64,000 bases of DNA from Negaprion brevirostris (taxonomy: Eukaryota), in contig JARDVH010000110.1 in the NCBI GenBank assembly GCA_030324005.1, positions 9,166,776 through 9,230,775 on the forward strand, in the 5' to 3' direction. Shown in pieces: positions 1 to 64,000 of this stretch (position 1 is the stretch's first letter; each line of letters opens with the position of its first letter). Made by a program: the position numbers and the translations under genes. Under the pieces are notes generated by a model, which worked only from the letters and a program-made list of their open reading frames with translations, did no database searches and was not told where the DNA came from.

Positions 1-369
1 GTTGAGGGAGAGACTATTGTCGTCACACCAGTTCTCCAGATTCTCTATCTCATTTCAGGAAATACATGAGTTTGTGTCTATCAGCAAATTCTTTGAGTTT
101 CCCTGTTTATCTTTTTGAGGTGGTAGTTAAGGAACCTTCAGTTCTTGGTGAAATTGCTACCACAGGTTCTTTTAATAGGCAGGCTGCTTTAATGTTTGGG
201 CCAAAGGATGGCTTCTCTTGCAACACCATGCTGCTCTGGTCTGGGTCTTTTGTGAAATCCTCAACTGATTCTTCAAGCCACACTTTCTGACTATGCAAAA
301 AGATGAATCCTGCAAGCAAAACTGTATTCTACAGACAATAATCACCATTCAAGTTGCTTTTTAAAAAAA

Positions 370-2180
370 ATTCATTCTTGTGATATGAGCATCGCAGGTT
401 CAACCGGTGTTTATTGCCCATCCCTAGTTACCCTTGAGAAGTTGATGGTCAGCTGCAATCTTGAGTCGCTGCTGTGTAGGCACACTCAGTGCTATTAAGG
501 AGGGGGTCCTAGGATTTTGACCCAGTGACGATGAAGGAGCAGTGATATATTTCCAAGTCAGAATAGAATGCGGTTTGGAGTGGAACTAGGTGTGCACACG
601 TGCATGTGTGTTGCCTTGTCCTTCTACCTGGTAAAGGCCGCGAATTCAGAAGGTGCTGCCGAGGGTGTCTTTGTGAGTTGCTGCAGTGCCCCTTGTAGAT
701 GGTACACACAGCTGTCACTGTGTAGGTGTGGAGTGAGGGAATGTTGAATGTGCTAGGTGGGGTGTCAATCATTTGGCTGCTTTGCCCTGGATGGTGTTGA
801 GCTTGAGTGGTGTTGGAGCTGTACTCATCCAGGCAAGTGGAGGATATTCCATTGCTTTCCTGACTTGTACCTTGTAGATGGTGAATAGGTTTTGGGGGAG
901 TCTGGAGGTGAGTTACTCACTGTAAAACATGCTTAAATTGAATTGGCTGATTCTGTGATGCCTGGATTTCAGTAGTATGCCAAGTGTTAGCACTTCTGAT
1001 TGAAGATGGTTTCAAATGTCATCTTTGTCTTTTGCATGGACATGTTGGATTCTGCCATCATTTCTATATGTGGAACTGCCTCTTTGTCTCTTTAACCACC
1101 ATCATTCATGTCCAGAAGTGGCAGAGCTGCAGAGCTTCAAGCTGTTCTGTTGATTGTGGGATTGTTTGGCTTTGTTTATTTCATGCTGTTTTCCATGTTT
1201 GAGACTTCCCCCAAAGCCTGTCAACCATCTACAAGGCGCAAGTCAGGAATACAAAGGAATATTCTCCACTTAGCTTTACTAAGTTGACACCTCATTGTTA
1301 GGTGTGCATGATGCTGCTCCTGGTATCCTTTCTTGTACTGTTCATTGAACTAGGGTTGGATCCTAGGTTTAATGGTAATATTTGAGTGAGAAATATGCTA
1401 TGAAGTTACAGATTGGGGTTGAATGGATATCTGCTGCTGCTGATGGCCCACAGTGCCTCATAAATTGCCAGTTTTGATTTGCTGGATTAGATCTGCATCT
1501 ATCCTATTTAGCATGGCGGAACAAAACATGGTGAAGGATGTTTTCAGTGTGATGTTAGGGTTTCATTGCCACAAGGACTGTGCAGTGGTCACTCCTACGC
1601 GTACTGTCGTGAACAGACACATCTGTGACATATCGTTTAGTGAGGATGAGCTCAAGTAGGTTTTCCCACTCATGTTGATTGCCTCAGGCCCAGCATGGCA
1701 ACCGTGACCAGCTTGGCCAGCAATAGTGCTGTGAAGATACTTTTGGTGATGAGCCTCACAGGGTAAGTTCTGCACCCTTGCCACTCGTTACCTCTGTCCA
1801 CTGGTGTTTAACATGGTGGAGTACTAATTCATCACCAGATGGTTTGGTAATCAAGAGACTTTCTTACTCATGTTTGATCTGATCAAAATGTTGAAGACTT
1901 CCAGCGCCACACTGCCCCAGCTGAATATACTGTGCTGCCACTTCTGAATTTGTCCTGCTGATGGGACAGGGCATCCGTAAGGATGGTGATGCCTTGAATA
2001 TAGTCAAGCTCACTGACTCATGCCTAATGGACAATGTCAGGCTGTTGCCTGAATTAAGTTTGAGGTACAGTTCTCCCACGTTTACGCATATCCTCAAATG
2101 TTGATAAGGAGAACTTTGGCTGAAAGAGTGGGGTTTGCCTTTTTTGTTTCTAAGGTGAGGTAATAGAACCAAGTGGCTTT
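370..2180 (-). mobile_element. Decayed non-LTR retrotransposon (CR1/L2-group LINE), 3' part
   Basis: Minus ORF 509..772 (TFNIPSLH..TVTAVCTIYK.HCSNS) matches the same C-terminal segment in the + strand copy at ~19250-19320. The 3' tail (minus) agggatgggcaataaa recurs in other copies in the window. Confidence 0.7.
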
Positions 2181-5100
2181 CAGAGGGTGAATAAGAGTCA
2201 AATACTTTGCTGTGGCTCAGGAGCCGCTTGTAAGCCAGATCATGTAACGATCCTTACCTAGAGACAATAGTGCGAGTTTATTAATCTCATGATAGTTACT
2301 GCAGTTAGCAGTTTATTCCAGATTTATTAATGAATGGAATTTAAATTTTCCCACCTGTCGTGGTAGGGTTTGAATGCGTGTTGTGGCAGGATTTGAAAGC
2401 ATGTCGTGGAGTATTAGTCTAGGCCTCTGGAGTGGTTCAGTAACATTAATATATTGCTACCANNNNNNNNNNNNNNNNTTTCACTCTGATATTGTTTGAA
2501 TATGAAGTCTCAACATCTTGAAGAATCAGGATTTTGATTTTTTTTTTGTTTTAACAAATGTTGAGTGTTTACCATCTGAAGAAACCTCTTTTGAGCCACT
2601 GTTCCAACCTGTATCCAGGGCACGAGTAATGAGTCAGAATAATGTTTGTATCTCTTTCACACAAGGGACACCACCATGGATTCTGGGCACTGGTGTGACA
2701 TTTGTACCTGGTCAGCCATTCCACTTGGGATACTAAACTGAGGTGGTACTGGAGGCAGTAGGTAGAAGAGTGCCTAAAACGGGGATATGATTGTATCATC
2801 AGTAAATCCGATGGGGGAATTCAGGAGAATCTTCATTATCCATAGAGCCGGAGAATGTGGAACTCTTTCCCACAGAGTTCGTGGTGAATCACATAGATAC
2901 ATTTGGGAGAAAAGATATGCTGGCAGGGTGAGGTCAGTAGAAAGAGTGTCACGTAGCATTTACAGCTCACAGACTAGCTGTGCCGGATAGCCTGTTTCTT
3001 AGCTGCAAATTTTGTCAACTTGATAAACTGAAAATGGCAACTGACAATTCCATCCAGTATTTGGAGAAACTCACCCTGACGTGCGTCTATTTGGAATGTC
3101 TAAAACCCCTCCCTCGTGTAGTCCTGTAAGAACAGGAGTAATGAGCAGTCAAAGCAGCCAGGTTATAGAAATTATAAAAGGATGCTGTGAGTAAGAAAAG
3201 AATAATGTCTGTTCAAAGGCTGAAAGTAGGGGGCATATCTCCAAGGCTGTTTGTTGTCAGTGGGTGTTGTTTTTGCTGGTGTTCACACATTGTCATACGA
3301 TATAACCAGAGGGATCTTGTCTTGTTGCGGGACATAGTGCTTTTCAACTGGTAAACCACTGCTGACAAGACCAAGTGCTGCTGGAGATCAGGGTAAGTAG
3401 CGCCTCTGCCACTCGGGTAAGCTGCGGGTCAGGGCTGTGTACTGGCGAGCTATGGCTTCAGGGTTTCTTCTTTAAGCTGTTCTCTTAAACTATCATTCAT
3501 TATTCATAAAAAGACAGTTATGTGAAACAGGCAGGTAGTCAGTGATGTCTGTAATAGCCCTTGTATTGGCAGGGAAGCAAGGGCTTTTTACATGTGAGTA
3601 TATAATTCCTGTTAAAAATCTTAAAATGGCAGCTTTTCATCCTTGCAACATTTTTAAAAATGACTGGGATTCCTGTTTAAAGCAAATCATCTCGACACAC
3701 CAAGAAGGTGCTTGGTGCAGAGTTAGCTGGAGCGTTATAATGAGATTACAGAAAGGGTAATCATGATTGCTCCATTGAATGCTGTCCAGATAGGGATCTA
3801 GTGAGAAGCATACCGGATTTCACTGTCACGGTCCCACGGTTAAATCATCTGCATTTTCTCACTGTCCGCATGAGGAATGACCACTTGGTGAATTATTGGA
3901 GAATGACAGAGTCCACTGGAAATTGTGATCTCAAATAACAAAGGATATTGGCAGGAAAATGGAGTTGAAGCATAAATCAACTGTATTTTAATTGAATGGC
4001 AGAATGGGCTGTGATTTAATGGCTTGTTCCTGTGTTCAAAAGGTGTGTGCAAATTGAAGATGAATTTTAAAGAAACATTTTAGCAATTATGGGAACCTGT
4101 TTGCATTTAATTATTTTGCTGCAGTGCTTTTCTGATGATGTACCATGCCTGTGTTATTTAATTTTTATTTCCATGTGTTTTTATTCTGTTTAATTTTGAC
4201 ATGCTCATTTATTTTTGGCCCCCTTGCTGGCAGAACTGGTTTAAGGTTTTGCGGATGGAGGCAAGACCACTTACTAACAACTTTAATCCATGGTCTCTTT
4301 CCACTTGAGACTGCAGGCTTGGGTCAGCCTTGTCTGGCAGTTTACATGACCTGTGATCTATCCTTAACATAATCGTAAGGCTCGCAATTCTTTCTGTGTA
4401 TTTGAAAATGTTTTATCTATGCAACATGTTATATTGTCTAGTTTTGTCTCAAAATCCTGAGCAAAATTTTTCCCATGGCCCATCATCCAGACAGCAGTCA
4501 GTAGACAAGCTCTGAAAACCTTTAATCTAGTCTATTTTTCATACTAACATTAAAAGTATGACTAAAGACTGGAATTCAAGATTCATGCCTCAAATTAAAA
4601 TTATTTTTAGGGTATTGCATGCTCGTAGCATTTGAAAATAAATTCATGCGAACTATTTGCCCAGAATGAATGAATTCAATATTTAAAATTCATATAGTTT
4701 TTGAGAGAACACAAATGCATAATTTTAAGTTGAAAGGTTTCTTTAGTGAAGGCTTTAATTTGGGACTTCACTAATATATTTTGTAGGTTTTCTTGTTTTT
4801 CTTCTGAGGATTCTTTGACCATGTTGTGCTTCAGTGTCCTTTGCGCAATACACAAAACAACTGCTTTGCCCAAGTGGTGGTTGTTCTGAGAATGCAGACA
4901 TTGGGTTCAACGCATAACCCATCATAGCTGAGCCTGTTCCATTCGTGCTCAGCCTGTATGCAAGTACTTTTCATCAGGGTCACCACATAGAAATGAAGAA
5001 TCAGCCTGATTCTCTTTTTCTCATACCCTTCAACTATTCCCCTTCAAAGGATACCAAGGTGCCAACTGCTGCCCTCTGAATTCATCCAAATCTACAAAGT

Positions 5101-5499
5101 GGGACTAAAACACAGAAACCGTCAGTCTCTTGTCTTCCTGCCTTCTTCAAGAAATCCTTTCATCCACATTTTAAGAATAAGTGCTCTTGGTGCGATGAGC
5201 TCCGTCTGGAAATATTTGGTGTGTGTATTGGACAAATTAGGAATCATAAGCTGTTGACTTTCTGTGCACTGTCTTGTACTGGAATTCTTTGCTGTGTGAT
5301 ATCAAGCTTGGACAAGTGAAAAGACTACCAAAGAAATTGCTTATGTTTTGTCCCCACCAATTCTGTAAAAACTTGGGTGTGGGGCCAGTGTTGATGATGA
5401 CAGAGTATAATGATATAGAATCTAGTCAGTTCACCCACCTGTCAGTGTTCATCCTGCACATCCTTTGGATCTAATGAGATCCATCAAAGATCCCAAAAG

Positions 5500-7460
5500 A
5501 CAGTATCGTCCCAGGCTAGCCGCAAGGACTCCCGCCGTCTATGGCAAAGTCTGCAAGATGTAACGGGCTTCAAGACGCTGGTTCCAACGCACCCCTTCCT
5601 GATGAGCTCGATGCATTCTATGCCTGTTTTGAGCACGCCCTACATCCTGGAAACCTTGGATGAACCTATATCGAGGTCACTATTGCAGATGTCAGAGCAA
5701 TCTTCTTCATGGTCAGTCCACGGAAATCAACTGGCTTGAATGGGGTAAACGCAGTAAGAAGTTTCACAACACCAGGTTAAAGTCCAACAGGTTTATTTGG
5801 TAGTAAACGCCACAAGCTTTCGGGGCTCTGATCCTTAGTCAAGTGTTTACCCCAGTTCAATGCCGGCATCTCCACGTTTTGAATAGGGTACCCAGGCATG
5901 CACTTAGATCCTGCACNNNNNNNNNNNNNNNNNNNNNNNNNNNNNNNNNNNNNNNNNNNNNNNNNNNNNNNNNNNNNNNNNNNNNNNNNNNNNNNNNNNN
6001 NNNNNNNNNNNNNNNNCATCTCCACGTTTTGAATAGGGTACCCAGGCATGCACTTAGATCCTGCACGGATCAGCTGGCGGGTGTATTCACACATGTCTTC
6101 AACCTCTCTTTACACCAGTCCGAGGTCCCTATCTGCTTCAAGAAGACAACCATCATCCCAGTTCCAAAGGAAAGCCAGGCAGCATACTTTTGATGACTGT
6201 CGTCTGGTGACTTGACATCCATCATTATGAAGTGCTTTGAAAGGTTAGTCATGGCACAAATCAATTTTAGCTGCCTAGACTGCCTGGATCCACTACAGTT
6301 TGCCTACTGCTGCAACAGGCCCACAGCCTGGCCCTGCACTCAACCCTGGAACATCTCGATAAACAAAGATACCTATGTCAGACTCCTATTTATTTAGTAC
6401 AGCTCAACCTTCATTACTCCTACGAAACCCATCTCCAAACCCCATGGCCTGGGCCTCACCACCTCCCTCTGCAACTGGATCCTGAACTTCCGAACCCGCA
6501 GATGACAATCAGTAAGGATAGGCAGCACCTCCTCCACAATCATCCTCAACACTGATGCCTCACAAGGCTCGTTCTCAGCCCCTACAACACCCCTGTCTGT
6601 CTATGACTATGTGGCCAAATTCCCTTTCAACTCGATTTTCAAGTTTGCTGATGATACTACCGCAGTGGGTCAAATCTTAAATAGTGACAAGATGGAGTAC
6701 GGGAATGAGAAAGAGAATCTGGTGAACTCGTGCAACAACAGTAATGTCTCCCTCAATGTCAACAAAATGAAGGAGATTGCATTTGACTTCGGCAAGCATG
6801 GTGGAGAACATGTCCCTGTCTACATCAATGGGGACAAAGTAAAAATGGTTGAAAGTTTCAGGTTTTTAGGTGTCCGGATCACCACCAACTTGTCCTGGTC
6901 CCCCCCATGCTGACACTATAGTTAAGAGAACCTACTAACGCGTCTACTTTCTCAGAAGACTAAGGAAATTTTGCACGTCAGTTTTGATTCTCTCCAGTTT
7001 TTACAAATGCACCATTAGAGAATTCTTTCTGGTTGTGTCACAGTTGCTGGTACGCTTCCCAAGACCGCAAGAAACTTCGAATGTAGCCCAGTCCATTACA
7101 CAAACTAGCCTTCCATCCATCGACTCTGTTTACACTTCCCGCTGCCTCAGCAAAGCAGCCACCATAATTAAGGACCCCATGCACCCTGGATGCACACTCT
7201 TCCACCTTCTTCCATGGGGAGAAAGATACAAAAGTCTGAGGCCACGTACCAACCGACTCGAACAGCTTTATCCCTGTTGCCATTAGACTTTTGAATGGAC
7301 CTACCTCGCATTATATTGATCTTTCTTGACACCCTAGTTATGACTGTAATACTACATTCTGCACTCTCTCCTTCTCTGTGAACGTAATGCATTGTCTGCA
7401 AATGCGCAAGAAACAATACCTTTCACTGTATGCTAATACATGTGACAATAACAAATCAGA
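5500..7460 (+). mobile_element. Rex1/Babar-like LINE, decayed RT region and 3' UTR
   Basis: ORF fragments CTDQLAGVFTHVFNLSL..VPICFKKTTIIPVPK, TSIIMKCFERLV, LDPLQFAY, IFKFADDTT (RT catalytic motif), VESFRFLGV. 3' tail tgtgacaataacaaatc. Frameshifts and stops are present. Confidence 0.85.
5741..5878 (-). mobile_element. Mini Penelope terminal-repeat element inserted in the Rex1-like LINE
   Basis: Same sequence as the ends of the Penelope element at 19528-21420 (caccaggttaaagtccaacaggtttatttggtag). Inverted ends tggggtaaac/gtttacccca. Flanked by ttgaatggggta / ttgaatagggta. Confidence 0.75.
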
Positions 7461-7812
7461 AACATTAACCAAATTTCACCCTTTCCCAATATTCCTTTAA
7501 TCCTTTTTCCCCTCAGGTCACCACCAGTGTTGTCTAGATTTGCTTTCAGAACATTTTGTTTTCTTTTTGTCAGTGCTCCCTCATTGTATCGAAGTTTCAG
7601 GGGCTGAGATGCTGCGCTCCATAATTGCTCCTCATGAGCTGTTTAAGTCTGGTACTCCTCGTGCACATATGCAAATGGACATTAGAGTGGTGTTATGAAG
7701 CAGAGATTAATTCCCCACTCTGAGAACTCTCACCACCACCCAAAGAGGAATAGCTTGCCTCATAATGTGTTAAAAATGTTTGAGAAGTAGTATAATCTGC
7801 TCTTCAACTTTT

Positions 7813-8440
7813 TGTGGTTAAATCAAAAATAATTACCAGAGACTCTTGTTTAAAATCAACAAATAACATTTTATTGTCTAACAGTGAACAGTTTAACTAA
7901 ACTATTAACAAACCAAATAAGCACTATTCTAATGGAATGCTATTTAGATAAATACAATTCCCACTTGTTAAGAAAAAGAATAGAATTTTTAATTGCTCTC
8001 TAAATTGCAATCAGGTTTGGCATCTTGCAGCATCTTCTGTCTTTGCTCTCTTCGCTATTGAGACGAGGCTTTCTTTTAAGACATAAATGCAGCTATGAGA
8101 GCCAGCAAATCTGGCTGGATCTGAGAGCGGTGGCAGGTGCTTTTCCAGTTTGTGCCCCCATCTCTTACACCTGTGATGACATATCAGTATTTCCCACAAT
8201 ATGAATGGTTTTCAGGTTACCAAAACACCAATTTCAAATCTAATAGGTTGCTGGTTGCTAAGTGCCTAATTTAGGCTAAAATTCAAAAACAGCCTGTTGT
8301 CTTGGCAACACTGCTGTTTGGCCTTTGATACAATGTTTCAGCCTGTGTACTGGCACCATATGCACCTGCATTTTTTTTAACTTTCTAAGCACAGCAAAAC
8401 ACTGCTTTTTAAAGGGGACCAAGCAATACTTTCACCTCTC
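7813..8440 (-). mobile_element. Possible solo LTR remnant
   Basis: TG...CA-bounded segment with a minus-strand AATAAA (tttatt near 7870). No clear target-site duplication. Confidence 0.25.
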
Positions 8441-8654
8441 AGCACTTTACAGTTTATTTTATTTACAGCCTGTTACACTACCTCTTCATCCCCATCTTGA
8501 ATGATGCTGTTGACTCTTCATGGTGGGGGGTGTTTAGGTGCCTGCCCTTTCATGCAATGTCTGATTGTGAATATCAGTATGGGGAGACAGTGGTGTAGGT
8601 GTTGTTGCATACTAGGTGTCTACCCTCGTGCAATGCTCAATTGTAAATATCAGC

Positions 8655-8975
8655 ATGGGGAGGTAGTGGTATTGTCGCTGGATTAGTAATCCAGACACCC
8701 AGGGTAAGAATGGAGACCTAGGTTCAAATCAACGTTGGCAGATGGTGAAATTTGAAATCAGTTTATAAAAAAAGTCTAATGATGACCACAAAATGAATGC
8801 CATAAAAAGCTGTTTGGTTCACTCATGTTCTTTCAGAAAGGAAATCTGTCATCCTTATTTGGTCTGGCCTATGCGTGATTCCAGATACATAGCAATATGG
8901 TCTTAAATACCCTTTGAAATGGGATGGACAATAAACACTGGCCCAGTCAACAATGCCCACATCCGTAAATAAATA
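8655..8975 (+). mobile_element. tRNA-derived SINE with the LINE-type 3' tail
   Basis: A/B-box-like head (gtagtggtattgtc...ggttcaaatc). Body similar to 39875-40245 and 59166-59337. Tail gggatggacaataaacactggccc matches the CR1/L2-group LINE 3' end. Confidence 0.7.
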
Positions 8976-10609
8976 ATACTATTTAAACATTGGGAAAGAT
9001 CAGAATTGTGTCCGAGCCTGTGCTGCCTAGTATCTCTCAGCCATTTGAGATATTTCTAAATCAGGAGAAATGAAATTACTTTTAGCATAGTTTTGCCACT
9101 TGAGTTGTGAAGAACTAAGCAGTTGGGATCTTGCGACTTTGTCGAGCTCAGTTATCACGTGTGTCGGATTCCAACCAAGTCTCGAATGTTTCTAACCCCT
9201 TCATCCCAAACTGACTAATTGTTCTGAAATTATCCATTTTGAATGGCCTGTATGAAAGAGCGGCCTCACGCTCACCTGTACAAACAGTTCACTTATGCTG
9301 TTTACCTTGCAGTCTGGCAGCTCCCTGATCAAATAGTCAGGTGGATTGAAAGCTGGGGTTTATTTAGTTAGTTTGAGTTGGAAGGACAGATATCACAACC
9401 TCCTGCGGAGATTGCTCAAATGTTACGAAGAGGTATCTGAAAAAATTCTTGGATTCTGGTAAGTAAAGTGAAAACTGACCTAAAGCAAACATTTATGGTG
9501 TGTTTTATGAATTTTTTCCACAAGTTAAAAAGTATTTTAGTCTCTTATTTTTGTTTTTAAAAAGGTAATTTTTATTTTTCCGATTTCTATCTAAATGCTG
9601 TGCATTATATAGCTTTGCTCGCACCACAGTTTAACAGTTACCAGGCCATGGAACAGTGAACTCTTGAACTTGGAGTCAAAAAGAGAGCTCTTTAGAAAGA
9701 GTTGAAGGTTACACATGGTGGGAAGTTGCGATTGGAGGTTATGGTGACCATGCAGAGGAGCAAGGGGAGGGGAGCGTTGGGGGTGTGGGAGAGATTTGAA
9801 GGGAAAGGAGGTTTTGAGCAAGGGGGCATAGGGCTAGGCTTCATGGGGATGAAGGTTGAGGGTTGTGATTAAAGTGGGAAAGTGGTTAGCAATATCCACT
9901 GGTCATAGAGTAATCTTGTTGAAATGACTCTATTTCCCTGTGGGAGCAGTTTAATTTGCTCTATGGAATTGTCTGGTTTAAACACAGATTTGAAGCAGTA
10001 TTGAAGTGGAGAACTTTGCTTTACAGCTTACAGCAACACCCTATGATGCTGTAATTTCTTGTGTGACTGTGGCAACTGATTTTAGATTATATGTGGATGT
10101 TAGAAACTAGTTTCAATAGAGATAGAAAAGTTTATATTTGTTTCTAAGTGGCAGCGTCCCAGAGCATCCCTATTCTCAGCACTGCTCTTGCTATTAATGT
10201 GTTCTCTTGTGTGTTGACCAGGCTTGAGCCTCATCTATTTGGCATTTCATTCACTCTTGGCCTAATGGGAACATTGGACTGCCTGCTTTAGCCAAAACAT
10301 GATTGATTTTTGGTGGATTGAATCAACTTGCCTGAGTATCTTGGGGTAATTTGGAAATGACTAATTTCTCTGCAGTTTTTATTTGTTTTCAAAGTGGAAT
10401 GTTGCTGTTGTGTTTTCTTTAGTAAGTGAATATACGTTTGGTGACAGTAACAATCCCTGCATACTGGGGAGGGGTGCAGAGGGAGAAGAAAATTACCATG
10501 AAAGTATATAGAAGTTATAAAATAGTCCATATGGCAGAAGCAGTCTGTCAGTGTTTACCAACAGTGCGAGGAAATAGTTTGAATCACATTTATTTACTGT
10601 TTCCATATC

Positions 10610-10725
10610 CCAAATGCTAGAAATCTGAAATAAAAACATAGTGCTCAAAGTACACAAGTTGGGGCAGCATCTGTGGAGAGAGAGTATTAATGTTTCAGGT
10701 TGGATGACCTTTCACCAAAACTGAA
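10610..10725 (-). repeat. Penelope-like solo terminal repeat (second family), degenerate hammerhead motif
   Basis: gaaatctgaaataaaaac...gcagcatctgtggagagagag...tttcaggttggatgacctttc. Related copies occur at about 21560, 26715, 30045, 52218, 54680, 59005 and 62390. Confidence 0.6.
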
Positions 10726-10779
10726 GGAAGAGTTTTATGCCAGTAGAAATGGGGAGTGGACATTGAATTGCATCACACG

Positions 10780-11068
10780 CTTCTTTGTAGGTGCTTGTTT
10801 TAATGGACTTTATGGTTGACTAAGCAGTATGGCAGTGGTGTGATTGCTGATGACTTGAGAATCGAGTGTTTGTTAGGTGCTGACTGAAGAGGATCATCTT
10901 GATGGAATCTTTGAAGTCACTGATAATTTTCTGGCAGCATTGATTCTGTTGCCTCCACGGTTTGAGGGTCAGGCTGATGGAAATAGTAGATCAGACAAGG
11001 TGGTGATCAGTTTGTCAGTTGTCAATATCTGTCCATGAAGTGCACTAAAATAAGCACCTACAAAGAAG
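10780..11068. repeat. Inverted repeat with ~36-bp arms (possible MITE)
   Basis: cttctttgtaggtgcttgttttaatggactttatgg (10780-10815) versus the reverse complement of ccatgaagtgcactaaaataagcacctacaaagaag (11033-11068). Confidence 0.6.
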
Positions 11069-13160
11069 TTTTTGGTCCCTCTACCAGGAAACATGGTTGT
11101 TTTTAATCAAACCAGTCACTGTGACATAGAATCCAATTGAGTGCAAGCGCAAAGCCTTCATTTATGGAAAAATTCATCAAATCCTAAGGGAAAAGCAGCA
11201 GCCTTATAGGCACATGAAGGCAGTGGTACCACATAAAACACAAGACAAAGAAGTGATGGCTAGGAAGAGCTGGAGATCCATCAATTGCCAGTACCTGTAA
11301 TGTGGAGACCTCTCTGATCCCTTTCTGGCACAATGAAGCCAGTGCCAGCATTTGGACTTTGAGTGGTGTCATGAGGTCTTGTGCCCCTCTCATTGGTGGA
11401 ACAGGGTGTTGGTTATGGCAAGGCCATGTTCTAGACTCAAAAGACTCAGTTGGAGTTTGCTTTCTTTGCCTATCATGCCTTTCCAGAGATTTGCATCCTC
11501 CCTGACTGGCACGGTAACCTTGACGAGGATCAGCCAGCAGGCACTTGCTCAAAGTTGGAATGGAATGGAATCTCTCCGTGGCATTGTCTGTTGTCTCAAG
11601 TATAGGTTTGTGTGCGCTGATGACAGGAGCATGATGATTCATGGTTAGCATGAGCTAGGTTGTCATAAGGCACCACACAAGCTGGGGCATGTTAGTTGAC
11701 TTGAGGTCATAATTAAGAAAATAAATAGGGTACAAGATTAAATTGTTAAATTAGTTGAGTTCAAATACCTAGGCCTGCTAATCGTGGTAAAGCTGTGTTT
11801 GGGTTTTGATCAGCCTGCGCTTGTATATAATATTGCTTAGTCCTGTTCAGTGATATAATGGCTACCCAGGTCTTGGAGCAGGAAGAGTAAAGAGATCACT
11901 AAAGAGTGACTTGCTGAGTGCTGGTTCTCTAGTCTTCGAGACCTCCAGGTGATCCTAGATGTCATATGGAGTACTTAATGTGGTAGAAAATGTGGTGTAA
12001 ATCCAAAGCCATATGGTCAGGCACACCAGAGTAAGAGACAAGGTTGTGACAAGTAGGTTTCAGTTAGTGCCAGTAGATGCTGCTTTACAGTGAATGATCA
12101 ACTACTGCAGTGGATTGCAAAGAGGGTTAATTAAGACCAGACACTGAAATTAGTTAAGGCATCAGATGTTTTAATACAAAGGAAGGATGAGATTAAAATG
12201 GACTGAATGGCTAATCTGTGGGCAGGCTTTTTGAGTCTGACAGCCTTTTCATGTTCCTTAAAAATATTACACTAATTCTAGTTTTCAAAAATATTCCAAT
12301 GACAGTTTTCAAATGAGTCTCAACAGTGAATGTCGCAAGCTGTCCTCTTGTGGAGAATTAGAAGCCCGAGTGCACTATTCTTCCACCACGTGCATACTCT
12401 GCACTTTTTTAAAAAGTCTTTTCCCTAGTCCAGAGGAGCTGAGGCCATTCCAGCTGCTGGCAATTAGTGAAGTTGGTCAACTCGGTTTGATTGAAGTGTG
12501 GAACCCCATGAAGTGAGATTTGATCGTAGCTGCAGCGGGAGTTTTATGTATTCATTGGTCATTGGTAGAAATGACTTTGATTTTTGGGCAGTTATAACTG
12601 TTTTTAGAAGTGATTTCCAACCCTGTGTTGGCAACTTGTTTTTTTTAAATCAAAACTTTATTGTACATCTATATATTTATCCATATGTTCCCAAGTAAGG
12701 CACTTTCAAAAGGGAAGTTGATGGTATTTATACAAAGCCTGATTTCCATATATAGTCATTCCAGTGCAGTGCTAGTTTGTAATAAAATGATTACTGAAGG
12801 GATTATTTGGTTTTTAAAAAAGAAATTTTTTAAAAAAAAAGTTACTTGTTTAATCATGTGTGCTGAGCAGTTGTGAAATCTTGAAATCAGAATTGAGAAG
12901 CTGGAAAAATTTGGGAAGGATGGTCCATCTCTGAAAAAGACATGCCCTTGATGGATTTAATGGCCTTTTGCTTTCCTAATAGTTCTGCGTGATGATTCTA
13001 CTAGCACTGCACTTTGCTTAGCTAATATATTCATGTGTAACCTTAAACAATTTTCTGAGGGTCAATGCTTATTTCAACTACTTCTTGGAATGCAACCTAT
13101 GCTTAGTGCTGATAATTGCTAACAAATAAAGCTGTCTACTTCAATGTGATCGTGTCTGGC

Positions 13161-13199
13161 TTCTAACTGCTTCTCTTCCTTCCTTTTGTTATCCTGCAG
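13161..13199 (+). promoter_or_regulatory. Branch point, polypyrimidine tract and 3' splice site of the FBXW11 exon at 13200
   Basis: ttctaac branch-like motif, then ttctcttccttccttttgttatcctgcag. Confidence 0.8.
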
Positions 13200-13301
13200 T
13201 GTTCTGTGCCCAGGTCTTTGTGGCTAGGCTGCTCCAACCTGGTAGAGAGCATGTGCGCACTGAGATGCCTGCAGAGCATGCCCAGTGTCAGATGTCTCCA
13301 G
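13200..13301 (+). CDS. FBXW11: FBXW11 (beta-TrCP2) N-terminal coding exon (exon 2 equivalent), 102 nt, phase 0/0
   Basis: Translates [34 protein letters not shown], nearly identical to mammalian FBXW11 [34 protein letters not shown] (recalled). Flanked by cag| and |gtgcct. Confidence 0.96.
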
Positions 13302-13924
13302 GTGCCTTATCTTCTTTACTTACTGTGGTTTTTTTTGTTCTGGTTCTGTGACTGTGTTTGTAACCATATGAGTACTGACAAGTTTTAGTCAGGTTGGAGG
13401 TTGGACAGTGTTTAGTTTGAGGAGGGAGGGTGGGGGGTTCTCACTGTACGTGCTAATATGCTTCTTTAAAGCTTGAAGCTAAAGTCAGCCTGTGCTGCAT
13501 TAGCTTACTTTGCCCACAGTGGAGGTAGAGGCACTCTACTTGGTCTCAGTACTCTTGGCTTGGGGTCCCAATCATCATTCTATAACTGTTGCTGGAAAGG
13601 GTTCCTTATGTGTATATCAAGTGAGTGTATGACTGGGGGCTTGGCTATCATGCAATCTTTGGCCAAATTGCATGTTGGCTCTTCATTGCCAGATTCATTC
13701 ATGATCAATTGCAACTTGGTGTTGTATTTGTTTGCCTCTGCCTATCCAATGGTGCCTCTGAGACTGGAGGAAGACCTCTAAATAAAGAGAAGAATCATTG
13801 AGCTGTGCAGGCTATGGGATCAGTGGGGAGGGCCGATGTGGAGTTTCTTCCAGGTCAGTTTCACTAGCTATATTTGCTGTTGGGCTGGCTGAAGTGGTTG
13901 CTGGGGGTTCTATGAATGTTGCTC

Positions 13925-14030
13925 GGGTGGGTGAGTGGGACCTGTGGGTGTTACTGGGAGCTGGGGGGAGAGGTCTGTGGGTATTATTGGGTATTGCTGG
14001 GGGGAGAGTGGGCCCATGGGTATTGCCTGT
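13925..14030 (+). repeat. G-rich degenerate tandem repeat (~35-40 bp unit)
   Basis: Repeated ctgtgggtRttaYtggg..gctggggggagag units. Confidence 0.6.
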
Positions 14031-15039
14031 GTGATTGCTTGTTGCTGAGGGTTGATGTTGCATATCTCATTGAACACCATGCTCTAGGCTGCTTGATGCC
14101 ATCTGCTCTTCACTCTTTTTTGTGGTTGGCAGTGAGAATAGGGTAATGATCTGTAGTTTGTAACAGAGACTGTAAACTATTTCTTTGATTTTTTTCCTCC
14201 CCATCAAACTAAGATGAGAAACAGTTTACACAGTAATGAGGGGGAAAATTATCTGCAGTGTGTTTAGAGGTGTCCTGATAGAAACCGGGGAGGACAAGGG
14301 GCTATTGTTTGTTCCTTGAATAACTAGACTAGGCTTCCCTTTCAGGGACAAAATTTCAGGGCCAAAGAAAGCTGTAACAAGCTCAAGCAATCAGTTTTAG
14401 GCCATTGCAACATGGAAGAGCAAGTCTGAAAAATGAGCTTGGAATAAGGAGAGGATTCAAGGTTACAGAGTTCTTCTGCTAAAATGCATGGACCTGAAAC
14501 TATTTAATCTGTATTGGCATTGGTCTAAATTTAATTCTGTAAGCTATGTTTTGCAGCACTCAGAGGGTTAAATTTATTTATTTTGATAAATCCCGTTTGG
14601 CTTTGTTTGTATGGCTTAGTGTTGTGTGTGCTAATGTGTAAATTTATCATGTTCTACAACAATACTAAATGTAAAATTTTGTATGTCTTTGCATGTGGCA
14701 TGTTTTTGTCATTTGCTGTATAGCTGGTGACATTTAGCTTCTGGATTGATAGTGCAGTGTGTACCGGTTAGATTTTACATCCTGTGTTCCCTGGAACAAT
14801 TGATATAAACTCGTTGTGTTATTAGGCCAGTAATGTCAGAAACCTGGATTGACAGAATGTTGTGGACCAGAAATGTTGGCAAACTTGCATCCGTTTTTGG
14901 AATTAGACTCTTTGGAGCTGTTGGAATAAGTTGAACTGACCAGTTTTTGTGCTAATCAATTGATTAACTAGTAAACTAGTTCTGAGATACTGCTTTTTCT
15001 AGCTGAGACATTATGTAGCTAAACTATAATTCACATTTT

Positions 15040-15405
15040 AAAAAAAAAAGCACCTTTCATAATTTTGGGGACCTCAAAGTGCTTTACAACCAGTAAAGTA
15101 CTGTTGCACTGTGGTCAATGCTGCAATATGATGGCAGTTTACATATCAAGATCCCACAAAAAGCCATTGCAAAGTAATCTGTGATGTTAGGCGAGGGTCA
15201 ATTATTAACCAAGAATTCCCCTGCTCTTCTACAGAATAATGCTTTGGAATCCTTTCCAATCACTTGAGAAGATTATCCAAAAAATAGTGACTTTGACAGT
15301 GCAATATTGTGCTGGAATGTCATCCGAGATCTTGCGTCCAAGACTTGCAATTTGAGCTTGAACCCACATTCCGTCTTTGAGTTCGAGCTGAGCTATGGCT
15401 GATGG
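15040..15405 (-). mobile_element. Ancient Deu-domain-type SINE (SacSINE1-like)
   Basis: tRNA-like head on minus (cttgaacccaca) and body gacagtgc...gtgctggaatgtca. Similar to 24030-24350, 25115-25420 and 33100-33705. Confidence 0.55.
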
Positions 15406-18400
15406 TCATGATACTGTTAACCAATCACGGCAAGATGACTACTGGAATGACCACGGTATGAAAGCCATGTCAAAATGGTAGGGAGGAAGAAGCAGTTGGT
15501 ATTCCTGCTTTTGCTCGAGCCCAATGATTCTTTTGGGAAAGAGTGCAAGCATATGCATTAGCAGACGGAATTATTGCTTTTGGCTGCAATGTTTTTCATC
15601 GTCAAACAAACTGTTGTGTTCACTTGGCTTGCAAATTGATGTCTGCTGCAGTTCCTGGGCTGGGCCTACGGAGTCCTAGTCCAGTAAGAGTTGGCACCTT
15701 CAGGAGAGGAGTGGAATAGAGAGCAGAAAACTTTGCTTTGAGTTACAACCGGACTCTGTGTGTGTGTAGATCTTCATTTTACATGATGTGAAAGTTGCCA
15801 TGTGTCTGGAAGAATTGTGTGTTTTAGCGTTTCACTTCCCCTTACTGAGCATGAGATTTGTCTCCATCTCTTTTTAATAGCAATCAGTTTAAATAGAGTT
15901 CATCCATGCATAGTTCCTGTTCAAAAGATGCATTGTTCAAATCTAGAGAAGTTTGAAAAAACAGTTGTAGGTTTGCTGTGCCCATTGAAGTGAATATGTT
16001 TGCTCAGAAGATTCTAACCTCACTCCCACAGCCCTCACCATGAATTCCTGATGGTTTCATCCCAAGACTGCTCCTTTCAGTTAAATGGCCTTTTTCACCA
16101 TCCACAGAATGGTCATAACTGATTGTTAGGTGGTTAGTTTTTAATTCTTGAAGGCTTGGTAGCCGTTCGCGGACCTCTAGATAACTTCTGTTGCAGCCCC
16201 CCAATAAAATGCAGATTACGCTGAAGCAATCTGTTTTTGTAAGGGGCTTGGTTAGCAGCAGTGTGAAATGAGGAAACTGGTAATGTCAACTTACTGATTG
16301 TTTATAGAACGCTGGTGCTCTGAATCTCAATTTGAAACCTCTATGGTGCAGTGCATCTTGCTTTTGCAAGGATTCAGTAATGTTTCATGGATGCAGTCAG
16401 GATGGGACAGAAACAGCTTTTGAATGAATGATATATTTAAATTTGCTCTGTTGGAAGTCTGCTGTGATATCAGGTTGCATGAATCAGAAGGGCTGGCTTT
16501 CATACCTTTAGCCTTTGAACTGTTAGCCATTCCTGTTATAGTGACCCCTGTAGCACCTAGCTCAGCTGCAATACATTGCTGAGATTCACAGCTTGGGCTC
16601 ACATCTGAAGGGCTGGGTAGATTGTGTATGAAACTGCCAAAAAGGGGCAGGGGAGAATGGGTATATTCTGTTCTGTGCTGGGCCTTGACATCCTTGACAT
16701 GTTTAACTAATTGAACAATTCTATAGTTTTGTACTTACGCTGGAGAAGTTGCTTTGTTCAGTTTGGAAGGTTGATATGCTGATGTATTGCGATCAGTTCA
16801 CCAGTGTATATGTCCTGGTCATGCAGAGAAATCTGAACATTTTCCAAGCTTGCTTTCAATATTTAAGATGATGCAAAGGTTTGACTTGATTTCAGAACCT
16901 GGAGTTTGTATGCATGTTAAACCAGTTTGTGGAAGGGCTGCCATTGGGTGCTGAAGTCTGCTTGGTTGTGCAACTCAATGTAGTGGCAGCAGTAAATGTT
17001 AAATATGTTTCCCTGATTCTTAGATTTGCTTTCTATTCTAAGATGGGTTTCAACTAATGGCTACTGAATCATGTTTGTAAGCTGTCTAGCACCTTACAAG
17101 ATTGCAGCTGTAATGAAAAATGTATGGTGTTCTTGTGGGTTTTGGTTTTCCTCTTCCTGAAGATGCTGATTCAGACTGCACTGTCATCCTGAGCATACTG
17201 TCAGCTCATTGTCACCAGGCCTCAGCCAAGTGGGCACTTGGGTGTAATCCGTGACAGTCAATATTGGCATATGGTCCTACTTTGGACGATATCACAGCTG
17301 AGTTCACTTGTGTCTAGATTTACTTTCTAATCTCGCCATGCAATCCAAGAGGTGACTCACTTCTCCACTGCCTTTTGCATTCTGTGAATTGTGCTCAAGC
17401 TTGTTTCTGTCACAAGGACCTTTTTGACATTGATGGGCTGTTAGTTTGAATCTTGAGTTACTGTGGATAGGTACTCAGATTAGAAATGGAAATTCTTGTT
17501 CATTGGAACCCAGCTGGAGCCATTGTATTGGTATTAATTGAAAAGGACCTGACATTTAAAAATTCTCCATCTTGTGTTCAAATCCCTTCCTGTCCTTGCC
17601 TCCCTACCTCTGTTGTCAGTATTAGCAAGTGCATGCTGTGACAACTACATTGTTAAGCTAGATGCCTTATTAAATATAATGGTATATGGTTAAACTCTCC
17701 CCAAGGAGTATAAATGAACACAGCTGGAACAGTTGCTGTGGGAAAACCATAAGCACTTTGCCTTTGCAAGTTGAGAGTAGAATGAACTTGCTGAAGGCAA
17801 AAGGCAAGTTGCTGTGTTCATCCACATACTAACTGTTGATATTAGCATGTGTAACCACCTGTAACCCTACAGCCCCTTGACCTTTCAGCTTCAATTCCAG
17901 CCTTGTTGAGTCTCTGTTTCCATTGTCTACCATTCAACTAATTTCCCTGACTATGGCCTGCTCTGTTGTGACAGCACAGTGGTATACAGTTAGGAGGGAT
18001 TGACCCTGGGGGGCCTTAGTGTCAACTGTTGACCATATGAAATCTCAGATTCAGGTCAGACATGGGCGAGTAAACATCCTACTGATATGCCCCTACATCT
18101 TCTCAGTTGACGAATTGGTACTCATATCCATGTTGAATATCTTTTGGATTAGGCACTGAGGATAACAAGAATACAGAATGTACTCTTAGGTTGGGTGGGG
18201 TGGTGGTGACCATCACCATAAGTGGTTTGTTGGAATAGCTCAACTACTGACTGAACTGGCTGAGTCCTGCCACACTGGACCTGAAGCAGATAGTGAGAGA
18301 ACCTGCTTGCTCAATCTCCTTGAGCAGGACAGATCTGACAGTTGACAATATCCTGGCTCCAGTGCTGAAGGCATGCTCTAGAACTAACTGTGCACCTATC

Positions 18401-19527
18401 CAGGTTATTCCAGTACTGCTACAGCACTGACTTTTAACTGATGTTGAAAATTGTCCAAGGAAGTCCTGNNNNNNNNNNNNNNNNNNNNNNACCCAGCCAA
18501 TTACTACCCCATCAGTCTACTCTTTAGCAAAGTATTTGGAGGAGTCCGACAACACTATTGACTGGCACTTATCAATAATTGTTCACTGGTGCTCAATTTG
18601 AGTTATGCCAGGACCACTAAGCTATTCTCATCACAGTGTCAATGAAGCATGGGCAAAAGAGCTGAGTTTGAGGTGACTGCCCTTTAACCTAATGCGGCAT
18701 CAAGGTAAAAAATCTCTTCATTGATTGGCATTATGCCTTGCAAAACAGGTGGTTGTTGTTGGTCAATCAGTTCAATACTGGGACATCGTTGCAGGAGTTA
18801 CTCAAGCTAGTGCCTTAGGCCCAGTCATCTTCAGCTTATTGCCATTCTCTCCATGATATGGTAAGAAGTAGGGATGTTTGCACAGTGTTCAGTTCTATTC
18901 ACAATTCCTAAAACAGTCTGTGCCCTCATGCAGTAAGACCTGGACAGCATTCTGACTTAGGCTGATAAGTGACCATGAATGTTCCTGCCAAACAAGTGTC
19001 AGTCAATCACCATCTCAACCTGAAACTTAACTGGACCAGTCGTATAAATACTGGGGTAACAAGGGCAGCTCAAGAGGTTGGGACTTTTATGGTGAGTGAC
19101 TTCCCAAGCCATTCCACCATCTACAAAGACACAGTGTGGTGGAATACTCTCTACTTGTTTGGATAAGTGCAGCTCTAACAACACTCAAGAAACGCAACAC
19201 CATCCACACCAAAGCAGCCTACTTGGTTAGCACCCTATCCATCACTTTCAACATTTCCTCCTCACTGACGCACAGTGGCAGCAGTGTGTGCCATCTACAA
19301 AATGCAATGGAGCATCTCATCAAGGATGTTTTGACAACACCCAGAGGACAAAGGCAGCAGCTAGCTGGGAGCACCATTACCTGCAAGTTCCCCCCCAAGT
19401 CACTCACCATCCAGACTTGGAAATATATCACCATTCCTTCATGTCGCTGGATCAAAAATCCTGAAAAACTCTTAACAGCACAGCAGATGTACCTACACCA
19501 CATGGACTGCAGTTGTACAAGAACCAT

Positions 19528-21420
19528 AAGAAGTCTCAACACCAGGTTAAAGTCCAACAGGTTTATTTGATAGCAACAGCCACTAGCTTTCGGAGCGCTT
19601 CTCCTTTGTCAGGTGAGTGGGATTTCAGTTCTCAAGCAGGGCATATAAAGACACAAACTCAATTTACAAAATAGTGGTTGGAATGCGAGACTTTACAGCT
19701 AATCAAGTCATAAAGTTACAGACAGTGAGAGTGGAGAGAGCGTTAAGCACAGGTTAGAGATGTGTATTGTCTCCAGCCAGGACAGTTAATGAGATTTTGC
19801 AAGCCCAGACAAGCCGTGGGGGTTACAGATAGTGTGACATGAACCCAAGATCCCGGTTAAGACCGTTGTCATGTGTGCGGAACTTGGCTATCAGTCTCTG
19901 CTCAATGACTCTGCACTGTCGTGTGTCGTGAAGGCCGCCCTGGAGAACGCTTACCCAAAGACCAGAGGCCGAGTGCCTGCGACCGCTGAAGTGCTCCCCA
20001 ACAGGAAGAGAACACACTCTCTTGCCTGGTGATTGTCGAGTAGCGTTCATCCATCTGTTGTCATAGAGACTGCATGGTCTCCCCAATGTACCGTGCCTCG
20101 GGACATTCCCTCTCCCGCAGCGTATCAGGCAGTCAGCAAAAGGTCGAGTTGTAAGTGTATGCACTGTGTACCCCTTGGAGGCGTTCTCACGTGAGATGAT
20201 GGCATCTGTGTCGATGAGTTGGCACGTCTCGCAGAGGTTGCTGTGGCAGGGTTGTGTGGTGTCGTGGTCACTGTTCTCCTGAAGGCTGGGCAGTCTGCTG
20301 CGGACAGTAGCCAGTTTGAGGCTGTGCGGTTGCCCGAGGCAAGAAGTGGGGGTGCAGGCTGGCCTTGGCGAGATGCTCGCCCCCACTAAAAACAACAGGT
20401 TGAAGGCTTTAGAGAAGATGTCATAGCTTCTCTGCCCCAAGGAAGTACTGGACGACAAAGGGCACTCTGTCCACCGTGTCCTGTGCNNNNNNNNNNNNNN
20501 NNNNNNNNNNNNNNNNNNNNNNNNNNNNNNNNNNNNNNNNNNNNNNNNNNNNNNNNNNNNNNNNNNNNNNNNNNNNNNNNNNNNNNNNNNNNNNNNNNNN
20601 NNNNNNNNNNNNNNNNNNNNNNNNNNNNNNNNNNNNNNNNNNNNNNNNNNNNNNNNNNNNNNNNNNNNNNNNNNNNNNNNNNNNNNNNNNNNNNNNNNNN
20701 NNNNNNNNNNNNNNNNNNNNNNNNNNNNNNNNNNNNNNNNNNNNNNNNNNNNNNNNNNNNNNNNNNNNNNNNNNNNNNNNNNNNNNNNNNNNNNNNNNNN
20801 NNNNNNNNNNNNNNNNNNNNNNNNNNNNNNNNNNNNNNNNNNNNNNNNNNNNNNNNNNNNNNNNNNNNNNNNNNNNNNNNNNNNNNNNNNNNNNNNNNNN
20901 NNNNNNNNNNNNNNNNNNNNNNNNNNNNNNNNNNNNNNNNNNNNNNNNNNNNNNNNNNNNNNNNNNNNNNNNNNNNNNNNNNNNNNNNNNNNNNNNNNNN
21001 NNNNNNNNNNNNNNNNNNNNNNNNNNNNNNNNNNNNNNNNNNNNNNNNNNNNNNNNNNNNNNNNNNNNNNNNNNNNNNNNNNNNNNNNNNNNNNNNNNNN
21101 NNNNNNNNNNNNNNNNNNNNNNNNNNNNNNNNNNNNNNNNNNNNNNNNNNNNNNNNNNNNNNNNNNNNNNNNNNNNNNNNNNNNNNNNNNNNNNNNNNNN
21201 NNNNNNNNNNNNNNNNNNNNNNNNNNNNNNNNNNNNNNNNNNNNNNNNNNNNNNNNNNNNNNNNNNNNNNNNNNNNNNNNNNNNNNNNNNNNNNNNNNNN
21301 NNNNNNNNNNNNNNNNNNNNNNNNNNNNNNNNNNNNNNNNNNNTACCAAATAAACCTGTTGGACTTTAACCTGGCGTTGTGAGACTTCTTACTGTGTTTG
21401 CCCCAGTCCCGTGCCAGCAT
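19528..21420 (-). mobile_element. Penelope-like retroelement with GIY-YIG endonuclease C-terminus and inverted terminal repeats
   Basis: Minus ORF ends ..PC..N.C..C.....SLPVGEHFS..HS...EQRLIAKFRTH.NGLNRDLGFMSHYL. Terminal repeat at 19528-19620 and an inverted copy at 21344-21420. The middle is an N gap. Confidence 0.85.
19581..19615 (-). ncRNA. Minimal type I hammerhead ribozyme motif (degenerate) in the Penelope terminal repeat
   Basis: Minus strand reads CAC-CUGACAA-A-GGAG(AAGCG)CUCC-GAAA-GC-UA-GUG. Core CUGANGA has a G>A change. Confidence 0.6.
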
Positions 21421-23569
21421 CACTACATCATTGTTCGAGAAGGCAGCTCACCACTTTCTTGAGGATAGTTAGGGAGGGGCAACAAATGTCAGATTTGCTG
21501 TTGCTCCCAGCATTCAGTGAAGAGATTAAAAATGTACCTGAATGCAATTTGTTGGCTACTTCTGAAATAAAAACAAAATGCTCAAAAATCTCTGGGCCAG
21601 GCAGCATCTGTGAAGAGAAGATCTAAGTTGACCCTTGATGACCTTTTATCGAACCTAACTTTGCTCTTTTGCTTCATTTAAGAGTACGGACGCCAAATGT
21701 AGCCTTTGTGGAGCTTTCTTCAAACACCTGGGCTGAATGCGTGCAACACACTGGTCTGTGAAACTCATGCATGTTGTTGCAATTGAGCATTCGAATGAAG
21801 TACTATTCAAATCTGCATCAATTTGACTCTGAAAATGCTGCTTTTGCAGCTTAATGGAACTTGTTTGTGCTGATCTCCCCTGACTTTTTTTAAAGAATAT
21901 TTTTATAGCTGTTTAATTGTCTAGTTATCTGATTGTACTGTAAATTAATAATAAAGCCACATATAGAGGGCGCAAGTATTTCCTTGGAAAGTGGTTCATT
22001 CTTCTGGAAATCTTTTGCCCTATTATGTTGAAACATATATAAACAATAGTGGAATCAGTTGAATTTTTTTCTCTTTGAAATTCGTGATGGAATTTCATGC
22101 ATATGTATCTGACACTTCCCAGAGTATTGTTTGTTCACATTCCACTTGGGAAGCATAGTTGTGTACTATAGGNNNNNNNNNNNNNNNNNNNNNNNNNNNN
22201 NNNNNNNNNNNNNNNNNNNNNNNNNNNNNNNNGTTTTAGCATGTGGTTTTCTGCACCGTTCCTCCATATAAACCTTTTTAATCTGGATAAGGTCGTTGCT
22301 GGGTGCTGAACAGTCTTCTGCAGGGGTGGATATTCCTGAGCCTCTCATTGATGTATGTCCCAAAGGCTGGTCAAACAATGGGTTTTGCAGCACAAGCTGA
22401 GAAGGAATATAGTCTTATGAAACGTTGTGATTGGTTGGTATGAAGAAAGAGAGCGAAGAAAAGAAATGTATTTCACTTTTTATTTGAACTAAGCATATTC
22501 TCTCGCCTTGAACTGTGCCTGATTTTGGGACACAATACACTGGGTACCTTCTGTATGTTCCATGTGCTCGCCTGCTGGTGCCAGCTGTCACAGGTCATTG
22601 GGTAAGAAGTGAGTCCTGACTGATTTTGTCCTCTGAGGCAAGGGATAATAGAGTTGATCAGCTAATCCAGCTGAGATTGGGAATTGAGCCTAAATTGCCT
22701 GCTTGGTATGGTTCAGCTACCAATTCTACAGTAAGCTCCTATGACAAGTTTTTCATCTTGTCAAACCTGTTAAAGGTCTGGAGCAGAGACAAGATGAGGA
22801 GGTGAACCTGAGTCACATTCTAGTTGTTTTGCAAGTTGTGATCCCAAGCTGGCTAGTTGCAGAAGTGGGAGGAGTAGAAGGGAAATTCCATTGATCATTG
22901 CAATTTCCATCATTTAAAAATTTTGAATGTATAGACTTTTCTTCACTTATTCTGACATGGCCTTTCCTCTTTTAAAATGGCTGTGGATACCGTTGTACAT
23001 CTGCTGGACCCATTTGCATATCTTGCCCAAGTAACATGCTGAACCATGATCAGATCCATTCATCATTTGGAGCAGATACATGTGTGGCCACACATTTTGG
23101 CATCAGTTACTGCATAGTGTTCAGCTGTCTGACTTCCCCATTACCTCGCTAACTCAGGAAATTGTAGATGTATTACTGTACAAGTTATCACTCAGAATAA
23201 CTTAACTGTTGAAATGCAAATATAGGAATTTGTCATGCAAACTTTGCAAACACTGGTCAGATTTGATCTCATTGGCAGCTTGTCCATTGGGAGTTGTATT
23301 TGCGAGATCTGGTGGTTTTAAAGTAGTCAGTTTGAACTCATTGGTTTAATGAGGGTTCTTGTATCTGCCATCCACAAAATAACACTCTAGTTTAATTCAC
23401 AAACCAGTACAGTTAATCTATGGTTTTAACATTTACAGTGTTTTTTGCCATGCTCTAAGCTAGAACTGTGAAATATGTCAAGGTTCACTTGTGTGCTTTT
23501 TTTTGTATTTTGTGAGGAAATTAAATTGCAAAAATAACACTAGAATTAAAAACAAAGTGAAAACATGCA

Positions 23570-23835
23570 TGAGGAGAAACTAGGTTGGTTAGGATTGTAT
23601 TCATTGGAGTTTAGAAGTGTGAGAGATCTCATAGAAACTTGCATGATTCTAACAGGGTTAGACAGGGTGCATTCAGAAAGAATGTTCCTGATGATGGAGG
23701 GCGTCCAGAACTAAGGGTAATAGTTTGAGGATACGGGATCAATGTTTTGGGACTAACAAAGTCCTTCACCCAGAGGATAAAAGTGTGGAATTTGTTACCT
23801 CAAAGTAGTTGAGGCCAAAACATTGTATGATTTTA
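23570..23835 (+). mobile_element. CR1-like LINE 3' fragment
   Basis: gaggagaaactaggttggttaggattgtattcattggagtttagaag...gatctcatagaaac, a typical CR1 ORF2 C-terminus. Confidence 0.65.
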
Positions 23836-24029
23836 AGAAAAAAGTATAGAAATATGGGGGAAACACCACATAGTATTGGTGATATCATAGAATCACGGAT
23901 CTGGCTATGGGCCATTCTCTCTCAAGTAACAATGAGACAGGATGATTTGTATCATATTAAGTCACTTGTCATCAATGTCTCAGTAGTAGCGCTTTGGCCA
24001 TCCAGGGAGTAGCACGTTATCCAGCTTGG

Positions 24030-24350
24030 CATTTCCCTGCGATACTGAAGGAGGGCTGCAGTGTCTGAGAGGTCATCTTTCAGGTAAATTAAACATTAGG
24101 ACCTCTGTCTTCTCGGATGGAAGGAAAAGATGCCATGGTACCATTTTGGAGATGAGTTGAGGATTTCTCCCTATTGTTCTAGCAAATATTTATCCCACAG
24201 TAAACATTGCTAAATCAGTGCATCTAGTCGTTGTCATATTGCTATCTGTGGGACATTGCAAATTAGCTGCTGTGATTCTGACCTAATTAACAGAAGTACT
24301 ACATTTTCTGTAGAGTGCCTTTTGTCATCCTCAATCATGAAATGGATTAT
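24030..24350 (+). mobile_element. Deu-domain-type SINE remnant
   Basis: tactgaaggagggctgcagtgtctgagaggtcatctttcagg...aaagatgccatggtaccatttt...gctatctgtgggacattgc. Confidence 0.55.
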
Positions 24351-25114
24351 GCAGTACAATGGACTAAATTGTGCCTAATTTCAAGCTAGCACACTATNNN
24401 NNNNNNNNNNNNNNNNNNNNNNNNNNNNNNNNNNNNNNNNNNNNNNNNNNNNNNNNNNNNNNNNNNNNNNNNNNNNNNNNNNNNNNNNNNNNNNNNNATT
24501 TCAAGCTAGCACACTATGTCAGAAGGCTCAGATTTGTACACAGCAGATTCAGTCTCAATATGCACACACAGCTGTAAGATTTAGTTACCCTAAACTTGTA
24601 CATACATTCTTAGAAAAGTGAGCCTTTTCTTGAGATTTTGATCTGGTATCCAGTGTGTAGTCTGTATCTGCTGAGCTGTAAATTTTCTCTTTGATCAGGG
24701 CTTTTTATTCTGGCATTGTTTCTGGACTTTTCTGAACAGAATTAGATGTGGAAGACTATCTAGGAATGGATTGGGGTTAAGGGGTTAAGATCTGGTGTAC
24801 GCTTTTAGGATGACTTATGTCCACTGATCAGATGGTCATTTTGGACAAGAAAAGACCAATGTTTAACACTTGGGGTTTTCTGACTGTTGCGTTTCTTGGC
24901 TTCATCTTTCTTAAACAGTGAGATGCAGATTACAAAGCGGAAGCTACACCTTAAACCTGAAGAAAGGACTTCTGTGAATGTTGCCAAATTTGATAGAAGC
25001 ACTAAAGTCTAGAAACTCTGTATTGATTTGCAGACCATTCAGTTGATTTTTATGAAGGCTGTTCAAATGTTTCCTTGGATTGTATGCTAGCTTGGAATGG
25101 ATTTCATTTTGGTT

Positions 25115-25420
25115 GTCAAATGTAATTTGGTGGATAGCACTCTGGTACCAAAAGGTTGTGGGTTCAAGCCCAACTCTAGACACACAATCCAGGCTAGCAC
25201 TTCACTGCTAAGGAATTAAGTATTATTGAAGTTGCTTATTTCAGACGAGTGGATAATCCTCATGCAATATAAAATATTATGTTGCATTATTTGACAAAGT
25301 GTAGGGAGTTCTATGTGGTGCCCTGGTAAACATCCATCCCTCAACCATCATGGATGGAGTCTGTATTATCTTAAGTAATATGAGTATGACTGAAATTTCT
25401 ATTTATATGACAACAGTGAT
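25115..25420 (+). mobile_element. Deu-domain-type SINE remnant with tRNA head
   Basis: tggatagcactct...aaggttgtgggttcaagccca head followed by a Deu-like body. Confidence 0.55.
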
Positions 25421-25421
25421 G

Positions 25422-26140
25422 ATAGAACACTACAGCACAAACAGGCCCTTCAGCCCACAAGTTGCGCCGATCACATCTATATCTACTAAGCCATAGACCT
25501 ATCTATAACCCGCAATCCCATTAGATCCCATATACTCATCCAGAAGTCTTTTAAAAGACCCCAGCGAGTTCGCCTCCACCGCCACCGACGGTAGCCGATT
25601 CCATTCACTCACCACCCTCTGAGTGAAAAACTTACCCCTAACATCTGCTCTGTACCTACTCCCCATCACCTTAAACCTGTGTCCTCTCGTAGCTACCATT
25701 TCAGCCCTGGGAAATAGCCTCTGAGAATCCACCCTATCTATTCCTCTCAACATCTTATAAACCTCTATCAGNNNNNNNNNNNNNNNNNNNNNNNNNNNNN
25801 NNNNNNNNNNNNNNNNNNNNNNNNNNNNNNNNNNNNNNNNNNNNNNNNNNNNNNNNNNNNNNNNNNNNNNNTGTCACTATTGGGCAGCCTATAGAAAACA
25901 CCCAGCAAAGTTATCGACCCTTTGCTGTTCCTAACTTCCACCCACAGACTCTGTAGACAGTCCCTCCATGGCATCCTCCTTCTCTGCAGCCATGACACTG
26001 CCCCTGATCAACAGTGCCACTCCACCATCTCTTTTGCCCCCAACCCTGTCCTTCCTGAAGCATCTGAATTCTGGCACCTGAAGTACCCAGTCCTGTCCCT
26101 GAGATATCCAAGTCTCTGTAATGGCCACCACATCACATTC
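25422..26140 (-). mobile_element. CR1/HER1-like LINE pieces (3' end plus endonuclease region) either side of a gap
   Basis: LRGIDRVD...TRGHRFKV...FFTQRVV..WN.LP (ORF2 C-terminus). VAITETW...FRCFRKDR..GGVALL and LLGVFYR (APE endonuclease). Confidence 0.85.
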
Positions 26141-27470
26141 CCATGTGATGTGGTGATATGAGCTTGTTTGAAAAATTCAATGCATATCAAGCTGTGATGT
26201 AATGCTTTTCTACATTTTAATACTTTGTGTACAGTTACTGTTTTTGGCGACTATAGGAGAGTGGTCAGTCTGTATATAGCATAGATACATACAAGAGTCC
26301 ACACTTGGAGTGAAATGGTGCTGACAGGAATAGAAAGGTCGGTGGAAAGAATTGATGATGCAACCAGTTAATCTGCTCATCTCTGTGGGATGAGTTTGAA
26401 TCAGCCCAGACAAATGACATGAAAATGACCCCTCCACTTCAAAGAATTGTTAATTTAGGTACACAATCCAGATGAAAGATGTGAACTTAAAGCACAAACT
26501 GCCCTCAAAGGGTGCTCAATCAGAAAGCAAGATAATGTGGGAAATGATAGAGGCAGGATAATAACCAGCTCCTGCTGTGTGGGAAAAACTGGGAGCAGTG
26601 GTGCAATAAGGAATGCCCTTTTGAGGTTGGTGTTAAATCTTATTGACAGAGAATAAAATCTTTGTTTCTGTGTGCAGATAGAATTAACATTTGAGACAGT
26701 TCAGGGCAGCCATTTTCTGTTCTGATAGGTCGTTGACCTGAAGCTGTTTCTCTCCATAGATGTTGCCTGACCTGAGCATTTCCAATACTAGTTTTTGCTT
26801 CAGATTTCCAGCATCCACAGTATTTTGTATGTGTATTGATCTCTGTCTGATTGTGCTTTAGAGTGCTTGATGCTGACACTTGATTGNNNNNNNNNNNNNN
26901 NNNNNNNNNNNNNNNNNNNNNNNNNNNNNNNNNNNNNNNNNNNNNNNNNNNNNNNNNNNNNNNNNNNNNNNNNNNNNNNNNNNNNNNNNNNNNNNNNNNN
27001 NNNNNNNNNNNNNNNNNNNNNNNNNNNNNNNNNNNNNNNNNNNNNNNNNNNNNNNNNNNNNNNNNNNNNNNNNNNNNNNNNNNNNNNNNNNNNNNNNNNN
27101 NNNNNNNNNNNNNNNNNNNNNNNNNNNNNNNNNNNNNNNNNNNNNNNNNNNNNNNNNNNNNNNNNNNNNNNNNNNNNNNNNNNNNNNNNNNNNNNNNNNN
27201 NNNNNNNNNNNNNNNNNNNNNNNNNNNNNNNNNNNNNNNNNNNNNNNNNNNNNNNNNNNNNNNNNNNNNNNNNNNNNNNNNNNNNNNNNNNNNNNNNNNN
27301 NNNNNNNNNNNNNNNNNNNNNNNNNNNNNNNNNNNNNNNNNNNNNNNNNNNNNNNNNNNNNNNNNNNNNNNNNNNNNNNNNNNNNNNNNNNNNNNNNNNN
27401 NNNNNNNNNNNNNNNNNNNNNNNNNNNNNNNNNNNNNNNNNNNNNNNNNNNNNNNNNNNNNNNNNNNNNN

Positions 27471-29668
27471 GACAATATGTAGATAGCCCCTTCCCGAGTT
27501 CAACTATCTTAGACCTGGTTCTGGGAAACGAGCCCTGGCCAGGTGATTGTCTCAGTGGGGAACCATTTTGGGACCAGTGGTCACAATTCTATAAGTTTCA
27601 AAATACTTCTAGAAAAGGATAGAAGTAGTCCCAGAGTAAAAGTGCTAAACTGTGCCAGTATTAGGCAGGAGCAAGGGAATGTAGTCTGGGGTAGCTGTTT
27701 GAGGGTACATCCACATCCGATATGTCGGGGCCTTTTAAAAGTCAGTCATTAACCATTCAGGACAAGTATGTCCCTGTAAAAATGAAGGATGAAGATGGCA
27801 AGATGCAGGAACTGGATGACGAGGGATTATGAGCTTAGTGAAAAAGGAGGCATACATAAATTTCAGGTAATTGAAAACAGATAAGCTCTTGAGGAATACA
27901 AAGAGAGCAGGAAAGAGCTTAAATAGGGATTTAGGAAGGCTAAAAAGGGCCATGAAATGTTTTTGGCAGGCAAGATTAGGAGAATCCCGAGGCTTTTTAT
28001 GCGTATACAAGGAGGAAGAGGGTGGCTAAGGAAAGGGTGGGTCCATTCAAGGACAATGGAGGGAATTTGGAGCCAGATGAGGTGAGTGAGGTCCTTAACG
28101 AGTACTTTGCATCAGTATTCACAAAGGAGAAGGATGTGGTGGATGAGGAATGTAGAAAGGAGGATGTTGACATTCTAAGGCATGTCGAGATAAAAAGAGA
28201 GGGGATATTGGAGGCTTTGAAGAACATTAAGATGGACAAGTCCCTAGGGCCAGATATGGTTATCCCAGAATACTGAGAAGTGAGGAAAGAAATTGCTGAG
28301 GCTTGGCCAATATCTTTTTATCATCTTTAGCCATGGACAAAGTACCAGATGAATGGAGATTGCTAACGTTGTTCCTCTGTTTAAGAAAAGCAAAAGAGAC
28401 AATCTGGGAAAGTACAGGCCTGTGAGCCTTACATTAGTGGTGGGAAAATTATTGGAGACGATTCTTAGGGACAGGATAATTCACATCTGGAAGAGAATAG
28501 GCTTATTAGCCTTGGCAGCATGGTTTTGGGATGGGGCGATCGTGTCTCACAAACTTGATTGAGTTCTTTGAGGAAGTGACAAGAAAAATTGACCAGGGCA
28601 GGGCATTGGAGTTTGTATTCATAGACTTTAGTAAAACCTTTGATAAGGTTCTTCATAGGCAGACACAGAGGTGAAGTCATATGGGATCTGAGGTGAGCAG
28701 GTAAGATTGATATAAAACTGGCTTGGGCATAGAAAGCAGAGAGTAACAGTGAAAGGGTACTTTTTTAACTGGAAGTCTGTGACGAGAATCAGTGTTGGGA
28801 CCTCTGCAATATATATAAATGAATTGGAGGAAAATTTAGTTGCCCTGATAAATTTGCAGATGATATAAAAATTGGGGGAGTAGCAGATGGTGAGGAGGAT
28901 TATCAGAGGATACAGCAGGATGTAAATTGGCTGGAGACCTGGGCTGAAAGATGGCAAATGGAAATTAACATGGACAAAAGGCCTACTGCAGAAGGAAAGT
29001 ATCCAGTAAGTCGTAGAGCCCTTAGAAATATTAGCATACAGAGAAAGATATAGGTGTGCAGATCTGTAGTTCCCTCAAGGTGGCAACTCAGATGGACAAT
29101 GTGGTCAAGAAGGCATATGGCATGCTGACCTTCATCAATCGGGCTATTGCCTATAGGAATTGGAAAATCATGTTGCAGCTGTATAAGACTTTTTGGTTTG
29201 GCCGCGTTGGAGTATTATGTACAGTTCTGGTCACCACACTACCGGAAGGATGTTGATGCATTGGAAAGGGTGCAGAAAGGATTTGCCAGGATGTTGCCTG
29301 GTTTGGAGGCTATGGACAAACTTGCATTGTGTTCGTTTGGCGTGTCGGAGGTTGACGTGATAGAGGTTTACAAGATTATGACAGGCTTGGTTAGAGTGGA
29401 TAGTCAGTTTATTTCCCAAGGTTGAAGGGTTAATTACTTAAGGGCGTAGGTTGAAAGTGAAGGGGGGGTGGAGTTTAAGAGAGATGCAAGGGGCAGGTTT
29501 TTCACAGACATGGTGGTGAATGCTTGGAATGTGCTGTGGAGGAGGTAGTGGAAGCAGAATTTATAGCAATGTTCATGAGGCATCTGGATACATGAATAGG
29601 CAGGGAATAGAGGGATGTGGACCATGTAGAGGCAAGAAAATATTAGATGTCTAGTTGGCACAGACTTG
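27471..29668 (+). mobile_element. CR1/HER1-like LINE ORF2, decayed
   Basis: LDLVLGNEP, LNEYFASVFTKE, ANVVPLFKK..YRPVSLT.VVGKLLE, aaatttgcagatgat (FADD), LEYYVQFWSPHYRKDV.ALERVQ. Confidence 0.9.
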
Positions 29669-29824
29669 NNNNNNNNNNNNNNNNNNNNNNNNNNNNNNNN
29701 NNNNNNNNNNNNNNNNNNNNNNNNNNNNNNNNNNNNNNNNNNNNNNNNNNNNNNNNNNNNNNNNNNNNNNNNNNNNNNNNNNNNNNNNNNNNNNNNNNNN
29801 NNNNNNNNNNNNNNNNNNNNNNNN

Positions 29825-30035
29825 TGTCTGCATGAGTTTCCTCCGGGTGCTCCGGTTTCCTCCCACAGTCCAAAGATGTGCGGGTTAGGTTGATTGGCCA
29901 TGCTAAAATTCCCCTTTGTATCCAGAGATGCGTAGGTTAGAGGGATTAATGGGTAGTTATGTAGGGCCTGGGTGGGATGGTGGTTGGTGCAAACTCGATG
30001 GGTTGCATGACCTCTTTCTCTACTGTAGGGTTTGA
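29825..30035 (+). mobile_element. HE1-like V-SINE (3' part)
   Basis: V-domain tttcctccgggtgctccggtttcctcccacagtccaaagatgtgcgggttaggttgattggccatgctaaa and a CR1-type tail. Confidence 0.85.
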
Positions 30036-31825
30036 GATTTCTAAGAAATACTCAGCAGGCCAGGCAGCATCTATGGAGAGAGAAATGGAGCTAGCATTTC
30101 AGGCAGCTTACCACTGGGAAATGTTATAGATTTTGCAAATAATAAGATTTTATGGGGCATGCCAAGGATGTACTTTTCAACGGATAATTGTCAAATTGTG
30201 ACTGCTTTCTGTGACAAGACTACCAAATTGTAGGAGTTTTCAAATACACAACCCAGGATGGATGCCACACTGAGCAGGTATCTTGTGTTCGCTTGTCACC
30301 AAATAGCAGTAACTCAATCGTAGTCACCTGTGGCTGGGATAAACTAGTTAACTTTTCAGTTGGAGTTTAGCCAATGACATTCTCAAAGTGATTTGTAAGC
30401 ATGAGCAATTAGCTGGTGCAGTAGGTGAACACTTCCTCTTTTCCCTTGAGTGCTCTATTGCCATCTAAATCTGGGGTTAGTAAGATTGGAATGTGGATAG
30501 GTGTGGGGAAGAGGAGGTAATTGAAGTGAGAAAAGGCTCTTATGCATGGTCCAATTACCCTGTTTCTGTTCTGTAGATTGAGAGATTTAAAATTGTCACC
30601 ATCTCTCCAACCTAATTACCTTTGATGCACCATTGTGGTTTACTGTTAATCCTTTAGCTGCTATTGTCTTTTTGAGTTGTTATGGGAAGAGACCGTGCCA
30701 GTCGACTCAAATATTTCGACATGAGCATGGGGTGGAGCCTTGCTGCTGCTGCTCCTCGAGATTCCACTTCCTGAGCTGCTAATGACTGAAAACGTAGTTT
30801 CAGTGGGTAAGAGGAAGCANNNNNNNNNNNNNNNNNNNNNNNNNNNNNNNNNNNNNNNNNNNNNNNNNNNNNNNNNNNNNNNNNNNNNNNNNNNNNNNNN
30901 NNNNNNNNNNNNNNNNNNNGCAGCATCAAGCTGCTTGAGGGTTTGCAATTTGACACTGAGCCCACTTACAGCACATACCACTGTTTTGCTTCTCTGTCCT
31001 GTGGATACAAGCGCGGCAGAATGCCATATTGAAATTTGTCACCAGTGTTTCTCTGCCCAGGAGTTTCTGTCCCATTTTGATGCTCAGGACATAGCTGAGT
31101 GATTGCACAGATGTTTAGTTGAATATTTTTCACTGAATCTATCTGTCATGTAAGACTGTATGGGGCTGATGACATGATTTGAATGAATTGATCTGATGTA
31201 AAAGTAGCCCAATCAAAAACTTCACCCTTTTTGCATAAATTGAAGGAAGTTCTTGTCTAGAAACTCTCTTGCACTCTGAGAGTAATGTGGACATTGGGTA
31301 TATTGACTCTTAAGGAGAACCTGAGGGATGACAGAAATCAGGCTTGAGACCTGTATACATTTTAATCTTGGATTCAGCCACTCTTTTTGTTCCTAACTTG
31401 GAGTTTTATGTCCTATTCAATTTTGCTTTTGTAAATTGTTAATACAAAATGCAAGCAGATCATTTTCTCCTCGACTCCCAAAGGTCTTTGCAGTTATAAT
31501 GTGAATTCTTTGAATTGTCTATGATGTGCTTGAATAATATAGGAATCACTTTGTCATACTGTTCTAGGTGACCTTATTTTTAAACTTCTGGCTTACTGAG
31601 TGAAGGCATTGTCCAATGCCTTGCTAAGTCACATGGGCCAGAAGGCTTTAGATATGATCCCTTGCCTCTGAACTAGCTAACCTCACTTGGGCACAACGTT
31701 TTGCCCAATTGCCTTTGAGCGGGGGCTGCAGGTAAACAGGAGAGTTTCTAGTTCCTGGTTACTCTCCCTGCTAGAAAGTGAACCAGCTCCATATTTGTGT
31801 TGTAGCCCCCAGAGTTCACAGATGT

Positions 31826-32270
31826 TGGTGGCACAGTGGTTAGCACTGCTGCCTCACAGCGTCAGGGACGCTTGGGTCACTGTCTGTGTGGAGTTGTATG
31901 CTCTCCCTGTTTCCCCTGGGTGCTTCGGATTTCTCCCACAGATCTGAAAGACATGGTGATTAGGTGTATTGGCCATGCTGAATTCTGCCTCAGTGTACCT
32001 GAAAAGACTCGAGTGTGGCAACTTAGGGGATATTCATAGAATCTTACAGCGCAGAAGGAGGCCACTTGGCCCATTGAATCTACACTGACCACAATCCCAC
32101 CCAGGCCCCATCTGTATAACCCCATGCATTTACCCTAATTAGTCCCCCTCACACTAAGGAGCAATTTAACATGGCCAATCCACCTAACTTGCGCACCTTT
32201 GGACTTTCACAGTAACTTAATTGCAGTGTTAATATAAGCCTACTTGTGACACTGATACATAAGCTTTAAA
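31826..32270 (+). mobile_element. HE1-like V-SINE containing an inverted second SINE fragment (~32036-32204)
   Basis: Head tggtggcacagtggttagcactgctgcctcacagc. The tail resumes at ttcacagtaacttaattgcagtgttaatataagcctacttgtgacac after a minus-strand HE1 3' piece. Confidence 0.8.
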
Positions 32271-32956
32271 CTATATTGGCTGTCTATATTCACACACAGA
32301 GTGAGCAGCTGGGTTATATGACTATCAGTATTTGCAGAGAGATGCTCCAAAAAGTGCTGAGTGCTTCAGAATAATGCAGAAAGTGGGCAGAGGGATCTTT
32401 TTATGTGAAGAGTTTTTTTACAGTCTTCTGGCACATGTTACTGCATGCATGCACAAATGCAAGTGCGCTGAGGAAGGAAACATTATTCCTGACTAAATTA
32501 TGCAAGACAATGTCTATCAATCTCTATTTTAACATTAACAATTGATCAAGCATCAATTGCTGTTTGTGGAGGAGAGTTCCAAACTTCTTTCACTCTTGTG
32601 TGAAGAATTGTCTCCTAATTTCACACTGAAATATTTAAATTTCCATGGAGTTGGTTGAATCCTACAATGGGAGCATTGTGTACCTTTATATCAAGCATTA
32701 GTTGATGAAAATTGTTAAGCAGCTTGCGTGTCCTGATATGTCCCTGAACAGCATAGTTTCTTGTTGCCAATCCTTGCATTCCATTCATGATAGTAACCTA
32801 TTTCACATGCATTTAACACATGACTACTTCTATGTTCAGTTGGTAAAAGCACTGTCTAGCATTTCATTTGACCTGGAGATTTTGGGAGATTCCACATTTG
32901 TTTTTTGTTTTGTTCTGTGTTAGCTGATCTCAACCAGGCAGCAGGGGGGACACTAG

Positions 32957-33072
32957 AGGCCAGATTTTACAGGTGAGATTGTAAAATCCTGCCTGAGGCC
33001 AACAGAGTCTTCTCTTCTGGGAACCTCGCCCGCCCTGAAATCAGGACGGATGAGGTGGTAGGGTTTCGGCAT
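32957..33072. mobile_element. Possible short MITE (PIF/Harbinger-like ends)
   Basis: ggccagattttac...gtagggtttcggc imperfect inverted ends, with an internal gattttaca/tgtaaaatc hairpin. Confidence 0.3.
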
Positions 33073-33099
33073 TGGAGTTGGCCCCTCTATGTCTGGGCA

Positions 33100-33705
33100 A
33101 AAGAAGGCTAAAAGAATAGGTGCATTTAAATAACTTACTTCATGATCACTGGTTTGGAAAGAAATTTATAGTACTTTTTGAAATGCTGTCACTGTTGCAA
33201 TACAGGGAACAGGGTGGCCAATCTATGTACAGCAAACCCTCACAAACAGCAGTGTGATGATGACCAGCTCAATTGGCTGGATGGCTGGTTCATGATGTGG
33301 AATAAAGCCAACAGCATGGGTTCAGTTCCCGTACCGGCTGAAGTTATTCATGAAGTCCCTGTCTCGTCAACCTTGCCCTTTGCCTGAGTGATCTTCAGAT
33401 TACAGCACCAGCAGTCAACTCTTCCCCTCAAATGGGAGAGCAGCCTATGGTCAACTGGGATTAAGGTGACTTTTCCTAATGACCAGGTAATTTATAATGT
33501 GATGTTGATTGAGGGATGAATATTAGACCACCAGGGGTATCTGCCTCCAGCTTTTCTTCCAAACAGTGCTGTGGGATTGTTTGCATTCAACTGAGGGCAA
33601 ATGGGGCTTCGATTTAACATCTCACTCGGAAGACAGCACCTCTGACAGTACAATAGCTGTACAGTATGGCACTGGAGTAGTCAGCTAAATGCATCATTCT
33701 ACATC
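33100..33705 (-). mobile_element. Deu-domain-type SINE split by a short + strand tRNA-SINE
   Basis: gacagcacctctgacagt...gcactggagtagtcagc Deu-like body. Nested element at ~33265-33475. Confidence 0.55.
33265..33475 (+). mobile_element. Short tRNA-derived SINE
   Basis: gctcaattggctgga...gggttcagttcccgtaccggct...ggagagcagcctatggtcaactggga. Second copy at ~57545-57742. Confidence 0.6.
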
Positions 33706-35469
33706 CCACTGTGCCAGCTGCCGCCCCTGCCCTCCCACTGACATCTGTCAAAGGACATTGACTGTGATACCTTCCTTGGTCATATAGCCAGTCACAGTTC
33801 ATTTTTGATGACTTAGAATGATAACTGGAAATCAGCTTGGAGTTCTACCCCAGCCCTTCAGCCACAGAGGTGAACAAATAAGACCTAGAGTAAAAGAAAA
33901 TTACCTTGAATTTTTCCTCCCCCTTTTGACAATCATTCTCAGAGCTTAGTTTTAGTTCCGTCGATTTATTTATTTAGCTCCTGAATGAGAAGTTTTAATT
34001 CCTTGGAAAATTTATTAAATATTTTTAGTTGAGATTTGTTCTGTTATCCCAAACTGGAGCCTGGACTTTTGGCAAATTCTGATTTCAGCCAGGCATTTTA
34101 ATGAGGGTGCAAGTGTCATGAAATGTAAGCTGGTTGATGTGGTGATATCTTGAGCTGTGAGGTTGTAAAATACAACTTCTGATTGTATTTTACAACCTTC
34201 GCTTCTGCTCTATTACACCAGTCCTTTTGCTGTCTCAACTTCTGCTTTGAGGAGAATGCTTTAGTAAGCAGAATAGGAACTTCTAAAGCAGAATTGAGAT
34301 TTTCGAATAGTTTGACGGATTGGTGATATGGTGGGATAATCTACAGTTGCTATCCAGAATTTTAATCTAGTATGCAGAGGATAATTTTTTAATTCATCTG
34401 TTCATGGGCAATGGTACTACTGGCTAGGCAAGCATTTATTGCCTATCCCTAATTGCACTTCAGAAGAGCAATTGAATTTAGTATACTGGAAGCAAGTCTT
34501 GTATTTATACAGCACCTTTTAATGACCACTGAGCTTTTCAAACAGAATCACAGCCAATTAACTAGATTTTGAGTTGTTTTTTCCAATTCCATCACATTTA
34601 TCACTTTGGTTAGTCAGCAAATTTCAACACTTCTGACTTTGAGTTCATGTCTTTATGTAAACAAAAGATCATGGCTCCAACAGCGGACCCTGGGGCACCA
34701 TACTCTACTCATTATTTAAATCTTCTCATGCGTGCTCATTGTTTTCTACCTTTCAGCTAGTTTCTCACCCATTCCGGTGAGAATGAGGAATAACGGTGTT
34801 TGATTAATGGCCTTATGGGACTTTGTTAAATTCCTTTTGGATTTCTAGACATATGACCGCAAGCCTTTCCACCACCCAATTGTGACGTTGCTTCCTTTAA
34901 CCACCTTGCTTTAGATGTGATTGTCTCCTTCGGAATCCATGCTGACTGTTGGGTTGTAATTCCTGATTCCATTATTTATAGAATGAAGCAGATGCAATAT
35001 ACCTGCCATTCCCATTTGTATTAACTCCCAGTTCTGAAAATGGGAACCTCATTAACCTTTCCCAATATAGTGAGGCCATTTGAGTGTGCAGTGAGGGAAT
35101 AAATCTCAAGTTTGTTCGTGCCCTAGTGTCCAATTCAGGATTTATCCACCTGCCCTTCATATGATGGTTGAAAAAATAATTTTCAACATCCCATTTTTGA
35201 CCACTAAGCAAGTGTGAGATGGTCCTTTCTTAGTGGATTTGACACAGCCACGCATCAACAGGCTAACCTTCAGCTTTTTCTGGCACAGTTGGTTGCATTA
35301 CCCATTTGAAGTTCTGATGCTGTTTGTGGTGACCCATTGTTAGAATCATATCTACCAGGACAATATTTTCTTTCAAAATATGGAAGGATATTGCATTATT
35401 GGATTCTTGAAAGTTGAGCTTGATTTCCTCCTTATTAAACATTCACATGCTCACCTTTGGATTAGGAGC

Positions 35470-35990
35470 AAGCAATGCTTTTTCCAAGAAATTTCCAGAT
35501 TGAAGGAAGGATGTGAATGCATTGGAGAGAGTGCAGAAGAGATTTACAAGAATACTTCCTGGGATGAGAAACTTCAGTTATGAGGATAGGTTGGGGAGAT
35601 TGGGACTGTTCTCCTTGGAGACAAGATGATGAAGAGGAGATTGGTAGAGATGCTCAAAATCATGAGGGCTGGGTAGAGTAGTTGAGAAGAAAGTGATCCC
35701 ATTCATAAAAGGATCAAGATCGAGAAGGCATAGATTTAAAGTGATTTGCCATAAAAAGCGTGATGTGAGATACCTCTTCTACAACAAGTGGTTTGGGCCT
35801 GCAATGCAGTGGAAGTATGTGGAGGCAGGTTCAATTGTTGCATTCAAGGGCACATTAGATGATTACTTGAATAGAAACCTTGTGCAGGGAGAGAGGGTGG
35901 CACCAAGCCATAATCTCATTTGGAGAACTGGTGCAAACATCATGGCCCGGATGGCTTCCTGCTGCATTGTAAAAGTTTTGTGATTCTGTG
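35470..35990 (+). mobile_element. CR1-like LINE 3' fragment
   Basis: gaaggatgtgaatgcattggagagagtgcagaagagatttacaag (KDV.ALERVQ.RFT) and SR.HRFKV. Confidence 0.75.
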
Positions 35991-36891
35991 AAATCACCTG
36001 AGCAGTATGGTACTTGATGGAGAGAGTTGTTTTTGTGTTGCAATCAATTTTAACTGGAGGAAAAATGGTTTAAAGTCAATGGGTAGTAATTTACTGGAAA
36101 TCGCATGACAGAAATGAACTTCAAGTTTTGAGCTTGGGACTGACTTGAGAAGCGGAAAAACTGCCCTGCCTGGGCACTCTTTGCCTTGCTTAGAACCGTG
36201 AGATTGTCAGTGTCCAGTTACAAGTCCTCATTTCAGTATGTTAAGGACTCCACTGATGTTAAATACGAAGGTGTCCCAAAACCCAGAAGGGTAACTTGGG
36301 ACATCGGTTCTTAGTGGTCAATTTGGTATACTTTGAGAAAAGATATGCAAATAAGGAGGAACAATCAAGTTGGCGTGGGGTTAATTAATAAAGAATATTT
36401 ATTAAAAGAAAAGCAAACAAGAAGGACCATAATAGACTACAAAAGTATACTTAACTACACTGATGGCTATACATGCACAGTGTTACGAGGTTCCCTCTTG
36501 TTCTCAACATTTCCTGAACTGAGATGCCCCTTGCTCCCAAACAGCATCCAGTATTACACCACTGAGCGCTAAATCCAGATAATTACTGCACAGTCCACTT
36601 TTGGAAAATCATCTACAGTTTCAGCGAAGGCATAATCTTGGTTCAAGTTTTTGATTTTAACCAGCTGCCCTTTTAGCAATTCCTTAATTTTGAGGGAACT
36701 GTTTTCTGCAGCTCGGTGTGGTTGTGATGGTAGCTGCTTCTACAGTATTCCTTACATCCATAGCACAATAACTGGAGAATCATTCATTTTTTTCCCTGTG
36801 ATGTTACCCACCCTATGGACCCAGCTTTTTAGCATGTAAGTGCCAATCTTTCCAGTTTGAAGCTGCCTCCTCTATACCCCAAGTCACATGG

Positions 36892-37082
36892 GGCAGCACG
36901 ATGGCAAGTGGTTAGCACTGCTGGCTCACAGTGCCAGATGATGGTGAGTAATTAATCCCCTGTGTCCTGGTTCATGGTGAAGATGGGTAACTGATCTCTT
37001 GGTTCAGGGTGATGGTGAGCGACTGACTCCCCTGGTTCATGGTGGCGTTGGGTGATTGATACCCTGGATCCTGGTTCAGCGT
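36892..37082 (+). repeat. V-SINE tRNA head fused to a ~32-39 bp minisatellite (4 units)
   Basis: ggcagcacgatggcaagtggttagcactgctggctcacagtgccag, then repeats of gatggtgagtaa/ctga..cccctggttcatggt. Confidence 0.6.
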
Positions 37083-37129
37083 GAAATCATGTGGAATGTC
37101 TGTGTTCTGTTAGTTAGCGAAATCCCAAT

Positions 37130-37275
37130 CTTCCTGTGTCCTGTCATTGAATTCTCCACCTTGCTCTCATGCAGACAACTCTGTCCTTGACCTGCTGCAC
37201 TGCTCCAGTGAGGCTCAATGTAAGTTTCAGGAAAAGTACCTCATCTTTCATTTAGGCACTTTACATCCTTCCAGA
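37130..37275 (+). mobile_element. Penelope-like endonuclease C-terminal remnant (second family)
   Basis: NSPPCSHADNSVLDLLHCSSEAQCKFQEKYLIFHLGTLHPS resembles the Penelope GIY-YIG C-terminus (HFNS.SH..L.V.GL...E.HLIF.LG.L.P). Confidence 0.65.
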
Positions 37276-37699
37276 CAAAACATTTGCGTTTTTAAAGCTA
37301 ATTTTACTGGATGTGGCCGTCACTGGCTCGGCCGGCATTTATTGCCTATCCTTAGTTGCAATTCCAATGATGGTAATGAGCTGCTGCCTTCAACCACTGC
37401 AGTCCCTGAGGTGTAGACACTCAGTCCTGTTGGGGAGGAATTCCAGGATTTTGACCTCGTGACCATGAAGGAATGACGATTATATTTCCAAGTTTCTTGG
37501 ACAGGAGCTTCCAGGTATTTTTGTTCCAACCCTTAAAGTGCATCTCACCCAGGCCAATCCCCACAACCCTGCACATTCATTATGGGAAAGGCAATAAGCG
37601 CTGGCCGAGCCAGTGATGGCCACATCCAATAAAATGAACTTTAGAAACTCAAATGTTTTGTCTGCTAGGATGAAAAGTGCCTAATTGAATGGAATAAAA

Positions 37700-38790
37700 C
37701 AACAAAATCAGCCTGGGAAACAGGCCCTTTGGCCCAACGAGCCTGCGCCGCCATCTCAACACCACCAGTCCCCCTCTCCACCCTTGACCCCTGTCTAATG
37801 TTTTATGGCCATCCAGATTGAGNNNNNNNNNNNNNNNNNNNNNNNNNNNNNNNNNNNNNNNNNNNNNNNNNNNNNNNNNNNNNNNNNNNNNNNNNNNNNN
37901 NNNNNNNNNNNNNNNNNNNNNNNNNNNNNNNNNNNNNNNNNNNNNNNNNNNNNNNNNNNNNNNNNNNNNNNNNNNNNNNNNNNNNNNNNNNNNNNNNNNN
38001 NNNNNNNNNNNNNNNNNNNNNNNNNNNNNNNNNNNNNNNNNNNNNNNNNNNNNNNNNNNNNNNNNNNNNNNNNNNNNNNNNNNNNNNNNNNNNNNNNNNN
38101 NNNNNNNNNNNNNNNNNNNNNNNNNNNNNNNNNNNNNNNNNNNNNNNNNNNNNNNNNNNNNNNNNNNNNNNNNNNNNNNNNNNNNNNNNNNNNNNNNNNN
38201 NNNNNNNNNNNNNNNNNNNNNNNNNNNNNNNNNNNNNNNNNNNNNNNNNNNNNNNNNNNNNNNNNNNNNNNNNNNNNNNNNNNNNNNNNNNNNNNNNNNN
38301 NNNNNNNNNNNNNNNNNNNNNNNNNNNNNNNNNNNNNNNNNNNNNNNNNNNNNNNNNNNNNNNNNNNNNNNNNNNNNNNNNNNNNNNNNNNNNNNNNNNN
38401 NNNNNNNNNNNNNNNNNNNNNNNNNNNNNNNNNNNNNNNNNNNNNNNNNNNNNNNNNNNNNNNNNNNNNNNNNNNNNNNNNNNNNNNNNNNNNNNNNNNN
38501 NNNNNNNNNNNNNNNNNNNNNNNNNNNNNNNNNNNNNNNNNNNNNNNNNNNNNNNNNNNNNNNNNNNNNNNNNNNNNNNNNNNNNNNNNNNNNNNNNNNN
38601 NNNNNNNNNNNNNNNNNNNNNNNNNNNNNNNNNNNNNNNNNNNNNNNNNNNNNNNNNNNNNNNNNNNNNNNNNNNNNNNNNNNNNNNNNNNNTTACCAAG
38701 CCAGTTCTCAACCCATCTAGATACCTGGCCTTGTATTCCATGAGCCTTAATCTTTTCAACCAACCTATCATGAGGGACTTTGTCAAACGC
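37700..38790 (-). mobile_element. CR1-like LINE (mostly N gap)
   Basis: FDKVPHDRLVEKIKAHGIQG.V.RWVENWL on minus at ~38693-38788. CR1-type 3' UTR at ~37715-37750. Confidence 0.75.
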
Positions 38791-39085
38791 CTCATTGCAT
38801 TTCGCTGCATTTGGACATGAACCGTCATTTAATCAGTATCTGAGGAGTCGTGAATGATACTGAACATTGTGCAGTCAACTGTGAACATTCCCACTTCTGA
38901 CCTCATGATGATGGAAAGGTGTTTGATGAAGATGGTTGGGCCTAAATCACTACCCTGGGAAGTCCTGCACTGATGTCAGGGAACTGAGATTATTGACCTC
39001 CAGCTACCACAACCATCTTCCTTTGTGCTGGGTGTGATTACAACCAGTGGAGGGTTTCCCCCCCAATTCCCATTGATTCAACTAT
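38790..39085 (-). mobile_element. CR1/L2-group LINE RT fragment
   Basis: Minus reads SEVGMF..DCTMF, the same as at 60827-60873. Confidence 0.6.
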
Positions 39086-39569
39086 TGTTGGAAACCTCAA
39101 CAACTTCAGACTGTAATCTTGGCTCTATTGTATTTCATTTTCTTTACTTGGTTTGGTCTGATTTGTAAAGTTCATTTTGAACTGCAAGATTAGGCTAATC
39201 TTGAATCATTCACTGATTCACAAGAAGTGTGTTAGTATCTACCTATGTCAGCTACCATTAAAGAGTTTTCAGGTGAAATTATCCAATTTGCAATACACCT
39301 TTCTGTGGAGCTGTCTGGGATTTCTTCGCTTTGTGCCTTGTCCTCAATTCTCTTTTTTCTGATAAAAGTTGTGACTTGTACTGAGTGATGTAAATATTTG
39401 CTGTGTAACAATATTCTCCTCCAGTCAGGCTGCATGTTCCAATTCATCCCATTCCTCACTCACTTGACCTGTATGCAGGCTGATGTGTTTTCCAACAGGA
39501 ATTATTGGTAAGGAACAGGAACTCTGTCCGGTGACCATTTCCTCCTGCTTGTTCAGCTCCTGTGCAGAC

Positions 39570-39835
39570 CATAAGAACATAAGAAATAGGAGCAGGAGTA
39601 GGCCATCTAGCCCTTCGAGCCTGCCCTGCCATTCAATAAGATNNNNNNNNNNNNNNNNNNNNNNNNNNNNNNNNNNNNNNNNNNNNNNNNNNNNNNNNNN
39701 NNNNNNNNNNNNNNNNNNNNNNNNNNNNNNNNNNNNNNNNNNCGGCGTAACATTAGCCGGTGCCCAATCGTCCGGTACTTCCCCGGAATCCAGCGACGTT
39801 TGGAAAATAACCACCAAGGCACCCACTATCACCTC
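39570..39835 (-). mobile_element. CR1-like LINE fragments flanking a gap
   Basis: IFQTSLDSGEVPDDW..ANVTP. 3' tail cataagaacataagaaatagg. Confidence 0.75.
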
Positions 39836-39874
39836 TGCACCAGCATGTGCTTTGTGTGGCTCAGTTATGTTGGG

Positions 39875-40245
39875 GGGTATGGTGGCAAGGTGGTGATGTC
39901 ACTGGGCTAGAAATCCCAAGGAGCAGGCCAATGCTCTGGGGACACAGCCGCTGGTGAAAGTTAAATTCAGTGAATAAATCTGAAATTTGAAAGCTGGTTT
40001 CATTGATAGTCATGAAGCATATTGATTGTCATAAAAACCCATCTGGTTTACTAACCTTTAGGGAAGGGAATCTGCCGTCTTTGCCTGGTCTGGCCTGCAT
40101 GTGACTGCAGACCCACAGCAGTGAGATTGACTCTTTACTACCATCTGAAAAGGCCAACCCGGGCCCTCAGTTCAAGGGCAATTAAGGATGAACAACTAAT
40201 GCTGGCTTTGCCAGTGACTTCCACGCCCCATGAAAGATTGCATTA
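39875..40245 (+). mobile_element. tRNA-derived SINE (same family as 8655-8975)
   Basis: Shared body cccatctggtttactaa..tttagggaagggaatctgccgtc..tggtctggcct and the LINE-type tail. Confidence 0.7.
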
Positions 40246-41307
40246 AAACAAAAATGCCACCATTATCAACTCTGGCCTCCAGAGCACTACCTCTTGTGTT
40301 CTCTACTGTGATCCATGATGTCAGATTAAATTTGCCCTGTTTAACGTACCTAGTTATGGAATGCAGTCTCATGGTGAAAAACCTCTAACATGAATGCTGA
40401 AGAAAGCTGCATGTCCCTTTCTAAACATGATTCATATTTGGATCAGTTGGTTATGGTCATCATTCTTTTTTGCTGTGGCAACAAATAAACAGGGCCGTTG
40501 AGCTTGTATTTTCTAAGATTATCAGGTGTTTAAGCAAACATCTAGGTACTGACTGTGCACCTGTTATGAAGCTTATGTCAACCCAGTTAGGTGAATTAGC
40601 TATTAGCGACATGGCCAATTAGGAATCCAGATGTGGCCAATTGCAGTTGGGCAGTGACTAAGACATGATAAATATATTGCTGTTATGTATTCTCAATATT
40701 TGTATTCATATAGTCCATGCATGTGAATTTTAATAATCTTAGTGGGTCATTTGTGAAGTTCAGTCTGCTTTTTTTGATTGTTGAATGCTTTACACTGCCT
40801 GGAGGTTACAGAATAATGGAAACCATTGAAGTAAATGCTACATGTGAAGTACATTTACCAACACTGAGATTTAAAGGAAGGGGTTTCTACTAAAGTGAGT
40901 GCATATAATTAAAACAAGTGTCACTGTGGTCACAGGTAGCTCTTTCAAATCCCTATTGAAAAGCAGTAGGTTCCAGTCCACTGTGAACAGCAGCACAACT
41001 ATAATAGTGTAAAAGTCACCTCTAATTTTTCCATCACGAATAATGCAGTGGCACAACATCATACAAGTCAGATCCCACAGGGCAGAAAAACATTCAATCA
41101 GATAGGAGCTCATTATCGGATGTTCCTTTTCAATTGAAGTAGGAAGCTGTGAAACTAAAACCTTAAATGTTATCAGTCTGTAGTGTTGAATAACTGAAAT
41201 CTTTCCCCAGCATTTTGAGTGAAGTACAATGATGGGAGAGTAAAATATTCAAGCAACTCAGAACCACCTGGAAGTACAATACTTAATTTATTTTTAATTT
41301 TCCAAGC

Positions 41308-42710
41308 TCTTGTATTTGATTTATTATTGTCATGTGTATTAGTATACAGTGAAAAGCATTGTTTCTTGCATGCTATACAGACAAAGCATACCGTACATAG
41401 AGAAGGAGAGGAGAGAGTGCAGAATATAGTGTTACAGTCATGGCTGGGGTGTAGAGAAAGATGAACTCAATGAAGGTAAGTCCATTCAAAAGTCTAATAG
41501 CAGCAGGGAAGAAGCTATTCTTGAGTCGGTTGGTATGTGTCCTCAGACTTTGTATCTTTTTTCCCCACGGAAGAAGATGGAAGAGAGTATGTCCAGGGTG
41601 CATGGAAACCTTGATTATGCTGGCTGCTTTTCTAAGGCAGCAGGAGGTGTAGAAAGTGACAATAGATGGGAGGCTTCTTTGAGTGATGGACTGAGTTTCA
41701 TTCACGACCCTTTGTAGCTTATTGCTTCTTGGGCAGAGCAGGAGCCATACAAAGTTGTGATACAACTAGAAAAAATGCTTTCTATTGTGTATCTGTAAAG
41801 GTTGGTGAGAGTCGTAGCAGACGTGCCAAATTTCCTTAGCCTCGTGGGAAATTAGAGACGTTTGTAGCGTTCTTAACTATAGCATCAGTGCGGAGGGATC
41901 AGACAGGTTGTTAAGATCTGGACATCTAAGAACTTGAAGCTCTGGATCATTTCTACTTCTTCCCCATTAACATAGACAGAAGCATGTTCTCCACTACATT
42001 TCCTGAAGTCGATGGACTATCTCCTTTGTTGACATTGAGGGACAGATTATTGTTGTTGCACCAGTTCACCAGATTCCCTATCTCTTTCCTGTATACTGTT
42101 TCATTATTGTTTGAGATCTGACCCATTACTGTGGTGTCATCAGTAAACTTGAAGATCAAGTTGGAGAGGAGTTTGGCCACACAGTCATAGGTGAATAAGG
42201 TGTATATTGAGGGGCTGAGGGCAGAGCCTTGTGGGGCACTGGTGCTGAGGATGATTTGTGAAGGTGGTGTTGTTTGTTCTTTTACTGATTGTGGTCTCTG
42301 GGTTAGGAAGTTCAGGATCCAGTAGTAGAGGGAGAAATTGAGCACCAGACTGGTTTTGTAGAAATTACGTTGAAGGCTGAACTGTAATAAATAAATAGAG
42401 GTCTGACCTATTGTCAGACTTCTGTTTATCTTTGTTATCTAGATGTTCCACTGTTGAGTGTAAGGCAGGGAGATGGCGTCTGCTCTGGACTTGCAGTGGC
42501 AATTGGCAAACTGTCACGAATCCAGACAATCTGGGAGACGGGAATTGATTTGAACATGACTAACCTTTCGAAGCACTTCATAATGACGGATGTCAGAGCC
42601 ACCGGACAATAGTCATTTGCCTTAATGATTATTTTGCCTGGCTTTTCGTTGGTACTGGGATAATGGTTGTCATCATGAAGCAGATAGGGACTTCAGATTG
42701 GTGTAAAGAC
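41308..42710 (-). mobile_element. Rex1/Babar-like LINE, decayed
   Basis: WILNFLTQRPQSV, APQG..LSP, IFKFTDDTTV.G.I, RTHTNRLKNSFFP.AIRLLN. Confidence 0.85.
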
Positions 42711-43169
42711 ATTTTATTCCTTTTATTGGAAGAAATGTAATGTGAGAGATTCCACCTGAATTACCTAGGTTGTTAGGGTACTAGCAAAAAGGATAAGGAA
42801 AGCAGTTTATATAGATGATCTGGAGGAGGGAACCGAGTGTATGGTGTCGAAATTTGCTGATGACACCAAGATTGGTGGAANNNNNNNNNNNNNNNNNNNN
42901 NNNNNNNNNNNNNNNNNNNNNNNNNNNNNNNNNNNNNNNNNNNNNNNNNNNNNNNNNNNNNNNNNNNNNNNNNNNNNNNNAGACTTTGAACAAGTGAGTT
43001 GGGGGAATGGGGCGAGGGAGTTGGGCAGGGTACTCGGGTAGTATATATTGAAAAGAAACAAAAGAGGCGAGTAGAGGTATAGAAAGAAGTTGTACTTTAT
43101 GCATTTCAAATGAAGAAAAAAATTAAAGCATGGAAAGTAATTAAACCAGGAAAGAAAGCAGGAAACATG

Positions 43170-44765
43170 AATAAAACAATTTATGCAGAACAGGTTAGGG
43201 TGTGTGGCTCAAAGAGCTTCTTTATCAGAGTATAAGGAACAAATAGAATTAATTACAGAGGTAAATTCAAAGGGTTTGACATGTTCATCGTTATTGAGAA
43301 ATGGCTGCAAGATAGTCAAGATTGGAACTATATGGATCCAGTCATAATGTCCAAAGGAAAACTGGAGATAATTGTTGAGGGAGAGGATTCATCTTGGTGA
43401 TGGAGGAAATGATTTCATTGAGAAATTGCATAATTAGAGGTAAGCAAGCAGTGAAAATTTGAATAGAATTAAAATGATCGAGGTTGTACAGGAAGTTGTG
43501 CACAGGCCTCCCTAGTAACATTTGTGAAATGGTAGAATGTCAGTTCAGCGATTAAACAAGTGTGTCGCAAAGGCAGAGTGGTTTTAAGGAGAGATTTTAA
43601 CTTTCTCACAGATTGGGTAAGAAGACAGGCACATATCAAAAAGATGAAGAATTTCTTGTGTGTCCGACATAGTTTTTTATAATATGTTCGCGTACCAACA
43701 AGGTAGGGTACCCTATTAAATTTGGTAGTGAACCAGATTTAATTGAAGTGTTCATGTTCATCTAATAATGACGATAACATGAATTCAATGCAGTATTTGA
43801 AATGAAATGTGAAACGACTACTAAGAATCTAGATTAAGGACAAGTCTGTTAATGGGTAAAATGGCAAAACATGGAGCCACGCCCAACTCGAGTGAAGAAA
43901 TAGCCTAACTTCCTAAATAAAATGTAAATAAAAAGTATCAAGCAAATGAGAGTGACACAAAAAACAAAAGATTGATAAAACAGCTATGAAAAGGGAGTTA
44001 TAGAAAAAAAAACTTGTAGGGGATATTAAAATCAAGATCATTTTTTACAATTTTATTTGGAGAAAGAGACCGGCCAAGAGAAATTGAGCTGCTGGAATAG
44101 ATAATGCTAATTTTAGCAATGAAAATAAGAAAATGGCACAGTGAATAATTATTTCATGTCTGCATTTATAGTAGAAAATCAAATCAAATTGCTGAAAATC
44201 TCAAGAAAAGTAAGAGCACCAAATGAACATCAGGAAGGTAATTAAGAAAGTAATGTTCCAAAGGGTGACATTCCTGGGACCATATGATTTCCACCCCTGA
44301 GGTTTAGGAAAAGTAGCTGAGAGCATCTTGACTATATTCAGTTTGTCAGATAGGACTGGCAAGGACTTGTAAAGAGTAGGTCATGTCTAACGAATCTGAT
44401 CTTTTTTTTTGAAGCAGTAACTATAGTAGTGGATGGGTATGTCTATGGGTATTATTTATACAAACTTCCAGAAGACAGTTGCTAAAATTCCTGATAATAG
44501 AATGTTTGCTTAAATGATTGAGCTGGTTAGGAAATTGGCTGAGCAGAGTGAGGTGAGAAGGGATAATTGGCAGGATGTGACTAATGGTGTCTTGCAAGAA
44601 TCTGTGTTGGGACCTCAAATTTTTCATAACATGCATTAACAAATTGAATGAGATAGAAAGCCACACATCCAGATTTGCCAATGATACAAAGATGGCATTG
44701 TAGCTACAAATAGTAAATTACCAAGAAATATTGATAGATTGTGAATATTGTAGACAAATTTGATA
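43170..44765 (+). mobile_element. Old, heavily decayed CR1-like LINE
   Basis: Remnants gagaaatggctgcaag (E.WLQ), ggagagattttaac (GDFN), gtaggtcatgtctaacgaatctgat (RSCLTNL), agatttgccaatgatacaaag (FA.DTK). Confidence 0.6.
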
Positions 44766-44799
44766 TTACCTCTTTTGGACCTAAATGCTGAAAAAGTAA

Positions 44800-45090
44800 G
44801 GTTGTGACGATTACGAGGAGGTCACAGGCTCAAGGTAAGATGGGCGAGGTTTGACTTGGAAATCAGAGGGACGTTTCTTACACAGAGGGTGGTGGGGGCC
44901 TGGAACGCACTGCCAAGTACGGTGGTGGAGGCGGACACACTGGGATCGTTTAAGACTTACCTGGATTGTCACATGAGCAGACTGGGAATGGAGGGATACA
45001 AACGAATGGTCTAGTTGGACCAATGAGCAGCACAGGCTTGGAGGGCCGAAGGGTCTGTTTCCTGTGCTGTTCTTTGTTCTTTGTTTCTGT
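44800..45090 (+). mobile_element. Young CR1-like LINE 3' end
   Basis: TR..R..V....F..RFLTQRVVGAWNALP with a (ttctttg)n tail. A near-identical 3' piece lies at 47241-47317. Confidence 0.75.
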
Positions 45091-46157
45091 TTGTATTAAT
45101 TCACCTAAAAATAAATTGATTTATGTTGTTTCAGCCTGCACACATTACTCTGTCAGCCAGTATTCTGTCTCCCAAAGTAACAGGAAAATATTTCTCTGTG
45201 AAATGACAAGCTGCAGATGGGGTCTAAATATGGGCAGGTTCACATATTCATAATGGAGAAAATGGATGTAGGTTTTGGTTCACAAGGGATTTGGCTCATT
45301 TACAAAATCTGTTGCCTATCTCTGAACATTAAAGCGAATGCTGAAAAAGAGCCAGAACTGTAATAGTCTTGCAAATCACTCGATGCAAAAATTGTAAATA
45401 TTGTTTTTAACATATTCTACTGAATTGATGCCATTGTGAAGTTTTGAAAAATTGATGTTAACAGTATGATGAGCAATGAAATAGATGAAAATGATTGGAG
45501 GAAGATGGTAATCCCGAGACACAACATCCCACTTCACAAGATATGAAATCCAACTGGAGATGTCAATGGAATGCTTGACTATAACATTCTCATGGGATAA
45601 GTTACAGCTCAATTACTCCAGTCTTCAGTTTTGGTAAAATATCTGAACTTTGTAGATTGAAAATTCACATTATTCATGCACAATGTCCATGAAATGGACT
45701 ACAAAATACTGCTGCTCAAGTCTTATTGTTTATCAGACTGTGTAAAATACATTCTTCAAGTATATTTAATTTTCAATTGATTTTGGCTTTTATTCTTTTT
45801 ATGTGACAAGAGAGTATGACATTGATTCTGCCTTGTGAAATAAGGTATTGATGTGTAGTTATTGCCATTATCTCAGTGTGCTGCCGGTTTTCACTTCCTC
45901 AGAGTATTATTCAACCCAGAAATAAAGTAATTTTTTGTTTGCGGATAATGGTCCACCCGCTGTTTGAAGAAGACACAGGGCTGAATGTCCAAAGTAGTCT
46001 CTGTACTATATTGCACAATTAGCAAGTGACTGTTAATCATGTTTATTGGTACCACACACACGTAAGAGCAATGTTTTGAATTATCAGAAACTGGATGAGG
46101 TGTGAGGAAGTGGGATTGGATTTAGCCAGGCCAAGGATGTAAACTTTGTCTGGCCTT

Positions 46158-46520
46158 CTTTATTTTACTTTATTTAACCTTTATGTAGCCCGGTAAGTCA
46201 ATTGAGAACCAATTCTCATTCATAATAACGACCTGGCCAAGATGCTAATGGCACAGCAACAGAAATTACAAACAATACAATCCAAAAAACACTACAAACA
46301 ATAAAATGCAAATTAGCAGTGAAGTAGAATTGACAGTTCAGCAAGGACAAGTATCAATCAACAGAACCTTAACCCTTCAGCAAAAGGCATCCACGGTAAT
46401 AAAATTAGTTAACTTCAGATTTAGTTGCACCTCATTCCAGACACTTGCAGCTGCATGATATACATGCATTACACACAAAAACTCTGTTCACTCTTTGGAG
46501 TGACCAATTTGATCAAGACA
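46158..46520 (-). mobile_element. L2-group LINE 3' end fragment
   Basis: Minus reads AAASVWNEVQLNLKLTNFITVDAF. Tail cttggccaggtcgttatt..gagaattggttctcaattgac...aaaggttaaataaa. Confidence 0.55.
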
Positions 46521-48671
46521 CACAACCTCAGATTGTGACTTCACTAATAATGATGTGCAGCCCAGCAGTAATCATTTCACTGATTGGTTGTATAGCTCTG
46601 GAGGAGGCGCAACTTTGTGCAAGGCCTTAAAGATGTGGCAGGTGGGTGGGGGGTGATCTTGATCCCACGCTTGCCATCGGCGAGAATGGCAGTGGGACTC
46701 AAAATTGTCAAAGCTCCAGAAGTCGTAGATCCCGCTGTGACTTCTAATTTTCACAGGTCCCGCAATTCATTTCAGGTCCTTTTGGAGGAGATGTGCTGTT
46801 GCCAGCTGCAGCTCTCCACACTTGGCACCTCAAGAGAGGAACGGCCAGCCGCTCCCTGTTGACGTGAAGGTTACGGCTACCCTGAATTTTTACACCTCCG
46901 GCTCATTTCAGGCACCCAGTGGCAACTTAGTTGGGATCTCCCAGGTCTCCATGCACAGATGAGTGCAGCAGGATTTCCTGTATGCCCAGGCAGGACACTA
47001 CATAAATTTTGATGTGAGCCATGCACAGCAGGAGGCCTGGGCTCTTGGCTTCGCTTCCATTGCTGAGATTCCTTATGCCCAGGGAGCAGTGGACATGGCA
47101 CATATTGCCTCGCGAGCTCCACATGCAGGGCCGTAGCAATNNNNNNNNNNNNNNNNNNNNNNNNNNNNNNNNNNNNNNNNNNNNNNNNNNNNNNNNNNNN
47201 NNNNNNNNNNNNNNNNNNNNNNNNNNNNNNNNNNNNNNNNACATGAGCAGACTGGGAATGGAGGGATACAAATGAATGGTCTAGTTGGACCAGTGAGCAG
47301 CACAGGCTTGGAGGGCCAAATTTGAGATTGGTTGCCGTTTTCAAGATATGATAGACTAGTTGGTGCCGAATGGAAATTAGAGAGCAGTGTCTGCAATTTA
47401 GAGCCGGGTCTTGCAGGATTGAAATTAACAAGCTGTTCTACATACAGTTCTTCTGGTAGACGTTTGGAGCATTTTTCTGCAAGGGGCAGTTGATGCTAGA
47501 TCAATTGTAAATTTTAAATATGATTTTATAATTTTGTTAACTAATTAAGGTGTATGTATATGAGTTAGAGCACCAATTCATCTGAGTGGCTGAAAACATT
47601 CAAGCGTCTGAGTGGCCGTCTCTTATTCCTCTGTTCCTGGATTTCAGCTGTTTGATCAAGTGCAGTTCTCCTTGTGGTCTGTTCTATTGCACCAAAATAT
47701 CAGCACTGCTGGTTGCTTAAATGTTCTGAAACTTTGGAAGCCATTGAGTTCTTCTAGAAATGATTTAAAATGATTTGTTGTAAATTTGGATGAAATGCCA
47801 GTGATTTATGTAATTTGTAGATTGAGCCTGGTGTGAATTTTGAAGCCTGAATGATTTAAACCTCTATACAAGCCAGACATTGATTTACTGCAATTAATTA
47901 TTGCTTTTTTAGGGAATAGAAAGATTTGTATTGTTTGCTTCATATTTTATACTTGCCCTCTATTGTCAGGAAAGTAAGGAGCCTTCTCATTAAATTGGCA
48001 CACTAATCCAACTGATGAGTTATTTAGTAATATATAATAAGTAGTGTTAACTGGCTCCATTTGCTCCTCAGTCGAGTGAGCTGTATCAGCTGAATATGAT
48101 GGGTCAGTCCGAGATTTGCTAGATGTTAAGTGGAAAAATGAATGATTGACTGATTGCTTTCTCTTCATTAATAGGTATGGTTAGTATAATTGGACAGACA
48201 TTAGATTTCCTCCTCTGCTTTCCTTTTTTACTTGTGTTTTCCTTTCTGGCCTCTGATCCTCAAACTTCTGACAAACTCCAGTGCCACTATCTTAATTAGA
48301 ATTCATCAATCATTCCTGATTTCTCAATGCCTCAAATTTAAAATTCTCATCCTCATGTTTAATTCCCTTCAGGCTTCCCAACACCTCTTGCAATTCGCAT
48401 CTCTCTCCAAACTCTTGACTCTGACCTTTTGTAATCATCCCAACAGAGGCTGTGCTTCTGAAACTCTTGTATCACCTTCTCCTCTCTTGTATCACCCTCT
48501 TCTGTCTGAACACCCTATTTAAAATCCACCTTTTATTCAACTTTTGGTTACTCCTCCAAACAGCTCCATGTGAGCCCACATCAAATTAGCACAAATTTTA
48601 CAAGAGATAGAAAATAAACTTGTGCTAAAACAAGTGGAAAAATATGTAACTATATTTTTAAATTAGGGTTC

Positions 48672-48850
48672 ATAGAATAGAACATAGAACATTACAGCGC
48701 AGAACAGGCCCTTCGGCCCACGATGTTGCGCTGACCAGTTAAAAAGCAATCTCTTAAACGCCCCCAAACTAGGCGCATTTACAACTGCCGCAGGCAGGGC
48801 ATTCCAATCCCTCACCACCCTCTGGGTAAAGAACCTACCCCTGACATCCA
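48672..48850 (-). mobile_element. CR1-like LINE 3' fragment
   Basis: DVRGRFFTQRVVRDWNALP with an (atagaac)n tail. Confidence 0.8.
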
Positions 48851-50609
48851 TGAATGGCATGAAAATGTTCTCAAATCATTCAATTTATTTCAATAGTTCT
48901 TTGCTATAAAATTCTTTTAATGCCAAATAGCATATAAGTGTCTTTGCATGTCACTGAGAGACCGAGGACAGTAGGTGAAAAAAGGACGTATAGGAACTGT
49001 ACGAGGCCATTCAGCCCCTCAATCTTGTTGCACCTTTTTAACAAAATCACGCATGATCTTTGGATCAACTCCATCTACTTTATTTTGGCACTTATCCCTT
49101 ATTAACGGTACTCAGCAAAAATGTAACTCTCAGATAGACAGGTAGCCATTGACCCAGCATCCATTGCCGTTTTTGGAAGAATGTTCCAAATCATGCACAT
49201 ACTTGTATGTGTATCTATGTGTATGCTTGCTTCACAGCCTTTCTCCTGAAAGGATGGCCCAAATGTTTACCCGCCGTCCCCCCGCCCCTGGTCCAGAACC
49301 AGCAACAAGATGAAATTGTCTTCCTTTATCTACCCTTCCTTTTCCTGTTAATATGCTGACGATTTTAATAAGATCATGCCTTATCCTTCGAAATTCAGGA
49401 CAAAACAGCCCTACTCTGCATAACCTCGCTTGATAAATTAGTTAAATCTTCAGGACTTCATCCCTTTCTCCACTTATGTGATGGGTGCCAAGAAGTGCCA
49501 GGGCCTTGAACATATCACCTTGATGTGCAGCGGCTGTTCATTGACATCTCTGACCCTGGCACTAGTGAGGCCATACACCATCCTGGAGTCAGATCTTCAG
49601 CCACAGAAACGCCTTCCTCCTCCCCTGACCACTGAATCACCTCACAATCTCCCCAATTTGCCGTATGGTCAAGTCGCTTATAGTATCTGGAGTGTGGGTC
49701 GGACTGCATTCTTCTGGGGTGCCTGGACCCTTATGATCTTCCAAAATGGAATACCAGCTCGTTAGTGTTCATGTTGATCTGGACTATTGTTGATCTGTAG
49801 TTCCAATGGGTCCTTACATTTTGTGCAGACTCGGGCTTGATCAGTTTGATTGACAGGTCAAGTCATGTGACAGTGTGAAACTAGAATGACACAAAATAGC
49901 CAAGTCCAAAGCTTCTTTGAGTTTTAGGGATTAGTGTCTGTCCTTTTCCCTTCATTAAAGGTGGAGACCAGAATGTGCAAGGAAATTACTCAATTTCTCT
50001 GAGATCTGTTTTGGAGTGGTTCTTTCTCCAGAAGTCTTCTGTCTGAAATGTTGCTGATTTGAAAGCTGAGGAAGAGACAACCCTTTCTGCCTATGAGCTC
50101 GTCATACTGGGAGCTCCCAGATACTAGGTTTACTGTTGTGACGTTCTGCTTTGGGAAACATATCCTTTCTTTGAATTGCTCTCTTTGTCTCTGTCCATAG
50201 CTGTGAAACTCTAATGACCATGTGAGCAGACACGCTTGTGGTTCCAACATAACACATACAAATTTCAAATCATTCAACCATTAATCAATTGGAAGACATG
50301 GACTCCCCCTGTTAGGGTCAGTGTAACAATTCTCTCGGTGTCATAGGGTTTATATTTAGTGCCTCACTATAAATCAATGCACTTACTCCACGTCATCTTT
50401 ATAATTTCCGCACTGCTGCCTGGCAGTAAATTTTCCATTTTCTTCCCCTGATATCTGGGTGCCACATCCATGGGAACAATGACCAAATTCTGGATTGGCA
50501 GGATTCTGTCGGAGGTTGTAATCGATCATAATGGGGCTTTGTTACGTTTGAAAATGACAGCTTTTATTTTGGATTTCTGACATAAAGATTCTTGTAATTT
50601 ATTATATTT

Positions 50610-50948
50610 TCAGCATTTAACATGACGTGCTATTCCAGAAAAAGGAAACTGTATTATATTTTTAAACTGTTGCCTGAAATTCCTCTGCGTGACGGCATAA
50701 ATGCAAGTGTTTGTGGAGCAACTCAGGAGCTGCAGCATGAAGCCTACTTCAAGTATGAAAGGGGGAATGTACACATAAAAATACCCAAGATTAAAAAGTC
50801 GCCGCCACGTTGAATATATCATAAAGACAGACCACAAGATTATGAAATTCCCTGATATAGCAAATAACAAAACTATAGATTTCTGTCGACAATATATTTC
50901 TTGGTCCTTGTGATTATCCACTTTGCTCACAGTCCGTAGTCTCCTGCG
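50610..50948 (-). CDS. C-terminal fragment (ICL3-TM6-TM7-helix 8) of a class A GPCR, GPR139/GPR142-like; 5' part lost in a gap
   Basis: Open 112-codon frame RRRLR...D.EI..R.KSIVLLFAISGNFIILW...GFMLQLLSCSTNTCIYAVTQRNFRQQF, stop at 50610. NTxxY occupies the NPxxY position. Minus-strand AATAAA at 50563-50568. Confidence 0.8.
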   Translation of the reverse strand, partial: RRRLRTVSKVDNHKDQEIYCRQKSIVLLFAISGNFIILWSVFMIYSTWRRLFNLGYFYVYIPPFILEVGFMLQLLSCSTNTCIYAVTQRNFRQQFKNIIQFPFSGIARHVKC

Positions 50949-51164
50949 TNNNNNNNNNNNNNNNNNNNNNNNNNNNNNNNNNNNNNNNNNNNNNNNNNNN
51001 NNNNNNNNNNNNNNNNNNNNNNNNNNNNNNNNNNNNNNNNNNNNNNNNNATGTTGAGAGGTAGTAACTATAGTTGTTGATTGAGATCAAAAAATGTGCAA
51101 TTCATTGTTAGAGAACAAGATTGGAGGTCATTGGCTGAGAGAAGGATCATCAATCAGGTAGTTA

Positions 51165-51386
51165 GGTTTTACTTTTTTACTTCCTTTCTTTTAAGTTACA
51201 AAGCCAACGCTTAGACTGGACTGGGCGGACCCAAATCCATTCTTTGTTCCAAGGATCAAATTCCAATTGAATGCTATTCATGGTTCCTACAAGAGACAAA
51301 CCAGATCCAAGCTGAAAGATGAGGCATTGCGCCCAATCTTGGGCTTGATCTGATGCTTGATCTTAGCCAAAAGGCCGAGAAGCGAT
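51165..51386 (-). ncRNA. U2 snRNA-derived element (perfect nt 1-31, divergent body, A-rich tail)
   Basis: 51386-51356 reads ATCGCTTCTCGGCCTTTTGGCTAAGATCAAG, the U2 5' end. Downstream sequence aligns loosely with the rest of U2. Confidence 0.8.
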
Positions 51387-52494
51387 GGCCTTTCCAGATG
51401 TGAATTCAGAACTCCTAAGTCTTGGGCAAACTCTGCAGAGTTGGATACATGTGACACAAAATAGAGAATGAAATGGTTTGAAGATAGCTTGAGTGATGGA
51501 GGTGGCATCAGAGTCTAGTTGGAAATTAGAGGGAAAGGAAGATATGAATGAGTGGTGAAAGATCTAAATACCTTGAAGGAGAAACATTCTAGCTGCCAGG
51601 TACTGTTAGCAACTAGAGGCCTTCTCACAGAATTGGTGTATTTAAATAGGGTTGGTTTATAAGGCAGATGTTGTGAGGATACAATAGTGCACAGTGCCAG
51701 ACCTTTTCAGAATGAGTTGATAATCAGTTGATAAATAATTTGCTAAACTATTAACTGGGATTCATCTAATGAATCTTAGGGATTATACTGATGACAAAGA
51801 ATCATTAGTGAGTTGTTGACCAGGACTAGCAACATTGCTGAATATTTGTGTTCCTGGCAACTTTCTGATTGGATTACCAATTATACAATCGTTCCTTGGC
51901 TTTCACTTTCCTCTTCCTGTATGGATTCATGCTAAGGGCAGTGTAGGAGAGCAGGTCACATCACACCAATCTGATCAAGGCCCGACTGGTTATACAGACA
52001 ATCCTGAGAAATTATTTATCCAGGGTGTGACACATACTAATACAAGGTTATTTGGCTGTTAAATGCACCATACAGAATAACACTTACTGCAGAAAGGAAG
52101 AGGCCAGCTAACTGGCTGAAAGATCCTACACTGAACTAAGTCATACGGTCCCAAGGCAACGAGTTTGATTCCTGGGAAAATACCCTGTTAGTCTTGGTCA
52201 AGACTTTGATTAAAAAAACAAAATACTGCAGATGCTGGAAATCTGAAATGAAACAAAAATTGCTGGAAATACTTAACAGGTCTGGCAGCATCTGTGAGGA
52301 GCGTTAATGCTTTAAGTCTGTATGGCTCTTTTTCAGAGCCGTGTGATTAACCTCTGTGTCCTTAGGTACTGAAGGGGGAATTTCAGTCCAGGCATTTGGC
52401 TTTGTTGCAGTGTTTTGCTGCTAGAATCTGGCAGTGTAGCTGTGGAGGTTTTGCTCAGGCCATCTTCCCTGAGCTGAATCACAATTGTTACCAC

Positions 52495-55360
52495 ATAGGA
52501 GGAGGCACTTTGGCCCATTCTGTCTAAACCAGCTCTCTGAATGAATAATTCCCTCAGTGCCATTCTGCTGCGTTCCCTCTCTAACCCTGTAAATTCTTCC
52601 TTTTCAGTTAACAGCCTAGTTCCCTTCTGAATTCTTTGACTAAACCGGCCTCCACCACTCACTGAGTCATTGCATTCCAGACCCTAACCACTTGCTGTGT
52701 GAAAAATCCTTTTTTCATATTGCTTCTGCTTTTTCCAATTGCTTTAAATCTGTGCCCTCTCAATCTCTGTCCTTTCACAAGTGGGAGCTGTTACTCCCTA
52801 TCTGTTTTGTCCAGATCCCTCATGATTTTGAATACCTCTATCAAATCTTCTCAACCTTCTCTTCAGGAAAACAGTCCTAACTTTTCCAATCTATCTTCAC
52901 AACTGAAGTTTCTCATCCTTGGAACACTATCCCTTAAGAAATCAGTGCTGACTTTCCTTAATTAACCTGCATTTATTCATGTGATAACTAGTTTTGTTCT
53001 GAATTATAGTTTCTAGAAACTTCCTATCACTTGAGGTTAAATGGATTGACCTATAATTGGGCTTAGTTTTGCCCCCTTTTTTGAACAAAGGTGTAGCATT
53101 TGCAATTCCGCTGTCCTCTGGCACCATCCTCGAGCCGAAGGAAGGCTGAGAAATTGTCTAGTGCCTTCACAATTCCCACCCACTTTCCCCAGTATCTTTG
53201 GATGTATCTCATCTGGTCATGTAGATGGCTGATCCAATTATAAACCCGTCTAGTGCCTGAATTACGTCCTATTTCACCACAGTCTGGTTAATTCTTCCTT
53301 GATAGATATGGTGCAAATATTAACTTAATATCACAGCTATGCTTTCCTGCTTCTACCTTTCTTGGTTCCTAATTGGCCCTACTTCTCTGTACCATTCTTT
53401 TATGATTTATATGCAGAAGACTTTGGGATTCCCTTTTATGTTGGCTGTCAGTCTCTTTTTATACTTTTTACTTCTCATGTTTGCTTTCTCATCTTTTTAA
53501 ACTTCCTGCAATCAGCCTACTTCTAATTGTATTTTCTGCCTGACATCTGTCATAAGCACACTTTTTTCTTCTTCGTTTCTATCCTTTTTGTCAGCCAGGG
53601 ATTACTGGATTTGTTAGCCCTACCTTTTCCCTTTTGTTTGAATATACTTTGACTCTGCCCAAAGTATCTCCTTTTTGAACATGGGCCATTGTTTAACCGC
53701 TGTTTTTCCTGCTGACCTTTTGCTGCAATTTATTTGGCTTGATCTTTTCTTATCTTACTGAAGTTGACTTTCTCCTAGTTAATTATTCTTACTCTGGTTG
53801 TTCTTCGTTCTCTTCCATAGCCAACCTAATTCTTATTACAATGATCACTGTTTCCTAAATGTTCTCCTACTGTTGCCTGATTTACTTGGCCCTCCTCATT
53901 CCCAAGAACCAAGTTCAGAAGCGCGTCCTTTTTCATTGGACTGGACATACACTGCTATAGAAAATTTTCCTGAGCACACAGTCTGTCNNNNNNNNNNNNN
54001 NNNNNNNNNNNNNNNNNNNNNTGGCATAGTGATAAGCACTGCTGCCTGACAGCACTAGGGACACGGGTTTGATTCCCGGCTTGGGTCACTGTCTCTGTGA
54101 GTTTACACATTCTCCCCGTGTCTGCGTGGATTTCCTCCGGGTACTTTGGTTTGCTCCCACGGTTTGAAAGACATACTGGTTAGGTATGTTGACCTAAACT
54201 GGCGCTGGAGTGTACTGACTAGGGGAATTTCACAATAACTTCATTGCAGTGTTAATGTAAGCCTTACTTGTGACTAATAAATAACTTTATTTTTACTTTA
54301 CTATATTCCAGTAATTAAATTCCTCTAATTTCTTTGTAAGTCTGTTCCTCGTCCTTCTCACTAGCTGGTGGCCTATAGACTCTACCAAACGATGTAATAG
54401 GATTTTTTTTGTTCCTTATTCTAGCCAAATGGTCTTTTCCTGATTCCTTTAAGCCATTCTCTTTCTTCAGCACTATAATGTTTTCCTTAATCAATATCAA
54501 TATCACCATCCCTTCTTTACTTTCTCTTGCATTTGGAGATATTAAACACCTCTTCCTTGAACCAGGTCTGTGTTAGAGCCACATCATTTTCACATGACAA
54601 ACTGTGCCTGTAACTCCCCAATTTTATTTCACCACACTCTATGCATCCACATGTGCACAGCAACCCTGACTTCTCCTTCCAAAATAGAAAATGCTGGAAA
54701 ATCTAGCGTCTGCCAGACCTGCTAAAGGAGAGAAAAGAGTTGACATTTTGAGTCGAGATGACCCTTCGTCAGATTCCAGCATCTGCAGTAATTTGTTTTT
54801 ATACTGATTTCTTCTTTAATCCTTCTACTGTTTTTTATTTTAGTGTTTGCTATCTCTCTCAGAAACCTCTGCACCTTAGTATTCTGGTATTATTTCCTAG
54901 TTCCCATGCCCTGCCAAGTTAGTTTAAGCCTTCCCCAACAACACTAGTAAAATGCCCTGCAAACAACTCAGTCCTGGCACAAGTGTCAGTTGTCCAGCTG
55001 GTACAGATCCTATCTTCCCCCAATGCCCAATAATTTAAAGTCCTCCCTCCTGAACCATCTCTCTAGCCAGATGCTAATCTGTTTTATCCTCCATTTCTGC
55101 TCTCATGTATGGCAGTAGGGGTAGCCTGGAGATTACTACCTTTGAGGTCCTGTTTGCTAATATCTGACCTAGCTTCTTAGATTCAGACAGCAGGACTGCA
55201 TCCCTCATTAGACATATGTTGCTGGTACTGATGTGGACCAAGACAGCTGGCTGTTCACCATCTTTCTCCCTGCCCCCCCAACACTTTCCCTCACTGCAAT
55301 CACTCGGTGCCACCCTTGGCCTCTGATATCAGAGAGGTAAAACACTTCCCTGGATTCTGG
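52495..55360 (-). mobile_element. Long decayed CR1-like LINE including the ORF1 esterase region, with nested SINE and Penelope repeat
   Basis: ANATPLFKKGGK..NYR.I.LTS (RT region), GRVYRPP (endonuclease), EQPAVLVHISTSNI...KVVIS.LP (SGNH-esterase-like CR1 ORF1). Confidence 0.75.
54021..54295 (+). mobile_element. HE1-like V-SINE with the alternative tail
   Basis: tRNA head, V-domain ttctccccgtgtctgcgtggatttcctccgg, and tail gtgttaatgtaagccttacttgtgactaataaataac. Confidence 0.8.
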
Positions 55361-55444
55361 ATAATAGCAGTTTGCAAAAATTTCATCCAGGGGCCCAGTA
55401 ACATAAAGAATATATTCTCTTCTCTATACTAAGAAATGAATATG

Positions 55445-55710
55445 GAATCATAGAATCTTTATACTGCAGAAGGAGACCATTTGCCCCATCAGATCTGTAC
55501 TGACTCTCAAGTTGACATGAGCATCTAATCCGGCCCCATCCCCCACCCCGTTGCTGTAACCCAATGTATTTACCCCAATAATCCCCCTAACCTATACATT
55601 TTGGGACACTTAAGGTGCAATTTATCCTGGCCAAATCTGCTAACCTGCACATCTTTGGACTGTGGGACCAGAGCACTTGGAGAAACCCACGGGGACACGG
55701 GGAGAACGTT
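55445..55710 (-). mobile_element. HE1-like V-SINE body; its head probably lies at 57335-57422
   Basis: cacatctttggactgtggga...gaaacccacggggacacggggagaacgt. Head gctgtgagacagcagtgctaacca at ~57385. Confidence 0.7.
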
Positions 55711-55892
55711 TTGACTTGATTTATTATTGTCGCATATATTAACATACAGTGAAAAGTATTGTTTCTTGCACACTAAACAGATAAAACATACCNNNNNNNN
55801 NNNNNNNNNNNNNNNNNNNNNNNNNNNNNNNNNNNNNNNNNNNNNNNNNNNNNNNNNNNNNNNNNNNNNNNNNNNNNNNNNNNNNNNNNNNN

Positions 55893-56100
55893 TAGGTTCT
55901 TTACTCAGAGAGTAGTAAGAGCATGGGATGCCCTGCCTGCAACAATAGTGGATTCACCAACATTAAGGGCATTTAAATGGTCATTGGATAAACATATGGA
56001 TGATAATGGAATAGTGTAGGTTAGATGGGCTTTAGATTTGTTTCACAGGTCGGCACAACATCGAGGGTCGAAGGGCCTGTACTGTGCTGTAATGTTCTAT
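55893..56100 (+). mobile_element. CR1-like LINE 3' end
   Basis: aggttctttactcagagagtagtaagagcatgggatgccctgcc (RFFTQRVVRAW.ALP). Confidence 0.75.
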
Positions 56101-56692
56101 GTACTTGAAATGCAAAGAGTGTGCAAAATGTAACCTCAGCAATGTGCAGTCTCAGTCGTTCTGACAGATTTTAACCACCTTGTTGCAAACCGCTAGGACA
56201 AATCAAGTATACTGAGTATCTTTCAAAATCTTAACATGCAATCTTAGCTATGGAGGTGCTCTAATACGCATTATTTATTTCCTAATCCTTCCAGTTTAAA
56301 CAAAGTTGGGTCATATTAATGGCCTGTTTTGTGTTAACAGCAGCTGGTTAGGTGTATTGGCCATTCTAAATTTTCCCTCCGTGTACCCAAACAGGTGCCA
56401 GAGTGTGGAGACTAGGGGATTTTGCAATGTGAATGTAATCCTACTTGTGACATTAATAACTAAACTTTAAACTGAAATGTGGATGTGAATCATCTCATTG
56501 CATGAATGGGGCTCGGTAATTATGGACAGAATTCTCTAGCCGCGCTGGTCTAGAAGCCAAAGTTTCTCACCTGACTGTCAATGGGGGTTTCACATTCTCT
56601 GCAACATGCCCACTAAAATTCCACTGGCGGGCAGTATGGGACAATTGTGGCCAATGACGAGAAACATCCTGCCGATTTATCCAGAATGTGGT

Positions 56693-57330
56693 TTGATTTG
56701 ATCTATTTTTGTCACGTATTAACTTACAGTGAAAAGTATTGTTTCTTGTGCACTATTCAGACAAAGCATACTGTTCACAGAGAAGGAAAGGAGAGAGTGC
56801 AGAATGTAGTGCAACAGTCATAGATAGGGTGTAGAGAAAGACCAACTTAATGTGAGTTACTTCCATTCAGAAGTCTGATGCAGCAGAGAAGAAGCTGTTC
56901 TTGTGTCAGTTGGTACATGACTTCAGATTTTTGTATCTTTTCCCAACAGAAGAAGGTGGAAGAGAGAATGTCCGGGATGCATGGTGTCCTTAATTATGCT
57001 GGCTGCTTTGCCGAGACAGTGGCAAGTGTGGACAGAGTCAATGTATGGGAGGCTGGTTTGCGTGATGGATTGGATTATATTCATGACCTTTTGTAGTTTC
57101 TTGCAGTCTTGGACAGAGTAGGAGCATACCAAGCTGTGATAAACCAGAAAGAATGCTTTCTATGGTGCATCTGTAAAAGTTAGTGAGGGTTGCAGCTGAC
57201 ATGCCAAATTTCCTTAGTCTGAGGAAGTAGAGGTGTTGACGTGCTTTCTTAACTATAGTGTTAGCATGGGGGGAGCCAGGACAGGTTGTTGATCATCTGG
57301 ACATCTAAAAACTTGAAGCTGTCAACCCTT
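56693..57330 (-). mobile_element. Rex1/Babar-like LINE 3' portion
   Basis: QDCKKLQKV.N..QSITQTSLP.IDSV..CHCLGKAASIIKD.MHPGHSLF.LL. Same 3' UTR as the copy starting at 41308. Confidence 0.8.
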
Positions 57331-60300
57331 TCTTGTAAACTTGCGCAGTTATCCAAAGCTGGAATTGAACCTGTGTCCCTGATGCTGTGAGACAGCAGTG
57401 CTAACCAGTGTGTCACTGTGACGTCCAATTTTTCATATATCTATTTAAAAAAGGAATAAAAAGGAGAAGCCCACTCCCTAACCATCAAAGAAATCTTTAG
57501 TTGTAAACATGGTCCATTTGACTGTAACACATTAATAAGGGCTGGTTTGGTAGTGTTGGCTGGACAGCTGTATCGTGATGCAGAATGATGCTAACTCTGC
57601 AGGTTCAATTGCTGTACCAGTTGAAGGCCCTGACTTCTCAACGTTGCCCTGGTGATCCTCGGGTTAAATCACCACCAGTCGGCTCTCCCCCTCTAAGAGG
57701 AGAGCAGCCATGGTCAGCTGGGACTGTGGCAACTTTACCTTTAATACATTAATGATTTTTGTACTCGGATGTTTGATTATAGAGTTCTGTGTTTGAAACG
57801 AGCATTTATTCTGCAGCACAGAGGCTGCTCAAACTCTTCATAAAAATAAATGAAGATACCTAAAACTAAAATAATGTACTAAATGCCCTTGAGTTGGACA
57901 ATGCTTAGGAAATAACAGAGATGTTAGCTGCTGGTCTCGAACATAGGTTACCCCAACATACACATTCTTATTACAGCTGAGTACCCTATCAGACATCGGC
58001 CATCTCTTCAGCCCTGAGGATTTTGTTTTTTTTACTGCTATGTTAACTTAGCTTTTTTTTCTCCCCTTCGATTTGCAGTTTAAGGCAGACAGCCATCACT
58101 GTGGCAAAGCTCAATATCAATGCTAATCTTTGACTTTAGCTTTCCAGTGGATTGCAGTAAGTAATGATTTATATTTGTGCTGAAGGGAGATGGGAAGTTA
58201 TTTTTCTCCTTCTTGTTGCAATAGGAATAACTAACAGTACCAAGAGCAGAGTAACAGCCAGGAAGCGGTCTGATTGCTCAGATGTGTGCTGAGTTGTGCC
58301 TAGCAGAGCCCAATATGTTACAGCCATGATGGGAAAATATATTGAACTGCTTGCTGCTTCTAACAGGGGTCGTTATTGTGATAGATGCTAGATGTAGAAA
58401 GAAATCTCCCTCCTTTTCATCGCTTATTGGGTTTCATTGTAACTGAAATCTCCAGGGTACAAAGCTCAATGATTAATTTGTTAATCGACTGAAAAGATGA
58501 CAAAGATGACTAGAAGCTTTTTTGCTTGTAAATTCAACCAGTTTAGCATTGAAATTTGTTCAGTGACAGTTTGTCTGGCAGCCCACCTGCCCATTGGACT
58601 CACTCGCTCTATTTTATTCATCTCCAACTCCCACTTCCCACCTCTCACCTGTCTTTCCCTCCGTCTCTTTCCCCTTCCCACTCACCTCCCTGCCCTTGTC
58701 TTCCTCCCTCTCGTTGGGGGGCCCCCCCCCCCCCCCGCCTTCGTTTTGTCTTATTACTTGACCATTGATTTTTTTTTGAGGGTAGATTTATTTTAGTAGA
58801 ATACAAAATTGTAAACTAAAAACACAATTCCAAGGTAGTACCCCTAACTGACCAGACAGAGGGAGTGTGTGTATCAGTTCAAAGGTTAATTGATGAGCTA
58901 TCTGAAGGAGATCCCACGGGTTTCAGCTCTTCACTTGATTCTCATATTGTAAACTTGTGGCTCTGTAGCTTGCACCTTCGGCTCTGTTCAAGTCCCACTC
59001 CCCAGATAAAAGCAAATTACTGTGGGTGCTCGAGTCTGAAACCAAAAGAGAAAACCCTGGAAAATCTCAGCTGGTCTGGCAGCATCTGTAAGAAGAGAAA
59101 AGACCTGATGTTTCTCATCTAGATGACCCTTTGTCAAAGCTAAAAGACATAGAAAGTGGGAGATGCCCTTTAGGGAAGGAAATCTGCTGTCCTTACCTGG
59201 TCCATCTTTACATGTGACTCCAGAGTCACAGCAATGCGATTGACTTCTAATTGCCCGCTGAAGTAGCCCAGCAAACCACTTGGTTCAAGGATAATTAGGG
59301 ATGGACAATAAATGCTGGTCTAGCCAGTGACGTCCACCTGACCTGTTCCATTGCTCTACTTTTCCCAGAGCCTTAAAGTATCCTGAGAATATGGGTGGGG
59401 GCTGCGCAAGCCAGGCTGGGCCTGAGTTACAGCTGCTGGCTAGTGTAACCTGGTGGAGGACAGCGGGCCAAAGTTTATTCCTAGGTATGGCAGTTCTGAA
59501 CTCTTAGCTAATAGCACCTGGTGGAGACTACCTGTGTCTTTTAAAGACTATGTAATTACGATCAGGAAAGAGCAGAGTGCAGAATTGCAAGCCCAAACAA
59601 ACACCTTGGGCAACCTATGACTGTACAATCCTTATTTTGGATTGAATGTTTCTGATTGGATAAGATGTTAAACTTGTAGAATGGATAAGTGATTAGAAAA
59701 TGAAATGTAATATTAAAATTGGGATGGAAGCATTTTGGTAGGAAGAATAAGGCAGGGGGGAGTCACTCCTTGAAAATGAGTATCCAAGTTGAATGGAGGA
59801 GTTAAGGAATCAGAGGATGCAGATAATTAAATTATAATTAGTGGCTCAGGTTAATGCAATAAAACAGGTTTTGCCTCAGCAAAGACTAAACAGGCTTTTT
59901 TCTCAGAGTGATAAAAGTCTTTTAAGATTATGAAAGTGTTTGGTAGAGTAAATGATTCAATAATTCCTGCACACACATCTCACATGCACACACATCTCAG
60001 TCACCTCAGCATGAACAATGTGGCCACGTGAGGGATGGGTTTTGTCAGCTTTATACCATGGTAGGGCTGTCATTTAGTTGTAATGAGTTCAGTTATTGCT
60101 TGAGATGTTAAATTGTTTTCTAGAAATGGAATCATTTGAGAAGGGAATGGAAGTGAGAAGGGAATGTCCATATAAAAAAACTTATCAATTGGTCATGTGT
60201 CAGATGTTGAAAACTTGACCTGTGGTGGGTTGAAAAGAAAGAAAGAGTTGCATTTACCTAGTACTTTTCCAATCACACGACAAACTTTCTACCACCAATG

Positions 60301-60414
60301 ACATGCTTTCTAAAATCTAGTCACTGGCAATGTAAAAAATGTAGCAGCCAGTTTACAGTGAGCAAATTCCTAGAAACAGGATTTGATAATGAGTGGATAA
60401 TTTAAAAAAATTAA

Positions 60415-60873
60415 TTTACGGGGTGTGAACGTCACTGGCAAGGCCAGCATTTATTACCCATCTCTAGTTGTCCTTGGGAAGGTGGTGGTGAGTTGCTGCC
60501 TTGAGCCGCTGCAGTCCATGAGGTGTGTAGGTGCACTCAGGGCCATTAGGGAGAGAATTCCAGTATTTTGACCCAGCAACAGTGAAGGTATGACAATATA
60601 TTTCCAGGTCAGGATGATGTATGGCTTAGAAGGGAACCCCCAGGTGGTGGTGATCCAGGCATCTGTCACTCTTGTCCTTCCAGATGATAGTAGTCATTGG
60701 TTTGGTAGGTGCTGCCCCTAAGGAATCTTGGTGAGTTCCTGCAGTGCATCTATAGATTGTACACAGAGCTACTACTGTTTATTGGTGGACATATACTGCT
60801 TCAATATCTGATGAGCCGGGAATGGCATGAACATTGTGCAATCATCAGTGAACATCCCCACTTCTGATTTTAT
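60415..60873 (-). mobile_element. CR1/L2-group LINE 3' fragment
   Basis: Same 3' sequence as 370-720. IKSEVGMFTDDCTMF lies next to the gap. Confidence 0.7.
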
Positions 60874-61364
60874 NNNNNNNNNNNNNNNNNNNNNNNNNNN
60901 NNNNNNNNNNNNNNNNNNNNNNNNNNNNNNNNNNNNNNNNNNNNNNNNNNNNNNNNNNNNNNNNNNNNNNNNNNNNNNNNNNNNNNNNNNNNNNNNNNNN
61001 NNNNNNNNNNNNNNNNNNNNNNNNNNNNNNNNNNNNNNNNNNNNNNNNNNNNNNNNNNNNNNNNNNNNNNNNNNNNNNNNNNNNNNNNNNNNNNNNNNNN
61101 NNNNNNNNNNNNNNNNNNNNNNNNNNNNNNNNNNNNNNNNNNNNNNNNNNNNNNNNNNNNNNNNNNNNNNNNNNNNNNNNNNNNNNNNNNNNNNNNNNNN
61201 NNNNNNNNNNNNNNNNNNNNNNNNNNNNNNNNNNNNNNNNNNNNNNNNNNNNNNNNNNNNNNNNNNNNNNNNNNNNNNNNNNNNNNNNNNNNNNNNNNNN
61301 NNNNNNNNNNNNNNNNNNNNNNNNNNNNNNNNNNNNNNNNNNNNNNNNNNNNNNNNNAAATAGA

Positions 61365-61655
61365 AGGACGACACAGTGGTGCAGTGATTAACACTGCTGC
61401 CTCACAATGCCTGGGACCTAGGTTTGATTACAGCTTTGGGTGACTGGAGTTTGCACATTCTCTCTGGATCTGTGTGGATTTGCGTTGGTTGCTCTGGCTT
61501 CCTCCAAAGATGTGCGCATTAGGGGGATTAGCTGGGTAAATGTGTATGGTTACAGGGATAGGGCAGGGTTAGGCCTGGGTAGATGAACTGTTGGAGAGTT
61601 GGCACAGATTTGATGGGCCAAATGGCTTCCTTATACACTGAAGGGATTCTGTGAT
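61365..61655 (+). mobile_element. HE1-like V-SINE
   Basis: Head cacagtggtgcagtgattaacactgctgcctcaca, V-domain ggagtttgcacattctc, and a CR1-type tail. Confidence 0.75.
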
Positions 61656-62168
61656 GCTGTGTGACAACTAGGGGTGGTGGTCAGAATTGTAGTTTGAGTG
61701 CTCTGGTTCCAGGTTCCGGTTGGATTTTGTAGCTCTCTGGATAGTGAAAACTGTGTTAATAATATAGTGCAACACATTGATTGTATGTTTTGTCCTATAG
61801 TGGAATGGGAGGGTGGAGGGGGGAAGACACCTTCTTACCCTAATCCCCCATTAGTACTGTGGACAGTGATGGGCCACAGGTTGTTTCCACTGAGTCAGTT
61901 TTCTAAAGCCTGTAATCTTGTGGATCTTATTCGATAAGTTACCACCAACTTCCTATTAGCAAGCTTCACAACATACATTTCTAGAACTTAGTTTCTGCAC
62001 AAAATTCAAAACCCCCATCAGTCTTTCTTGAGATGGAAAGAGGTTTGTACAGACGGGTTTAGATTTGGAATTATCTGTCCTTTGTGGAATACAAATGCCC
62101 CTGAAGCATTTAATAATGTTTCCCTGCACAATTCCCAACTGTTGATACATCTGCTTCTTGCATTGCAG

Positions 62169-62231
62169 AATACATCTGGTATGGAGGATCAGAATGAAGA
62201 CGAGTCTCCCAAGAAGAATACAGTATGGCAG
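62169..62231 (+). CDS. FBXW11: FBXW11 coding exon (exon 3 equivalent), 63 nt, phase 0/0
   Basis: Translates NTSGMEDQNEDESPKKNTVWQ, against mammalian FBXW11 NTSVMEDQNEDESPKKNTLWQ (recalled). ttgcag| acceptor and |gtaaga donor. Confidence 0.95.
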
Positions 62232-63625
62232 GTAAGAGTTGAGTGCAGGGAACTCTGAGTACTATGGATGTAGGTAACATCAAGTAGACCTGCGACCTCG
62301 CTCTTTCATGAGCATTTTCATTGTAGCTGGTGGGAAATTGTCAGGACTCTCCATATCTACAGATCAGTGTCATTATAAAGTTCATTTAGCCTCATAAATG
62401 GTCATCGACCTAGAATGTTAACTCTGTTACGCTTCCCACAGATGCTGCCTGACTGGTTGAGTACTTCCAGCAATCTCTTTCTTTTAGGCTCATGTAGTGT
62501 TTGGGTGAGGTGTTGTCCAGCATCTAAACATACTGAATTAAGAATCAGCAAGGGTTCTGTCAATATACTCTTAATCTCAATTGCTCCCACTACCGTGATA
62601 TATCAATGCCTTGACTACTTCACCTTTAAGTTATACAATTTCAAGTGCTTCTCCAGATGGGACATAATCTATAATTCTATTCTTGATGTTGACTCTTCAC
62701 ATAGCAACCAATACTGAAATCCAACTCATCTGCAAGCTGGCAGAGTTCACTCTCTCAACTTCACCTGTAGTTGAAGCTGTGTAAAACCATCCCAGAAAAC
62801 TCCAGACAAAAATAACCTGGACACAATGAGAGAAGAGTTGACTTTGGTAAATGCATGGTCAAAGATCAGATTTTTGAAGGAGGGGAATTGAAGAATGGTA
62901 CTGCACCGTGTGAGGCCAAGACAGCTGAAGGAAGAGCAGAGATGGCAGGAATGAAGGAAGTTGGGGAGTCAGATGCCATGGGAGACCTTGCAGATGAAGA
63001 ATGAAGATTCTGAAGTTGAAATGTGTCCAAGAACGTAAGCTGCAAGATGGGGCTGTGTGTCTCATGGGCTGTCGAAAGCTGAAAATATTACCGGGCTGCC
63101 ACTTCTCTCCCAGCACTTAGCCAAAATCTAATGGAGAAAATCTGAGGACCTGGTTGTATATGAAAAGAGTCCAGAGTCCTATTGAAGTAGAGAATAGCCT
63201 GAGGCCTCGTCCTGTTGCTTCACAATTTGTCTGGTTGTTTCCTAACTCAGGGTAAAGACCAGGCTGGGGATCAGGGTCCAAAGCCAATTGCATATGGGTG
63301 GCAGCACACTAAACTAGCCCTTTTACTCTTTACATTTTACCATGTTAGATTTTGATCGAGTCCTTAACTNNNNNNNNNNNNNNNNNNNNNNNNNNNNNNN
63401 NNNNNNNNNNNNNNNNNNGAGTGAAGCTAATGTTTTTGCTGCTTGAGAGATCACTGGTGCTGCCTGGAATCATCTTCCTTTTGTTTGTGTTATGTATTCA
63501 ATATCAATGTCAGACATTTGGTCTTGGTTATTTAAGCACAGTTATGTCGTTAGGCTGAAGCACTGTGTAGCTTCAGTTCAATCATGTAAAGTGTTCAAAA
63601 CATTATGGACTTTGATCATTTAAAT

Positions 63626-63975
63626 CAGGCGTGTCCAAACTTTTCACATGCGGTGTGAGGGTAGATTTCAATTTTATCTCTAAGCGAGTGGGGTGAGAAT
63701 GAGCAAATTTCGGAAAGACGAGGTTTGACCAAACAAATCTTTTTTTCTCAAAAAAGAGCTGACAAATGGAAAACCAACTTGCTGAACAAAAAAGTCACTG
63801 ACAAAGTCAATTAACAATTTAAAAAAAAAAGAATAAATAAAGATGACCATTAGAGTGTGAAAAGGTGAGTGTCAAAATTAGTTGCAGTCTCAAGGTGTCA
63901 CCCTCACCTGGGACTGAGCCAAACAAACACTCCCTTACTATCACCCGTCTGTTTCACTCATAAGCACACACAACT
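63626..63975 (+). mobile_element. Possible hAT-Charlie-type DNA transposon left end
   Basis: Starts CAGGCGTGTCCAAACTTTT, preceded by atttaaat (Charlie-like 8-bp target with central TA). The other end is not in the window. Confidence 0.45.
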
Positions 63976-64000
63976 CCTCTCTCTCTCTCTCTCTCTCTCT
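63976..64000 (+). repeat. (CT)n microsatellite running off the window end
   Basis: ctctctctct... Confidence 0.9.

Follow-up and report, generated by a model that had tools for sequence, protein, structure and literature searches.

The window (the whole stretch of 64,000 nucleotides that was analysed) belongs to a gapped, repeat-rich animal scaffold with 19 runs of N and decayed pieces of reverse transcriptase; its repeat types suggest a shark or ray. Its sole Rfam match of note is to U2 snRNA at 51386-51191 on the minus strand, while a tRNA scan of the window found none. At this locus one U2 sequence is stacked on another, in two layers of unlike divergence: read along the minus strand, exact U2 nt 1-31 is followed by a 13-nt spacer, diverged U2 nt 21-160, and an A-rich tail. 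The unit is about 225 bp long, the longest frames across it measure 61-75 codons from stop to stop, and there is no sign of coding. Element nt 1 corresponds to window position 51386, and element nt n to 51387 - n. The following features were assigned:

51387-51392, minus strand: candidate 5' extension (the six bases before U2 nt 1), predicted to pair with 51205-51200 as the 5' arm of a closing stem
51356-51386, minus strand: head, exact U2 nt 1-31 with two intact CpGs (RF00004 alignment and 31-mer matches)
51343-51355, minus strand: 13-nt spacer, predicted 5' arm of a long hairpin (identity tests; pairing probability of 0.68-1.0 to element nt 75-87)
51197-51342, minus strand: body, an older diverged U2 copy, U2 nt 21-160 (92 of 134 aligned bases equal to those of reference locus L001, about 69% identity)
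51316-51340, minus strand: equivalent of the branchpoint-interacting stem-loop (U2 nt 23-47), predicted to be locked (9 of 10 register positions paired)
51300-51354, minus strand: predicted 21-bp hairpin of the spacer and an arm derived from U2 nt 52-65, around the locked stem-loop (-23.1 kcal/mol)
51325-51330, minus strand: branch-point recognition motif, 3 of 6 bases changed (alignment to U2)
51250-51256, minus strand: Sm-site equivalent, two U-to-C changes (alignment to U2)
51213-51243, minus strand: equivalent of U2 stem-loop III, predicted to be kept (-12.3 versus -13.4 kcal/mol in U2)
51200-51211, minus strand: residual 5' strand of U2 stem IV, predicted to pair with positions -6 to -1 and U2 nt 1-6 (folding with flank)
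51168-51193, minus strand: A-rich tail, 18 A and 5 G in 26 nt (base count)
51426-51445, minus strand: weak PSE-like site at -57, doubtful (score of 5.9 on a 6-site matrix)

The head equals U2 nt 1-31, as the first-pass annotation had read it: RF00004 aligns from model position 1, and the same 31-mer is present in 66 loci, which were obtained by scanning metagenome contigs with the head sequence and served as U2 gene references. Canonical U2 nt 32-46 then follows in 36 of the 66; among viral contigs, the head pattern had no match. The head covers stem-loop I and the U6-pairing region. At the divergence of the body, identity at 31 of 31 positions has a probability of about 1e-5 to 1e-6, which upholds the earlier argument that even decay fails to explain the contrast between head and body. 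Since U2 nt 32-62 show a mean conservation of 96% across the 36 loci continuing into U2, yet 35% of the U2 21-65 part of the body is changed, the contrast is independent of the choice of reference. The 7 bases adjoining the head (51387-51393) match the reverse complement of U2 nt 11-17 at every base (chance of about 0.35%), an observation that is not independent of the closing stem described below.

Homology of the body to U2 is established by sequence comparison. With transition-aware scoring, its z-scores against nine fish/vertebrate-type U2 loci are 7.5-10.8, a level reached by none of 1000 shuffles and none of 1178 window tiles; plain identity scoring against the same nine gives 4.1-8.2. 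A tenth such locus (L044) yields 3.8 and -0.4 with the two schemes, and 13 more distant U2 loci yield 0.8-7.3 (23 of the 66 loci were scored). Element nt 91-192 alone outscores 1132 of 1132 tiles for each of four references. The earlier statement that the rest of the sequence still aligns with U2 thus holds, and the alignment does not end at nt 31, given that the body and its 3' part alone both score above all tiles. The changes are largely transitions, again as claimed (31 versus 11 transversions); a transition excess of this size is unremarkable. Within the U2 21-65 part (51300-51342), 11 of 13 transitions are A-to-G or U-to-C, for which stem strengthening, editing, or chance could be responsible.

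With alignments from element nt 36 on, all three references used place the homology between element nt 45 (U2 nt 21) and element nt 190 (U2 nt 160-162). Element nt 45-56 align to U2 nt 21-32 without gaps (7 identities, 5 transitions, and no transversions), so the diverged copy begins at U2 nt 21. This bears on the insertion that had been described behind the head. Its first component, a repeat of the end of the head, is confirmed as the spacer, in which U2 nt 24-31 recur exactly (element nt 38-44 are the same as nt 26-32). Its second component, a GCCCAA-GA-TTGGGC hairpin, is rejected as inserted sequence: the bases are the old copy's own U2 nt 21-32. As first written, this hairpin has a 2-base loop and is absent from the predicted fold, where its bases pair within the longer hairpin.

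Scoring with RF00004, suggested earlier as a check, gave a divided answer: the alignment starts at model position 1, but the whole match reaches 39.3 bits versus a gathering score of 46. On the body alone, Rfam reports no U2 at E-values up to 10. Covariance models built here for the U2 body see it weakly (E = 0.024 with structure and 0.0016 without), and at default filters such a model gave no match to the body; one model (R1) was left unused, its structure not being that of U2.

The branch-point pairing and the Sm site are indeed destroyed, as previously noted. The branch-pairing GUAGUA reads GCAAUG (51330-51325) and is shifted by 24 nt from its register after nt 32, whereas the Sm site AUUUUUG reads AUCCUUG (51256-51250); both motifs have changed at about the rate expected from the overall divergence. 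Stem-loop IV is missing, with U2 homology stopping at U2 nt 160. The unit therefore falls outside U2 snRNA genes (RF00004) by bit score, branch-point register, Sm site, and stem-loop IV, despite its identical nt 1-31, its partly kept stems IIa, IIb, and III, and two substitutions, A30G and U43A. In the available parts of PMC13019295, where the BSL (branchpoint-interacting stem-loop) is nt 23-47, these are the two BSL-stabilising U2 mutations (M1/M2 mutants), and in human cells U2 with U43A or with A30G + U43A barely supports splicing of the reporter, if at all, and its RNA levels are low.

The canonical U2 helices were mapped onto the element via a sequence-only alignment. Of 32 scorable pairs, 27 are kept, versus 21.4 +/- 2.4 under random change (P = 0.012, or 0.004 when the count of stem changes is fixed). 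Double compensatory changes, at 3 versus 1.6 expected, show no excess (P = 0.21). The branchpoint-interacting stem-loop, which combines A30G and U43A with a double change of U32-A38 to C-G, is predicted to shift from -0.8 to -8.7 kcal/mol (P = 0.01-0.03). Around it, the predicted hairpin comprises 19 Watson-Crick and 2 G-U pairs, and its -23.1 kcal/mol compares with -8.6 kcal/mol under neutral change (P = 0.0012, or 0.0008 when the spectrum is matched), a level reached by 5 of 4336 window tiles; the hairpin region had been picked after folding. Wild-type U2 furnished with the spacer already pairs at -6.9 kcal/mol. Because the spacer may be a fold-back copy of the opposite arm (11 of 12 bases equal the reverse complement of the element 75-87 arm), pairing was tested without it: the P value for pairing of wild-type U2 nt 23-31 to the altered arm is 0.010, and element nt 45-87 alone give P = 0.11. 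The stem-loop III equivalent (neutral P = 0.06) is not significant alone.

The predicted closing stem joins bases -6 to +6 with element nt 176-187 over 11 bp, with pair probabilities of 0.74-1.0 in the context of 10-80 nt of flank. Relative to neutral change, P is 0.002-0.008 with five reference U2s, versus 0.06-0.10 for the head alone, and 59 of 11958 decamers drawn at random from the window equal the upstream flank in pairing. As the stem needs six bases that are absent from U2 RNA, it implies either a master with a 5' extension or a 1-in-200 coincidence; judging from these folds, the start of the unit probably lies six or more bases before U2 nt 1. Compared with shuffles, the unit with flank has z = -3.04 (1 of 400) and without flank z = -1.67 (18 of 300). 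In neutral simulations, whose ancestor was taken from non-shark U2 loci and is a stand-in outside nt 21-65, the unit with a 7-nt flank that was likewise picked after folding shows z of -3.2 to -3.3 (0, 2, and 4 of 450 simulations); head, spacer, and body together give P of about 0.06, and the body alone has no added stability (z of about -0.6, 103-111 of 450). Between the fresh head and the body, little pairing is predicted (0.03-0.18). As evidence, the predicted structures are moderate, and they suggest that the signal reflects adaptation to pair with head-side sequence, not general upkeep of the U2 fold.

The A-rich tail of the first-pass annotation is present and begins three bases past the end of the U2 homology. 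Comparable tracts (18 A in 26 nt) occur in 7 of 3296 window tiles; the tract is impure and may represent a decayed poly(A) or simple-repeat tail, or a 3'-box. The search for target-site duplications that had been recommended found none in the flanks of this copy, which have only a 6-mer in common, and there is no duplication around the head. No remainder of U2 lies downstream, with two stray 12-mers elsewhere in the window. The 196-nt unit contains 5 CpGs, 3 of them in the body, versus 4 in 814 nt upstream and none in 145 nt downstream, so the unit should be younger than its flanks or protected. The 400 nt upstream contain no CpG, versus 3-60 in 12 U2 gene flanks (158-400 nt). The score of the PSE-like site, on a matrix from six sites, is reached by 2.5% of background tiles, and leave-one-out scores of true PSE sites range from -3.0 to 16.5. 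An octamer is absent upstream, which is a weak test, as only 2 of the 12 true U2 flanks have one.

The window holds one copy of the element (self-BLAST and U2-body models, with covariance runs on 31000-64000), as expected either way, and the junction pattern has no match in the metagenome contigs. An 849-nt stretch including the unit was matched in sequencing runs (24 rows from 10 studies): one row, possibly the source, shares at least half of the words, 11 runs of five further studies are near-identical with shares of 0.32-0.43, and 12 rows have shares of 0.12-0.16. The latter two sets of shares are unplaced along the stretch, so that a shared element, shared flanks, or low coverage fit alike; by 31-mers, the stretch consists to 20% of the unit, 38% of the unit plus downstream, and 58% of upstream sequence. 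No RNA run is listed among the runs matching it.

A parallel to the fold was found among the metagenome loci, 24 of which (at least 120 nt long) contain a U2 gene or head that is interrupted somewhere from nt 31 to nt 52. For 10 of them (L006, L024, L028, L031, L039, L042, L045, L051, L058, and L065, about 4-5 independent groups), pairing of the following 45 nt with the U2 head has P <= 0.02 (200 shuffles each), with duplexes of -15.7 to -31.9 kcal/mol. Most of the head-pairing 5' ends lead into an open frame. Two frames were tested: that of L050, outside the ten, encodes a ZCCHC3-type RNA-binding domain, presumably a mark of Tx1-type ORF1, and that of L058 has no match. On these predictions, it is as if Keno-like transcripts folded back on their own U2 leader; the available passages of the cited papers contain no mention of such a fold-back. 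The body of the element has no homology to the ten 5' ends (scores of 18-34, i.e., background). The U2 head is cut at nt 31-32 in 4 of the 24 interrupted loci. In L013, L038, and L053, a head cut at this point precedes an AT-rich non-U2 unit, and in L038 and L053 it sits directly after a 17-base match to U2 nt 21-37, a Keno/Utopia-type target; judged by sequence, the three possibly form another U2-headed non-autonomous family.

Among known systems, the SINEU families provide the closest comparison. According to the accessible parts of Kojima 2015 (PMC4494074), they are found only in crocodilians and were built up as U1/U2 pieces were repeatedly added at the 5' end, and Tx1 LINEs probably move them; heads with internal duplications, 5' extensions of 31-42 nt, and insertion with or without duplication are described (e.g., SINEU-3 has a 32-bp U2 head, and SINEU-2 also inserts without duplication). 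The same source reports U2-headed Tx1 families in crocodilians. In their available portions, PMC5786205 and PMC5381603 cite SINEU via Kojima 2015 alone, the latter as crocodilian. The element resembles SINEU as a short (<500 bp) non-coding unit with a U2 head of about 31-32 nt and stacked heads of unlike age; a U2-derived middle (as in SINEU-3), an A-rich 3' end (impure here), short head duplications, a possible 5' extension, and the frequent lack of target duplication are further likenesses. By contrast, U2 in SINEU-3 has an internal deletion of about 50 bp, whereas here a second head is followed by a nearly contiguous U2 21-160; the parts available describe no refolding around the head in SINEU, and the element is known from one copy. 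By analogy, the U2-on-U2 layout would be better explained by the recurrent 5' addition that Kojima describes than by insertion of a hairpin.

Keno (Tx1 clade) and Utopia (RLE clade) target U2 genes and have U2 from nt 39 as 3' flank, as given in the accessible part of PMC4640811. They supply elements with a fresh U2 5' piece, several Keno-like loci of the metagenome set have 5' ends that pair with the U2 head, and they would be plausible mobilisers; unlike the element, they are autonomous, kb-long, and flanked by U2 nt 39 onward, none of which is seen here. Doucet's groups II-IV reportedly comprise 3'-truncated and chimeric snRNA retropseudogenes. Such pseudogenes are common according to the available text of PMC4476161, and they share with the element a truncated snRNA head joined to another retroposed piece and an A-rich end, but usually have target-site duplications and a LINE, SINE, or mRNA as partner instead of an older refolded U2. 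A tailless U2 retropseudogene is likewise a poor description, since U2-derived DNA follows the head and no duplication flanks the unit. The literature searched contains no U2-derived SINE or U2 variant of cartilaginous fishes, and 12 of 24 whale shark supplements contain no snRNA or Tx1 match; Repbase, Dfam, or the SINEU supplements may already hold the family.

With a probability of roughly one half, the locus is one copy of a retroposon resembling SINEU that took its head anew from U2; a U2-derived retroposon with a refreshed head was among the origins suggested in the first-pass annotation. An old copy of U2 would have turned into a master RNA that a LINE, probably one of Tx1/Keno type, mobilised in trans. 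Because U2 nt 1-47 hardly change in evolution, the body of this RNA could have adapted gradually to pairing with U2-head sequence even as the head was being exchanged. The exchange could occur through a template switch to U2 snRNA or through read-out of a U2 gene, leaving the spacer as the stub of an earlier head or as a slippage repeat at the junction, and caging of U2 nt 23-47 might keep the RNA out of splicing. The present copy would then have inserted, without target-site duplication, into DNA that is poor in CpG and lies upstream of a GPCR-like gene piece. The homology of the body, the exact head, the A-rich tract at the U2 end, the SINEU-like build, and structure beyond neutral change speak for this origin, as do the higher CpG content of the unit than of its flanks, an upstream region without the CpG richness of U2 gene flanks, and the head-pairing 5' ends as a parallel. 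It is opposed by the single copy in the 64-kb window, the missing junction in metagenome contigs, and the lack of a target-site duplication. The predicted stability of the body alone, which does not exceed that of neutral decay, and the mostly unpaired fresh head also count against it, as do an impure tail beside a perfect head and the closing-stem bases that lie upstream of U2 nt 1 and would be missing from a head newly copied from capped U2 RNA. If the element belongs to a family, snRNA-headed SINEs extend beyond crocodilians, and its layers and fold, seen in one copy, bear on Kojima's question of SINEU transcription and repeated head replacement.

The same layers might have arisen once, in a composite pseudogene, which we regard as unlikely: an old polyadenylated U2 retrocopy would have decayed in place and later received a 3'-truncated U2 cDNA (nt 1-31) at its 5' end. 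The joint would then reflect microhomology priming or a template switch with a slippage repeat, in keeping with a spacer that is a tandem repeat of the last 7 bases of the head and with the other heads cut at nt 31-32. A transition ratio near 2-3 to 1, a body that alone is not unusually stable, and the frequency of truncated and chimeric snRNA pseudogenes (PMC4476161, in its available text) agree with such decay. The hairpins would be due to chance, to inherited U2 self-complementarity, for which the -6.9 kcal/mol of wild-type U2 with the spacer is an argument, or to palindrome correction at the DNA level. However, three separate pairings each have a probability of about 1% or less under neutral change, and two changes in the hairpin turn Watson-Crick into G-U pairs, which DNA-level correction should disfavour. 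Neither the lack of a duplication around the head nor the three CpGs of the body, in flanks with almost none, would be expected. A one-off pseudogene would be of little importance.

An expressed, selected RNA built from U2, with the U6-pairing head kept exact, other splicing signals shed, and a closed fold around a locked branchpoint stem-loop, appears unlikely on the structure predictions; it would count as a non-Sm RNA gene of U2 descent, or else as the master of a family of retroposons in which the U2 sequence is caged. The former, which is doubtful to the same degree, supposes a single- or low-copy gene from a duplicated U2 gene, in which internal duplication of nt 21-31 let the body refold while selection kept nt 1-31 exact (e.g., for U6 pairing). 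The exact head with both CpGs, the structure-favouring changes, the lack of a target-site duplication, and a PSE-like site near the expected position are compatible with it, as are the near-identical 11 runs of five further studies, even if their shares are unplaced on the stretch. Yet the PSE score is weak, CpG is absent from the 400 nt upstream, no octamer is present (little as this weighs), and the closing stem needs six bases upstream of the normal start. Loss of the Sm site and the poor splicing and accumulation of U2 with U43A or A30G + U43A in human cells (PMC13019295, as far as available) also disfavour such a gene. It is very improbable that the unit is a remnant of another mobile element, be it a Tx1/Keno LINE with a U2 head, represented by its 5' end, the footprint of Keno/Utopia in a U2 gene, or a miniature DNA transposon whose terminal inverted repeats are imperfect. 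Crocodilian U2-headed Tx1 families (PMC4494074, in part) and two ends that pair over 11-12 bp would favour such a remnant; against it, no LINE frame follows the head, the next coding piece is GPCR-like, and the body is unlike the ten head-pairing 5' ends. Two of these forms were rejected: a footprint by the lack both of a 3' flank of U2 nt 39 onward and of LINE coding sequence after the head, and a miniature transposon by a right 'inverted repeat' that is U2-derived, U2 homology extending past that repeat, and the lack of a duplication. Both BSL-stabilising changes and the head-pairing 5' ends lead to the idea that RNAs carrying U2 evolve to hide it from the spliceosome. If true, caging, which may also occur at the 5' ends of several U2-inserted elements, would be a general strategy of U2 parasites.

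About 250 bases downstream of the element, on the same strand and beyond a gap of uncertain true length, lies the C-terminal part of a GPCR-like class A frame (50948-50613, minus strand). It has an atlas score of 0.96 to a cluster with 16% 7tm_1 members and no Pfam match, and the surrounding DNA is richer in CpG (15 in 50300-50949). Literature searches found no paper on a GPR139-like expansion in sharks. Elsewhere in the window, the 3' part of a decayed LINE occurs in three copies that are 74-79% identical (6107-7475, 41311-42709, and 56685-57333), with an RVT_1 match at 41956-42438. Identical or near-identical stretches beside gaps (5867-5916 and 6017-6066; 44971-45050 and 47241-47320) are likely scaffolding overlaps.
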